Below are positions 1-57,918 of a DNA stretch of 57,918 nt, piece by piece. This DNA is from a virus (taxonomy: Duplodnaviria > Caudoviricetes): the IMG/VR virus record IMGVR_UViG_3300032799_000270, positions 1-57,918 of that record. One strand, given 5' to 3'. The notes under the pieces were generated by a model. The model saw only the letters and a list, made by a program, of their open reading frames with translations, did no database searches and was not told the DNA's origin. The translations under genes were made by a program, and so were the position numbers. Each line of letters begins with the position of its first letter. Positions within the stretch are counted from its first letter, which is position 1.

Positions 1-123
1 GCTACGATGAACTCATTGGTGTGGCCTGCGTTCGATCCGAGCCATTCGGCCGTGCCAGTCAGGAAGAACTGGAGGGTTCCGTGGCCGTCGTTGAAGTCGA
101 AATCTCGGTAGTGGGTCAGTTTA
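1..123. repeat. Terminal redundancy identical to 57796-57918; contig is circular (unit about 57,795 bp)
   Basis: First 123 nt (GCTACGATGAAC...GGGTCAGTTTA) equal the last 123 nt. Confidence 0.95.
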
Positions 124-174
124 CAATTCTTGGGGCTTGACTTCGGCCCCGGTCCTGCCATACTGGAATCGATC

Positions 175-426
175 ATGCCTGACCGCTCAAAGAAGCGCCC
201 CCGAGACCCAAATGTCCTGGCGTACCAGGTGATGCTGGAATCGACCGGGCAAGTTGCAAAGTACCAGCCATCGGCCCCCGACCCGGCCAAAAATCCCCAT
301 GCGGTCGCCTTGGGGCGCCTGGGTGGGCTGAAAGGTGGTGCAGCCAGGGCCGCCGCTCTCGAACCCCAAAAACGCTCCCAGATTGCCGCGAAGGCCGCAA
401 AGGCGCGATGGGGGAAGAAGGCGTAG
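175..426 (+). CDS. Small basic KGG/histone-H1-like protein of the type often found beside IS1/IS1595-like transposases
   Basis: KNPHAVALGRLGGLKGG...IAAKAAKARW motif; TTGACT-16-CATACT promoter upstream (137-164). Confidence 0.75.
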   Translation: MPDRSKKRPRDPNVLAYQVMLESTGQVAKYQPSAPDPAKNPHAVALGRLGGLKGGAARAAALEPQKRSQIAAKAAKARWGKKA

Positions 427-876
427 CTATGCATTCCCGCCTCGTCTAGATTCCACGGTCTGCTTCAGGAGATAAAGCCCCTCTCGCAGGGCTTCCACTG
501 TGCCGCGCAGTGTCTTAATCTCTGCCGTCCTTGTTTCGGTCTCTCCCTTTATGCTTTTTGCAAGACTCTCTAGGGATTGTGCGGTTTCTTCCTTGGCGGC
601 CTGCATGGTCTTCAGTAAGGCTTCCGTGGTCTTCTGTTGGGTAGCCCGCAAAGTGTTCAGTACCCAACTTCGGCAGCGATCAAAAGCCCACAGCGCCAGA
701 ATACACAGCGATAGGAAGGCGGCTCCGCGAAATCCGTACATCCAGGGCATCGGGATGGCCGATAGAGTACTCCCGATCAACATACGCAAGACCTCCAGGG
801 CAAAATCCCCAATGCCCACGGCCGACACCGCGATTGCAATGCGATCTTTGGTTGCCTGTGACATGGCGTAGAGCAT
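427..876 (-). CDS. IS passenger membrane protein (2 TM segments plus coiled coil); start uncertain
   Basis: Hydrophobic N-terminal segments followed by a heptad-rich C-terminus. Confidence 0.55.
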   Translation of the reverse strand: MLYAMSQATKDRIAIAVSAVGIGDFALEVLRMLIGSTLSAIPMPWMYGFRGAAFLSLCILALWAFDRCRSWVLNTLRATQQKTTEALLKTMQAAKEETAQSLESLAKSIKGETETRTAEIKTLRGTVEALREGLYLLKQTVESRRGGNA

Positions 877-1016
877 ATCACCTGCGGATCTGCCTGAGCT
901 TCGTCTCCTGGCCAAAATGACCCATTCAGTAGACCATCATAACGAATCTGGAAAACACGCACGTCTTTTTGCATTTTTCTATTGACTTTTATGCTTGACC
1001 GCTGTACAATTGAATC

Positions 1017-1841
1017 ATGAACAGGCTGGACAGCACAAAGCGGGCGCAAGTGGTTGCGGCGCTGGTAGAAGGCAATTCGATCCGGGCCACGGTTCGCATG
1101 ACCGGGGTTGCCAAGAACACGGTTGCGAAACTTCTGGTAGAGCTTGGGGCCGCCTGTGCGGACTACTTGAACAGGGCTCTCGTCAACCTCCCCTGCAAGA
1201 GGATTCAATGCGATGAAATCTGGTCGTTCGTCGGAGCCAAGCAGAAGAACGTCACCCGCAAGATGGCAGAGCGACAGATCTGCGGGGATACGTGGACCTG
1301 GGTTGCGATGGACGCGGACAGCAAGTTGGTGTGCTCTTGGCTGGTCGGGAAGAGGGATGCCGGATGCGCCACGGAGTTTCTTCAGGACTTGTCGGGGCGC
1401 TTGGCAAATCGAGTGCAGCTTACGACCGATGGTCTGAAAATCTACCTGAACGCAATTATCGACGCCTTTGCAAACGACATCGACTATGCCATCCTGCACA
1501 AGCTCTACGGGACGGATCGGAAGACCGAAGCCCGATACAGCCCGGCGAAGTGCATCGGCTGCGAAAAACACGAAATGCTTGGGGAACCCGATCCCAAGCA
1601 CATCTCGACCAGCTACGTTGAGCGACAGAACCTCACTATGCGGATGCAGATGCGCCGGTTCACCCGGCTGACAAACGCCTTCTCGAAGAAGATCGAAAAC
1701 CATGTGGCCGCTATCGCTCTTCACTACATGCACTACAACTTCTGCCGCATCCATCAGACGCTCCGCGTCACTCCTGCGATGGAGGCTGGCCTTTCGGATC
1801 ACGTGTGGGAGGTTCAGGAGTTGCTTGCCCTTCTGTCTTAG
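1017..1841 (+). CDS. IS1-family DDE transposase with N-terminal HTH
   Basis: HTH (SIRATVRMTGVAKNTV), CDEIWSFVG, TTDG, TSYVERQNLTMR..RRFTR motifs; TTGACT-17-TACAAT promoter 6 nt before ATG. Confidence 0.92.
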   Translation: MNRLDSTKRAQVVAALVEGNSIRATVRMTGVAKNTVAKLLVELGAACADYLNRALVNLPCKRIQCDEIWSFVGAKQKNVTRKMAERQICGDTWTWVAMDADSKLVCSWLVGKRDAGCATEFLQDLSGRLANRVQLTTDGLKIYLNAIIDAFANDIDYAILHKLYGTDRKTEARYSPAKCIGCEKHEMLGEPDPKHISTSYVERQNLTMRMQMRRFTRLTNAFSKKIENHVAAIALHYMHYNFCRIHQTLRVTPAMEAGLSDHVWEVQELLALLS

Positions 1842-2760
1842 GTATGTTCTGCACTATTTCACCTGCCTTTTTCAGGAACGCCTCTCTTTCGCGTGGAGTC
1901 AGTGTCTCTAGATCACCAGCGGCGATCGCCAAGGTTAAACCGGCCGGTACCCTTGCGTACGGATCATTGATGGTATTCAACCCCGCCTTCAGCATTGTTC
2001 TCACAACCTCTGTTACATGAGCTTTATGCAGATCCCGAACGCTTTCAGCAAAAGTGACAAGTTCCCGCTCTAGGCGCACCATCGACATTCCGGTATCGGC
2101 GCACGAAAGAAGGATCGCATTGACATAGCTATCGTAGGCACGAAGCCTGTCAGCCATTTCCCTGATGTATGCTTGGTCTTCAATGAAAATCCCATTTTGA
2201 CGCACAATAGCCACCGAAAACGGACCCTTCACGTAGTTTGATGTGTTCTCTGCCACGGTGAGCATGTATAACGCGGCCAATACTCCCTGGGAAACGCTGA
2301 TCTGCTCTCGGAAGAACTTTCTCAAAACGTGAGTGTACAGCGGGATCTCCCATCCCACCACCTCATATGCGTCAATGCGTATAAGGCGCTGATCTTTTGT
2401 GACCCATACCTCGTAGCCCTCTGACGACACCGCAGCTACTAGAAAACCAAGATACTTATCCTCTTCTGAAGCTGAAAAAGTAGAGACCTCATCCCTCTTG
2501 AATAACTCCAACTCTGTTTCGAAGATGTGCTGAAAGTCAATCAAAGAGGAACTGAGCTCAGTGGCCATTCGTCGCACCATCCGCTCCACGAATGAATCAA
2601 TCAACTCTGATAGGCCACTCCCGGCAATCACCACTGCGAACTGGCCCATCAGTTTCTGCTCTACTTTGTCCCGTGATGAGCGGTAGTACCCCGCAGTCTC
2701 TTGCGTGTTAGCACAGAGGACAACACCATCTGGGCAGCGAATTCCAGTGATCAACGTCAT
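1768..2760 (-). CDS. Ntn-hydrolase, proteasome beta-subunit-like protein (IS passenger)
   Basis: N-terminus M-T-LITGIRCPDGVVLCANTQET with Thr as putative nucleophile; IAGSG; late YVKGPFSVAIV strand. Confidence 0.7.
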   Translation of the reverse strand: MTLITGIRCPDGVVLCANTQETAGYYRSSRDKVEQKLMGQFAVVIAGSGLSELIDSFVERMVRRMATELSSSLIDFQHIFETELELFKRDEVSTFSASEEDKYLGFLVAAVSSEGYEVWVTKDQRLIRIDAYEVVGWEIPLYTHVLRKFFREQISVSQGVLAALYMLTVAENTSNYVKGPFSVAIVRQNGIFIEDQAYIREMADRLRAYDSYVNAILLSCADTGMSMVRLERELVTFAESVRDLHKAHVTEVVRTMLKAGLNTINDPYARVPAGLTLAIAAGDLETLTPREREAFLKKAGEIVQNIPKTEGQATPEPPTRDPKGQPPSQE

Positions 2761-2896
2761 ACGTCTCTCCTTGGGTTTGGCTTCCCAAGGATACCGCCGA
2801 TGCTTGAGCGGTACAACGGGCTGCTTGGGGTCACCCTTGGGAGCATGCTTCATCCCCTTGGTGCAAGGGGCCAGAATGTTAAACTGACCCACTACC

Positions 2897-2964
2897 CCAC
2901 ATACGGGGCAAATCACCACCTCGCAGTTGCCGAAGTGATCGCCGCTCGTGGCTCCGCTACCCAT
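2897..2964 (-). pseudogene. 5' stub of a gene truncated by the IS right end
   Basis: ATG directly after a dispersed-repeat copy (as at 5219 and 57458), reading MGSGATSGDHFGNCEVVICPVCG into the IR. Confidence 0.45.
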
Positions 2965-2979
2965 TATCCGGCTACCTGC

Positions 2980-3024
2980 GGGGAACGACACCTACGGTTT
3001 TTTCCCCTCCCCTTTTTCTTCCCT
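2980..3024 (-). repeat. Dispersed ~45-bp hairpin element, copy 1
   Basis: Similar to 5235-5280, 5819-5862, 49354-49398, 52053-52095 and 57474-57519. Confidence 0.85.
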
Positions 3025-3056
3025 CAAAACGGAGCGGCGGGCTGGAAACGTGCCAC

Positions 3057-3599
3057 TCAGGACTTCTTCTTCAAGCGGCTCAGACCGAGTAGCCCCAATC
3101 CCACCAGCACCAAGCTCGCTGGCTCGGGGACTGGGTTGATCTGCTCGGTCCAGACATGGGGGGCACCGTCGCAGTTCCGTGAGGCTGGGCCGGAGTAATA
3201 TGTGCTCCCCGTCGTGAGGTCTCGGAACTGGATTATCAGTTCCACATCCGGCGTGTAGCTGAACGTCACGGGGCCGGGCGTCGAAGCGTTGATGTGCTGG
3301 CCGGCTACGATGAACTCATTGGTGTGGCCTGCGTTCGATCCGAGCCATTCGGCCGTGCCTGAGGTGAGGAACATAATCGTGCCGTGGCCGTCGTTGAAAT
3401 CGAAATCTCCATTGATCCCTGGAGCCGTGTTGCCCCAGTTGTCATTGGCCCATACGTCCCAGGTCGAGCCTGGTATGCCGATGATGAGACGGCCGATGCC
3501 CGGGTCGGAAAGGCTCAACGGAATCCCGTCTGGATTCATAACGGGTGTGGCCTGTAGCGAGAAGCAGGCCAGGAACAGGACTGCGAATAGGTTCTTCAT
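3057..3599 (-). CDS. PEP-CTERM sorting-domain surface protein
   Basis: Signal peptide MKNLFAVLFLACFSLQA; C-terminal VPEPASLVLVGLGLLGLSRLKKKS. Confidence 0.92.
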   Translation of the reverse strand: MKNLFAVLFLACFSLQATPVMNPDGIPLSLSDPGIGRLIIGIPGSTWDVWANDNWGNTAPGINGDFDFNDGHGTIMFLTSGTAEWLGSNAGHTNEFIVAGQHINASTPGPVTFSYTPDVELIIQFRDLTTGSTYYSGPASRNCDGAPHVWTEQINPVPEPASLVLVGLGLLGLSRLKKKS

Positions 3600-3640
3600 G
3601 TGGTCTCCATTTCAAGTTTCGTTTTGATCCGTTCTCCTTC

Positions 3641-3685
3641 AGTATACCCCTCCTCTTGACTGATGGTCAAGCCTCATGTTATGCT
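3641..3685. promoter_or_regulatory. Overlapping divergent sigma70 promoters with palindromic operator TTGAC-TGATG-GTCAA (3656-3670)
   Basis: Rightward TTGACT-18-TATGCT; leftward TTGACC-18-TATACT; the palindrome covers both -35 boxes. Confidence 0.7.
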
Positions 3686-3691
3686 TTAGAC

Positions 3692-4000
3692 GTGGCCAAG
3701 CCCACTACCAAAGATCCTCTGTTGCGGCTGGTGAACCCGGTCCAGGACGCCCTGAACCGCATGAGCTATTCGGACATCGCCCGGAAGAGTTGCATGACGC
3801 TCAGCTTCATCTCGCTGCTGTTCCGCGGGCGGCGCCACGCCAAAGCCGAGACGCTGAGCAAGATCGCCAAAGTGCTGGGAGTGACGATGGATGAGCTGCA
3901 CAGTCATCTCTCGAAGCTCGGCAAGGATGGCCGGCGGTACGGCTGGGGGAAGGCGCAAGTGCTACGCAGCAAACAACGGACCACTGAGATCGAGACATGA
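3692..4000 (+). CDS. XRE/Cro-like HTH transcriptional regulator (GTG start, probably leaderless)
   Basis: SYSDIARKSCMTLSFISLLFRGRRHAKAETLSKIAKVLGVTMDEL. Confidence 0.85.
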   Translation: MAKPTTKDPLLRLVNPVQDALNRMSYSDIARKSCMTLSFISLLFRGRRHAKAETLSKIAKVLGVTMDELHSHLSKLGKDGRRYGWGKAQVLRSKQRTTEIET

Positions 4001-4117
4001 AGATCAGATGGTTACCTTGGATGTGCTCCATCTTCAGAGAGGCCATGATCGCTGACTATGCAAATCCCATAAGGAAGAACCACTGGGCTTGGTTTGTATG
4101 GTGGCTCGGAGCAAAAC

Positions 4118-4714
4118 TCAAGCGTCGAGTTGTCTCAGCCGCTTGAGCACGGTACTTCTGGAAACCCCCAGTGAGTTGGCCATCATGGCCAGGCTGTAGC
4201 CCTTCTTCTGCATCTTGGCGAGTTGTTTCGTGTTGATCGTCAAGGGGCGCCGTCCGAAAGTCTTGCCCTCCAGTTTGCACCTGGCGATCCCCGCCTTGAC
4301 CCGTTCCGAGATCCGGTTGCGCTCCAAAGCAGCCACAGCCGCCAGAATCGCCATGACGGCCTCCCGGAAGGGCCCCAGCGTGTCGAGGTACTGTTCCTGG
4401 AGGCTCAGGAAGCGGATACCCATGCGATCAAGCTCCTTGAGCCCGTGGAGCGTGGCGTAGGCGCCTTCTCGGCTGAAACGGTCCAGGCTCCAGAACAGCA
4501 AGAGATCCCACTTCCGGCCGGGCTTGGCGGCATCCTGGAAGAGCCGGTTGTAGGCTTCGCGCTGCTTGCCCTGGCTTGCCGATTCCCGGTCTTCGTACAC
4601 CTGGGCTACTTTCCAGCCCTTCGACTGGGCTAGGGCCTGGAGCTGCAAGAGCTGGTTGCGGGGGTCCTGGTCCTTGTCACGGCTCGAGACGCGGATGTAG
4701 AGGGCGCAGGTCAT
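4118..4714 (-). CDS. Small serine recombinase (resolvase/invertase family)
   Basis: YIRVSS catalytic motif, LDRFSR, ERNRISERVKAG..FGRRP, C-terminal HTH; no large recombinase domain. Confidence 0.95.
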   Translation of the reverse strand: MTCALYIRVSSRDKDQDPRNQLLQLQALAQSKGWKVAQVYEDRESASQGKQREAYNRLFQDAAKPGRKWDLLLFWSLDRFSREGAYATLHGLKELDRMGIRFLSLQEQYLDTLGPFREAVMAILAAVAALERNRISERVKAGIARCKLEGKTFGRRPLTINTKQLAKMQKKGYSLAMMANSLGVSRSTVLKRLRQLDA

Positions 4715-5035
4715 CGGGACTCAAGATTCTTCAGTTGTTTTGTGGATGCTTCTGCCATCGTCGCTTCTCCCCATAAGACACCCTTCTCGTACTTGCCGCA
4801 TCTGGCACAGAGCCGCTCCACATCCGTCATCCCGGTCCCCAGAAGGGCAAACTCCGGTAGCCCCATGCAGCACGCCAACAGCAATAGCATATTGAATTTG
4901 AGAGCAAGGGCGCCGTCCTCGAATTTAGGAGGAGGGTTGAAGTTGGTGGTCGCAATCCAGTCATGTCCCTTTCTGCGGCACTTGCGTTTGCGGAAGAAGC
5001 GGGAGACGCGGATGTAGAGGGCGCAGGTCATCGGG
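4686..5035. repeat. Perfect 33-bp direct repeat (4686-4718 and 5003-5035) duplicating the recombinase start
   Basis: GAGACGCGGATGTAGAGGGCGCAGGTCATCGGG twice, 317 bp apart. Confidence 0.92.
4711..5031 (-). CDS. Hypothetical Cys/His (Zn-binding-like) membrane protein sharing its first 10 aa with the recombinase
   Basis: MTCALYIRVS start, CRRKGHDW...CARCG. Confidence 0.6.
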   Translation of the reverse strand: MTCALYIRVSRFFRKRKCRRKGHDWIATTNFNPPPKFEDGALALKFNMLLLLACCMGLPEFALLGTGMTDVERLCARCGKYEKGVLWGEATMAEASTKQLKNLESR

Positions 5036-5234
5036 CTTGCCGCTTTATGGTGCGTGCTTTCTTAGAGGCGGCGTTCGCCAGATCATAGACGCCATACTGT
5101 TTTGCCCACCGCATGACAGTCTCGACCGTGGCCAGTCCTCTACATCGTCGGAGCACATCCCAGTAGGTTTCTACCTCAGAGCTGGAGGGATTTGGGAACA
5201 GGCGCATTTTGGGGGTCATAATCCGTCTACTTCA

Positions 5235-5280
5235 GGGGAACGCAACCTACGGTTTCTTTCCCCTGGCCCTTTTCTTCCCT
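5235..5280 (-). repeat. Dispersed ~45-bp hairpin element, copy 2
   Basis: GGGGAACGCAACCTACGGTTTCTTTCCCCTGGCCCTTTTCTTCCCT. Confidence 0.85.
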
Positions 5281-5818
5281 TCAGCCAGGCGTGCGCGCAG
5301 GCTGAGCAGAACCACCGCTTCGGAAGCCTCTTCCCCGGTTTGACATGGAAGACATGCCCGCACTTCAGGGTCAGCACGACCCGTAGTCCGGTTCCCAGAT
5401 TCTCGGGCGGCTCGGAGGAAACCACCCGGCGCGGAAACGCGAAGCGGAGCCAGTGGGCGAGCCGGTAGGCAGGCGGGGCTGGTTTCTGCCACTCCGGTTT
5501 AGAGTCGAAAGTCATCATGAGACTCCTCCAATTCTGTAGCGCGGGAACAGCCGGTACAGTTTCAGCTTCCACCACAACCAACCCAAACTGCTCTCGCCCT
5601 CTGGCTTTCCGCGAGGCTTGATGTTGGGGCTGAGTATCCATTCGAGCATCAGCACGGCCGATTCGTTATCGACCACGCCAAGGTGCGGCTGCACAGCGGC
5701 CATGGACTTCGCCAGCAGCTTCCGGCGGTAAAAAAGCTCTTCTTGGATCTCAGCCTCGGTCTTCACTTCTGCCGCCTCTTCTCCGGGGACCGGCGTGTCA
5801 TTGGTCAGTTACCTGATT

Positions 5819-5862
5819 GGGACGCAACCTGCGGTTTCTTCCCCCTCGCCCCCTGCTTCCCT
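5819..5862 (-). repeat. Dispersed ~45-bp hairpin element, copy 3
   Basis: GGGACGCAACCTGCGGTTTCTTCCCCCTCGCCCCCTGCTTCCCT. Confidence 0.85.
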
Positions 5863-7970
5863 TCCGCTTCCAGCTCCTGCAAGAGTTGAGCTTTATTACG
5901 CGCCAATCTTCTGCCCAGCCTTGCCAGGGCGGGCACTTCTCGTTTCAGTTGGGCCAACAATGCTTCCGCGGTCGAGAATTCAATTTGTGCAGTCTTCACA
6001 TGCAGCTTTGCGCGATCCAGATACGAAGCGCCCGTGTCGAAGTGCGTAAGCGCGGAAGCCATCATCGACGATTGCAGTTCGTCCAGATGTGGCAGCTTCA
6101 CTTGGTCCTCCTCAATGGCGGATTCCGTGGTTTACCCCTCAGGCAATCGCAGACGTGGCAGCCGTCAAACAGATGCTTGCGCGAGTTCTGGCAGTCGGGA
6201 GGGCACGGGACATTGGCAATCGGCGGGCAGTGGGGTTTGAGCACCTGCCAGTGGGCTTGGTAGTCAACCTTCTTGCAAGCAGCCTGAAATGTCGGCAGCA
6301 CAATCGCAGTCAGGGTTGCTAGAGACTGGAGAGCGCCGTAACAGAACGCCAACTCCACATCAGGAGAGAAGCTGTCTCTCTTAGGCTTGCCACGGTCTTT
6401 CCTGGGTTGGCGCATCGCTCCCTCACCTCGGCATGACCACCGGCGTGGCGCCGCTCAGCGGGATGTCCTCATGGCGTTCCACCGTGACGATGAGATGCTC
6501 TCCAGGCCGAAGTTCCAAGGCCAGGAAGCGAGCGAACTCGCCAGCCTTGTCGGCTACGACGGCCCCTACCTGCCTGAGTTCCAAGATCTGCCGTTCGCTT
6601 TCAGATTCAGAACTGACCGACACGCGCATGGAGAAATTTGCCAGCCTCGGCATACCCCAACCCGGAGGCGGCTCGGCAGGCTTCGGGAACATCTCCTTCA
6701 TGGTCTCGGAAAACGCCTGAAGGAAGTAATCTGTCTTGTCCTTCACCGTCACCAGAGACGGATGCACACGGCGCAGTCTTCTTCGAGTTGCTTCAGCCAC
6801 AACAGTCTCCTTGTTCAACGTTTTCTCGGCGGCAACCAGCCCTTCACCGCCGGCCAGACCACATACAGGATCAACACAGCCACAGCCACCCAGACCCACC
6901 AGGGGGTTGCGTTCATAGCTCCCGGGTCCTTCCCGCATACCGCCCCTCGGTCTCGGCAGTCCCACATAGGCAACGCCAATAGCGGACCTTCCGAATGTTC
7001 TCTCCCAGCCGCTTGACGAAAGTAAAACGACGCGTAGGAAACAAGCACCGATGCCCGGTCCAACGACAAAACCGGAAGCACTGCGGAGTGTTCACTTGCC
7101 GCTCCAGATCATCTCGCACTTCGCCCTATGAACCGGCTCTTGCCGCTTCCTGGCCCGTCTCCAACTGCACCACCAGCACAGCACGACCCAGCGTACCCAG
7201 ATACCTTCGTCGGTCGCACGCCGGCGCACGAAGAGGCCCAGTCCCGTAGGCTTGCCATCGCGGATGTCACCGACGAAGAACAGTTTACGTTTCCACTTCG
7301 AGTCATGCGGGCACGCGAGCACGGTCTCGCCGTCGCGGGGCTGGTCGAAAGAGGCGGGTTGGCTCATACCGTCCTCCTGATCTTGGCCGCCAACTCTTCG
7401 AGCCGGGGTACGAGATTTTCAACTGGGACTGCTTCAATCTGTAAATTGGCCATGTGACCGACGCAGAGCAGAATCCCGTGCTCATCATAGAAGGCCGGTC
7501 GATCACAGCCCTTGACAACGCAACACGGCTTGGCAATGAGCGTCTTGCTGTCGTTCTCCACGAACTGAGTGGGACGTCCGTTCATGGTTTCAATCCATCC
7601 AGGTTTCTGAACCCCGGCTTGGCCCCTGGAGTCTCACCATGCACCGGGCAGGTGGTTAGGTTCACCGCCACGCCTCCGGTAGAGGTTCGGATACAGCGGC
7701 ACTCCGAGTCCCCGATATAGTGAGCCTTCAGGCCAAGGTACGCTTTCCTTGTGACCGAGAATTGCGGCTCGGGTAGTTGGAGGGCCGACATGTCCCCCAG
7801 CAACGCCAGGACGGCTCGATACAAAGTCAGGTACTCTTTCTCGTACCCTCCATTTCTGAGCGCATCTCGGAAGTTCTCGGCGTCTTTGCGTGTTCGGACA
7901 CAACCCGAAGAGGCGACCTTGACGAGCAAGGCCGCCCCTCCTTCGGTCCCTGGTGCGACAGACGGGAAGC

Positions 7971-8549
7971 TCATACGCCGAGCTTGGTTGCGATCTTGTT
8001 CACCGTGCCTTCGATCCTGACCACCGCTGCGGCCGTGGCTTGGGCCTGGTCGGCCACCTGTTCCGGTTCGGTCTGCACGTCGATGTTGCGGATCTCCCAG
8101 CCCGCCATGTGCGACGGGCGCCGGATCTTCTGAGTCGGGCTGAGCGGGCCGTTGAGCGGAACCGGGACCGTATTGCCCGTGCCCGGTGCGCTGCCACCCA
8201 CCGTGGTGGGCTTGATGTTCAGCTTGATGGCCTGGGGAACCGGCAGTGCCAGATTCTCCAGCACGCCCTCCTGGTTGGCGTCGGCCTTGTCCCTGAAACA
8301 GTAGTGATACACTACCCATGGCAGACCGCCAATCTGAAAGTGCATCTTGGTCTTTGGCTTCGGACTCTCGCCCGGGCCGGGTTCGGGATCGGGTTCGCCA
8401 GCCTTGGGATCAAACCAGAGCTTCTGGTCTTCCGTGGCGACGTAGGTTTTGGCTCCAGGAGCGCCGGCGGCTGCCGCGTCCTCCTGGGTTGCGAAAGTTC
8501 GGGCGACCTGGTGGCCCTCAAGGGATTCCCAGGCCGGTTTGGTTTCCAT
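7971..8549 (-). CDS. Hypothetical protein
   Basis: 192-aa ORF with AAGGAGAG RBS. Confidence 0.7.
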   Translation of the reverse strand: METKPAWESLEGHQVARTFATQEDAAAAGAPGAKTYVATEDQKLWFDPKAGEPDPEPGPGESPKPKTKMHFQIGGLPWVVYHYCFRDKADANQEGVLENLALPVPQAIKLNIKPTTVGGSAPGTGNTVPVPLNGPLSPTQKIRRPSHMAGWEIRNIDVQTEPEQVADQAQATAAAVVRIEGTVNKIATKLGV

Positions 8550-8924
8550 CGTTTCTCTCCTTGTCTGCTTGTTTTCGTTGTAGACTTCTCTGGGTACTGC
8601 TAACCTCCCGGCGGTGTCGGCGGCGGGATCGTCGGCAAGCTGCCTACCATCGCCTCCACACCGTCAGCCGTGGTGGCCAACCCCTGAGCCATTTGGCCGA
8701 GCGTCCCGGCCAATTGGTTGAGCCGGGTCTGAGCGTTCGGCAATGCGGCTCGCAGGGCGTCATTCTCCGCCTTCAGCACGCCCACGCCGGTCTGTACTCT
8801 GGGCCATGCCGTGTTCAGCCGGGCCAAAGCTGCGTTGGCCGCGGCGAGTTGCGTTTCAACTGCTGCAAAATCGAGTTCCACTTTGGTCCTCCAAAACAAT
8901 CGGTACATCCATGTCCATCTCATT

Positions 8925-9458
8925 CTACTTGGCTCGGAGCCGGATCGACCACACCCCGTCTTTGTCCACAGTCACCAGGAAGTCCTGGGCGTCGTATCTC
9001 AAGCCCGGCCGAGGGATGAAGTCCGTCAGGTCGTAGTTCAGATACAGGACCTGCCAAACACCCTGCCGGCAGACGTAGGGCCGCAATGCTGAAACTACTT
9101 GACCAGCTTCATCGTGAATTGGTCGCAGGGTCAAGGCTCCCTTGGGAGCGGAGCAGGGCAGACCGACCGCCAGCTCTACCTCGGGAACATCGATCCAGTG
9201 CAGCACTTTCTCGGGATCGAAGACTCCTGAGGTCCCCGGCGCCGGCAGAATCCCAGCTTTCCAGATCACGAACGGCAGACCGCGGGGATCCGTCTCGACC
9301 GTCATCCCTTCGGGCAGGGTGGCGTAGCGCCAACATTGGTCGGAGGGATGCTGAGGGCAGAACCAGTCGTAGATCGGGATGAGCCATCGGTCCCGAGGAC
9401 CGATGACTTGAGCGTGGAGGCCGGTCCAGCAAACCAACAGGCACAACCATGCTCTCAC
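8925..9458 (-). CDS. Hypothetical secreted protein
   Basis: Signal peptide MRAWLCLLVCWTGLHA-Q. Confidence 0.65.
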   Translation of the reverse strand: MRAWLCLLVCWTGLHAQVIGPRDRWLIPIYDWFCPQHPSDQCWRYATLPEGMTVETDPRGLPFVIWKAGILPAPGTSGVFDPEKVLHWIDVPEVELAVGLPCSAPKGALTLRPIHDEAGQVVSALRPYVCRQGVWQVLYLNYDLTDFIPRPGLRYDAQDFLVTVDKDGVWSIRLRAK

Positions 9459-9826
9459 GGGATCACCTGCGTAATGACGAAACCAAGGCGCTTCATCACT
9501 TGTGGGAAGTGCTCTTGGGCCAGTCCGATCATCTCATCGAAAGTGAAGATGCCTTGCGCCAGAAAGTTGCTGTTGCTTTTCCCTCGGTGATCTACGGAGC
9601 GATCCCAGAAGGACAAGACGGTCCAACCATCTTTTTGACGGAGGACTGCCAGACCTTCTATTTCTGGGCCCACAGGGCACAGGCCAGAATCGATATTAGC
9701 CCTCCATGGATTTGTGTAGATCAGCTCCGACACTGCTCTCCGCTCCTCAAGGGTTTGCGCCGGAGTCGAGGGATGCATGTAGTGGCCTGTCGTGTCAATG
9801 CAGCCGAAATAGTAGACTGTAGCCAT
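9455..9826 (-). CDS. Hypothetical phage protein
   Basis: Coupled ORF; YYFGC..GHY and GWTVLSFWDRSVDHRG motifs. Confidence 0.65.
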   Translation of the reverse strand: MATVYYFGCIDTTGHYMHPSTPAQTLEERRAVSELIYTNPWRANIDSGLCPVGPEIEGLAVLRQKDGWTVLSFWDRSVDHRGKSNSNFLAQGIFTFDEMIGLAQEHFPQVMKRLGFVITQVIP

Positions 9827-9828
9827 GT

Positions 9829-10401
9829 TTATGGTGCCACCTTCAACCCAAACGGCACGGTCACGTAGACCAATCCCTGCTTGCAGTCCCCCGTGGCCAG
9901 CACGAAGATCGCCGGGAGCATCTCGCCTTCTGGTGCCTTGGTCTGCTCACCTCCTGGTCTACCTGTGTATCGCTCCGCGATGATCGGTAGCCCGATCGCA
10001 CAACCCGCCATGCTGTAGGCCACGGCCTTTCCGACTCCCTTGCTGGGATCGAGCGCGACGGCTCCACCATTCGTCACGCCCGCAGCGATCGCACAACCTC
10101 CGGCGGCGCCCCACATGATCCACTTGGGCAGGTTGCTCCCTTCCAGGCTGCGCTCCACCTCGCGGATCGCCGTAGGGGTCTGGAGTTGCAGATTCTGGGC
10201 CTTGGCCTTGGGCCACACGTCCCGGAAGGTTTGTACCGTTGCGTTCATGGGGCCGTTGTTACAGACCGAGACGGCGTAGAGCTGCAAGGGTCCGAAACTG
10301 GCCTGCTGCCAGGTGAAGTCGGCCGAGATGAACTCAGGCGGGGTCTGGGCCGTGATCGATAGTGTCAGGAATAAGGACAAGCCGTTCAACAGGCTTCTCA
10401 T
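9829..10401 (-). CDS. Hypothetical exported/membrane protein
   Basis: Signal peptide ending ITA-Q; two internal hydrophobic segments. Confidence 0.65.
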   Translation of the reverse strand: MRSLLNGLSLFLTLSITAQTPPEFISADFTWQQASFGPLQLYAVSVCNNGPMNATVQTFRDVWPKAKAQNLQLQTPTAIREVERSLEGSNLPKWIMWGAAGGCAIAAGVTNGGAVALDPSKGVGKAVAYSMAGCAIGLPIIAERYTGRPGGEQTKAPEGEMLPAIFVLATGDCKQGLVYVTVPFGLKVAP

Positions 10402-12332
10402 TGCTGATCCCTCCGTCCTGCTGTAGTTGCTGTTCGAACTTCGCCTCATCGATGAGATGCTTGTAGGCTTCGATCTTGGCGCTTAGGAAATCCATTTCTG
10501 CCTGCGCTCTGATATGGGCTTCCGTGGCGTTCAAGGCTTCAAGACGCACCTCGCGCAGTTTTCGAATTGCGAGAAGAGTGAGTTGTCTTTCTTCTTCATC
10601 AGTCATCGGAAGATTTGGTCCATGTCTTCGGACTGCAAACCAGCGAGGTCGCCCTTTTGTGCCTCAGGGTAGAAGTAGGTCCAAGGCCAGCGTCTCATGA
10701 ACCAAGGCTGGATTCGGTCATAGCCCTCGGAGATCAGGATGACCGGGACCATCACAAGTACCAAAGCACAACCGAAGGCCAGAAGTAGCATTTTCATTGG
10801 CCAGCATACCGCATCTAGCATGTGGCGCCGTCTCCAGCCGGTGAAACTACGGTTCGTCATCGGGACATTTCCCAGCCAAGCATCAATCCGAGGTATCGCC
10901 CATCGCCATGCAGGATAGATGCCGAGCAGCCAGAAGCCGAGGCCAGACCAAATCCAGAGCATGATGCTCACCTCAGGCGTCTGGGCCCGCAAGCCCGTGA
11001 GGACCGTCGTCAAGAGGATCAGGGTTCTCATGCTTGTTCTCCTTCTTCTCATGGACTCGGAACGCCTTCTGGGTTTCCTCCCACACACCATCCCAGTTAA
11101 GATGTACCGCAGAGGCCAACTCGCCCACAAATACGTCCAAGGTAGGATCCGTCATGGCGAGCCCCAACCGCTCCAGCGCCAGCGGGAGTTGTTGGCGCAA
11201 CAGCATCCTCAGGGTGTGGTAGCGACGGAGCCTCTCAAGGCCCATCTGGACCGCTGAGCTTTGGGCGGGTTGCGGCGATTGCAGCGAATCCAGAATGGCG
11301 CCCCAGTCTGCCGCATACAATCCAGCATAACGTTCCATCCCATCCAGAGCATCATCCAGGTTGTCAGCAATCGAAAGCACTTTACTCATGGGATCAGACG
11401 CTGAACCACTATAAATTGCCAGACCACCATCCCCTGAATCGAGAAAGAGTGCGACATGAGAGCCGAGCAGACTATTGAACAGCATGTAGCGCCGGGCGGC
11501 TTCCAGGATTTCGGGAGGAATCATGGGGTCGGTGCCTCGGTCGTCTGCAACTCTGCCAGCCTCAACTCGGCGTAGCGTTCGAGACGCTCCAGCACGTGGC
11601 GTTGGAAGGCAAGGTGCCAAGTAATCCATTTCTGTTCATCCCGCGGTTTCTTAAACCTGCCGGTAGAGCATGGTTTGCCCCCCAGCACACTGATATGGAA
11701 GTCACCGATCAGCAACGTGAAGTTGTCGGGCGTCCCAAACAGGAACCCCGTACCGGTTTGTGGGGGGCCCATGCGAACTGCTTGCGCGTCTGGCGCGGCC
11801 AAATCCAATTCAGTCTTCTCAGCCATCCTGCGTTCCTCTCACGTGTCCAGCCAGGTCTGCAACTCGACCCTGCACTTGGGATGCAGCACCATCATCAGGT
11901 CCATGAGGTTCCGACCGTCAAGGGTCAGGTCCTTGCGCTGGCACTGCCAGTAGTCCCCGTTCGCATCCGCCCCGCTCCAGCCGGTCGAGCCCAGGTAGAG
12001 CACAGCGATGTAGCCGATGGACAGGTATCGCCACGAAGGGTCCATCTCTACATTTTCGCGATTCGGGAACTGCCGTTTCGTGCTCTCGTCCGGGTCCTTA
12101 TCGTAAAAGATATGCTGCAAGCCTCCAGAGCAGATCGGATAGTCAAGACCCTTCGGAGGTACTACCACCAGGCGCACGAACATGCCGCCTTCCCGGGTAT
12201 TTTGCCATTTCGGGTCTTCGACCGGGAAACGAACGAGACCGTGGATGCGCTCCCACTTGGCCGACGAGTAGGCCAGGCCGTCGTAGTCCATCTTGCGCTT
12301 GGTGGGGTGGCTCACCTGTTTGACAGCGTGCT

Positions 12333-12563
12333 TCATCTCCATCCCTGGTGCTCATACTCACGCATTCTGCCAACTGGGACCACTATCTCCCAGTCCATGA
12401 ACACAGTTCCTTGTGAGTCGACCGACTTCTTCAACCGGACAGCTTCTCCGCTTTCGTCGTGTTTTCTGAGGTGATTAGACTTCGCCAATTCTGAGCGGAG
12501 CTTTCTGCCACAGAACGGGCAGGGCCGTACAGTTCCCGCTTCCGCCTCTCGGGCTGCCGACAT
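12333..12563 (-). CDS. C2H2 zinc-finger protein, putative regulator
   Basis: CPFC-x12-HLRKH; first gene after the promoter at 12617-12645. Confidence 0.75.
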   Translation of the reverse strand: MSAAREAEAGTVRPCPFCGRKLRSELAKSNHLRKHDESGEAVRLKKSVDSQGTVFMDWEIVVPVGRMREYEHQGWR

Positions 12564-12590
12564 GTGCTCTCCTGTTTTTCTGAGACCTCT

Positions 12591-12686
12591 TTTGCGAACA
12601 CTTTGCGAACAGGTTTGTTATACCACAGGTCAGGGGGCAAAGCAAGGGGTTTCAGTAGGCTTTTCCAGGAGGGGGTTTTGCGAACA
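12591..12686 (-). promoter_or_regulatory. Sigma70 promoter (TTGCTT-17-TATAAC, extended -10) with three TGTTCGCAAA boxes
   Basis: TTTGCGAACA on + at 12591, 12602 and 12677. Confidence 0.7.
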
Positions 12687-12699
12687 GCCGGTTTAGGGC

Positions 12700-12817
12700 A
12701 GCGAAGCCCCCCGCTTGGGAGAACGGGGGGCCCGCACTAGCACTCGCTCATCGAATCATGAGAGGAGAATCTCACGTGTGATGGGATGATGGTACACCCG
12801 ATCCGCCTACCTGTCAA
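12700..12817 (-). ncRNA. Putative sRNA unit A including its promoter and hairpin
   Basis: TTGACA-17-TACCAT (12817-12789), then CATCCCATCACACGTGA, then 8-bp GC hairpin 12706-12731; no ORF. Confidence 0.55.
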
Positions 12818-12824
12818 GAGGAGA

Positions 12825-12928
12825 ATCTGGAGGGGCGACCCGTCACTAGATCGCCCCTGCTTCGGAGGGAACTAGACACCGCACTTCACGTATGGGATGA
12901 GCCTACCAGAATTTTGCGGGGCTGTCAA
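12825..12928 (-). ncRNA. Putative sRNA unit B including its promoter and hairpin
   Basis: TTGACA-17-TAGGCT (12928-12900), then CATCCCATACGTGA, then hairpin 12831-12858; no ORF. Confidence 0.55.
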
Positions 12929-13422
12929 TCCCGGCGTGCGATCCAGGCTACCGCCACGACCCCCAGGCCGGCCAGCCAGACCCAGAGGGGAATGTTCTCC
13001 AGGTTGGGGATGATGGAGGCTAGTTGTGGCTCGACCGAGCCTGTCAGCGGCGCTGTGACGCCGTAGACCTCGGCTCTCCCCAGAACGTCCTGAGCGTACT
13101 GCCAGGATTCGGGAGGCGTGGTCCCCCGGGCCATGTTCCCCGGCCCGCCGTTGTAGGCCGCCAAGGCTTTGGTCCAGTCGCCGAACTGCCGGTAGAGCTT
13201 GGAGAGATAGGCAATTCCGCCTTCGATGTTTTCGGTTTCATTGTACGGGTTCACGCCCAGGTCCGAAGCGGTCCCCGGCATGAGTTGGAAGACGCCCACT
13301 TCTCCGGCCCTGCCGCGGGCGCCCTGGTTGAAGCCCGATTCCTGTTGAGCGACGGCCAAGGCCAAAGCCGGGTCTACCCCGTAACGCAGCGCGGTCTCGC
13401 GGATCTGGTCCTGGATGGCCAT
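12925..13422 (-). CDS. Lytic transglycosylase (SLT domain) with C-terminal TM anchor, probably virion-associated
   Basis: AVAQQESGF, GVFQLMP and ALAAYNGG motifs; tail LWVWLAGLGVVAVAWIARRD. Confidence 0.92.
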   Translation of the reverse strand: MAIQDQIRETALRYGVDPALALAVAQQESGFNQGARGRAGEVGVFQLMPGTASDLGVNPYNETENIEGGIAYLSKLYRQFGDWTKALAAYNGGPGNMARGTTPPESWQYAQDVLGRAEVYGVTAPLTGSVEPQLASIIPNLENIPLWVWLAGLGVVAVAWIARRD

Positions 13423-13423
13423 G

Positions 13424-13948
13424 TCAAGCTTCCACTCCTGACACGTCAGGGAAGATTCTTGGGAGCACTTGGGCCAGGGCCACGGTTCGGCCGTCCTCGT
13501 CGTAGCCCCATTGAACCCGGGCCAGAGTAGCCCGCACATCCACGTGGACGTAATCAGGATGCCCCTGACGGCCCTTGGAAGATTCTGGAGCGGCTGGAGG
13601 AGCCAGGCCGATGCCTTGGAAGCCGGGAACCTGGAGCGCGGCCTGGTAAACCTCCCCAAGCGGTCGCGTGGGACATTGCACGTCGGCCGCCCGGCCCGGT
13701 AAGCCCGTATGAGGGTTGTAGAGGTGCTGGCTCGACGCCTTGCCGCCCTCATGCTTGTTCCAGGCGGCACAACGGCAACCGCTGGTGATGAGGAGCCGGT
13801 GTTCCTTTTGGCCTTCCGTGAGGTTGGCATTCAGGATCGCTCGCCAAGCTTCCAAGCCCTCGATCAACTCAGGGGCTATCAGCGGCTCCCCGCAGTTCCC
13901 ACAGTGGCACTTGAACTCATTCGAGTCGAAGTGGGCCGAGAGCTTCAT
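13424..13948 (-). CDS. Peptidase M15A-family endolysin
   Basis: HFDSNEFKCHCG, SGCRC..N..GG..SQH, AADV, HVDVR. Confidence 0.9.
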   Translation of the reverse strand: MKLSAHFDSNEFKCHCGNCGEPLIAPELIEGLEAWRAILNANLTEGQKEHRLLITSGCRCAAWNKHEGGKASSQHLYNPHTGLPGRAADVQCPTRPLGEVYQAALQVPGFQGIGLAPPAAPESSKGRQGHPDYVHVDVRATLARVQWGYDEDGRTVALAQVLPRIFPDVSGVEA

Positions 13949-14452
13949 ACCAGTTTACCGCCTGCCACTTCAGAAAACCATTCGCCGCACGACAGGATCG
14001 GATGGGGATGCTCTGTATCGCACAGCGGGGAAGGACGATGGGCCGTGAGTTTGGGATCGTCCAGAAAAAACAGAACGGTTTCATGAGCGGGGTAAGGAGG
14101 TTCGTATCTGCACTCCGTCTGCCTTGGTCTTGGTGTCGATTTATCCATATAAACAAATCGAAATATAACGGGAGCGCCCCCGCCGGTCGGTGTGGACAAG
14201 GACGCTCCCGGGCGAACCCCGAAGACAGCGGGCCTCTTCGGAGATCAGGGCTTGGGGACCAACTCCACGGTCACCTGGACCGTCTGCCCTCCAAGCGAAG
14301 TTGTGAGGCGTACTGCGTTGCCCTGCAAAAGCTCGACAAGCAGTCCCCGTATCCAGGTCTCGAAACGTTCCTGAATGAAGGCCAGCTTGGGAGCCAAGCT
14401 GTTGACGATCGCTTCGCCCAATTCCTTTTCATTGATGACGCTGAGACTCATC

Positions 14453-14791
14453 TCATCCTTCCTTAAGGGCTTGTGCCTCGCCGTTCTTCGTGCGTTTGAA
14501 CAGGCCGCGGTAGAGACCTTCCTGGATGGCGCCTTGCCAGAGTACCGCCAGCACGAACGACACGCCGCTGGTCAAGGTGAGTCCGGCGATCGTCATCGCT
14601 CCCCCGGTCGGGTCGTAGTGTATGGTGATCCCCACCGAGGCCGCTGCGGCCAAGAGGGCCGAGACGAAGCGGTTGAGTTGATTCGTGTTGTCGTTAATGA
14701 ACGGCAGCCACTTGGCGGCCTTCAGGCGCTGGATGATCCAGACGGCCAGGAAGCCGATACCTACCTGGTCCTGCATGACTGATTGGTTCAT
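14453..14791 (-). CDS. Holin-like membrane protein
   Basis: Small, about 3 TM segments, upstream of the endolysin. Confidence 0.6.
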   Translation of the reverse strand: MNQSVMQDQVGIGFLAVWIIQRLKAAKWLPFINDNTNQLNRFVSALLAAAASVGITIHYDPTGGAMTIAGLTLTSGVSFVLAVLWQGAIQEGLYRGLFKRTKNGEAQALKEG

Positions 14792-14808
14792 ACGCTCCTC
14801 TTTGCGGG

Positions 14809-15156
14809 TCAACCCACTTCCGTTCCATTCGCCAGACGGCGGGTTCGGAGCGCCCGCATCTCCGACCATACCTCTTTGCCGAGCAGAGCGGCGATGCCGG
14901 CCAGGATTCCCCAAACCATCCTACCCAGACCGTCCAGCCGCTCCTCGATTCGCGCCATGCGTTCCGGTACGCCGTTCATAGCTTCGAGCTTGACGGAATG
15001 TTCAGCCAATTTTGCTGTGAAATTCATGTGGGCGTCAATGTTGTCTTTCTCGCGGGTGAACGTCTGGGGGAACGCATTGACTAGAACCACCAGTACTAAG
15101 ATCGTGACTGCAACGAATCCCCCCAGTCTCATGTCATCTCCCCACTGCGTCGTCAC
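14809..15156 (-). CDS. Small membrane protein (TM, coiled coil, TM), lysis-associated
   Basis: Hydrophobic ends flanking a MARIEERLDGL heptad. Confidence 0.6.
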   Translation of the reverse strand: MTTQWGDDMRLGGFVAVTILVLVVLVNAFPQTFTREKDNIDAHMNFTAKLAEHSVKLEAMNGVPERMARIEERLDGLGRMVWGILAGIAALLGKEVWSEMRALRTRRLANGTEVG

Positions 15157-15168
15157 CCCATCTCCAGA

Positions 15169-16938
15169 TCAGATTCCTACACAGGTCCAGGCACCGTTGA
15201 GCCGGATCGCCAAGGCGCCCGAACTGGCCCCGCCTGTCGAGCAAACCGTGGGCCCGGCCCCTGCTATCGCAGGATCGCAGTTGGAGCAGTACACGATGGT
15301 GCCATTGGCCGGGGCACCTAGATTTCCTTGGGTGAGCGGGGCGATGGTCATGCCGCCGGTTCGGCTAAACCGCGCTCTCTCAGTCATGGCAATGGCCCCA
15401 TCGTTGGCGGTGGAGATGATGAGGGCACCCGGCATGTCTCCGGCTCCCGGTGCGGCGTCCACGATGGCGGTGATCTCGGCTCCACCCACGAAGTCGTTTC
15501 CGTCCCATCCGTTTGCCCTCCAACTTCCGAGTTCGTCTCCTGCGTTCAAGATCACGGGGGCCGCAATTGTCCCCCTGGCGTGACGTGCCGCGAAGTCGGC
15601 TCCATCGGCTCCGTCGAAATACTGAGTAGACCTCACGATGACCCCGCCGGCGGTATTGCGGAAGTCGGTCAGAAAGTTGTTTCCGGCCACACCCGTGATG
15701 TGCAGATTGGCCAGGTCGTCATTGTCAACGGTCGCGAAGTAGTGCAGCTTGATGTCTGCCCCCGCTGCGCTGATTGTAGGCTGCGCCGGGCCTGCGAGGT
15801 TGGCAAGGTCGAGTCCGTAGGTGTACTGTCCGCCAGGCGTGGATCGTACCGTGACAGCCCGGAAGGCCGCCGGCACGGTGGCGGTAGGCGCCGCGTCTCC
15901 TTCGAGCATGGCCAGCACCACGGCGTCAGGGATGTTGTTGGCCGAGCCATCCTTGACTACTCCCATCAGGGCCGCCTTGCCTCCGGGGTTTTGGAAAGTG
16001 GTGGTGGGGTTCACGCCCGGAGTCTGATAAATACCCATCACGCCAGCCACGTAGCCGTTTGGGGCGTCCGCGGCGTTCACTTCGTTGATCTGGAGCCAGG
16101 AAGTCAGACCATAGAGGTTCGGTCTGACGATGCTCCCGTCATCCTGGATCGCGTAGACGCTCGCGCCATACAACTCACCCAGGTTGGAGCCCTTCTCGGC
16201 TCTTCCGACGAGCTGCACAGGGCGGATGCCGCCTGTTCCATTTCCACCTGAGGCCGCCAGAGTCACTGAGAATCCGTCCGTGTAGCCGGTCGCCGTGGCG
16301 TCCCGGGCGTAGATCTGCCAGATATTGTCGCCCGTTGTGAAGTTGGTCAAGTACGAAGCCGTGGTTCCACTCTGGATCTTCGGGAATCCCAAGGCTGGAA
16401 ACCACGGACTTGCCACGGCGCTCGTCCAGTTCAGTACCGGGCCCGACTGATCGCGGTTGTTGATCGATGCCGTGATCTGTTCTCCCCTGGCCTGTACCGT
16501 GCCTGCTGTGGGCCAGTTCACCACGCCTCCTCCCACATCCTTGAAGGCGAGCGCGGCGGTGTTGCTGGCGACCACACAATTCGCACACGTATTGGTCAAG
16601 GGCCAGTTGGGCGTAACCAACCGGATCACGTCGTAGCCCGTAGCGCCGGGTTGCGCCGGCCAGGAAACAGCCACCGGGTTGGCCCCCAGTCCAGCCACGC
16701 CTTGAGTTTGTCTGGCGATGCCGGGGCCTTGCTGGATGCTCACTCCCGCTGGGTACCGTGCGATGACCCAGTAGTATAGGCTGACGGTACCGGGGACTCC
16801 GGTGGCGACCGCCGTAACCCTGACAACTGGGCTGACTGCGCCTGCCTTGAATGTCAATTGGTCGATGATGCTCTGCTGCCCCCATCCGGCCGTGGCCGTC
16901 AAAAGGGCCAGCAACACTCCGAAGATTGTTTGCTTCAT
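15169..16938 (-). CDS. Large beta-rich spike/receptor-binding-like protein with signal peptide
   Basis: MKQTIFGVLLALLTATAGWG-Q; fibre-like RGTIAAP...GDELG...ERARF and GTIVYCSNC segments. Confidence 0.65.
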   Translation of the reverse strand: MKQTIFGVLLALLTATAGWGQQSIIDQLTFKAGAVSPVVRVTAVATGVPGTVSLYYWVIARYPAGVSIQQGPGIARQTQGVAGLGANPVAVSWPAQPGATGYDVIRLVTPNWPLTNTCANCVVASNTAALAFKDVGGGVVNWPTAGTVQARGEQITASINNRDQSGPVLNWTSAVASPWFPALGFPKIQSGTTASYLTNFTTGDNIWQIYARDATATGYTDGFSVTLAASGGNGTGGIRPVQLVGRAEKGSNLGELYGASVYAIQDDGSIVRPNLYGLTSWLQINEVNAADAPNGYVAGVMGIYQTPGVNPTTTFQNPGGKAALMGVVKDGSANNIPDAVVLAMLEGDAAPTATVPAAFRAVTVRSTPGGQYTYGLDLANLAGPAQPTISAAGADIKLHYFATVDNDDLANLHITGVAGNNFLTDFRNTAGGVIVRSTQYFDGADGADFAARHARGTIAAPVILNAGDELGSWRANGWDGNDFVGGAEITAIVDAAPGAGDMPGALIISTANDGAIAMTERARFSRTGGMTIAPLTQGNLGAPANGTIVYCSNCDPAIAGAGPTVCSTGGASSGALAIRLNGAWTCVGI

Positions 16939-16941
16939 GCT

Positions 16942-17334
16942 TCACTCCTTGTTGGAAGTTGGCCCGCTTGCCTTTTTGGGAGCGGGGGTTGCCGGTTTGG
17001 TTTCGGAAGGGGCAGGCTTCTTCGTCCAAGTGAAATCCGCATTCAGTTCGCAGTCGAGGCAGGCGTACTGCGATTTCAGAGATTGAAGAAGACGGTTAAG
17101 ATTTTCCTCGGCCTGACGCACTTGCGCCTCGGCCTGAAGATGGTTGATGTGCGCCTGGGCGATGACTAGTTGGGCTTCTCGGATGAACAGGCGATCCGCT
17201 TCGAGCAGAACTGCTGCGCCTTCGCGCTTGGACTCAGGTTTGGCTGGCGGCTCCTGAGCCAAGCCCAGAGCCACGAAAACAAGGCAGGAGGGAAGTAGCG
17301 TTCTCATAATTGCGCGTGAAAAGTGAACCATCAT
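16942..17334 (-). CDS. Exported coiled-coil protein
   Basis: Hydrophobic leader ending GLA-Q, heptads, CxxC. Confidence 0.6.
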   Translation of the reverse strand: MMVHFSRAIMRTLLPSCLVFVALGLAQEPPAKPESKREGAAVLLEADRLFIREAQLVIAQAHINHLQAEAQVRQAEENLNRLLQSLKSQYACLDCELNADFTWTKKPAPSETKPATPAPKKASGPTSNKE

Positions 17335-18521
17335 ATCGCCTCTTCTTTCCAACTGATGATCGTGGCTCCCGCCCCAAAGCTCGCGCTCTGGCTGCGGATC
17401 GCATAGTACACTTGGTCGGGTGTCAGAAAGTCGGTGCGACCTACGGTATGAACCTGGAAGAAGTGCTGTCCGTCGATGCTCCAGCGGCAGATCCGATCCG
17501 TGGCGTTGGCCTCGATCTGCATGAAGAGCCACTGGACATCAGGTGCCGCGATGCTGGTGTAACCGCCGTTGAAGGACGTGGAAGTGTTCCATTTGGTGGT
17601 TTCCAGGTTAAAACCGCTATTGTGGTAGTAGGAGAATGATGCCAGTTTCCCGTCTGAGGACTGCCGCCAGCCGATGTCGAAGGCATTGTAGTTGGCTCGG
17701 TTGAGTTGCAAAAGCACCAGGACGGTGATCTTGTAGTTCCCCGCCTTGGCCTTGTAACGGACGTACTCTTCCGTGGTGTTGTTGGCCGTGGTTGAGATGT
17801 AAACCCCGCCATACGTCGTATCCACCGTGGCGGTGTCCTGGTTGTCCCAGGCAAAGCCTGAATCGTCATGCAAGGTTAAAGGGAAGCCGGGCCCCCAGGG
17901 AGACCAGACATTTGCGGCTCCGCACCTGAGCAGGTTGTAAAAGCTGTCCGATGGGAGGTAAGCGTTGCCTGCCGTGCAGACGGCTGGCAGGGCCGCGTAG
18001 GTTCCGGTCGAGATAGTGGCTCCCCCGCCCGCTCCGCCGGCTTGAGGCTGGAACAGCGTCAGGTCCACCTCGTAGGTCCCCGCCCCTCCATTGGTGCTCG
18101 TCACAACCCCGATCACCTGGCCCGTGGTCGGGTAGCTCGCCCCTCCGTCCATGCAGTCGCCCGCCGTCGAGGTGTCGTTGATGACGTAGTGTCCGGCGGT
18201 GGTGGCCGAATCGAAGACGCACGACGCTTTGCCCGCGAAAGCGATGTCGGCATTTCCAGCCACTCCAGCTCCCGCTACTACGATCCCGATGATGCCCGAG
18301 GTGTCCCCTGTAGCGGTGAGGATCGCCGTCGAAGGGGCGCCCGTCAATTTGGCCAGCTTGTTCAGGGTCGTGCCAGCCATGGCTTCGTTGGGGAAGCGGA
18401 CGTTCTGGCTCGAAACGTAGGTCCGGCCCATGTTCACGGTCTGGCTGGGGATTGACAGGGCGGCGGCGAAGATCAAGACAGTGGCCACTGCCGCCAACCA
18501 AAGGAAGGGTGAACGTCTCAT
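17331..18521 (-). CDS. Virion structural protein with signal peptide, DUF2190/cement-like domain and C-terminal lectin-like beta domain
   Basis: GIIGIVVAGAG..ADIAFAG..TTAGHYV pattern; aromatic beta-rich C-terminus. Confidence 0.55.
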   Translation of the reverse strand: MRRSPFLWLAAVATVLIFAAALSIPSQTVNMGRTYVSSQNVRFPNEAMAGTTLNKLAKLTGAPSTAILTATGDTSGIIGIVVAGAGVAGNADIAFAGKASCVFDSATTAGHYVINDTSTAGDCMDGGASYPTTGQVIGVVTSTNGGAGTYEVDLTLFQPQAGGAGGGATISTGTYAALPAVCTAGNAYLPSDSFYNLLRCGAANVWSPWGPGFPLTLHDDSGFAWDNQDTATVDTTYGGVYISTTANNTTEEYVRYKAKAGNYKITVLVLLQLNRANYNAFDIGWRQSSDGKLASFSYYHNSGFNLETTKWNTSTSFNGGYTSIAAPDVQWLFMQIEANATDRICRWSIDGQHFFQVHTVGRTDFLTPDQVYYAIRSQSASFGAGATIISWKEEAI

Positions 18522-18564
18522 CGCTTTTCCTCCAACCGTCTCAGCCTGTAGTGTAGCTCATCGC

Positions 18565-19131
18565 TCATTTCGCGTACTCCTGCCGGCTGCCGGCCGAGTC
18601 CACTTGGAAGTGGAAGTCGATCTCCAGCAGACCGGCATCGTCGGGGTAGGTGTCCGTGGTCGGATCGCGCCAGATCCGGCACATCAACATCGAACTGATC
18701 TTCTTGCCTGTGCCAGTCAGGTTCTGGAAAATGAGAACCTGATGCTGCCAGGCCGTTCCACTGGCGTTGTCGTTGTTTGAGGTCGCGCCCAGAACAGGAA
18801 TCAGATCCCCAATGTTCAGCCAGTAGTAGTCAATCCTCCAAATCACACTTCCGGCGTTGTTCGTCGTCGGGCACCAATGCACATGCGGGTAGAGGTCTGA
18901 GCCTTCCTGGTAGGTATGCGGGAGTTGGGCCGTGAAGTCCATGCTCTCTACCGTGGCTGCCCCATTGAAGCCCCGGATGCGAACCGCTCCTCCGGGTCCG
19001 TAGACGATCGGATCGGCCGGAGTTGCTCCAGGAGCCAGGGCATTCACCGGCACGCGCAGGTCGTCCCACAGCAGACTGGCAGCGGCGAAGGGCAGCGCGT
19101 TAGACCAGGAATGAGGCACGGGTGGCGGCAT
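18565..19131 (-). CDS. Beta-sandwich virion protein
   Basis: LWDDLRVP..QLPHTY.EG..PHVHW..IDFHFQVD pattern seen in fibre C-termini. Confidence 0.55.
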   Translation of the reverse strand: MPPPVPHSWSNALPFAAASLLWDDLRVPVNALAPGATPADPIVYGPGGAVRIRGFNGAATVESMDFTAQLPHTYQEGSDLYPHVHWCPTTNNAGSVIWRIDYYWLNIGDLIPVLGATSNNDNASGTAWQHQVLIFQNLTGTGKKISSMLMCRIWRDPTTDTYPDDAGLLEIDFHFQVDSAGSRQEYAK

Positions 19132-19167
19132 CCTTCCTACCCCTTTTTTTGGTTGGTGATAGTTTCA

Positions 19168-20085
19168 TCAGTAGGTTCTCACAATCACGATGCCTGCGGC
19201 GCCATTGCCGCCTGCGCCAGAGTCGGAACCGTTGGGGGCCGCACCACCACCGCCGCCCCCGCCGCCGTAGGTCCCACCATTCCCGCCCGCCCCGCCATTG
19301 CCTGCATTGTGTGAAGCTCCTCCACCACCGCCAGCCCCGCCCCATATGGAATTAGCCGGAGCTGCTGCACCGTTCCCGCCCGCCCCACCACTTGCCGCCC
19401 CAGCGGCACCTCCGGCGTAGCCCGTGCCATCAACACAGATGCTGGCTGTTCCACCGCTACCTCCGTCGTCATCATCGTTGACGGTATCGAGTCCACCACC
19501 GCCACCACCCCCCGCCGAGGCGGTAGAGAGAGCAGTAAGGGAAGTACCTGCATTGTTGCTACCTGATGCCCCTGCCGTGGCAGAGAATAAGTTACCGCGA
19601 CCAACAGCTCCACCGGCCCCGGCAGTAGTGCTGCCGCCGCCCCCTGCCCCGCCGCCTATCACGGTAAAATAAGCGCCAAAGGACGAGTTGCCGCCCACAG
19701 TACCGTTGTTTCCAGTGCTGTCGTCGGAAGTTTGTGACGCTCCACCAGCACCGCCCGCCCCAACCGCAATTGCTACAATCGCAGGTAGCGTACTTGCCGG
19801 GAATGTCAAATAACCCCAACCCCCTCCAGCCCCGGCACCACCGCCGTAACGGTTGACGCCCGCTGCCCCCACGCGACCAGATCCTCCGCCCGCTCCTCCA
19901 GCGATCAGGTAAACCTCGACCAATTTGTAGTTTCCGGCGGGCTTGTTCCAGTTGCCGCCTGCCAGAAAAGTCTGAATGTCGCCACTGTTCAGAATCTGTA
20001 TCCCACCGATCGACGTATTTCCAATGTCAGCCGTCTGACTTATTAGGGGACAGCAGACGGCGAGCATGAAGAGCAGTTTCCACAT
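19168..20085 (-). CDS. Glycine-rich-domain protein with signal peptide
   Basis: W.KPAG..VEVYLIAGGAGGGSG...GGNGAAGIVIVRTY. Confidence 0.8.
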   Translation of the reverse strand: MWKLLFMLAVCCPLISQTADIGNTSIGGIQILNSGDIQTFLAGGNWNKPAGNYKLVEVYLIAGGAGGGSGRVGAAGVNRYGGGAGAGGGWGYLTFPASTLPAIVAIAVGAGGAGGASQTSDDSTGNNGTVGGNSSFGAYFTVIGGGAGGGGSTTAGAGGAVGRGNLFSATAGASGSNNAGTSLTALSTASAGGGGGGGLDTVNDDDDGGSGGTASICVDGTGYAGGAAGAASGGAGGNGAAAPANSIWGGAGGGGGASHNAGNGGAGGNGGTYGGGGGGGGAAPNGSDSGAGGNGAAGIVIVRTY

Positions 20086-20086
20086 A

Positions 20087-20968
20087 TCATTGCACTCTCA
20101 AGCTGCACGCCCAGACCGTCACGGTTCCTCCGGTCAGGAACGTGGCCGCACCGTTTCCGAAGTTCCGGCCCGTGGCGATGAAGTGGGCCGACACCGTTCC
20201 TCCGGCAACAGCCATGGTCATGCTCTTGAACCCGGTCGTGTCCTGGAAGGTGGTGTCAGCCACACCCGTAGCTTCCCCAATCGAAGCGGCGGAAGCGAAC
20301 TGGGTATAGGGTGCCACGGCGTTGCCCACGGAGATTGACACGTCCGTCATGGCCCCCCCACCATCCGAGAACTGAGCCGAGTGCTTGATCGTGTTTCCCA
20401 CGATCTTGCCGTACTGGGGCAGCGTAAACAGAGTCACGTCGGCCACGGTGTTCGCCACGAGGAAGGCTGCATCTGCGCTTGTGATCGTGTAGGGCGCACA
20501 GGCAACCGCCCCGCCTCCTTGAACCACACAGTACCCCGTTGTCGCGCCGGCAAACGTGGCGATGACCTCGAAGGTCGCGGCATTGATGCTGATGGAGGCC
20601 GGCTCGAAATACAGGGGGGGAGCGGAATTGTCGTAGCACGCCACCTGGAGATTTGCCGAATTGAAGCCGTGCTCCGCGTTGGTCATCGACACATTCACGA
20701 CGCCCACGAAGTCTTCTCGGTAGGCGGTCCCGCCGGCTGAGTTGATGTACGTCACCCCGCCGCCGGCGATGGTGCAATCTGTTCTGAGCGCCCCGGCGTT
20801 GTCTGCGCAGACCACCCCGGCCCCCGTGAAGTTGAGCGTGGACCGCCTGGCCAGCGCCCCGGCTTCGTCCATGATGAGGTTGTAGGCGGCCGGGGCCACC
20901 CCTGAGGCATAGAGGAGCACAGCCACCACCATCAGCGCCGTTGCGGTCTTGAACAGTGTGGATCTCAT
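20087..20968 (-). CDS. Virion structural protein with signal peptide
   Basis: LNFTGAGV and EHGFNSANLQVACYD fibre-type motifs. Confidence 0.6.
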   Translation of the reverse strand: MRSTLFKTATALMVVAVLLYASGVAPAAYNLIMDEAGALARRSTLNFTGAGVVCADNAGALRTDCTIAGGGVTYINSAGGTAYREDFVGVVNVSMTNAEHGFNSANLQVACYDNSAPPLYFEPASISINAATFEVIATFAGATTGYCVVQGGGAVACAPYTITSADAAFLVANTVADVTLFTLPQYGKIVGNTIKHSAQFSDGGGAMTDVSISVGNAVAPYTQFASAASIGEATGVADTTFQDTTGFKSMTMAVAGGTVSAHFIATGRNFGNGAATFLTGGTVTVWACSLRVQ

Positions 20969-20978
20969 CGCTCGCCTC

Positions 20979-21962
20979 TCAATATCTCGCGTAGGTGACG
21001 AAGCCGCCACCCGTCACGGCCGCCGAGGTCGTCAGACACAGCGCATTGGCGACCGGCACGGTTACCAGCGAACGGCCTTCCAGGTCCAATGCCAAACTGA
21101 GGATGTTGGTGTAGGCCCCGGAGATAGCCGTCGTTCCTACGCCGCAGTTCGCCCCGGTTCCGTAGACCAAGGTAAGGTTCGTCGCGCCGGAATAGGACAG
21201 CGACAGATGACAGACCCGGATCTGGTCGCCTGCGGCCAGGGCGACGATTTCCAGTGTTCCAGCTCCCGCAATAGTGATGGCCGCTCGCTCCGTGCAGGCT
21301 GGCACTGGGGTATAGGCTGTGGCCGCCCCGTCGTAGTATTCCTGGCCTGCCGACAAGGGGTTGGCTAGTGTTCCGAACGGGTTGGTACCATCACTGAGCC
21401 GGCTGAACAGCGGGTTCGCCTGAGTTCCTTGCGCCGCCGCTCCGTCCGACAAGTAGACTGGCCAGCGGTTTACGGCGGTGTTTGCTGCGCCCTGATTGGC
21501 CGTTACGACCGCTCCCGGAGCAAAGCTCACAATGCTAAGGGATCGGTAGCCGTAAAAGGTCCCGCGCAACCTCCGTCCCGCTCCCGCCACCGCCCCAGTC
21601 AGCGTGATGCGCTGCCAGGGGTAGTAGCCGTACAGAATCGTGGAAGCCTGGGTCAAGGCCACATTCGGGTTCACACCTTCCAGTGTCGCTCCAGCGAACG
21701 CCACCCAAGCCGCCGGGGCGCCGTTGTTGTCCGCCGAGGATTGAAAGGTCAGCGTGAGGGCGGGGAAACCCGTGCTGGTGTAGGCCACGTACCAGCTCTT
21801 GCAGCCGATGAAGCGGTTGTCAAAACTCGCGCTTGAACCGTTGCCTGTGAAGTCGAAGAAGATCATGCAGTCCGGGATGACGTTCACCGGCGTGGTCAGC
21901 GGTTGCGCCCAGAGCGCAGAACCAAACAGCAGAACGAAGATCAGAACTCTAGCGCCGCGCAT
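20979..21962 (-). CDS. Beta-rich virion protein with signal peptide
   Basis: MRGARVLIFVLLFGSALWA-Q; two beta-sandwich-like domains. Confidence 0.6.
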   Translation of the reverse strand: MRGARVLIFVLLFGSALWAQPLTTPVNVIPDCMIFFDFTGNGSSASFDNRFIGCKSWYVAYTSTGFPALTLTFQSSADNNGAPAAWVAFAGATLEGVNPNVALTQASTILYGYYPWQRITLTGAVAGAGRRLRGTFYGYRSLSIVSFAPGAVVTANQGAANTAVNRWPVYLSDGAAAQGTQANPLFSRLSDGTNPFGTLANPLSAGQEYYDGAATAYTPVPACTERAAITIAGAGTLEIVALAAGDQIRVCHLSLSYSGATNLTLVYGTGANCGVGTTAISGAYTNILSLALDLEGRSLVTVPVANALCLTTSAAVTGGGFVTYARY

Positions 21963-23769
21963 AAAGCAAAATCTCCAATCCGGCCACAATCTGAGTGGCC
22001 ATGGGCAGAATGCCTCCGCTCAGGTTTGGCACGTTGACGATGTACCGCAGGGTCTGCCCGCTCTGGATCTGAATGCCGCCGTCCAACCCGTATGCCTGCT
22101 GGCGGCTGCCGAGTCGTACTAGCACGTTGCCCAGGTGAATCGCGTAGGTCCGATTGACCTGGAGCCTCCACTGGATGTCCCCGTTGCCGTCCGCGAAGCC
22201 GGGACCCGTGTAATCATGGAACAGGGCGGTAATCAGCCCATCGTAGCCGGTGGGAACCCGGAAGTTGAAGATCTCCACGTCTCCCGAAATCGCCAGAGGG
22301 GTAGGGATGGCCCCAGTCGGCCGGCGCGAGATGAAATCCTTCGGCGCCCTCACGCTGTCGATGTCCACCCAGGTCTCCTGCTGGCAGCAGGTCCGCGCTC
22401 GCATAAACTGCTGCTCGCCCTTCAGTTGCTCCTGAAGGCAACGGTCGAACTGGTTCGGGACCAGAACCACCATGCGCCGGGAACCGGCCAGGGGGATGAC
22501 CGCGGGCGCCCCGGGAGGCCCGGCAATCGAAAACCAGTAGAAGCTACCGGCAACAGGAAAGCCTCCAATGAGCCCTGACATGCCCACGAGAAGCATCGGG
22601 TCCACCACATCCATGATGGGCGGCGAAAGGTAGTATATCGGCCCGCCTGGCGGATCGAAAGACGGGTTGGCCAATTCGTCGTGGAAGATCGTACCGGCGG
22701 CGATCGGACCGCCGCTGTAAGTTGCGAACAGGATGCGCGAGAGGGGTGTCAAACCATCGAGCGTCGTTTGCTCCACCCACCACAGATAGGTTTGCCCGCC
22801 CAGCGTGGAAGCGTGGATGCTCCCCGAGCGGGCCGTGCCCTCCGCATTCAGCCGCTGGGTCGGAACGGCTACTTGAGTGATGGCAGGATTCGGAGCCGTG
22901 TAAGGATCGACCACCAGCATCCCGCCGGTCCAGTACTGGTCCAGTTCGGAAGTTCCGTTTTCGACCGGGAACGGGAAGATCAGCATAGTTCCGACGCGGT
23001 CGGGAAAGCCGAAGGTCTGGTCCGAGATGAAGTTGTAGGTGTAGACCACCACTGGGGCGGTCATCACGCCGGCGGAACTGATCTGGCGGTAGTACACAAT
23101 CCGGGGCTTCTGGGGGCCGACTCGCGGCCGCTCGCTGTAGATCACATGCGCCGTGCCCGCCGGGTCCATGTAGATAGCTTCGAGGCAGCAGAGCTTGCTC
23201 TGCGGCAGAAGCACGTTGTCACTGACCACGATGGGGGCCAGAAAGCCCACGCCGTCGTGCCGGTAAAGCGTGATCTGCTGGCCTACAAAGAAGACGGGGG
23301 CTACTGTGGCAGCATAAATCCAATCCTCGGCCATCACGACATTACGATGGTAGCCGGCAATCTGCGGGGCCAGGGCTGCAAACGCATCGCAGTTGAACAA
23401 GAGCGGGCCGAGCGTGTTGGTAATGCAGTCGAAATCCCGCACGGCGGGGATATTCAAACCGGCAGTTTCGGGAGGCCCCCCAGGGTAGCAGATGCGGATT
23501 GTGTCTGCGTTAAGCCTGGCGGTTGCCACCAGCAAATTACCACCGCTGGGCATAGCCGCCACGTCCTGAGAAGCCCAGGTTAAACCGGCATCTGCGCTTC
23601 GGTACACTCGCAGATCAGCCGAGGCTTCGCCTGTTGCGATGAACCAACTGGCGTACCGCTCATTGCCTCTGATGTGAGGACCGGGATAGTTGCAGCTTTG
23701 CCCTCTGACATGGAACCAAGACGTGAAATCCACGCCAGCCAGAAACGGTCCTTGGGCAGTGTATGGCAT
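21949..23769 (-). CDS. Vertex/turret-like protein: N-terminal propeller-like domain plus C-terminal jelly-roll paralogous to 23770-24381
   Basis: FRVPTGYDGLI..GFADGNGDIQWRLQ..GGIQI aligns by eye with FQVPMGYDGVI..GFVEGSSDIEWRIQ..GGIRI. Confidence 0.6.
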   Translation of the reverse strand: MPYTAQGPFLAGVDFTSWFHVRGQSCNYPGPHIRGNERYASWFIATGEASADLRVYRSADAGLTWASQDVAAMPSGGNLLVATARLNADTIRICYPGGPPETAGLNIPAVRDFDCITNTLGPLLFNCDAFAALAPQIAGYHRNVVMAEDWIYAATVAPVFFVGQQITLYRHDGVGFLAPIVVSDNVLLPQSKLCCLEAIYMDPAGTAHVIYSERPRVGPQKPRIVYYRQISSAGVMTAPVVVYTYNFISDQTFGFPDRVGTMLIFPFPVENGTSELDQYWTGGMLVVDPYTAPNPAITQVAVPTQRLNAEGTARSGSIHASTLGGQTYLWWVEQTTLDGLTPLSRILFATYSGGPIAAGTIFHDELANPSFDPPGGPIYYLSPPIMDVVDPMLLVGMSGLIGGFPVAGSFYWFSIAGPPGAPAVIPLAGSRRMVVLVPNQFDRCLQEQLKGEQQFMRARTCCQQETWVDIDSVRAPKDFISRRPTGAIPTPLAISGDVEIFNFRVPTGYDGLITALFHDYTGPGFADGNGDIQWRLQVNRTYAIHLGNVLVRLGSRQQAYGLDGGIQIQSGQTLRYIVNVPNLSGGILPMATQIVAGLEILLYARR

Positions 23770-24381
23770 TCAGGGCCTCGGGTAGAACCAGCCGTATATG
23801 GCGCACAGGATGCGCCCGTTCGGATCGAGCAAAGCGAAGTTGTTCACCCGTGCGATGTAGCGGATGGTCTCGTGGCTGTAGATCCGAATGCCTCCCCCGC
23901 TCAGCGAAGAGGGCGCCTGTAAATCACCCAGGCTGGTGAGGATCTGCCCGTAGTCGGGAGCATACCGCCGGGAAAGCTGGATGCGCCATTCGATGTCGCT
24001 TGAGCCTTCGACAAAACCAGCCCCAATGAAGCGGTTGACCATCCCCATAATCACGCCGTCGTACCCCATGGGAACCTGAAACCCCACAACTCCGGTATCG
24101 GTCGCCAAGGGGAAAACGGCAAGAGGCAGGGTGTTGATTTCCTGGTAGCGCCTGCCCTGTTGAGGCATCTTGACCCAGGGGGGTTCGTCGTCGGAATACT
24201 TCATCGACTCGGCCCTTCGGCACAGACCCGTAATCCCGCCACAGCATTGGATGTTGTACCAGATGGCCGTGTCCTGGGCCAGACAAGCATCGAAGTGGTT
24301 GCCCGGCTTGCCGTGGCACATCGGGAAACCGTGGCCCGCCGGGAAGGGCTGCGGAATTCGCAAGGTCCCGAGGTGTCTCAT
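23770..24381 (-). CDS. Single jelly-roll-like minor capsid/penton protein
   Basis: Alternating beta pattern ending CAIYGWFYP. Confidence 0.55.
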   Translation of the reverse strand: MRHLGTLRIPQPFPAGHGFPMCHGKPGNHFDACLAQDTAIWYNIQCCGGITGLCRRAESMKYSDDEPPWVKMPQQGRRYQEINTLPLAVFPLATDTGVVGFQVPMGYDGVIMGMVNRFIGAGFVEGSSDIEWRIQLSRRYAPDYGQILTSLGDLQAPSSLSGGGIRIYSHETIRYIARVNNFALLDPNGRILCAIYGWFYPRP

Positions 24382-24917
24382 TGCTTGTAGACCTCGCAGG
24401 GTTCGGCCGTAAAGATGATGAGCTGGGGCCGGATCGCCACGGCCGCCGTGTTAGCGATGTCCACCGCCAGCAGGCCCGGTTCCAAGATGAGTCTCGGCTG
24501 GGTCAGGAGATGCGGCAGCATGGCATTGCGTTGATCGGTGAGAGTAGCTTGCAGGCTGCTGAAGGCCGTCCCTTGCACGAAGTCGCTGAAGAACGGGATT
24601 CCGTTGCACGTGTCGGTGATCTGGAGCCACACGTCGTTGGCCGCGATCTGGGCGAACGGGGCTACCAGCCCGAAGCGGTTGCAGAGCAAGGCCCACACGT
24701 AGGACCGGGGCGTGACCCGAAGCTGATATTCCAAGGTCCGGTAGGCCGCGATGGTCGAGTTCTCGTCGTCGGGGATGACGTACCACTTGGGCCGGTACGT
24801 GTTGGCCCGCCTGAGCACGTCCAGGGCTCCTAAGGCGCTCGCCATGTAGTAGCCCGGACGATAGCGGATCGCCGGATTCAGCGTGAAGGCGTCGATGATG
24901 GAAGGCAGTCCGTTCAT
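24378..24917 (-). CDS. Single jelly-roll-like capsid protein
   Basis: LQITD..FFS..PHLLTQPRLI..GLLAVDI.N..QLII; same strand layout as neighbours. Confidence 0.55.
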   Translation of the reverse strand: MNGLPSIIDAFTLNPAIRYRPGYYMASALGALDVLRRANTYRPKWYVIPDDENSTIAAYRTLEYQLRVTPRSYVWALLCNRFGLVAPFAQIAANDVWLQITDTCNGIPFFSDFVQGTAFSSLQATLTDQRNAMLPHLLTQPRLILEPGLLAVDIANTAAVAIRPQLIIFTAEPCEVYKQ

Positions 24918-24927
24918 GGTTTTCTCC

Positions 24928-25794
24928 TCACACCGTCTCTTGCCGGCGGATGCCGTGGAAACAGATCTGATAGGTGGACGGCAGCAACGGGGCTGTCAAC
25001 AGGCTGGTGACTTCAAAGCGGATGAACGTCTGGCGCCGGTAAAGCACCGAAGGAACCGGGAACACCGGGTTGTAGAAGTGGACCAGACCCGAGGCCGCGT
25101 CGTTCAGGTAAACGTCCAGTACCGGAGCGTTCGACAACTGCTTCCCCCGCTCATCGAAGAGTTGCAGCTTCACTTCAGAGTCCGGTACCGCATTGGTCGG
25201 CACTCCGGCCTGCGCCGTCCGAATGATCGTGATGCGCTGAAGCTCAAAGTCGCAACCTTCGGTTATCGGGAACGAGAACTTGCGGGGTTCGGCATCCGTG
25301 CCGGCCCAAGTCACGTTGAACGCCTGAACGTAACTGAACGGTCGCTCGATATACTTGTACTCGCTTTTCCCCGGATATGCGATCTCTCCCCCGGGAGGTT
25401 GCAGGTAGCGCCTCACCCCCTGAAAAGCGATCTGCGCAAAGAAAATGGTGACCATGCCCGCGACCCGGTTAGCTCTGGCCACCGTGTACAGATCCATGGC
25501 CAGCAAGCCGGCCGGCGTTATGAACCGCTCCGGGGCGATGGGGTAGGTTCGGGGCATGACGAAGCCGGCATTGGCCCCAGTCAAGGGAACCACGCTGGCG
25601 CGGAACTGAACCCGGGCCGCCAGTTTGTCGGCTCCCATGATCTGACGCAACGCGAAACCCGCGTCATTGTCGGCTACTCGGGTGTCGATGTTCGAGTAGC
25701 TCGCTCCATCGGTGAGCGCGTCCCCGTCGTAGACGTGCATGTAGGGCAGGTCGTAGTAGCCCGCAGGCGTTTGGTACTCGGCTAGTTGGAACAT
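24928..25794 (-). CDS. Tandem (two-domain) jelly-roll-like capsid protein
   Basis: Internal repeat: PYMHVYD..GFALRQI..QIAFQGVRR and PFSYVQA..DFELQRI..QICFHGIRR. Confidence 0.6.
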   Translation of the reverse strand: MFQLAEYQTPAGYYDLPYMHVYDGDALTDGASYSNIDTRVADNDAGFALRQIMGADKLAARVQFRASVVPLTGANAGFVMPRTYPIAPERFITPAGLLAMDLYTVARANRVAGMVTIFFAQIAFQGVRRYLQPPGGEIAYPGKSEYKYIERPFSYVQAFNVTWAGTDAEPRKFSFPITEGCDFELQRITIIRTAQAGVPTNAVPDSEVKLQLFDERGKQLSNAPVLDVYLNDAASGLVHFYNPVFPVPSVLYRRQTFIRFEVTSLLTAPLLPSTYQICFHGIRRQETV

Positions 25795-25821
25795 GGCAGC
25801 GTCCTTTCTCTGCCCGGCCGA

Positions 25822-26250
25822 CTAGCGCCGCGCCGCCGGCAACCGATACCGCTTGGCTCCGCGCAGAACGATCTGCACCGTGTTCGGAGCCGCCGACAGT
25901 TCGTTGATCTCGATGCCAATTCGGGAGCCTGCCGGCATGAGCAACTCGGGGAAGATCGGATACGGGTACGGAACCGTCCCCGACAGCAGGTTGGCCGACA
26001 GCATGAAGCCCGAACTCAGGTAGTAGCCTTGGCTGTCGTTGAACCGGAACGAAAACGCTCCGGTGGCCTGGCTGAGAATCACGGCCCGCCACACGAAGTC
26101 GCTATCGGTGTGGATCGGGACCGACTGATCTCTCAGGATCTGGGACGCCAGCAGGTTCACGTCGTACACGTAGTCGAAGCTGACATCCACGAAACCCAGT
26201 GGGAACTCGGGAACCAGTCCATTTTGAACCGGCGTTGCGTAGGGGTTCAT
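25822..26250 (-). CDS. Single jelly-roll-like capsid protein
   Basis: FDYVYD..DSDFVWRAV..PYPIFPE..QIVLRGAKRY; paralog of both halves of 24928-25794. Confidence 0.6.
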   Translation of the reverse strand: MNPYATPVQNGLVPEFPLGFVDVSFDYVYDVNLLASQILRDQSVPIHTDSDFVWRAVILSQATGAFSFRFNDSQGYYLSSGFMLSANLLSGTVPYPYPIFPELLMPAGSRIGIEINELSAAPNTVQIVLRGAKRYRLPAARR

Positions 26251-26419
26251 CGGAACCCTCCTTTTCTCCCGCCCCGGTCATGCAGGCGGGTTTAGCCTCA
26301 AACGGAGGGCTGGCGGGGGCCCGGAGACCGGAGGCCCCCGTTTCCTGCCAGCCCCGATCCCGGCCCACCCCTGCCGATGGGCCGGGAAACTCGCTAGAGC
26401 AGATCCAGCCGGATCAGCT

Positions 26420-27061
26420 CTACATCACTGGACGAGCGTGCAGACCGTCGAGCAGGCACATCAGACAGAACGTGCCCGTCACGGTGTAAGGCCCGCCCGT
26501 CAACTGGGCGTAGAACTCGCCCTGGTTCTCGATCACGAGCGGGATCGCCAACTTGTGCATCGAGCTGCGATCCGCTACGCCGTTGGTGTAGGCCCCCAAG
26601 GCCGCAGCGTTGGCGTTGATGTTGACGAACCCGCCGCCGGCACTGTAGTACCAGATGGGGCCGCGGTTGTAGCACTTCTGGCCGAGGAAGAACTCGAAGC
26701 AGAAGTTGGTGAGCGCGTTGCCCACGATCGCCAACAGATCCGCGATCAGCATGTCCTCGTTCCAGTAGAGCCGAATACCCAGCACGGAGTGAGCCTCTGG
26801 AGCGGGGAGCCGCCTGGACTGCGTGAGGTTGGTTTGTCCCAGGGTCTTGCCCGAAGCTGGTCCTACGGCCGTGAACAGCGCCGTGTTGGCCTGCGTGATC
26901 GGAACCGCGCCCAGGAAAAAGGTGTCGTACAAGGGCTCGTTTTGAACATCCAACTTGCCCTGTACGTAGGTTTCACCCTGGAACGCATCCAGGATGGTCA
27001 TGTCCTGCGGGCTGAGAATCTGGCTCAGCGCCGCTCGTCTTGCCTGACTGATCTTTGCCAC
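26420..27061 (-). CDS. Putative major capsid protein (single vertical jelly-roll type)
   Basis: PLYDT..TNL..LPAP..VLGI..PLVI..LDG pattern; heads the paralog cluster and is followed by GC hairpins (26280-26400). Confidence 0.55.
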   Translation of the reverse strand: MAKISQARRAALSQILSPQDMTILDAFQGETYVQGKLDVQNEPLYDTFFLGAVPITQANTALFTAVGPASGKTLGQTNLTQSRRLPAPEAHSVLGIRLYWNEDMLIADLLAIVGNALTNFCFEFFLGQKCYNRGPIWYYSAGGGFVNINANAAALGAYTNGVADRSSMHKLAIPLVIENQGEFYAQLTGGPYTVTGTFCLMCLLDGLHARPVM

Positions 27062-27175
27062 TTCAAATCTCCAGTTCTCGAAGGGGCCGCACTGCCTTTA
27101 CGTTCCAGGACCTGTACGTCCCCCTCCGTTCGACTTCTCAACGGTTTCAGGTGCTCTGATGTCCGGTAGCCCGGC

Positions 27176-28042
27176 TCAGTAGCCCCCGTAAGCCCTTGCC
27201 AATCCCGACATGGCCACTGGCGCTGCCACCGGCAGAGCCCTCAGCGGGTTCTCGGGGATCGACCAGTCCGCGTTCATGATCCCGGCCAGCCCGACCTGGC
27301 GGGCGATGGCGGGCAGGAAGGCGTTCAACGCCACCGAGCCGGTTTGGATGAGTCCTCCAAAAAGGACTGCATCTGCCACCGTCTGGTCCTTGACCACAGC
27401 CCGGGCGATCATCTGCGCGACGAACGCCGAAGCTCCGGTTGCGACAGTCCGCATCAGGTTGCCCTGCACGAACTGCCCCGGGATCAGGGTCGGGATGAAC
27501 TTGGCCGCAGCCATGCCGGCCATACCGGCGACAATGGCCTTGGCCATCCCCGCGCCCCGAAGCCCGAAAGCCCCCGGGTTGCGCCGCCGTGCGACACTGC
27601 GCCGGCGGTGTGAAGTCCTGCGATTGCGCCTGCGGGGAGCCGTCACCACTACACGGGTAGCGTTACGACGCCGCCGACGAGGATTGGCCGCTCGTGCGGT
27701 CTTCTTTCTGCGTCTCTTCTTCACTGCACTCCTCCTTGGATTGACGGCTCCCAGAGTGACCAACAGAGCCGGATTGAGTTGCCGTCTCTTGCGTGCCGGA
27801 GCTTTCCGGCGCCGAGCGCGGACCTTGCGGCGCGGGTTGACACTGGCCTTGGGGCTCACCCGACGACGGACGACTTTCGCCTTCCTTCGCCGATGAGCCT
27901 TCAGGGCCGCTTTCTGTCGCTTCGAGCCGAAAAACCTGATCTGCTTGGCGGTCATCCGGCGCCGGTGCCCAGGATTCTGCTTCCTCTTGCGACTCCGGCG
28001 CTGCGGATTGGCGACCAAGCGTCTCACCCTTGTGACGACCAC
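27176..28042 (-). CDS. Arg-rich core/DNA-condensing protein with C-terminal membrane segments
   Basis: GTG after a GGAGAG RBS; protamine-like NP-RRRR blocks; hydrophobic C-terminal third. Confidence 0.7.
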   Translation of the reverse strand: MVVTRVRRLVANPQRRSRKRKQNPGHRRRMTAKQIRFFGSKRQKAALKAHRRRKAKVVRRRVSPKASVNPRRKVRARRRKAPARKRRQLNPALLVTLGAVNPRRSAVKKRRRKKTARAANPRRRRRNATRVVVTAPRRRNRRTSHRRRSVARRRNPGAFGLRGAGMAKAIVAGMAGMAAAKFIPTLIPGQFVQGNLMRTVATGASAFVAQMIARAVVKDQTVADAVLFGGLIQTGSVALNAFLPAIARQVGLAGIMNADWSIPENPLRALPVAAPVAMSGLARAYGGY

Positions 28043-28373
28043 TTTGCACTCTCCTTCCCCCTGAAACATCCAGGGGCTCGTCTTCACCCTGGTTGCCCAG
28101 GGGGAAATCTTTCTGGCCGAAAGCAAAAGGGGGCTGCCAGAGACGGATTACTCCATCCCCGACAGCCCCCTTTCGAAAGGCTGCTTTCGGCTTCCTCACC
28201 CCCCGGCCGCGAACCGGAGGGCTCATCAGAACGCTATGAAAAGATCGTGCCTTTCAACTCGAAAAGGCGTATACTGCTACTGGGGATAGGCCACGGGAAT
28301 CTAGACCCGTCGGCTGACTTCCGGTCGCTCCGAAGCCGGGTCCCCATTTATCAAATTCGGAGGCCACGCGGAG

Positions 28374-29060
28374 GTGGCCATGTACGACAAAATCTGTCCT
28401 TGGTGTTCTGCCTCGTTCCGAACAAACCGTAGGTGGAGGATATACTGCTCCAAACGGTGTTCGCTGGTGCATCGGAACACCAAACCGAGAGAACAGGTCT
28501 TCGTAACGAAACAGTGTCCGGAGTGCCAAAAAACGTTCGAATCCAGAAGATGTCTGCGCCTCACCTTCTGCTGCCGAAAGTGTGCAAGGGATTATCACGG
28601 TTTCCACAACCGTCTGCCCGTTGCAATTCGTCTCTATAGAAGAATCCAGAAAACTGAAATCGGCTGTTGGAACTTCATGGGATACAGAGATCAAGCCGGG
28701 TACGGTCGCATCGTTTGTGGAGGAAAGTTGAGACCCGCACATCGCGTTTCCTACGAACTCCAGTACGGTGTTATCCCCCAAGGCTTGGAGATTAACCATC
28801 TCTGCAAAAATAGAGCTTGCGTGAACCCTGAGCATTTGGAAGCCGTGACTCATCGGGAAAACGTCCAGTATTCCAAGGGAACTACCGCAACACGTTGGGG
28901 TTGTGGTCATGAAAGAACCGAAGCGAACACGATGCGAAGAAGAACCGGAATCGAGCAATGCCGAATGTGTCTTCGCCGCCAAGCTAGGCAGTCCTACTGG
29001 AGACATGCAGAAAAACGCCGCCAAGCAGTTAAGTCCCACTACCATAGCGTCAATCAATAA
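28374..29060 (+). CDS. Free-standing HNH homing-type endonuclease with Zn ribbons
   Basis: CPWC..YCSKRC, CPEC..CCRKC, AHRVSYEL...INHLCKNRACVNPEHLEAV; antisense to the operon and visibly lower GC. Confidence 0.9.
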   Translation: MAMYDKICPWCSASFRTNRRWRIYCSKRCSLVHRNTKPREQVFVTKQCPECQKTFESRRCLRLTFCCRKCARDYHGFHNRLPVAIRLYRRIQKTEIGCWNFMGYRDQAGYGRIVCGGKLRPAHRVSYELQYGVIPQGLEINHLCKNRACVNPEHLEAVTHRENVQYSKGTTATRWGCGHERTEANTMRRRTGIEQCRMCLRRQARQSYWRHAEKRRQAVKSHYHSVNQ

Positions 29061-31332
29061 TGCCTGGATCTTCCACACGGTATGCGCCTCCAGAGATGCT
29101 CAACAGCTTGTTGATCGGGTCATAAAGGAGGAACGGTTGACGCCCTGATTCCTCCCCAAGTTGGTGTTCATAGTCCGTTAACTTGAAGTTCTGAAACCCC
29201 TTTTCTGTTTGATAAACGAGCGAGGTCAACACCCCGATCGCCATGGAATCCTTCAGCCACTTCTCGCCGTCCATCTTCAAGGCTTTCAAATCCAACTCCT
29301 GATCGCCGCCTTCGATGTACAACTGCTGGCCGTCTTCCGAACTGCACAGGTTGGGAGCGCCCTTTGTGAAGCTGATTGTGGCCTCCAGGTTGGTCAGCGT
29401 GGCGACCTTCAATTCGACCAGGAGCCCCAACTGAGTGAGCCACTCGTGCTCCCGCTTCTCGGTGACGATCTCCAGGGTTTCGCCTGGAGGCTTCCCGTGG
29501 AAGTCTTCGTAGAGCGCAGCGGCATCGGATTCAGGATTACTTCGCCCTCTACCCACCAAACTATTCCAGGAGTTTACAGCATTGTCCGTTTCAGGAAACC
29601 TCACCTTTTTTTCCAAACGGGAATGGAGTGTCCCACGACGTGCTGGCTGGTTCGGGTCTGAGCTGATAGTCCCGCCAGGATGCAGCGCGGGGCTGGGGAC
29701 CTCCACGTAGAGAGGCTTGCCAAAAGGTTGGTCCCCAGGACCGTATGCTCTGCCGCGAATCACCGCTACCGGCAAACCATAACTGCTTGCACTGTGCTTC
29801 GTGGTCAGCCGAACTTCAACAGCACGCCCTTTGGCGTCGTAGGTTATGACCCTTTCGTCTCTTGGCGGATTCCCGGCACGTCGAGCCTTGGCCGCAATTC
29901 GCTGAAACCGCTTCGTGCCGTACTTGCGCCTCCCGATCCACGCCGCCAATGCACCAGGGTCTTCCACGCCGGGCCGGGCCGCAAGTTTCGACTCCAGGGC
30001 AGCGAAGCGTTCGCCAGAGCCGAGATCGTCCTCAGGATTCCGCCGCCGCATGAGCAGGCCCTGGCCGGTCACGGTAGAGATATGACCAATGAGCTTCTTG
30101 TAATTGGGAACGCCGTAGGCGCTCTTGATCCGGTAGATGTTGCCGGTCCCCCGGTCGAGCATAAATGCGCCGCTAGTGCCTTCATCCAGCATGGCCCACC
30201 GCTGCTTGTACTTCACGGTATGCGGATAGTACGTATCGTAGTTGAGGTTCGGGGCATCATGCTCGAATCTGGCACGACCGGCCTCATGCCAGTCCTTCAA
30301 AAGCACGTCCACCTTGGACTTCCACTCTTCAGGCCAATCGGGAGCAGGATTCTCATACGCCTCGCACAGGTCCTGCGCCGTCATGGCCGCCGCCTGCTCG
30401 TCAGGGGTGGCCTCCTGAAACTCTGGCCGGGTGGTCATGCCCAAGTGCTCATCGTAGGAGGTAATGGCGTCGGCTACGTCGGGGGCGGGGTTCTGTCTCC
30501 GAATCTGCCGGATGAAACTGTCAAGCAGATTCTGCGCCTCGGCCTCCGAAAGCCCCGAAACGTCGTAGACCTCTCCCGACCCGCCGCCCATGAACACCTT
30601 TACCCCATGGGAGGACATCAGCCGGTAAACTTTACGGGCTTGGTCAATTGAGGTCCCTGCAGATGGGCTGTTCACGAAGGTTCGGAAAAGTTGTTTGTGC
30701 GGTGGGTCCACGTCCGCCCATCCGACGATGTGAATAGGTCCGAGGTCTTGTGGATAAAAACCGGGGGTGGGGTTTACCTTCGCCCTTGCCTCGTCGTTCC
30801 ATCCACGCATGAAGTCGCCCCAGGCGTATCCCCACTCTTCACGATCCGCAATACTCGGTGTGAGATTGACTGTGCCGTGTTGGGCAGCAGCATAACGAAG
30901 TTTGGAGCGACCGGCGCGGTAGGCATCGCTTTGATGGGCAGGTTGCGGGTTCGGCCTTGTCCCCGGCACAATCGTCCTGAACTCCTTGTACTTCCCCGGC
31001 GACTGCTGCCGGAACCGCCAGAAGGTGGCGCCCTCATCCTTGCCGCTGCCCGTGAATCCATGCTCCTGAAGCCAGGTCTTCGCGGCGTCTCCAGTCCACT
31101 TCAGCTTGTCGAAGATCACGGACTGAACTTCGGAGATCCGGCGACCGGCTTTCCGTGCGATGCCCAGCACGAACTTGATGCCGCTGTCGGGATTCGCCAT
31201 AGCTCCGATCAGCAACTCCACGTCGGGGACGGGAGCGGCGAGCAGTGCTCCGACCTTGGCCAAGGTTGAAGGCCGATGTTTGGCGGCCCGGTGGATGGCA
31301 TGATGCTTACGGGCTGTGGCGTGTCGTGCCAT
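29050..31332 (-). CDS. Large modular protein built of NP-delimited segments
   Basis: 760 aa; eight xxNP junctions separate compositionally unrelated blocks. Confidence 0.75.
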   Translation of the reverse strand: MARHATARKHHAIHRAAKHRPSTLAKVGALLAAPVPDVELLIGAMANPDSGIKFVLGIARKAGRRISEVQSVIFDKLKWTGDAAKTWLQEHGFTGSGKDEGATFWRFRQQSPGKYKEFRTIVPGTRPNPQPAHQSDAYRAGRSKLRYAAAQHGTVNLTPSIADREEWGYAWGDFMRGWNDEARAKVNPTPGFYPQDLGPIHIVGWADVDPPHKQLFRTFVNSPSAGTSIDQARKVYRLMSSHGVKVFMGGGSGEVYDVSGLSEAEAQNLLDSFIRQIRRQNPAPDVADAITSYDEHLGMTTRPEFQEATPDEQAAAMTAQDLCEAYENPAPDWPEEWKSKVDVLLKDWHEAGRARFEHDAPNLNYDTYYPHTVKYKQRWAMLDEGTSGAFMLDRGTGNIYRIKSAYGVPNYKKLIGHISTVTGQGLLMRRRNPEDDLGSGERFAALESKLAARPGVEDPGALAAWIGRRKYGTKRFQRIAAKARRAGNPPRDERVITYDAKGRAVEVRLTTKHSASSYGLPVAVIRGRAYGPGDQPFGKPLYVEVPSPALHPGGTISSDPNQPARRGTLHSRLEKKVRFPETDNAVNSWNSLVGRGRSNPESDAAALYEDFHGKPPGETLEIVTEKREHEWLTQLGLLVELKVATLTNLEATISFTKGAPNLCSSEDGQQLYIEGGDQELDLKALKMDGEKWLKDSMAIGVLTSLVYQTEKGFQNFKLTDYEHQLGEESGRQPFLLYDPINKLLSISGGAYRVEDPGIID

Positions 31333-31637
31333 TAGCGTTTCCTGGTCATCATGAACAGCGTGGCGGCTCCCACTCCGGCAATCACCAGCCACATGGCGGG
31401 CGCCCGGCAGTAGACCGTATCGCCGGCCGATTGCAGATCCTCGTACCACTTGCAAGGAGCTTCGACCTGGCGGGCGTAGTCCCGTTCGATATAGACCGTG
31501 GGCGACGGCTGGTAAGCGGGGTACATCATGGGGAATGGAGGCCCCGGTGGTGGACCCGGCGGTGGCGGCCACGGTGGAGGTGGTGGAGGCGGGGGTGGTC
31601 CGTTGCCGATCCCCAGAAGTGTTGCATTGGTCATCAT
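31332..31637 (-). CDS. Pro-rich small membrane protein
   Basis: Poly-Pro tract; C-terminal TM plus RKR. Confidence 0.7.
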   Translation of the reverse strand: MMTNATLLGIGNGPPPPPPPPPWPPPPGPPPGPPFPMMYPAYQPSPTVYIERDYARQVEAPCKWYEDLQSAGDTVYCRAPAMWLVIAGVGAATLFMMTRKR

Positions 31638-32818
31638 CAAGCTGTCCTCCTGTAAGCTCCGGTATGCCCGTAGTGCCGGCGCCTCAATCTCCAAATCTCC
31701 CTGGAAAACCGGGAGCGGTCATCGGCGGAAGTCGCATGAACCATCTCGACGGCCGCCGGAACCGTCATGGCATCCGATTCGCCTTTCATGGTCAGCAGAG
31801 CCAGAGCGTACTGCCGGTAGCTTTCCGCTCCCCTGGCTGCGGGGTTGTATTGCCGGGTGAGACGCCCATATCCAGAAGCCCGCAGAGTGTTGGCGTGCAG
31901 CATGTTGCAACTTCGGCAAGTCCAGATCAGATTTTCAGGCCGGTCGTTCTCTTCGTGCCCATCGACGTGTCCGATCTGAACCTGCTGATTAGTTCCGCAG
32001 AAGGCGCAGAGTTTCGGCCCGATGGGAGGATTGGCGTTGGCCCGGTATCGGTAGGCTCGGTCGGTGAGGTGGAGTTGCGGATTCCTCCGCTGCGCATCCA
32101 CAAACCGCTTGGCGTCCTTCAGGCTATCAAACCGACTGTCGGGGTCAATCGACACCTGATACCCGTCCCCAACCCTGAAAATCCTAGTGCCCTTGTAGCC
32201 GAAACTGGGGGCCTGGGCTGTTCTGTTGTCACCCTCCTCGACCCCACGCCAGAACTCGCGCTCCAGCCTGCTGCGGATCTGCGGAGACCGCTTGTCGAGC
32301 TTGGCCTTGACTAGCCACGGCTCAAATCCTGAGGTGTCCCCGATCCGTGCTCCGGCTTGGCGTGCCGCTACCATGGCCTCGGAGAAGGTGGGACCGGCGG
32401 GGTTTTGCTCTGCCATGCTTCGGGCTACGGACTCCAATATTTCATCCCTCAGGTTTGGATTCGTCAAAGGTTCGGCAACAGCAGCCGGATGGTAAACGGC
32501 ATAGTCCAGACTCCCGATTCCGTGTTTAGGGCCAGACCAACCGTGCTGTAGCCACCATTGCAACGCGAATGCTCGTGGCACAATCAACTGTGGGACGCCG
32601 GGCATCCGAATTTGTTCCTTGAGCACAACCTCTGTAAGTCTTGAATGCCTTGGGTTCTGCTCGGCGCAGTAGTAATGCACCTTCCCGCCCTGCTCGCTGA
32701 ACTTCCAGGTCTGGCCCGGAAGAATCGGCTTGTCGCACACCTTGCAACGCGAGGCCAGGGCGTAGAACTTCTTCAGGCTGGGTGCCCCGACTGCCCGTCT
32801 TGTGTCCTGTGCCGCCAT
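31637..32818 (-). CDS. NP-delimited modular protein with Zn-finger and HNH-like modules
   Basis: CKVC..HYYC; CAFCG..GHVDGHEENDRPENLIWTCRSCN. Confidence 0.7.
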   Translation of the reverse strand: MAAQDTRRAVGAPSLKKFYALASRCKVCDKPILPGQTWKFSEQGGKVHYYCAEQNPRHSRLTEVVLKEQIRMPGVPQLIVPRAFALQWWLQHGWSGPKHGIGSLDYAVYHPAAVAEPLTNPNLRDEILESVARSMAEQNPAGPTFSEAMVAARQAGARIGDTSGFEPWLVKAKLDKRSPQIRSRLEREFWRGVEEGDNRTAQAPSFGYKGTRIFRVGDGYQVSIDPDSRFDSLKDAKRFVDAQRRNPQLHLTDRAYRYRANANPPIGPKLCAFCGTNQQVQIGHVDGHEENDRPENLIWTCRSCNMLHANTLRASGYGRLTRQYNPAARGAESYRQYALALLTMKGESDAMTVPAAVEMVHATSADDRSRFSREIWRLRRRHYGHTGAYRRTA

Positions 32819-32822
32819 ACTG

Positions 32823-35800
32823 CTACTTGTTCTTGCCTCCGGCAAAGACCAACAGTGCAATCACTGCCGCCCCGCCCAGCAACAGCACAGGCGGAAAGCT
32901 GGACAGAAAAGCCCGTGCCTGCACTAAAGGATTGCTCGACCGAGCTACCCCTGCCGGTACGTGACACTGGATGTCTTCCCAGCCTATTACTCCGTCAACC
33001 AAGCGCGCCCGGTAGAATGGCGAGTCTGTCCCAATATCCGAAACCCCGAGTACGCAGCAAGTCCCCAACCGTTTCTGCTCTTCTGCCGTTGCTTTGCGGT
33101 CGATATACGTGATTCGGGCCATGCGCGCTTGGTACTCAGCTTCCTCTCCGGCGCTGTACCCCCCCGTGCCGATCACATCTGCCATCAGTTGCGCTGCCGG
33201 TCCATCTGCGTACACGTAATCATCGCATGCGCCCGAGGCGCGTTCGGAGAAGTTGTAACCTACCCCCACTAATCCTTCTAGCCCGAGCATGTGCTGATTT
33301 ATGTGTGCCATGTTTCGACTCTAAACTCCACCGATCCGGTACGGCTGGAACTGGACAACTGGCCCCTCTGCCTCAACCGGCATGTAGGACTCGGGAACAC
33401 CCTTATTGACCGGCTCGCCTTTGTCCCGCAGCAGCAGCCAAGCCGCCAGAGCCACCACCCCGAGCATCACTACATCCTTCGTTTCCATCAGCGTTTCACC
33501 ATCAGCTCCCACCGCGAAGGCAACCGAACCCCTACGGCGAACGCCACCGCCTTGACCTCCCGCACAATCACCGGAGTGGAACTGAGCATGCTGGCGGTCT
33601 TACGCGAGGGCGTCACGAAACCCTGCACGCCGGGAATCCGGTACTTGAAACCGCCGCGGTCCTCGATTGCCTCCACCGTTATCATTGGTTCCTCAGCAAA
33701 AGCAGCGCCGCGACTCCGACGCCAGCGACCAGCCACCAGTTGAACTGGCAGACCGGATACACCGTGCCGATGTCGCAACCCGAAAACGGCCCGGTGTCGC
33801 TCGTGCATTTGATCGGTCGTTCGCGCTCCCACAAAGCACAGGGAGCCAGTTTCGGTATCGGAACTTCATCGGTCATCAGCATCGCCGTTCCAAGTGAAGT
33901 CAGCATCACGCCTCCCACGGGCTCCGCATGGGCCGAAACTCGACCGCCTGATTCATCGCCTCTTGCCTCTCGGCACACCCGCCGCACTGCCGAATGTGGA
34001 GGGCGTCGGTCAACTGCTTGATGAGATCCCCACCGCGTACCCGTTCCTGAAGGAATGGGACTGGGATGCTCAAGAGTTGACGAACGCCCCCCTCTTCGGT
34101 GTTTGGGAAAAAGCTCATACGAACTTCTGATACCTCCTCGGCCTTGCGGCCCTGATACTGGCCACTTTGGCTTTGTACTGAGCGCGGGCGGCTGCAATCT
34201 CTGATCTACGTTGACTTCCGCCGCCACCCGTGAACAGCACCAGACCGACGATGCCCACCCCTACTACGGCCCAGGTCTTCCAGTCGCCCATTGACGAGGT
34301 GACGGATTTCAGCACGTCATCAACCGCCCCGTCCAAACCACACAACCCGACTTCGCAACGACGAGCAGGGGGGCCGCAACCGAGACCAACCGGCCCCAGG
34401 GGATTTTCCTCAACCGCTTCGGCCAGTTTCTGTTTGGCCAGGATTTCAAGCACAATCGGGTTGGGAGCCCAGGTCGAGATGCCGCTCACGATGGCGCTCA
34501 ACCCGAAGGCCCGGCGGATCGGGTTCTCGGGGATCGACCACAGGGCCGGCAGGAAGACCCCGATGCCGGGAGCGAGATGGGATGTCAGCATAGTCACCTC
34601 TTCATCAAAAACAGCACTACAAGCACTGCCCCGCCGATGAGGAGAAGCGGCCCGTAGTCCTTCAGCACTTTCTCGGCTTCTTCGGCCGTCAAGGGAAGCT
34701 TCCCTTCGGGCGCCCACTCGCCACTGGCTTGTTGCTCGGCCAGATACTTGCGCCAAGCCTCCTGAGTTCGTTCCAGGCTCGACTGCGACAAATCCACCAC
34801 CTCATGCCCGGTGTAGATGGCTTCGCCTTCGGCAGTCATAGCCGGAGTCCCTGGAGGTTCAAACGGGATGGCTTTGGGTATCTCTCCGTATTGGTGTTCC
34901 TCGTAGACCTCGGCGGCGAACTCCCCGCAGAACATCCTGGCCAACCAGGAGCCTTCAGGAAAAATGCAGCCCTTCAAGTTCGCCAACCCGGGATGGAGGA
35001 TCAGATGCGCCATGTCAGTCCCTTATCACCAGTAGAGCCACCACTCCAAACGCCCCCAAGATCCACCATTGCAAGTTGCTGGCCTTCGGCTTCTCTGCCG
35101 TGCCGGTTGCGGAGAACGAAGGCACTCGGCAAATCTCTTCACAGTTCCCCGCCCCAGTCTCCAGGCAACCGTAATAGCACGAGGCTTCAAGCGTAAAAAA
35201 CTCGCTCACCGTCTGCTGCCCCAGACCGAGGCTAACGTGCATGCTGCCCTCCCAGTCTCACCCGCCCGTAGCCGTCCATGTGGAACCGGAGCTTTCCGAA
35301 GTTGCTCCGTAAGGCCCGGTCGATCTCCTTCTTGTGCGTCCCGTAGATGCCCCGTAGCAACAGGTTGGGAGAACCTTCGACCAGACGCTCCAGAACGCGG
35401 ATCGCCAGGATGTCCACCCGTCCGGTCGGGTCGGGCCCGCGCCGGCGAACAGGAACCGAATTGGTCTTGGCCTTGGCCATTACCGCTTCCTTGCTTTTGC
35501 CTTTCTGCTGGTCTTCTTCTTTCTGCCGCCGAAGATCAAAGCTCCAGCGGCCACCGCAGCGGCAAGCCACCACCAGGCCGGAAACGAACACGGAACTTCG
35601 GCTTCAGCCAGGGCGCTCTCGTAGCAGCCCTCGGGAATCTGCCAAGCGTAGCAGTCCATGATCGGCTCCTATGCCCAACCCAATGGCATGAGGTAGCCCA
35701 TGCCGCTGATGCCGGCCGTCACCCGCCTTGCGAGGTACTCTTCGGCGTAGATCGCACCTGGGTCCGCCCCGCCCGCCAACAGATCGCGCTGCTGCTCCAC

Positions 35801-37870
35801 GCCGGTCTTCTGGGAGACCATCCAGTTCCATTCGCCGATGGTGAGCCGGCCGTCCCAACCTGCCGCTGAGCGGCCTTGCGCGAAGTTGAACAGGTCGTTC
35901 CGGGAGATGGCCGCGAAGTCCGCAGGCTTGGCTTGCTCGACCGCCGGTTTCTCGGCTTCCTCGGCTGGTTTTGCGGCAACTGCTCCACCGAGCAGGCCGC
36001 TCGTCTGCAAGTACCGATAGACCATGTAGCCCGCGCCGCCGATGGCCAGCCAAACGATCAGATTGCCCTTCATGATGTCCTCCGTAACAGCACGTAGCCC
36101 GTTCCCAACAGAAGAGCTGCCAGGATCGGGTTCCGACCGATCCAGCAGTTGAAACCTGAGAGCCAATCGGTCGGAACGAAATACTGAACCACCGGGGCGG
36201 GCTTGGCCTTGATGGTGGGATGCCCCAAGCTCTGCTGGGCCGCTTCCATCATCTCGGGTGTGACCGTGCCGGCCCACATGCACAGATCGGTGTCGATGAT
36301 GCCCAGGCCCGTCACTTACCGCTCCCCATGACGAGAAACAGAACCAGCGCCGCTCCACCGACTAGGAGCAACGGATTCGAGGTGAGCGACTCCATCCAAC
36401 TAGGAGCCACTTCTTGCTTTGCCTGGTCCGCCAAGGTTTCCACGACGGTTTTCTGTGGAGGCGGTGCGGGTTGTGGCACGGCTTCGACCACGAAGGCCAG
36501 TTGTCCCGCCGCCACTCCACCCACGCTGAAGTCCTGCACCCAGGTCCCGATTTCGGCCGAGGTCATCCGGCCGCCGGTAGTCCAGACGCCGGAACTGTTG
36601 GTACGGCCCATCACGGTTCGGTTGCGTTGGCCGGCGGGCCCGCCTACCGATAGCACGTCGGAGTTAGGAGGCCCCGAAACTTCCAGAGTCCAGGAATCGC
36701 CGACTCGCAGCAGAGACGTGTTGCCCGTCGAGGTATTGCGAAAAGACAAGGTGGCATTGTAGCGAGATTCTTCTCTGCCAACGTAGCGGCCCTCTTCTCC
36801 GGCAGAGGGAATCACGGCAGGCTTTTCGGCCGCTGGCACGTATGCCGGTGGCGTTTCTTCGGCCGAAAACATGAGCCGATAGCGGTCTGCCTGAATGGTG
36901 GCGATGTTCTCCGGGCTGTAGATCCACCAGGGCTGACCAGACTGAGTGAGGTCCGTGGACAGTTCAGGGTAGCCCGTCATCCTCATCCATACCCTGACGT
37001 TGGGAATGGAAAGCCTCTGAGGTTCGACGTTACTCTCCATGCGTGTAGTGAAGCCGCGAGCCTGAAGCGAAGCCGCAACGGAGGCCGCAAACTCCTCCAC
37101 TGTCATGGCCCCAAGGCTCCCCAAGCTGAGCATCATTTCCCACCTCCCGCAGTCAGACCCAGCACCAGCAACGCCGCAGCTCCGACGAGCAACAGCCCAC
37201 CTCCACCCGCTCCTCCATCCGTGAACAACCCGCCCGTCAGGGTGTCGATCAGCGATCCGTCCACGCCCAGAATAGGATCGGGCTTCACGTTCGGATCGTT
37301 GGCGATCGGGTCCCGGTAGCCCACGAACCAGTTCCAACATCCCCCAGCTTCTTGCCATTGGCACGACCCGGCTTGGCGATCCGAGATGCAACGCTTCCCC
37401 GGTTCGCCGTACTGTTCCAGTTCGCAGTTCTCGACTAGCGTGTTCCAGACCGCATCGAAGTTGGCCAGCGCCTGAGCTTGAGAGGAAACCGTGTGCGGGC
37501 CGGCTTGGTAGGCGCGGACGTTCTCCTGAAGCATGGGCTCAAGCTCGTTCACGATCTCCGTGGTCTGCACCTTCTGATGGGGGCCTTTGCGATTGAACCA
37601 GGCGGTCAACGCGAGAACCACCGCAGCTACAGCCACGCCGATAATGGGGATGGCCAATGATGCCGCAGCCGCTCCTGTCGCAGCTCCACCACTCGCAGCC
37701 GCTGCGCTACCTCCAGCCCACAAAGGAGCTGTGCCCATGGCAATTGCCCCAGCCGAGGAAACAGATTGCAAAGCGATCCTCTGCCCTGCGGTCTGTTGCC
37801 CCAAGCCGTAGACTCCCTGCATCCCCGAGGACCAGGGAGAGTAGGCCGGGCTGAGGGGCTGCAATCGCAC
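32823..37870 (-). other. Cluster of small virion membrane proteins (32823-33311, 33321-33488, 33682-33906, 34115-34591, 34594-35013, 35015-35242, 35480-35659, 35669-36073, 36070-36315, 36312-37136, 37133-37870)
   Basis: Most end in a single TM (e.g. LLLGGAAVIALLVFAGGKNK) plus a basic tail; start/stop coupled. Confidence 0.75.
35480..35659 (-). CDS. 59-aa membrane protein absent from the ORF track
   Basis: MDCYAWQIPEGCYES...PAWWWLAAAVAAGALIFGGRKKK...RKR; fills the gap and its stop overlaps the next ATG. Confidence 0.7.
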   Translation of the reverse strand: MDCYAWQIPEGCYESALAEAEVPCSFPAWWWLAAAVAAGALIFGGRKKKTSRKAKARKR

Positions 37871-38485
37871 TTAGTCTCGTTCCTCGACGTGACTGACATG
37901 CTTGGCATCCCAAGGCCAGTCTTGTGGATCGCCTTTGCGGTAGACGCTATGCGTGTACACAATAGTAAGGAGAGTACCGTCTGGCGCTACTACATCTTGC
38001 ACCCAACGCTCCTCTGGGCGATACTCGTCAACGAATGCGTTCCCAACTTCCCTGCCGGATTCCCTGTCAGGTTTGAGTTGCTTAAAACTGAAACCAGAAA
38101 ACAGCTTTCTGGGGTTGTGCAGCCTGCCCCCGTTATTACCTGTCACCATCACCACCGACTTGACCCGTCTCCCCAGCTTGCGGACGGCCTGCATGGCTGC
38201 CTTGAGGCTGGCCGGGTTCTGGCTCTTGAGCGGGATCTTGAGTTGGATCTCGCCTGAGGGGAGACGGCGGACCTGGGCGCGGAGGCCGGGGTTCTGTGCT
38301 TCTTCGGGGTAGAGCTTGCGAAATCGTTTGCCTTCTCTGAGACCAGAGGCATATCCCCCGGATTCTATTCTGCGTATCTGGCGATCAGACAGCATCCGAG
38401 AGAAGCCAGCCCATTGCTCCGAAGATTCCTGTTGGCTCATCTCAGTGGCTTCCGCAAACCCGCGCAAGAAACTTGTTGGGTTCAT
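37871..38485 (-). CDS. Basic NP-motif modular protein
   Basis: AQNPG, SQNPA and LHNPR junctions. Confidence 0.65.
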   Translation of the reverse strand: MNPTSFLRGFAEATEMSQQESSEQWAGFSRMLSDRQIRRIESGGYASGLREGKRFRKLYPEEAQNPGLRAQVRRLPSGEIQLKIPLKSQNPASLKAAMQAVRKLGRRVKSVVMVTGNNGGRLHNPRKLFSGFSFKQLKPDRESGREVGNAFVDEYRPEERWVQDVVAPDGTLLTIVYTHSVYRKGDPQDWPWDAKHVSHVEERD

Positions 38486-38488
38486 CGT

Positions 38489-38800
38489 CTACCTCCTCCT
38501 CCCGATCCGAATCTGGATCTGCCCGCCCTTGCGCGAGACCATGGCCGGGGTCCACCGGCTGGGGATGGCGGGATTATTCTCCGTGAGTGGTGAGTCGGAG
38601 CTTGCAAAAACCCGGCCACGGCTGTCCTCTACCCAAACCCATGCCCCATCACCAATACGGTCGTAGGCTGCCAGCAAGCCACGAAGGTCCCGAACGCCTC
38701 TGATGCCTTCATCGACGGCCCACTTTCTGGCGGCTGCATCCAACGTGGCTGCTCTTACATCACCCGAAGCGGCGTCCGATTTGAAATAATAAGTAGGCAC
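38489..38800 (-). CDS. Basic protein with duplicated C-terminal module
   Basis: GTG after a GGAGGAG RBS; ends NPAIPSRWTPAMVSRKGGQIQIRIGRRR. Confidence 0.65.
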   Translation of the reverse strand: MPTYYFKSDAASGDVRAATLDAAARKWAVDEGIRGVRDLRGLLAAYDRIGDGAWVWVEDSRGRVFASSDSPLTENNPAIPSRWTPAMVSRKGGQIQIRIGRRR

Positions 38801-38802
38801 GT

Positions 38803-39273
38803 TTATCTCCTCCCCATCCGGATCTGGATCTGCCCGCCCTTGCGCGAGACCGTGGCCGAGGTCCACCGGGTCGGGATGGCAGAGGGGCCGGGGTTCGCCT
38901 GTGCGCCTGCCTTGTCACCCACAACGGCCCACTGCCCGTGAACCTTTCTGGCGCGGAATGAACCAGGCACGAAGAAGCCAGAGCGTGTCTGCTTGTAGAC
39001 GTTGTTGTAACGCGCCATCTCTTCGGCTTGAGACTTCGACTGCGCGTAACTCCAAATGTGGATGGCAGAGGGGCCGGGGTTCTGCGCTCTGCCTTTAACT
39101 TTGCGAGCGTGTTCGGTGGGAACGTCGTGGAGACCGGAAGAGGGCGTGTCAATCACCATGCGGCCGCCAGCCTTGATCTGCTTCACGCGACCATGGAGGC
39201 GCTTGCCAAACCACGGAACGGATACAGTATCCCCAACTCGAAAACGAACGTGAGGGTTTGACCGTCTTGCCAT
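38803..39273 (-). CDS. Basic protein with SH3/KOW-like N-terminal module and duplicated C-terminal module
   Basis: FRVGDTVSV..GRVKQI; NPGPSAI twice; ends RWTSATVSRKGGQIQIRMGRR. Confidence 0.65.
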   Translation of the reverse strand: MARRSNPHVRFRVGDTVSVPWFGKRLHGRVKQIKAGGRMVIDTPSSGLHDVPTEHARKVKGRAQNPGPSAIHIWSYAQSKSQAEEMARYNNVYKQTRSGFFVPGSFRARKVHGQWAVVGDKAGAQANPGPSAIPTRWTSATVSRKGGQIQIRMGRR

Positions 39274-39276
39274 CGT

Positions 39277-39615
39277 TCACCTCTTGGCCAGCATGAACAC
39301 CAGCAACAGCGCGGCGCCGCCGAGCAGCACCAACCCCATGCCAGGGCTGCCCTGCGCCGATACTCCCACTGTCCCAACCGGCAACGTCACTTGGCTGCCC
39401 GCCGGCTGCACGTAGGTGAACACGCCCGGTGAGGTCTGGGTCAGTACGCCGCGGGCGATGTTCTGCTGTGTGAGAATGTTCTGCCCGGTTTTGCTCCAGC
39501 CCGCAATCTGTTCGGAGAGAATGTCCCAGAAGCCCTTGCCTGATGCGGCAGTGTTTTCCTGAGCAACCTCTCCTGATTGGCCCAGCCCGCAAGGCGGATA
39601 GCAGCCTAGCATCAT
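39277..39615 (-). CDS. Small C-terminally anchored membrane protein
   Basis: CGLGQ motif; ends LVLLGGAALLLVFMLAKR. Confidence 0.7.
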   Translation of the reverse strand: MMLGCYPPCGLGQSGEVAQENTAASGKGFWDILSEQIAGWSKTGQNILTQQNIARGVLTQTSPGVFTYVQPAGSQVTLPVGTVGVSAQGSPGMGLVLLGGAALLLVFMLAKR

Positions 39616-40286
39616 GACGCTCTCCTTCTCCGACCAAGCAACATCTGCATCAGGGTAGGCCACAAGGCAATCAGAAAGAGGCCCGCCACGATCCAATCCC
39701 GGAGGCCCGCGTCCATCGGCCATTCCTGCCGGCGCGTCACGTTCTCGGAAACTTCCCACCCAGGGTACTGCCCGTGCGACGTATCGAGGGCGATTCGCCC
39801 TGACCCTGGATACGCCGCTACGTACACGTGGGAGAACTGACCGGGGATTCGGGGATCGGCCGCCGCCGTCACGAAGCTCGACCGGATGCCGTGCGCCATG
39901 AGCAGCGCCGCGGTGAGCATGGCGTAGTCGTCGCAGTCCCCGACCTGTCGTTGCCCCGTGTCCTCCCGCCAGGTCACCATGTCCACGGGCCGGATCAGCA
40001 CCTCTACCACGGGAATGTCCGCCAGGCCCATCTTCGACAACCGGGAGGATAACGGTTCAGCCGTGCGCTCATCGTGCTGGAAGCGGATTAACTGCTTGAC
40101 GTGCCAGAACACGGCCTCGATGGGATCTACGCCTGGAGGCGCAACCGTGGCTGCATCCTTTATTACTGTGGGGTTGCGCGAGTCTTCGCAGACGTACCGC
40201 GTCATCAGGCTGATCGTGTCGGCCACCTGCTGATCCGGGTCGTCGCCGGTCAGGGTGGCTTCCCATTTGAGGGTCGCCGGCAGCAT
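39612..40286 (-). CDS. Transglutaminase-like cysteine protease, membrane anchored; first gene of the morphogenesis operon
   Basis: Cys-His-Asp triad: GDCDDYA, FSHVYV, IALDTS; C-terminal TM. Confidence 0.85.
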   Translation of the reverse strand: MLPATLKWEATLTGDDPDQQVADTISLMTRYVCEDSRNPTVIKDAATVAPPGVDPIEAVFWHVKQLIRFQHDERTAEPLSSRLSKMGLADIPVVEVLIRPVDMVTWREDTGQRQVGDCDDYAMLTAALLMAHGIRSSFVTAAADPRIPGQFSHVYVAAYPGSGRIALDTSHGQYPGWEVSENVTRRQEWPMDAGLRDWIVAGLFLIALWPTLMQMLLGRRRRAS

Positions 40287-40435
40287 TCGTCAGTCAATCA
40301 TGTCGGTCTCCGCTCGGGACTGCTGTTCGCCGTCTTTGATACTACACCACTATTTTGCCTGTGGCAATCAACAATGTACTATGTATAATACACATGTGCG
40401 GCAACTTGAACTGAAGGAGAGGAAGATGCACTAAA

Positions 40436-42301
40436 ATGCCCAAAGTCACCACCAAACCCATCGAACCAAGCGGCAGCGCAGCGGCTGAACACCCCCCGCC
40501 AGGTGGCCAAGACACGCCGTCACCCGTGTCTGAGATGCTCGAATCCTCCCAGTTGTTAGGTGAAGAGGACCAAGTACCCGAGACACAGCCCATTTCGCCC
40601 CGCCAGGCCAGGTTGAAGCCTACCCCTGAGCCCCCGTACTACAAATTCCATTCGGACAACCCACGCGGCCGGCGCCCGAACGACTTCTTCGCCTACTGGA
40701 ACAGTATCGGACCGGAATTCCGGGAGCGCCTCACGGTCTACATCTACCGCAACTGGCCCGTGATCGCCATCATGGTTCCAGACAGGAAACGCGGAGGGCT
40801 AAAACCCACCTGCCAAATCGCCAAGATCCCGGGCGAAGACGCCATTCGAGACGAAGATCATCTGATGCGCCGGTTCGGCAGTGGAGATTACACCATCCGC
40901 CTGAACGACGCTACGGTTCGCAAATCCATCGCCTTGTGCGTCATCAAGGGACTGCGCGGAGGCGAAGACCACCCGCCGGTGATCGAAAACTACGATCAGC
41001 TCGTAACGGACGACCCGGCAAACCAGTCCTTCATCGAAGGTCTGAGACAAAAGGGAGCAATGCTAGGAGAAACCGAAATGGCAGGATCAGAAGCAATGAG
41101 CATTCTCGCAGGGACGGTGAAAGACCTTAGCGCCCAGAACGCCGCCCAGGCCGCCGCCCAGGCCAAGAAAGAACCAGCCCCCCAGCAGACGCCGGCGGAA
41201 GTAACGATCGCAACTCTGGAGATGGCCGGCAAAGCCTTTGACCAGGGGGTAGCGCTGACAGAAAAAACCATGGCGGCTCAGACTGAGGCAAAAGTTGCAA
41301 CAGCCAAAGCCGAAGCCGCAGTCACAGCCGCACAGTTAGTCCCTGCGCCGAACACCGGCCCGACCGACGCCCTGGACATGCTCACCAAAGTGGTGGGCAT
41401 CGTGTCCACGCTCGCAGCAGGCGGGCAGAAGGCGGAAGCGTCTCAACCCGTCCTCGACAAGGTGACAGCGCTGGCTGAAAGATTCATGGCGCGGGAAAGC
41501 GTTCTGGAAGGTCGCATCACATCGTTGATCGACGCCCGTATCCAGAGCCTGGAGACCCAACTCAAGAATCCACAGCCCGAACACGCTCAAGTTCCGAAGG
41601 ACGATCCGATCGCCAACCTGGAGAAGCTGCTCAACATGAAGGACAAGTTCCAGAATCTGTTCGGCGGCGGCGAAGGCGACGAGAAGGCAGAAAAAGTTCC
41701 GGCCTGGATGAGCATAGTTCAGTCTCTCAGCACCGGCCTGCCCGCGGCAGCGACCGCGCTACTCGCCATGAGCTACAACATGGCCATCGCCCGAACGGGA
41801 AGCGGAACCCCCATCCCTCCAGTTCCGGTTACGGAGAATCCCAGCTTGCCGCCGGCGCCAGATACATCCAGAACCACGACAGGAGAGAATGCCATGGGGA
41901 ATGCGGTTGCCAACTTCCTGAGCCAGATCGAACGTCCGCTCATCAACCACCTGAACGACTCCTCGAAAACCGGGGCGGACTTCGCCGACTGGGTGTCGAG
42001 CGGCTACGGGGACATTGGGTACCAAGCGGCCAAGGAAATGGGCAAGGACACGCTCCTGGCTGTGCTGGCTTCCCGGCCGACCATCGCCGCGGTCATCCAG
42101 CAGATTCCCGAACGCACCAGCCAGTTCATCGACGAATTTCTGACGGCCGACGAGGGGAACGAGGGCGACGAAGAACCAACTGAGACGGGTAATGTCAGAA
42201 CCTTCGTGGCTCCAGCCGAAGGCGCGGCTCAGATCGTGGATCTGCCGCCCATCGTGCAGGCTCAAGAGGGCGCAGGGAAGAAACGGAACGCAGGCGTTTA
42301 G
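40436..42301 (+). CDS. Large alpha-helical hypothetical protein divergent from the structural operon
   Basis: 621 aa; GAAGGAGAGG upstream and TGxTATAAT in the AT-rich spacer. Confidence 0.8.
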   Translation: MPKVTTKPIEPSGSAAAEHPPPGGQDTPSPVSEMLESSQLLGEEDQVPETQPISPRQARLKPTPEPPYYKFHSDNPRGRRPNDFFAYWNSIGPEFRERLTVYIYRNWPVIAIMVPDRKRGGLKPTCQIAKIPGEDAIRDEDHLMRRFGSGDYTIRLNDATVRKSIALCVIKGLRGGEDHPPVIENYDQLVTDDPANQSFIEGLRQKGAMLGETEMAGSEAMSILAGTVKDLSAQNAAQAAAQAKKEPAPQQTPAEVTIATLEMAGKAFDQGVALTEKTMAAQTEAKVATAKAEAAVTAAQLVPAPNTGPTDALDMLTKVVGIVSTLAAGGQKAEASQPVLDKVTALAERFMARESVLEGRITSLIDARIQSLETQLKNPQPEHAQVPKDDPIANLEKLLNMKDKFQNLFGGGEGDEKAEKVPAWMSIVQSLSTGLPAAATALLAMSYNMAIARTGSGTPIPPVPVTENPSLPPAPDTSRTTTGENAMGNAVANFLSQIERPLINHLNDSSKTGADFADWVSSGYGDIGYQAAKEMGKDTLLAVLASRPTIAAVIQQIPERTSQFIDEFLTADEGNEGDEEPTETGNVRTFVAPAEGAAQIVDLPPIVQAQEGAGKKRNAGV

Positions 42302-42409
42302 ACTCGAAACCTGAAAGGGGCGGCTGGCAACCCCGTGGAGAGAACCTGCCGCCCCCTCACGCCTCCGCTCTACGCCAAGACTAACGGAGCGGAGACGAAC
42401 TTGCAGAAC

Positions 42410-42943
42410 CTATTTCACCTCTCGCAGAGATTCCAGCAGCTTCTGCGGATCTACCTGTAATTGTCGTTTCTGCACCCGTTCCGATAGCATGGACTGGAAC
42501 TTGGGAGTGCTCGCAACTCGGGAAAGTTGAAGGACGCTGAGCGTCAGGTTGAATTCCTTTTGCTGCTCCCTGGTCAACTTCTCAAAATCAACCTGAATCT
42601 GATGGCGCATCCCCCGAACCGAAGTGCGGTTGATGTGGCGGATCACAGACGCTCCGCTTTTGACAATCTCAACGTCGGTCAACCGCTTGACGCCCTGATC
42701 CAGAAGAACTCCGATCACCATACCGTGCTCGCGGAGGACCTTGCGCCTAGCCGCTAGAAGATTCGCCCTGGCTTTCCCCTGGACGTTCCGATGGATCAGT
42801 TCGCTGAGTTCGCCATACGAAACCGATTCTCCTACTTTGAGGCCCGCCAAGCGAATGGCCAGTTGTTTGGTCTCGAAACTGATCTGCCCGATGGGGCGTT
42901 GATCTTCGTATTTCTCCTCTGATGCTACGTTTTGTCCCGCCAT
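42410..42943 (-). CDS. Winged-helix-like protein downstream of the RAMP gene and arrays
   Basis: GESVSYGELSELI..ARRKVLREHG..GVKRL; ATG directly after the array 1 handle. Confidence 0.6.
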   Translation of the reverse strand: MAGQNVASEEKYEDQRPIGQISFETKQLAIRLAGLKVGESVSYGELSELIHRNVQGKARANLLAARRKVLREHGMVIGVLLDQGVKRLTDVEIVKSGASVIRHINRTSVRGMRHQIQVDFEKLTREQQKEFNLTLSVLQLSRVASTPKFQSMLSERVQKRQLQVDPQKLLESLREVK

Positions 42944-42947
42944 AAAG

Positions 42948-43030
42948 CTGCTCTTGTCTTGTCGCGTCATGGTGAGTCGAATTCTGTTATGTCGCGTTAA
43001 GTCGTGTCAAGTCGAGTCGCGAAAACCGCT
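42948..43030. repeat. 5-nt-periodic array 1 (13 NN-GTC units), putative guide RNA
   Basis: CTGCTC-ttGTC ttGTC gcGTC atGGT gaGTC gaATT ctGTT atGTC gcGTT aaGTC gtGTC aaGTC gaGTC gc-GAAAACCGCT. Confidence 0.9.
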
Positions 43031-43064
43031 GATCCCTTCATTTGTCAAAAGTTCAGCATGAGAA

Positions 43065-43173
43065 CTGCTCTTGTCTTGTCATGGGCGGTCATGACGGGTC
43101 CGGTCCAGTGCGGTACGGTCATGTCTTGGCGAGTCATGTTGAGTCAAGTCATGGTCTGTCCTGTCGAAAAGCT
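43065..43173. repeat. 5-nt-periodic array 2 (19 units), putative guide RNA
   Basis: CTGCTC then 95 bp (43071-43165) in unbroken 5-nt phase, 12/19 triplets GTC, then GAAAAGCT. Confidence 0.9.
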
Positions 43174-43762
43174 ACTGATTCTGTCCCCTCCATTCGTCCA
43201 GCGGCACGCCGTCCACGGCCTCCACCCTGAACCTGCCAAAGTAGCCATTGCGCTCGGGGCGGAACCAGCCGAGTCCAATGAACTTCCCGGCCTCTTCCGC
43301 ATGATGCACCAGAACGGATGGGGTGATTACATCGTCCAGAACGGTTACGACGCAATTCCCGCCCCACTTGTGGATGATCCCGAAGCACTTCCAGACTCGC
43401 TTGGCGCCACCTCGCATCCCATCCGATGGCAGGTAGAACCACTCGCCGGGAACCTCGTCTTTCTTTGCGTCCAGCACCATCGAATCGCTCACGAAGATGC
43501 CGGACTCGAAGTGCTTGGTGAAGGTCGATTTGCCCTTCCCCGGGATCTGCTCTCCCAGGTACTTGGCGATGCTCGACAACATGTTCTTGAAGGCCATCTG
43601 GGAGATGAACACGTAGCCCAGATCAGTGGCTCGCATCCTCTGCCGCCAGGTTCGCTTTTCGTAAGCGGCCGAGCTTTCTTTGGCCATCTTGGGCGGATCG
43701 GCATAGGGTGCGCTTTGGGCGTAAGGGCTGATGCCCTTTAGCGTGAAGGTCGTGGTATACAT
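43172..43762 (-). CDS. Standalone Cas7-like RAMP-superfamily protein (196 aa)
   Basis: FTLKGISP (beta1), YVFISQMAFKNML, G-rich loop EEAGKFIGLGWFRPERNGYFGRFRV; GAGGAG RBS before ATG 43762. Confidence 0.8.
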   Translation of the reverse strand: MYTTTFTLKGISPYAQSAPYADPPKMAKESSAAYEKRTWRQRMRATDLGYVFISQMAFKNMLSSIAKYLGEQIPGKGKSTFTKHFESGIFVSDSMVLDAKKDEVPGEWFYLPSDGMRGGAKRVWKCFGIIHKWGGNCVVTVLDDVITPSVLVHHAEEAGKFIGLGWFRPERNGYFGRFRVEAVDGVPLDEWRGQNQ

Positions 43763-43784
43763 TCGATTCTCCTCTTCATGAAAA

Positions 43785-43874
43785 CTGCTCTTGTCTTGGC
43801 TGGTCCGGTCCTGTCGAGTCGTGTCCAGTTCAGGCGCGTCGTGGTCGGGCGCGTGCGGTCCTGAAAAATCCGCT
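43785..43874. repeat. 5-nt-periodic array 3 (14 units), putative guide RNA
   Basis: CTGCTC then 70 bp (43791-43860) in phase, then ct-GAAAAATCCGCT; fills the gap between the ParB-like and RAMP genes. Confidence 0.9.
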
Positions 43875-44745
43875 ATTGCCTTTCCATCAACTCCCGCATC
43901 CGGTTCAGCACGGCCCGGGGCCCAGCTTCCCCGTCGATGCACTTTACCACCGTCGAGCACAGCTTCAGGATCGGCTCTTCAATCGTGCCGTCCTGGCAGC
44001 CCGCGAACTCGGCGAACAGGTTGCGGATTTCCTTGCGGCTCAACCCGACCGGACCGGCGGTCTGTTCGCCCCGTTCCACTTTCTCGCGCTTTACCTTGCG
44101 GACGTGCTGGCGGGTGACTTTGGCCGTCGCTTCCGGTTTGCCGGCGGCTTTGGCTTCGGCCCGGGACTCCTCCATCACCTGCTCGCGGGCTTCGGCGGGC
44201 ATGCTGACCATCTCGTAAGCCGTGACGGCCGGGAGCTCGCCCCGATGCACCTTGCGCTGGAGATCGGCGGGCAATTCAGCGAGTTGCAGTGTGGTCGAAA
44301 TGAGGGTCTCGCTGCACTCCAGGAGTTTGGCGATCTCTTTCCGGGTCCGACCGTTCGACTCCAGTGTCCGCATGATGTAGGCCAGGTCGATGGGCGAAAA
44401 GCCCTTGCGCTTGTGGGTGGCGGCAATCGAGGCTTCGTAGCTGTTCTCGCCTTTATAAACCTCGCAGCGGACCTTCAGGGGTTCAGCCGGATTCAGGCCG
44501 TTCTCGTTGATGTAGCGGATGGCGGTCACGCGCCGGTTACCGTCCAGAATGTGCGGCTCGCCCTGCTTGTCCGTGTAGATCACCACGGGCACCAGTTGGC
44601 CGTGCTCCAGGATCGACTGAGCCAGTTCCAGGACTTCGGTATCGGGCTTGTTCCTCGGGTTTTCCCCCGGCTGCAAGTGCTCCGGTGGAATCTGATAAGC
44701 GTTGGAGCGGCTCACGCCCTCCAACTCGACCAGTTTCAGCGGCAT
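43873..44745 (-). CDS. ParB/Srx N-terminal domain protein with HTH
   Basis: NPR..ELAQSILEHGQLVPVV..ILDGNRRVTA; RKEIAKLLECSETLISTTLQL. Confidence 0.9.
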   Translation of the reverse strand: MPLKLVELEGVSRSNAYQIPPEHLQPGENPRNKPDTEVLELAQSILEHGQLVPVVIYTDKQGEPHILDGNRRVTAIRYINENGLNPAEPLKVRCEVYKGENSYEASIAATHKRKGFSPIDLAYIMRTLESNGRTRKEIAKLLECSETLISTTLQLAELPADLQRKVHRGELPAVTAYEMVSMPAEAREQVMEESRAEAKAAGKPEATAKVTRQHVRKVKREKVERGEQTAGPVGLSRKEIRNLFAEFAGCQDGTIEEPILKLCSTVVKCIDGEAGPRAVLNRMRELMERQ

Positions 44746-44775
44746 GTTGTTCTCCAGGGCAGGCTGGGAATGCTG

Positions 44776-45060
44776 CTATGCCGGAACGGCTTCGTCCTCG
44801 TCGCCCTCGTCTTCCTCTTCGGTTTCCAGCACGAACTCCCACTCTTCGACTTCGTGGTCCTCTTCCACGAGTTCAGGATGCCCGTCCACCATGCGGTAGA
44901 TCTGAGCGTCTTCGGCCTCTTCGGCGCTGTCCACGGTCGTGAAGTGCAGCACGCCGCCGCATTCGATTTCAGCCGTGTCGCCGTAGTCCGCGACTCCCGA
45001 CTCTTCGCCGCCCGGTCCTACCAGTTGGTAGCCGTCGTCGTCCACTTCGATCTTCAACAC
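44776..45060 (-). CDS. Small, highly acidic protein
   Basis: GGAGGAGG RBS; D/E-rich throughout with a tail EEEDEGDEDE. Confidence 0.75.
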   Translation of the reverse strand: MLKIEVDDDGYQLVGPGGEESGVADYGDTAEIECGGVLHFTTVDSAEEAEDAQIYRMVDGHPELVEEDHEVEEWEFVLETEEEDEGDEDEAVPA

Positions 45061-45080
45061 CTGCGTTTCCTCCTCCGTTC

Positions 45081-45109
45081 AGTATGGGCGGCTCATGACC
45101 GCCCGTCAA
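45081..45109 (-). promoter_or_regulatory. Sigma70 promoter of the acidic protein-ParB-RAMP operon with operator-like TTGAC-N5-GTCAT
   Basis: TTGACG-17-CATACT. Confidence 0.7.
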
Positions 45110-45349
45110 GATCTCAAATGCTTGGCCTTTGCCAGCCCTCGGATGATCCCTGCCAGGGCCGAACGGGTCTGTGGGTCCTCTATCGCGGCCTGCAATTCCT
45201 CAGGCGTGAGACGGCACAAAATCCCGTTGTGCAACACGCACACACCTGAGCACTTCCCGCACACCGAGATTTGCCCTTCCTGGGTCAGACACCTTCCCCT
45301 GAGGTTGAACTGATCGGTCACCCGGCGAGAGCAGTGGGGGCAGGCGGGT

Positions 45350-45655
45350 CTACTCGGACACCTCCGTTGCGAGCGCGGCGAGGTCTTCCGGCAACTCCTC
45401 GCCGTTGGCGAGCAACCAGCGCGCGGCCTCATGCTTGGAGATCCATTCGGCATGAGGCAGGCTTCCCTGCCATTGCGAGGTGTGCTCGATGTAGTACCGC
45501 CCCTTCCGGCTGCGGTAAAGCGTCTGGTGGTTCCATTGGGTTCCGGTGGCAACCGAGATATAGTTATTCCCGTCCCATCGTGTGCCTTCTTCCCAGGACT
45601 GGGTGGCGTTTTCGGTCTTGACGACCGTGCCATCGTCCATTCGGTAGGTGCTCAT
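45350..45655 (-). CDS. Hypothetical protein
   Basis: AGGAGG RBS; QTLYRSRKGRYY motif. Confidence 0.7.
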   Translation of the reverse strand: MSTYRMDDGTVVKTENATQSWEEGTRWDGNNYISVATGTQWNHQTLYRSRKGRYYIEHTSQWQGSLPHAEWISKHEAARWLLANGEELPEDLAALATEVSE

Positions 45656-46748
45656 ATGATCCTCCTGCGGCTCTGCCGCATTTGCGATTCGCGGTCCTAC
45701 CCGCGCTCCCGGCCAGCAAGCCGGCGGGGAGTGGGGGCAGGTCATTGAGACTCCACCAAGCGCAGAATACCGTAGTCCTTGGCGTCTAAGCCCAAGGCCA
45801 CATCCATCGCGTAGTACATCGGATAGCTCTTCCCGCTGGTGAGGAAGTACCATTCTCCCAGCTTGGGCAGCCGGCGCTCTCCCGTGTCCTGGAACGTGGC
45901 GTAGGCTTCAGCCTTGCCTTTGCCCACTAGCATCCCGATCAGGAACGCCGGCACGACCGCGGCATCCAGAATCCGCTTCTCCTCCATCTTTCCCTTGCCG
46001 GCCATCTTGGCCGCGTACTCCATGGCCTGAGCGAGCTTCAGCCCGAACTCGGGGACTTCGAGCATGGCGGCGTAGGCGCTTTCGATGTCTGGCTTGAGCA
46101 AGAGATCGTAGCAGGAGATGGCCTCCCGCAACTCTGCGGCGGTCACTTCGATTTTGATTTCGGTCTTTTCCATGTCCCCTCCGAGCGGTGTCTCCTGCCG
46201 CCCATCAGATTCAGAATGGTGAGCAACCCGAACGGGAAGCGCCAGGAATCATGCGCAAAGCGTCTCGGCTTACTCTTTCTTCTGGCCATACTCCCTCCTG
46301 AGGTACTCCTTGAAAGCGGCATCGTGCTTCGGGTAGAACTCCGCGATGAGCAGGCCCACGGCGATGCCCGCCAGGAACAGGACGATAGCGAGGAGCACAA
46401 TCATTGGGAATCGTTCGAGCGCGATGCCACAAGAAACATGGCCGTGAACAACGCAACTGCGAATACTATAGCCCTCAGATTCCTCAGACCGCATGTGTAG
46501 GCGGTTATCCCGCATAACACGCCTGCGCAAAAATGACGAAACTCTCTCATTTGAGCATCCACACCACGGCCACCACCGCCACGCTGGCGAACAGCGCGAC
46601 TCTGCCCCATCTGCCGAGGCTCCTGAGCACGGCCACACCGACCAGCGCCACAGCCGAGAAAACGAGTACCACGGTGAACAGCGCCACGATGGCGCCGTCC
46701 TGGTCCAGACTCCGCAAGGTTTCCAGTGCTTCGTTCATAAGCTTCTCC

Positions 46749-47152
46749 TCAGTTCAACTCATCCATGTGGCTGGCCTGGATGTCGTCGGACCAGGGCTTG
46801 GTTTCCTTGAACTCGCACCGGCAACTCACGGTGAACTCAGCCTCAGCCCCGTAGAACGTCCTGGTGCCCCGCCCCTTGCCTTCCGAGCGGTCAGTGCGAT
46901 CCGCACTCGGGTCTTCCAGGTCCAGGGCATGAGCTTCGTCGTCAGGATGCTCGGCCATGTGCTTTGCGGCCTCGGGAAAGTCCACATCTACATCGAAGGT
47001 CGCTTCGGTCATCTCCGCGCCGCAATCCGCGCAGGCGTTCACAATTCTGACCGTGCCGGTGACTTCGCCCGTCGTCTCGTCGGCTTCCAGTTCGATTTCG
47101 GGATCGCCCTCGGTGTCGAGCGAAACAAACTTGTTACATTCGGGGCAGCGCA
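46749..47152 (-). CDS. Acidic Zn-binding hypothetical protein
   Basis: MRCPEC, CADC, CRC; D/E rich. Confidence 0.6.
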
Positions 47153-47154
47153 TT

Positions 47155-47850
47155 TCAGTTCTCTTTTTCTTCTGCCAGCGGGTCCAGGGCTTCGTACGCT
47201 GACCCTTGATGATCCGGGTCGTCATCCGGCACTACCACGGGCGTGATCCCCCGCAACCGGAGCTTCTCCATGGCCTCTTGATCCTGCGCCTGACTCTCGG
47301 TGACAATCTTTTCGATGGCGGTCGGTCGGAAGACTCGGAACACGCCCGCCACTTCGCCCTGGCCTTCACATTGTTCGCAGGTTTTCTGCTCCACCGCCTC
47401 GAAGCAGTCGCCCTGGCAGACCGGGCAAACCGCTGCCTTGGGATGGGCCAACAGTATCCAAGTCTCACTCAGCTTGAAACCTTGCGGCACGGCGGAGATC
47501 CGCTTGCTGATCCCCAGTTCGTCGGCCTCTCGACAGAAGGCACCTACCGTGCCGTAGAACTTTTCCCCGACCCAGAGCAGCCCGGCCTTGCCTATCGCCT
47601 CTGGCTCCATGCACAGCGGGCACCAGGATTCATCACGACAACCGAAGTGACGGCCCTTGTCTTCGCCTCCGAGAAGGTGGGGTACGCTGATCCAGGTCCA
47701 CCCCCGGCTCTGCTTGATGCCCGCCCCACAGCAGGGACAAATCCCCAAGATCAGCGGGAGCCGATCACACTGCTGGCCGCTGCCCGGAGCCACGAGGTAG
47801 AGGCCACCGACCTTGCGGTAGCCGCAAGCACGTCTGAGTTCAACGGCCAT
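47155..47850 (-). CDS. Cys-rich hypothetical phage protein
   Basis: RRACGYRKVGGLYL, several CxxC. Confidence 0.7.
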   Translation of the reverse strand: MAVELRRACGYRKVGGLYLVAPGSGQQCDRLPLILGICPCCGAGIKQSRGWTWISVPHLLGGEDKGRHFGCRDESWCPLCMEPEAIGKAGLLWVGEKFYGTVGAFCREADELGISKRISAVPQGFKLSETWILLAHPKAAVCPVCQGDCFEAVEQKTCEQCEGQGEVAGVFRVFRPTAIEKIVTESQAQDQEAMEKLRLRGITPVVVPDDDPDHQGSAYEALDPLAEEKEN

Positions 47851-48037
47851 TCGCTACGTCCTCCACTGGCACGATCTGTCCGAAGTAGTGGAGCACCCCC
47901 AGCGTATCCGACACTCCAAATCCGTAGCCGTCCTTATGGTCCGTGTGCAGCTCAGCCACTGTGCGGATGTCCTCAGGGGAGCCGTCCCGCAACAGGAAGG
48001 TGTCACCGGGCTTCATGCTGACTCTCTCCACGTTTCC

Positions 48038-48066
48038 AGTTTGCCATAATGTTGACCATTAGTCAA
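48038..48066 (-). promoter_or_regulatory. Promoter with operator TTGAC-TAATG-GTCAA (48052-48066)
   Basis: TTGACT-17-CAAACT with extended TG; palindrome 14/15 identical to 3656-3670. Confidence 0.65.
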
Positions 48067-49353
48067 GGGGTCGCCACACTTTATTTAGAGTCGAAATTTA
48101 AGAGACGGAAACGCGCCAGAGGCGTCTAGGAGCGTTCGCGGGTAGTCGCCGCGTGGGTAACGGCACCCCCCCCCTCTAAATCGCGCTACGGCGCTTTTAC
48201 GGCCCAACATTGGGCATCCTGTCTGAAATCCTGGGTAGCTTCGCGCAGGTTGCGGGCGTACTCTGCCAAGCTTTTGGCTTCTTTGGAGTCCGTGGAGCGG
48301 ATTACAAGTTCTTCACATGCGGCCGCCAGTGAGGGATGATAGGTCATGTTCCGCAGACATACTTCGCCTGGCCGGCGAGACTTTAGGCCAGTCTTCGCAA
48401 CCTCAGCGACATGCCAGCCGCAATCATAGCGGCTGATCCGCAGCCCGTTCTTTTCGTATACTATTGATTCTTCAGTCTTCATCCTCATTGAGCGCCTCCG
48501 TGGTGTCTTTCGGGCGAAATCCCGCCCCTCCTCCAAAACCCCTTCAACTCCCGCCTCCAACACCCGGTCTTGTCCCATCCCCCGAAGTTGTGGGTAGATC
48601 CGTGCCGGCCGCAGGGGCATCTCCAGCCTCCCGGTTCCATCCAGAACGACGGGAAGACGGCCGGATGCTGAATCAGGTGGCACGCCACCCGACCCAGAGC
48701 ACAGAGCCGGTAGATCACCCAAAAGAACGGTCCCCCGTGACAGCGGTGGTAAGCCGGCGGGTCGGGGAACTGGTTCATGCAGCGCGAGCAGTAGTGCCAG
48801 TCAGCCATGGGGGGCCTCGGGTTGTTCAGGCGCCGCATGTACAGGGAGATGTTTTCTGTCGTACCAGCCCAAAACAAACCGAACAGCGTCCCAGAATGGC
48901 ACTTGGCTTAACGCCACGTTCTCCCATTTCCCATTGACCTGGGAGCGAACGCAGATCGAATCCTGGTGCTCCGCACAATAGTCGAGAAGCTCGTCCAAGC
49001 TCATGTTGTTACCTCCTCCGTCATACCTCCCACGGCGTTGAGCTACCGTGGCATCCGTTCGTAGATCTTGTCCCGCACCAAGTCGATCACGTAGCTCTCG
49101 GTGTGGGCCATCGGTGTTTCGCCCCAGAACGTGTCGCGGTAGACTGAAACGCGCAGGTCCACTTCCCCGCAGGCCATCTCCAAGGTGCTGAAGCAGCCTA
49201 CCCGTGTCGCTCTGGCGACGGCCAGGTAGCGATGAACCCGGGTGTCCAGAATCATGGGCATGGTTTTGCTGAGGGCTACCAGTTTCTCGTAAGCGAGCCG
49301 TCTCTGGTCTTGTTCCCACATCAGCTCCTCCATAATGGTCTGTCCTGCCGATC

Positions 49354-49398
49354 AGGGAAAAAGGGGGCGGCGGGGAAGAAACCGTAGGGTTTCGTCCC
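49354..49398 (+). repeat. Dispersed ~45-bp hairpin element, copy 4 (inverted relative to the others)
   Basis: AGGGAAAAAGGGGGCGGCGGGGAAGAAACCGTAGGGTTTCGTCCC. Confidence 0.85.
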
Positions 49399-49690
49399 TG
49401 CCAGCTTCAAGCAATCCAGCACATCTGAATCTGTCATCGGCGGCGTGCCTCCATCTCGAACAACTCTGTCTGTACAAGCTCCACAGTCTTGGGTCTCGCC
49501 CTGGGCAGGTGCTTGACTTGGTAGCGGTCCATCAACTCCTCAAACTCCTTGATGGCCTGAACGACCGGCGCCTCGGCCTGGCTGATCCGGTAGAGCGCCT
49601 CGCAGTAGATGCAGCCGCCCCGGATGGCTCCTCTTCCGTCCGAGGGCCGGTAGACCGGGTGCTTTGGGCAGGCGGCGTGGAAGGTGAGCT

Positions 49691-50932
49691 TCAGGTCGAG
49701 CATGGGGGTTCCCCTTGCAGTAGGGGTAACAGATTGTCGAGTCGGGTTTGAGCGATCCCAACGTAGTGCGGGTCGATCTCAATACCCACCACTTCGTCCC
49801 AGCCCCCGTTCCACGCTCCGATCATCTCCGAACCTGAACCCGCGAACGGCACAATGATACGGCGTGGGGCTTCGCTTCTCGCCGGCGGCAACAGGAGCTT
49901 GGCCAGGTAGCGGCAGAGGTCCAACGGTTTCACGGTCGGATGGATATTGCGCCCGCGCTTGGTAACCGTGTCCAAGCCCTTGTCGCGTTCGTCCGTATTG
50001 GCCTTGGCGGTGTAGAAGAAACGGGATGCACCGCCGGAGTCGCCAGGATACTCAGTGCTCTTGTGGTTGTCTGTGCCCCATGCCGTGCCTTCCACACGGG
50101 CGCTCTGGCTGCGAGGACTACGCTTGCCAGTCGTGCTCGTGGTCCCGCTCTGTTCATCCAGCATCGCCCCAGCCTCTTCGTCCAGGATGAGGTTGGCGGG
50201 CCAGCGACCAAGTGAAGACTGTTGGAAATCGGGGATGTCTCCGGGGTTCGGCGTATGCCCTTGCGCGAATTTTCCGCCACGAATATCGTCACGGACGGTT
50301 GACCCTTGAAGCTTTTCAGTTGTCTCGACCCTCCCCCCATCAATCCCCACCCCCGCCACCCCCCACTTCAGAGCGTTCTCCGCGAACGTCCCCTCGCAGG
50401 GCTTCATGGCGAGTAGGATGGGTTCCCAGGCAGGCTTCAGGGCTGTGCCGTAGCCGGACCACTGGCGGGCGGTATCAGTGGCAGGGGCAGTGATACTAGG
50501 ACCTCCGGTGTTACCACCTGCATAGATGCCTGCGTATTGCACACCAGAAACTGGTCTGTGATTTGGGTTCTCTCCGATAATCTCTCGCTTTGCCCCTGCC
50601 GCCTTGTCAATCGCCTTCGAGATGTCCAGCGACTTCGGAAACCCGCTCCCATACAGCCACATCAGCGTATCCCTCAACTCGAACCCAGCGTCCTCGATGG
50701 CACACGCCAGCCGGTGCCAAGTACGGGTGCCACCGAAGGCCAGTAGAAATGCACCGGGCTTCAGAACGCGCAAGACCTCTCGCCATATCTCCGGTGATGG
50801 TATTCCGTGGTCCCACAACTTGCCCATGAACCCTAAACCATAAGGCGGGTCGCACAGGCAGGCGTCGAAGGAACAGGCAGCCAACTTGGGCAGCAACTCG
50901 GCTACGTCTCCCTGGAGAATGCGGTAGCTCAC
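49691..50932 (-). CDS. Orphan N6-adenine/N4-cytosine DNA methyltransferase
   Basis: DPPY, HPTVKP, PFAGSGSE motifs; GTG start. Confidence 0.93.
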   Translation of the reverse strand: MSYRILQGDVAELLPKLAACSFDACLCDPPYGLGFMGKLWDHGIPSPEIWREVLRVLKPGAFLLAFGGTRTWHRLACAIEDAGFELRDTLMWLYGSGFPKSLDISKAIDKAAGAKREIIGENPNHRPVSGVQYAGIYAGGNTGGPSITAPATDTARQWSGYGTALKPAWEPILLAMKPCEGTFAENALKWGVAGVGIDGGRVETTEKLQGSTVRDDIRGGKFAQGHTPNPGDIPDFQQSSLGRWPANLILDEEAGAMLDEQSGTTSTTGKRSPRSQSARVEGTAWGTDNHKSTEYPGDSGGASRFFYTAKANTDERDKGLDTVTKRGRNIHPTVKPLDLCRYLAKLLLPPARSEAPRRIIVPFAGSGSEMIGAWNGGWDEVVGIEIDPHYVGIAQTRLDNLLPLLQGEPPCST

Positions 50933-51486
50933 CCCCCGCCTCCCATCATGCCCCGCAACTCGGCAAGACCCCGCAATAGCTCCTCGGCTTTCGACTCCAA
51001 AACGTCCAACTGAGCCTGGGCCGTAGGCCGCTCGACCGGGACCGCGGCTGCGAGTTTCGCAACCAGGTGCATCACGGAGGTGTGATGAAACCCACCGAAG
51101 ACCCGGCCGATGAGCGGGAAGGAGTAGCCTAACTCGCGCCTTATGGCTGTCATGGCTTCGGCCCGGGCCTGGACGATCAAATGGAACCGGCCGCCGTGCT
51201 CGCCGTTCTTTTGGAGTTGCTGCGGTTCGATGCCATGCTTTGCAGCGATGGAGGCGATGATCTTGCGGGCCCGGGGCCAACCCGTCAGCATGTCGGCCCT
51301 TCTGGTGTTGCGGGTCATGCCAGCTCTCATCTTGGCGGCGTAGACGTCCAACTCGGCCCGATGGGGAGTGGTAAGCGGTGGCCGGAGCGGACCAGAGCCA
51401 GGGCGATCACGTCGGACAGGATGATCACCCTGACCCGCAACGATGAGCCGGTCCAGTTCTCCCAAGCGTTCACAGCGGGCGCTCAT
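50929..51486 (-). CDS. DnaA C-terminal (domain IV) HTH-like protein
   Basis: ARAEAM..YSFPLIGRVFGGFHHTSVMH. Confidence 0.8.
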   Translation of the reverse strand: MSARCERLGELDRLIVAGQGDHPVRRDRPGSGPLRPPLTTPHRAELDVYAAKMRAGMTRNTRRADMLTGWPRARKIIASIAAKHGIEPQQLQKNGEHGGRFHLIVQARAEAMTAIRRELGYSFPLIGRVFGGFHHTSVMHLVAKLAAAVPVERPTAQAQLDVLESKAEELLRGLAELRGMMGGGG

Positions 51487-52052
51487 CGTCTCTCCATCGC
51501 CGCAATCGGGTAGAAGCGTACCGGCTCAAACTGGCACGTCTGGTCCTCGGGGAGTTGGTTCAAGATCAGGCAGCACACCTGGACATGCGCACAGTTGGCG
51601 CAGGTCTTTCCCCTGGGTAGATTTTTGGTGGCGTACATGCCTCCCTCATCTGGGCAGGCGCCGTCCTCTGCATGGGCCCGTTTCAGGCATGAGCAGTTCA
51701 CACAGCGGCCAGTACGCAGACTCACGGGGCGCCGCGCACGGGTGAACAGAACCGCATCCTGAGTGCGTAGCTTCAAGTGTTTCTGGCCCTTGAGGATTCC
51801 CATGGGTCTGTACCACTGAAATGGCATTAACGCAACCTCTTCACCCTCACCGTGAATGGCACGGCTTCAAAATCGACATGCGACAGCGGATTGTCTCGCA
51901 GCATGGAGTTTTCATGCAACTCGAAACACGCCCAGTCTTCGACTTGCTGATCCGTTGCGCCGATAACCTCCGGCACTTCCACTTCACAACGGACTTCGTA
52001 GCGGGGCATCAGGACAACTCGTTGGACTCAGATTTCAAATCGTCACCTGTCA

Positions 52053-52095
52053 GGGACGCAACCTGTGGTTTCTTCCCCGACCCCCCTTCTTCCCT
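52053..52095 (-). repeat. Dispersed ~45-bp hairpin element, copy 5
   Basis: GGGACGCAACCTGTGGTTTCTTCCCCGACCCCCCTTCTTCCCT. Confidence 0.85.
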
Positions 52096-52106
52096 TTTTT
52101 CGGAAT

Positions 52107-52493
52107 TCATTCCGTGAGCCCCTTCCACTTCCGCCAGGCTGCCAGAACCTTCTCCCGAGCCGCCACCGAGAGCCCTTCGAGACAGCCGAACGTCAAATCG
52201 GGGAATAGGCCCTCACGGAGCGTCTCCCACATCACAGTGAATACCCAACCTCCACATGAGAACTTGCCGCGGATCTCAATGCACAGCACGCAAGTTTTGT
52301 ACGAGCCGACATGATCCTCCCACTTTCCCGATACATGTTCGTATGGTTGGCCTCGAAGGATCGGCTCATGGCACTCACAGCAGGCGTGGCGTTTGCGGGC
52401 TGTCCTGGTTTTGGATCGATAGAAGTCGGCCGGCTCGCCGTCGAAGCTCAAGACGCACACCTCAGAGCAGGGGCCTTCGGCGAGTTCAGGCAT
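52107..52493 (-). CDS. Zn-finger hypothetical phage protein
   Basis: ARKRHACCEC..I..G..Y..YKTCVLC. Confidence 0.75.
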   Translation of the reverse strand: MPELAEGPCSEVCVLSFDGEPADFYRSKTRTARKRHACCECHEPILRGQPYEHVSGKWEDHVGSYKTCVLCIEIRGKFSCGGWVFTVMWETLREGLFPDLTFGCLEGLSVAAREKVLAAWRKWKGLTE

Positions 52494-52651
52494 GGGAGAC
52501 CTCCGTTTTCGCCTCCAGGTAATCGACGTACCGGATCACTTGCCGGAGCATCGGGCGTAGCGGGTTGCGATCATGGCGCGGCTCCTCCCGGTCCTCGGCC
52601 GTCTCACGGATGATGGGCAGGAGCTTCGCTTTGAAGAAGTCGGCCTGTTCG

Positions 52652-53086
52652 CTATCCATGGAGCACCTCCGGTCGCTGGTCCCATTCCCACAACCCAAGG
52701 CTGCCTTTTGCTGGGATGTGCCCCGGTAGCGGCTGCACGTTGTCTAGAATCCAAGCGTACCGGCCCCCTCCATAATCTCCGAATGCCTGCTCCTGTTTCG
52801 TGAACAAGTGGCGGAATAAGGGGCTCACTTCGATGCTCTCGGTTGGGATGCAGTCAAGCAGCCGGCACGTTGCCAGCACCGCTCCACGCGGATACTCATA
52901 GTGCCTACCGAGCATCACGCTCACGGGCGGGACGGCGCTAAACCTCCGTGCCTCCTGCGGGAATCCCTTCGCTGCGTGAATCGCCAACGGCCCGCGGTAG
53001 GACGTGCCCCAACTCCGCGTCTCGAGCCGCTTCGCGCCGATCACCACCAGCGTGGCCCAGGGTTGCGTCAGGGTCAGAGCTTTCAT
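52652..53086 (-). CDS. ASCH-domain protein
   Basis: MKALTLTQPWA..GAKRLETRSW..GPLAIHA..KGSLGLW. Confidence 0.9.
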   Translation of the reverse strand: MKALTLTQPWATLVVIGAKRLETRSWGTSYRGPLAIHAAKGFPQEARRFSAVPPVSVMLGRHYEYPRGAVLATCRLLDCIPTESIEVSPLFRHLFTKQEQAFGDYGGGRYAWILDNVQPLPGHIPAKGSLGLWEWDQRPEVLHG

Positions 53087-54038
53087 CCCCACCCCTCCGG
53101 TCGCTGGTCCCACAGCTTGCCGTCGAGCATCCGACCAGCGCCTTTCTTGCCGACGCGTTGATGACTGATGCCATGGAGGTTCACGGGCATCCACTCCCCC
53201 CACTGCTTGAACAGGAACGGCACGCCTGCCGCAACGCACTGGTCCCGAATCGACCGTACCCACTCGCGGTGCATCGGCCTCGCCCCCGGCCCTGACTCGC
53301 CGCCGATGATCACCCAATCTAGGCCACGGAATTGCATCGGCATGTCGGGCTCCCTGTCACACTGTTCGGACGACAGCATGTGAGTGCCGCCGCATCCGTC
53401 GCATGGTTCAGGGTCGGAAAGGTAGTCCCGCAAACACACCTCGCCCAACAACGGCTCCAGACTCACAAACCTCATCGCCGCAGGGGTAGCCAGCAAGTCC
53501 GGTATCTGCTCATCGGCCCGCTCCTGATCTTCGCAGGAGACGCCCAGGATCAGGTTGGGGAGAGGCCATCGGTATGTGCCGAGGGCTTTGGCGTAGGCGG
53601 TGATCGCCGCCGGTCCCGTTAGTAGGTCTGCCCAGTCGCTCAGACGATTACTGGCCACATTGCCGACATACACCTTCATCCTCTGCGCCCGCTTGGTGAG
53701 CATGATGAACCGATGCTGTGGGCACAGCGCCATCACCGCGAACATCCGGTCCAGCCACTCGTCGGGCACAGATTCATGGAAAACGTCTCCCATGAAACCG
53801 AGCCCGATGACGGCGGGCTGACGCCGGTGCAACAACTCCTCCAGGGCGGTCTGATTAAATGCCGTCTTCCCGGTCCAGTTTCCCTCGCGGTCAACCACGT
53901 CTTGGTATTGCTTGATGCCAGCACTGCGGAGCCTCCGCGCCATGCGCCGGGCCCAACATCTCTCCGCACAGGGCAGGCTCATATCGCAGCCCACGATGGG
54001 GTTGGAGGTGAAGTCGAGGTACTCAATGCCGGTACGGT

Positions 54039-54042
<4 letters not shown>
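53083..54042 (-). CDS. Phage Gp37/Gp68 (DUF5131) family protein
   Basis: IEYLDFTSNPIVGC..CAERCWA, LTKR, SLEPLL, WVIIGGESGPGARP, FKQWG. Confidence 0.9.
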
Positions 54043-55007
<965 letters not shown>

Positions 55008-55147
55008 GCAGTCCTCTCTGTGACTGGGCAGCGACGGGCCGAGCAGAGAGTCCCGACCCGTCAGGCTGCCTCCGGCTTCCTACCCGGTCGGTGTACTGCC
55101 GCCGGTTCGCGCCGCGGTGGTCAGTATACCAGAGCCGGGTTGACGGT

Positions 55148-55300
55148 TCAAGAGCCTTTCTTCTTTTTCTTGTGTTTCTGCCAGCGGGTTCGGCCAGCTT
55201 TGGAGGCGATCTCCCGGCGCCGCTCGGGAGTCAGGGACTCGGCCCGCTTCTTCGCCATACGACGAGCCCATTCTTGCAGCGTGAATCGTTGCGTTGCCAT
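55148..55300 (-). CDS. Small basic KGG-like protein, leaderless
   Basis: RAESLTPERRREIASKAGRTRW; resembles the C-terminus of 175-426. Confidence 0.7.
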   Translation of the reverse strand: MATQRFTLQEWARRMAKKRAESLTPERRREIASKAGRTRWQKHKKKKKGS

Positions 55301-55307
55301 CCTGGAC

Positions 55308-55385
55308 AGTATACGGCTTGCCGTAAGAAAATTCAAGCGGAAAGTACACTTTTCTCTTGACAAGCGCCTCCACCTCCCTCATAAT
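55308..55385. promoter_or_regulatory. Back-to-back sigma70 promoters
   Basis: Leftward TTGAAT-17-TATACT (55336-55308); rightward TTGACA-17-CATAAT (55357-55385); ATG 6-7 nt after each -10. Confidence 0.8.
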
Positions 55386-55391
55386 GGGGCT

Positions 55392-55763
55392 ATGCTTGCG
55401 GCAAGAGAGAGGATAGAAACCCAGGGGATAGAACAGGATAGCGTTGATTCCACTGTCCTCTTCTGCCTCTCCTGCGGGAGCCCGCGCCTGGATTGGACCG
55501 GCACGGGGTGGAGTTGTCAGGACTGCGGAACGGCGGAACGGTTCGTACAAGCCGCAACCGTGCTGTGCGCCTGGTGCTACGGCGAGTTCCCAGCCGCCGA
55601 ATTACCCGCCCATCGGCTCGATTGTTCTCGGTTACGCTACAGCCGGGCGACCCGCCTGGAATTGGAGCGTGAGGAGCGCGAGTGGCGGCGTTCGGTACGG
55701 CCAGTGGATGCCGATTGGGAGCTGGTACACGTCCAAGCTGAATTTAGAGTCGAAAGGCAGTGA
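55392..55763 (+). CDS. Zn-ribbon hypothetical protein
   Basis: CLSCG..CQDCG..CAWC..HRLDC. Confidence 0.65.
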   Translation: MLAARERIETQGIEQDSVDSTVLFCLSCGSPRLDWTGTGWSCQDCGTAERFVQAATVLCAWCYGEFPAAELPAHRLDCSRLRYSRATRLELEREEREWRRSVRPVDADWELVHVQAEFRVERQ

Positions 55764-56011
55764 TGGACGATGAGAGGCAATTGGTACCATGTGCGGGCGA
55801 TGAAGCCCAATGAAACCATGTGCGGCTACGCGTGTTGCGGTGCCGCCGAGCGTGACAGCCGCGTGCGTCGGCTGAAAGGTGAGCTTCCGGTGGGGTCTCG
55901 TATTGATGTGTTTCTGGCTCCCGCCTGCGTCGTGAGTCATGGGCCGATACTCTCCTGGTTTCACAAAGTTAACGGATGGAAGCGAATTCGGCCGAAGACC
56001 CCGGAGGTTGA

Positions 56012-56368
56012 TTGACCATGCTCCACCGCTACACCCGCCTGAGAACCTACACGAGACTGCGACCTTACCGCCTGAAGCCCCGCCGCGGGCGCATCGAAGA
56101 TCCGGCGTACCTCCGCTGGATACGCTCGCTTCCGTGTATGATCCAAAACCGGGAGTGCCGGGGCTCATCCGACCCTCATCATGTCGGGCACTACGGACAG
56201 GCCAGGTCGAACGATCACAACGCCGTGCCGCTCTGCCGGGTCCATCATGATGAAACGGAGCGGCTGAACAACGGCCCGTTCGAGGAGAAGTACGAAGTCA
56301 GTTTCGCAGCCGCCATCCAGGGGCTGAATGAGGAGTACCGGATAATTCAAGCCAGAAGGATTACATGA
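56012..56368 (+). CDS. DUF968/NinG-like HNH-type protein
   Basis: YLRWIRSLPC..DPHH..DHNAVPLCRVHH. Confidence 0.8.
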   Translation: MTMLHRYTRLRTYTRLRPYRLKPRRGRIEDPAYLRWIRSLPCMIQNRECRGSSDPHHVGHYGQARSNDHNAVPLCRVHHDETERLNNGPFEEKYEVSFAAAIQGLNEEYRIIQARRIT

Positions 56369-56549
56369 GCACTCGATTGACGCCACGGCAACGGGCTGCA
56401 CAGACACGCTACATCAGGGCGCATTCAGCCTACATGAACACGTTCGATCCTACGGCCGCACAAAGTGAAGAGTTCGATGCAGCCACAATTGAGTTTAAGG
56501 CTGCTGAAGAAGAAGCAGAACAGATCCCAGCAGCAAAAGGAGCGGAATC

Positions 56550-57113
56550 ATGAGTATCTTGAAATTTGCCGTCAACACGCCGGTTCGCGTGGCCCTGAGC
56601 TATCCGACCGGCAAGGAGTTTGCTGGAAAGTTTGGGCCTCGGGTTTTGTTCAGCCTCTGCCTGGCGCCCGCCGGCGAGCGCAGCATGTATCTGCCGCCGA
56701 TTGCCGCTGAGCAGATCGCTAAGCTCGGGATTGTCCAGGGCGAGCCGTTCCAGATCGTCAAGGCGACGGTCCCGAACGTTGGCCGGCCTAAGATCGAATG
56801 GCAGGTGAGCAGGATTGAGACGAAACACGCCGAGCGCGAGACGAACCCGGCCGCTGCCGAGACGAAACCGGCCGCTGCCGAGACGAAACCGCAGCAGACG
56901 GGCCATGCCACGAAGAACGGCGTGCCGTACCGAGACCCCAAGGCCGAGTGGCTCAGATGCGCCGATGAAGCTGTGGAGGTTCTGGTGACGGCCCGGGCCC
57001 ATGCCGCGGCCAAGGGTCTGCCGGTGCAGTTCAGCGGGGAGGACGTGCGGGTGGTGGCTTCGACGCTCTATATCGGGCGGGGGCAGGATCGGCGGGCTTC
57101 AGCCCTTCGCTGA
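56550..57113 (+). CDS. Hypothetical protein, possibly OB-fold, with ETKPAAA repeats
   Basis: AAGGAG RBS; 21-bp tandem repeats at about 56838-56891. Confidence 0.65.
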   Translation: MSILKFAVNTPVRVALSYPTGKEFAGKFGPRVLFSLCLAPAGERSMYLPPIAAEQIAKLGIVQGEPFQIVKATVPNVGRPKIEWQVSRIETKHAERETNPAAAETKPAAAETKPQQTGHATKNGVPYRDPKAEWLRCADEAVEVLVTARAHAAAKGLPVQFSGEDVRVVASTLYIGRGQDRRASALR

Positions 57114-57458
57114 GAGTGGCTGGTAGCCCGGCATCAGTTCCAGCGCCTGCCCATCCTCGGTCAGCATGTCTTTGACGATGCCGCTGAGTTGCCGCAGAAT
57201 CTCAGGTCTGGGCTTCTGCTTGAACTTTGGCAGTGCGTCGTTGATGCGCCGGGCTATCTTCTGAGCGAACGCCAGACCGTGCAGACACACCGGAATGCAG
57301 TAGGTCGAGGGCACGTGGGTCAGCCGGAAGCATCCATTCTGATGGGCCGTGCAGAGTCCCTGGGTTACCGCCCAGTCGCCAACCTGGAAGAACAGCGTGA
57401 CCCGCATTTCCTTGGTGCCATGAGGCTGGAGCTTCACCGAAAGAGTGCGTTGGCTCAT
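57099..57458 (-). CDS. Hypothetical protein
   Basis: ATG directly downstream of dispersed-repeat copy 6. Confidence 0.6.
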   Translation of the reverse strand: MSQRTLSVKLQPHGTKEMRVTLFFQVGDWAVTQGLCTAHQNGCFRLTHVPSTYCIPVCLHGLAFAQKIARRINDALPKFKQKPRPEILRQLSGIVKDMLTEDGQALELMPGYQPLSAKG

Positions 57459-57473
57459 AAGTCGGCTACTTGA

Positions 57474-57519
57474 GGGGAACGACACCTACGGTTTCTTTCC
57501 CCTCCCCTTTTTCTTCCCT
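57474..57519 (-). repeat. Dispersed ~45-bp hairpin element, copy 6
   Basis: Nearly identical to copy 1. Confidence 0.85.
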
Positions 57520-57551
57520 CAAAACGGAGCGGCGGGCTGGAAACGTGCCAC

Positions 57552-57901
57552 TCAGAACTTCTTCTTTAAGCGGCTCAGACCGAGTAGCCCCAATCCCACC
57601 AGCACCAAGCTCGTCGGTTCGGGGACTGGGTTCTGCTCGGTCCACACATGCGGGGCACCGTCCGGGTTGCGGCTGGCCGGGCCTGAAAAGTATGTCGTGC
57701 CGGTGGTCAGATCCCGGAACTGGATTATCAACTCCACATCCGGCGTGTAGGCGAACGTCACGGGGCCGGGGGTAGCGGCGTTGATGTGCTGGCCGGCTAC
57801 GATGAACTCATTGGTGTGGCCTGCGTTCGATCCGAGCCATTCGGCCGTGCCAGTCAGGAAGAACTGGAGGGTTCCGTGGCCGTCGTTGAAGTCGAAATCT
57901 C
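57552..57901 (-). pseudogene. 3' part of a second, diverged PEP-CTERM gene, cut by the IS left end
   Basis: Homologous to 3057-3409; homology stops exactly where the IR begins (57902, equivalent to 107). Confidence 0.85.
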
Positions 57902-57918
57902 GGTAGTGGGTCAGTTTA

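Follow-up and report, generated by a model that had tools for sequence, protein, structure and literature searches.

Organization of the locus

The locus described here lies in a 57,918-nt stretch of viral DNA (Duplodnaviria; Caudoviricetes; IMG/VR record IMGVR_UViG_3300032799_000270, positions 1 to 57,918), which was analysed over its whole length and is referred to below as the window. The phage is highly divergent and PHROG matches are few. An acidic ORF, a ParB-like gene, an array of short repeats, a 196-aa ORF, two further arrays and a 177-aa gene succeed one another on the minus strand, and the gene order and coordinates of the original prediction were reproduced, every element lying on that strand. 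In the following list the names vrRNA, vipr and vap anticipate the interpretation argued for below.

45081..45109, minus strand: candidate sigma-70-like promoter TTGACG-17-CATACT, called from 9/12 consensus positions and sequence reading
44776..45060, minus strand: acidic ORF of 94 aa, with 34 D+E and 2 K+R
43873..44745, minus strand: ParB-like protein of 290 aa (phrog_1033, E 8.2e-33; Pfam HTH_ParB, E 9.4e-7)
43780..43862 (pentamers 43788-43862), minus strand: putative vrRNA-A, array 3 of the original prediction, 15 NN-GAC units
43172..43762, minus strand: putative vipr, a minimal RAMP of 196 aa, with the RBS GAGGAG at 43769-43774
43057..43167 (pentamers 43068-43167), minus strand: putative vrRNA-B, array 2 of the original prediction, 20 units
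42944..43020 (pentamers 42951-43020), minus strand: putative vrRNA-C, array 1 of the original prediction, 14 units
42410..42943, minus strand: vap-like accessory gene of 177 aa, winged-helix-like
42314..42397, minus strand: two strong GC-rich hairpins downstream of vap, with UUUCAGGUUUC after the second

The promoter announced by the original prediction was found again at 45109-45081 as a consensus-level match. The spacer includes a GC stem-loop of 6 bp, and the ORF further upstream ends on a stop codon that overlaps the -35 hexamer. Since two promoter-like sites were found in 3.2 kb, against 0.6 +/- 0.9 in shuffled sequences, TTGACG-17-CATACT is to be taken as a consensus match only, and transcription may start further upstream. 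Another promoter-like sequence, TTGACA-18-CAGAAT (43010-42981), lies inside vrRNA-C and is made of repeat units. At the opposite end, the pair of hairpins at 42314..42397 folds with an MFE of -53 kcal/mol (z -3.77; an equally good fold in 0/200 shuffles) and, placed between convergent genes, likely marks the end of the operon.

The arrays are packed closely against the coding sequences. The ParB-like stop codon is followed after 10 nt by vrRNA-A, whose end is separated from the vipr ATG by 25 nt that contain the GAGGAG motif; vrRNA-B starts 4 nt past the vipr stop codon, a 36-nt spacer (43021-43056) sets it apart from vrRNA-C, and the tail of vrRNA-C reaches the vap ATG. The ATG at 42970 returned by the ORF finder for this last gene falls within vrRNA-C, so that vap would be over-extended if it were used. 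Regarding the two upstream genes, the ParB-like ORF matches HTH_ParB above the Pfam cut-off and ParB_N slightly under it, and the acidic ORF has no Pfam or PHROG family match. Rfam returned no family at gathering score in the whole window, and its sole match between 42300 and 45200 was a chance microRNA (E 1.4), from which it follows that no hammerhead ribozymes stand between the arrays. Neither a tRNA nor a tmRNA was detected.

Architecture of the pentamer arrays

The three arrays consist of runs of 15, 20 and 14 NN-GAC pentamers, in which two variable bases alternate with three constant ones. The match to NNGAC is exact in 29/49 units and the final C is kept in 45/49, with exact GAC in 8/15 units of vrRNA-A, 12/20 of vrRNA-B and 9/14 of vrRNA-C, and the final C in 14/15, 19/20 and 12/14, respectively. 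This periodicity is a singular property of the locus: 5-nt periodic NN-GAC tracts occur nowhere else in the 57.9-kb record but at these three intergenic places, and among all 64 trimers GAC on the minus strand (GTC on the plus strand) scores highest for 5-nt phasing. Densities of 5-7 GAC per ten successive 5-nt-phased positions were reached on the minus strand at two array places only, the maximum elsewhere being 4. With a pentamer as their unit, and no CRISPR repeat with spacers, the arrays are not CRISPR arrays.

The variable dinucleotides are entirely different among the three tracts, and also among relatives of the locus. The 3' end, on the other hand, is common to all three arrays and reads AAGAC-AAGAG-CAG followed by a U-rich YTYT. 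In vrRNA-A the final units AAGAC-AAGAG run into CAGTTTTC (43780-43787); in vrRNA-B, which comprises 18 variable and 2 tail units, the pentamers are followed by CAGTTCTCATG; and in vrRNA-C the tail is CAGCTTT, ending at the vap ATG. A stable RNA fold was sought in each of them and none was significant (z +1.22 for vrRNA-A, -1.45 for vrRNA-B and 0.00 for vrRNA-C). The conserved handles proposed in the original prediction thus take the form of a 3' handle, AAGAC-AAGAG-CAG, with its polarity fixed on the strand of the gene.

The RAMP protein and its winged-helix-like neighbour

In structure the 196-aa protein is best matched by type VII Cas7 and type III Csm3, at 5-19% identity; this Cas7/Csm3-like fold supports the earlier assignment of the ORF to the RAMP proteins. 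Its G-loop reads G163-x-G165-W166-F167-R168-P169...G173...G176-R177-F178, and a thumb-like hairpin at about residues 106-128 holds the invariant R122. When a profile of its 58-sequence family was compared by hhalign with Vipr of the Escherichia phage SUSP1 (KT454805, 28477-29061), the two aligned over 121 columns, G-loop included, with a probability of 96.8% and an E value of 2.2e-10. A tblastn search of the 196-aa protein against isolated phages gave no match, BLAST-level similarity being absent. We consider it very probable that the ORF encodes a Vipr, a minimal RAMP that has a single RRM and is akin to Cas7/Csm3.

In the 177-aa protein, a winged-helix-like domain near the N terminus (roughly residues 20-90) is combined with long C-terminal helices. 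Its profile shows a weak relationship to SUSP1 Vap1 (69%, E 4.4e-5); BLASTP between the two proteins gave E 0.54, and a Foldseek search with the Vap model returned nothing at E<=1e-3.

Conservation in related viral loci

The neighbourhood of vipr was compared across 80 related viral loci, 78 of which provided the counts of array spacing. Arrays with a 5-nt period are present in 66/80 of them, many flush against vipr, and up to 7 arrays may follow one another in relatives. The array starts at a median of 5 nt past the vipr stop codon in 42/78 loci and ends at a median of 32 nt ahead of the vipr start in 35/78, so that the abutment of arrays on stop codons and on the next RBS or ATG, predicted from the window, holds here and is a trait of the family. 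Array polarity follows the vipr strand, as manifested by the AA found after the last trimer in 112/169 arrays against 10/169 in a mirror control. In addition, an AA-trimer-AAG ending is the consensus across 171 arrays of the clade and is common to different repeat types. Among Viprs of a single clade, at about 50-60% identity, there are repeated switches of the constant trimer between GGC, GAC, CGC, GTC, GTT and CTC.

The expectation that the neighbours would be conserved with RAMP homologues was upheld for one gene and failed for two. An HMM search placed a vap-like gene as same-strand neighbour of vipr in 75/80 loci, 22 of which match by construction because they gave rows to the HMM; the winged-helix-like gene, suggested earlier as an accessory candidate, is therefore a conserved partner, which fits the published vipr-vap pairing. 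ParB-like and acidic genes, in contrast, were found beside vipr homologues in 0/80 loci. Both are consequently regarded as local neighbours outside the system, and neither the proposal of the orphan ParB as an accessory or effector factor nor the membership of the acidic gene has been sustained.

Searches for targets

No self-target was found in the phage's own record under any skip rule: with skips of 0-2 nt the best matches equalled those of shuffled controls, and with a skip of 3 only the arrays themselves were recovered. The systems described in the available part of the VIPR preprint likewise lack a self-target (10.64898/2026.04.26.720920). When 162 guides of relatives were compared with all loci and the window, the mean best match was 0.690, 0.697, 0.692 and 0.695 for skips of 0, 1, 2 and 4; means as close as these across skips indicate that there is no target signal.

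Sequence collections were scanned for exact matches only, a setting that targets with an 80-95% NN match would escape. At full length and with a 1-nt skip, vrRNA-C had 0 matches in viral contigs and 0 in metagenomes, and vrRNA-A had 0 in genomes; for vrRNA-B, 0 exact matches were found for units 10-18 in viral contigs, units 1-11 in metagenomes and units 8-18 in genomes. Shorter patterns of 9 units did produce matches. Units 5-13 of vrRNA-A gave 2 viral matches, one of which extends by one unit and neither of which is codon-phased; units 4-12 of vrRNA-C gave 6, in at least 3 unrelated ORFs encoding a common helical peptide, and none reaches through units 1-3; and units 1-9 of vrRNA-B gave 6, five without extension and one (L090) that extends by one unit. 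All of these 9-unit matches were judged to be due to chance.

Identity of the system

It was not until 2026 that VIPR (Viral Interference Programmable Repeat) systems were recognised, and they may be ancestral to CRISPR effectors. The part of the original description available to us lists YNNGG repeats, a 3' tail, a 1-nt skip, vap genes and a viral location (10.64898/2026.04.26.720920). What was found here corresponds to this picture: homology to Vipr, tandem pentamers with a hypervariable NN, a 3' tail and an adjacent vap-like gene, with no CRISPR array or cas genes among the neighbours scanned. Hence, the locus is very probably a phage-borne VIPR system composed of Vipr, three vrRNA genes and the accessory Vap. 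It is a real and interesting locus, of a kind that the preprints of 2026 have already described, and it is not a new system. Its constant trimer is GAC in place of the canonical GGY, and GAC/NN has itself been published, being listed as a non-canonical VIPR repeat in the portion of that catalogue at hand (10.64898/2026.10.21.760802).

The closest known system, judging from the accessible parts of the two preprints, is the type II VIPR of SUSP1, with Vipr, vrRNA1-4 and Vap1 (10.64898/2026.04.26.720920, 10.64898/2026.04.26.720927), from which the present one is set apart by its non-canonical GAC/NN arrays. Both have a small Vipr (about 195 aa) that combines an RRM core with a thumb and a G-loop, guide RNAs made of tandem pentamers and closed by a conserved 3' end, arrays on both sides of vipr, and, on the vipr strand, a small accessory gene for a DNA-binding-like protein; both are phage-borne and have no self-target. 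They differ in the constant trimer, which is GGY (GGT or GGC) in SUSP1, and in the position of the accessory gene, since two vrRNAs separate vipr from vap here whereas vap1 and the stop codon of vipr overlap in SUSP1. Moreover, the tail is short and unstructured here and forms a pseudoknot in the SUSP1 clade, D177 of SUSP1, the reader of G1, aligns with W166, and similarity does not reach the BLAST level. At 20 units, vrRNA-B exceeds the range of 9-16 units given for vrRNAs in the portion of the preprint at hand (10.64898/2026.04.26.720920). Non-canonical VIPR-like arrays (GAC/NN and CAC/NN, for example) have been identified through entropy periodicity, and those with a fixed GAC belong to the repeat class seen here, with a period of 5 beside a Vipr-like fold; as far as the available text of this bioinformatic catalogue goes, the non-canonical arrays form 21 clusters with about 10 repeats per array, compared with 14-20 repeats here (10.64898/2026.10.21.760802).

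Three other readings have to be weighed, and the one that fares best, itself quite improbable, is that the protein acts as a TRAP-like RNA-binding regulator of the translation of its own and the next gene, with no DNA target. TRAP is a protein multimer that reads (G/U)AG triplets spaced 2-3 nt on single-stranded RNA, and the constant triplets of the arrays, 2 nt apart, resemble its repeats and would likewise be held by a protein multimer. The arrays also end at most 25 nt ahead of the vipr and vap start codons, an adjacency common in relatives, and the target searches found none. However, the two folds are unrelated, and the spacer bases of TRAP sites carry no information whereas the 2-nt spacers here are variable and presumably information-bearing; dinucleotides that differ fully between tracts and relatives are unneeded for a pure operator. 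Furthermore, vrRNA-B is followed by another array and not by a gene, relatives carry arrays in long succession, and the homologous SUSP1 system binds DNA via the NN bases according to the part of its description available (10.64898/2026.04.26.720920). Some autoregulation may nevertheless accompany the main function as a by-product.

The idea of a CRISPR-Cas remnant, degenerate or miniature, in which a stray Cas7 with mini-arrays would target RNA or DNA through contiguous spacers, is hardly credible, even though Cas7 and Csm3 are the best structural matches and arrays flank the protein. It is contradicted by the 5-nt period, which differs from the period of 6 in class 1 CRISPR Cas7/Csm3 (types III, IV and VII). 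Direct repeats of 25-40 nt separated by spacers are lacking, and the tandem-repeat finder detected nothing resembling a CRISPR array across the 57.9 kb of the record; no cas family was found among the neighbours scanned, the locus having no Cas5, Cas6, large subunit or adaptation genes, and identity to Cas7/Csm3 stays at the low level given above. Homologues of the protein reside in viral contigs with the same 5-nt arrays, and its profile is homologous to that of SUSP1 Vipr.

Equally remote is the reading of the repeats as DNA, namely as an iteron or centromere-like array to which the ParB-like or winged-helix protein would bind in partitioning or replicating the phage genome: arrays of very short direct repeats are centromeres in some plasmids, and immediately upstream stands the ParB-like gene, for which the ORF list shows no ParA, but a ParB homologue is absent from 80/80 related loci while arrays are kept in 66/80, array polarity is tied to vipr, a 5-bp period would put successive sites on opposite faces of the duplex, and what is conserved beside the arrays is a RAMP, whose fold binds RNA. 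The TRAP-like and ParB-centromere readings were both dropped on the fold result, the neighbourhood counts and the literature.

Proposed mechanism and implications

The mechanism of the VIPR system proposed here has been demonstrated in relatives and would apply to this locus by analogy. The region would be transcribed leftward, with the ParB-like and acidic genes as unrelated upstream neighbours in the same direction of transcription. Each pentamer would take one Vipr protomer, its constant trimer being held between thumb and G-loop, in line with the one protomer per repeat and the sequestered trimer described in the accessible part of the structural preprint (10.64898/2026.04.26.720927), and the NN bases would remain exposed along a helical filament. 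Such a filament would read double-stranded DNA as (NNx)n under the 1-nt-skip rule, giving rise to a gapped R-loop. The expected outcome would be the silencing of transcription of a competing mobile element, strengthened by Vap. The excision of guides from one polycistronic transcript and an autoregulation of translation through loading of array 3, both put forward in the original prediction, are compatible with the anatomy of the locus.

A more tentative possibility, which we regard as unlikely, is that GAC/NN guides and their Viprs constitute a separate orthogonal recognition class, in which a G-loop change from R166 to W or F, along with one from S to A or G at residue 15, would retune the trimer pocket, together with a translational autoregulation, by filaments assembling on the nascent transcript, that would set the ratio of protein to guide. 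This last component is suggested by the fact that vrRNA-A and vrRNA-C lie where translation of vipr and of vap is initiated. A tree test of residue 166 against the GAC repeat comprised one independent pair on well-supported branches and therefore has no power. If this reading were true, the guides of the phage would be safe from hijacking by a competitor's GGY-type Vipr.

The VIPR experiments reported in the available parts of the preprints all concern the GGY trimer, and no GAC/NN experiment was seen there; the present locus provides a clean and compact GAC/NN example. If the pairing between trimer and protein is specific, the trimer variants would be candidate orthogonal programmable DNA binders, and they would offer material for understanding how phages keep foreign guides from redirecting Vipr.

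Organization of the locus

The window is a complete virus record (57,918 bp), and the minus-strand elements that the original prediction had listed between 45109 and 42410 were all recovered exactly:

45081-45109, minus strand: promoter-like site, only a 9-of-12 match to the consensus
44776-45060, minus strand: acidic ORF of 94 aa, with 34 D+E and 2 K+R
minus strand, next in order: ParB-like ORF (phrog_1033, E 8.2e-33; Pfam HTH_ParB)
43788-43862, minus strand: array 3 (vrRNA-A), 15 units
43172-43762, minus strand: 196-aa ORF (vipr)
43068-43167, minus strand: array 2 (vrRNA-B), 20 units
42951-43020, minus strand: array 1 (vrRNA-C), 14 units
42410-42943, minus strand: 177-aa ORF (vap-like)

On this strand, the ParB-like ORF is followed by an intergenic tract, the 196-aa ORF, two more tracts and the 177-aa ORF. 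Two strong hairpins (fold z -3.77) lie past the last stop codon, facing a convergent plus-strand gene; judged from the sequence, this arrangement fits a single transcription unit that runs leftward and terminates near 42314. Transcription may start further upstream, given the imperfect promoter match, a spacer that is itself a GC stem-loop (6-bp stem, 7-nt loop) and the presence of co-directional genes upstream. The -35 hexamer shares bases with the stop codon of the preceding ORF, and an RNA hairpin separating two cistrons is an equally possible reading of the whole element.

When read in phase, all three tracts are runs of NN-GAC pentamers. In a phased scan of the record this periodicity was the strongest signal of any trimer, and it appeared at no place beyond these tracts. 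GAC is exact in 29 of the 49 units and its final C is kept in 45, while the dinucleotides vary from tract to tract except in the last two units. The three tracts share their 3' end (AAGAC-AAGAG-CAG, then a pyrimidine- and U-rich stretch), their RNAs are predicted to be unstructured (fold z +1.22, -1.45 and 0.00), and an Rfam search found nothing. CRISPR arrays are thus ruled out. The repeat tract of array 3 stops 25 nt ahead of the vipr ATG and the tail of array 1 stops at the vap ATG, a tight array-RBS spacing that would be compatible with two proposals, that guides are excised from a polycistronic transcript and that translation is autoregulated. The pentamers are open in one frame ('MTRQDK...' or 'MARQG...') at 42944-42970 and in four related loci (L003, L027, L038 and L052), so that ORF finders push the vap start upstream into the array; the 42970 start is one of these artefacts, 42943 being the likely one.

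Identification as a VIPR system

A full-text search on pentanucleotide repeats in phages led to the description of VIPR, which is outlined in a bioRxiv preprint as a phage-borne combination of a minimal RAMP (Vipr), vrRNAs made of 9-16 YNNGG pentamers plus a 3' tail, and a vap accessory gene, recognizing dsDNA through the NN bases with one target base skipped (10.64898/2026.04.26.720920). The text of a companion preprint places one Vipr protomer on each repeat and has the trimer gripped by the thumb and the G-loop, through H17, D177, R138, W178 and R179 (10.64898/2026.04.26.720927).

The 196-aa protein matches no Pfam family. Metagenomic and viral data contain at least 791 homologues, about 185 aa long and all unnamed, with identities of 53-61% among the best 120 listed. 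Its structure was modelled confidently from 58 sequences (pLDDT 88.7), and the model retrieved 85 PDB chains with Foldseek at E<=1e-3, headed by type VII Cas7 (E 1.8e-7) and Csm3, which bears out the RAMP assignment. The family profile also matches Vipr of Escherichia phage SUSP1, the G-loop included (96.8% probability, E 2.2e-10). The model of the 177-aa protein is of high confidence (pLDDT 90.6) and shows a helix-strand-helix-helix-hairpin order ahead of long helices; the family of this protein has a weak match to SUSP1 Vap1 at equivalent positions (69% probability, E 4.4e-5). Together with the VIPR definition, and with GAC/NN being listed among the non-canonical repeats adjoining Vipr-like folds in the text of a further preprint (10.64898/2026.10.21.760802), these matches make the locus a member of an already described kind, repeat variant included. 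Its clade may also be classified already in the supplementary figures or data of the preprints, of which 10.64898/2026.10.15.759431 is the fourth.

Conservation of the neighbouring genes

Gene neighbourhoods were compared in the best 80 of 163 confirmed viral loci. With a profile to which 22 of the loci contributed rows, a homologue of the 177-aa gene was found beside the RAMP gene on the same strand in 75/80 loci, lying downstream in 60 and upstream in 15. Of the five loci where it was missed, two are truncated contigs; tblastn alone recovered it in 42/80. The ParB-like, acidic and other flanking ORFs had homologues in 0/80. The accessory role suggested for the wHTH-like protein is therefore upheld by a conserved partnership and that suggested for the ParB-like protein is not. 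Overall, the original observation is confirmed and its interpretation partly supported. The acidic protein matched no family. DNA-mimic anti-restriction proteins typically show such an extreme acidic bias, and a role of that kind is a speculation here.

Arrays and trimer types among relatives

Our own detector found 5-nt-periodic arrays in 66 of these 80 loci. In 42/78 loci an array starts a median of 5 nt past the RAMP gene stop, and in 35/78 one finishes a median of 32 nt ahead of the start of that gene; arrays have 6-38 units each (median 12; more than 16 in 29/169 arrays). Array polarity tracks the RAMP gene, AA following the last trimer in 112/169 arrays versus 10/169 in the mirror control. 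The clade consensus ending is AA-trimer-AAG, and with the common ending of the three tracts it corroborates the conserved handles noticed at first.

The constant trimer differs by phage (GGC in 103 arrays, GAC 21, CGC 20, GTC 10, GTT 8, CTC 5), switching inside a single clade of Viprs that are about 50-60% identical; the available text of the preprints does not mention GTC, GTT or CTC as variants of the VIPR repeat. Trimer type is scattered over the Vipr tree with almost no clustering (26 changes versus a shuffled mean of 29.4), and the sister pair L061 (GTT) and L064 (GGC) carry different trimers. One locus, L030, has both GAC-type and GGC-type arrays (5097-5149 and 5305-5352) beside a single vipr gene, an arrangement that points to a loose reading of the trimer's middle base in this clade.

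The present locus differs from characterized VIPR systems in its constant trimer (GAC versus GGY), in having two vrRNAs between vipr and vap, in its short, unstructured vrRNA tail and in the 18 variable units of vrRNA-B. Vipr residue 166 aligns with SUSP1 D177, the residue that reads G1. This position is R in 32/32 GGC-type Viprs and W or F in 4/7 GAC-type ones (the present protein and those of L036, L057 and L070), the same four having S15 replaced by A or G; an aromatic residue 166 or a non-S residue 15 occurs in 0/45 Viprs with other repeat types. Since the phylogenetic test had no power, this apparent covariation with the GAC repeat is only a lead.

Phage context and possible mode of action

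The phage is very divergent, as no PHROG family matched at E<=1e-5 for 5 out of 10 large ORFs searched. Other features are:

49691-51280: DNA methyltransferase (phrog_67, E 6e-45)
15169-16938: tail-fibre-like protein (phrog_9942, E 9e-15)
53083-54120: phrog_2045 protein of unknown function (E 1e-87)
54659-54800: 24-nt unit repeated 5.9 times at 94% identity
54259-54304, 54376-54423 and 56817-56891: further short tandem repeats

The tandem repeats near 54-57 kb may be iterons, an origin or a region used for packaging.

The phage's own record holds no self-target, in agreement with the preprint. No target rose above chance, and the lack of foreign ones is uninformative because the collection scans take exact patterns only.

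Anatomy, fold, homology and the conserved partnership were observed directly, and the rest of the mechanism is modelled on relatives. After leftward transcription, Vipr would assemble with one protomer on each pentamer, sequestering the GAC trimers and displaying the NN bases, and a competing element would be silenced at (NNx)n sites with the assistance of Vap.
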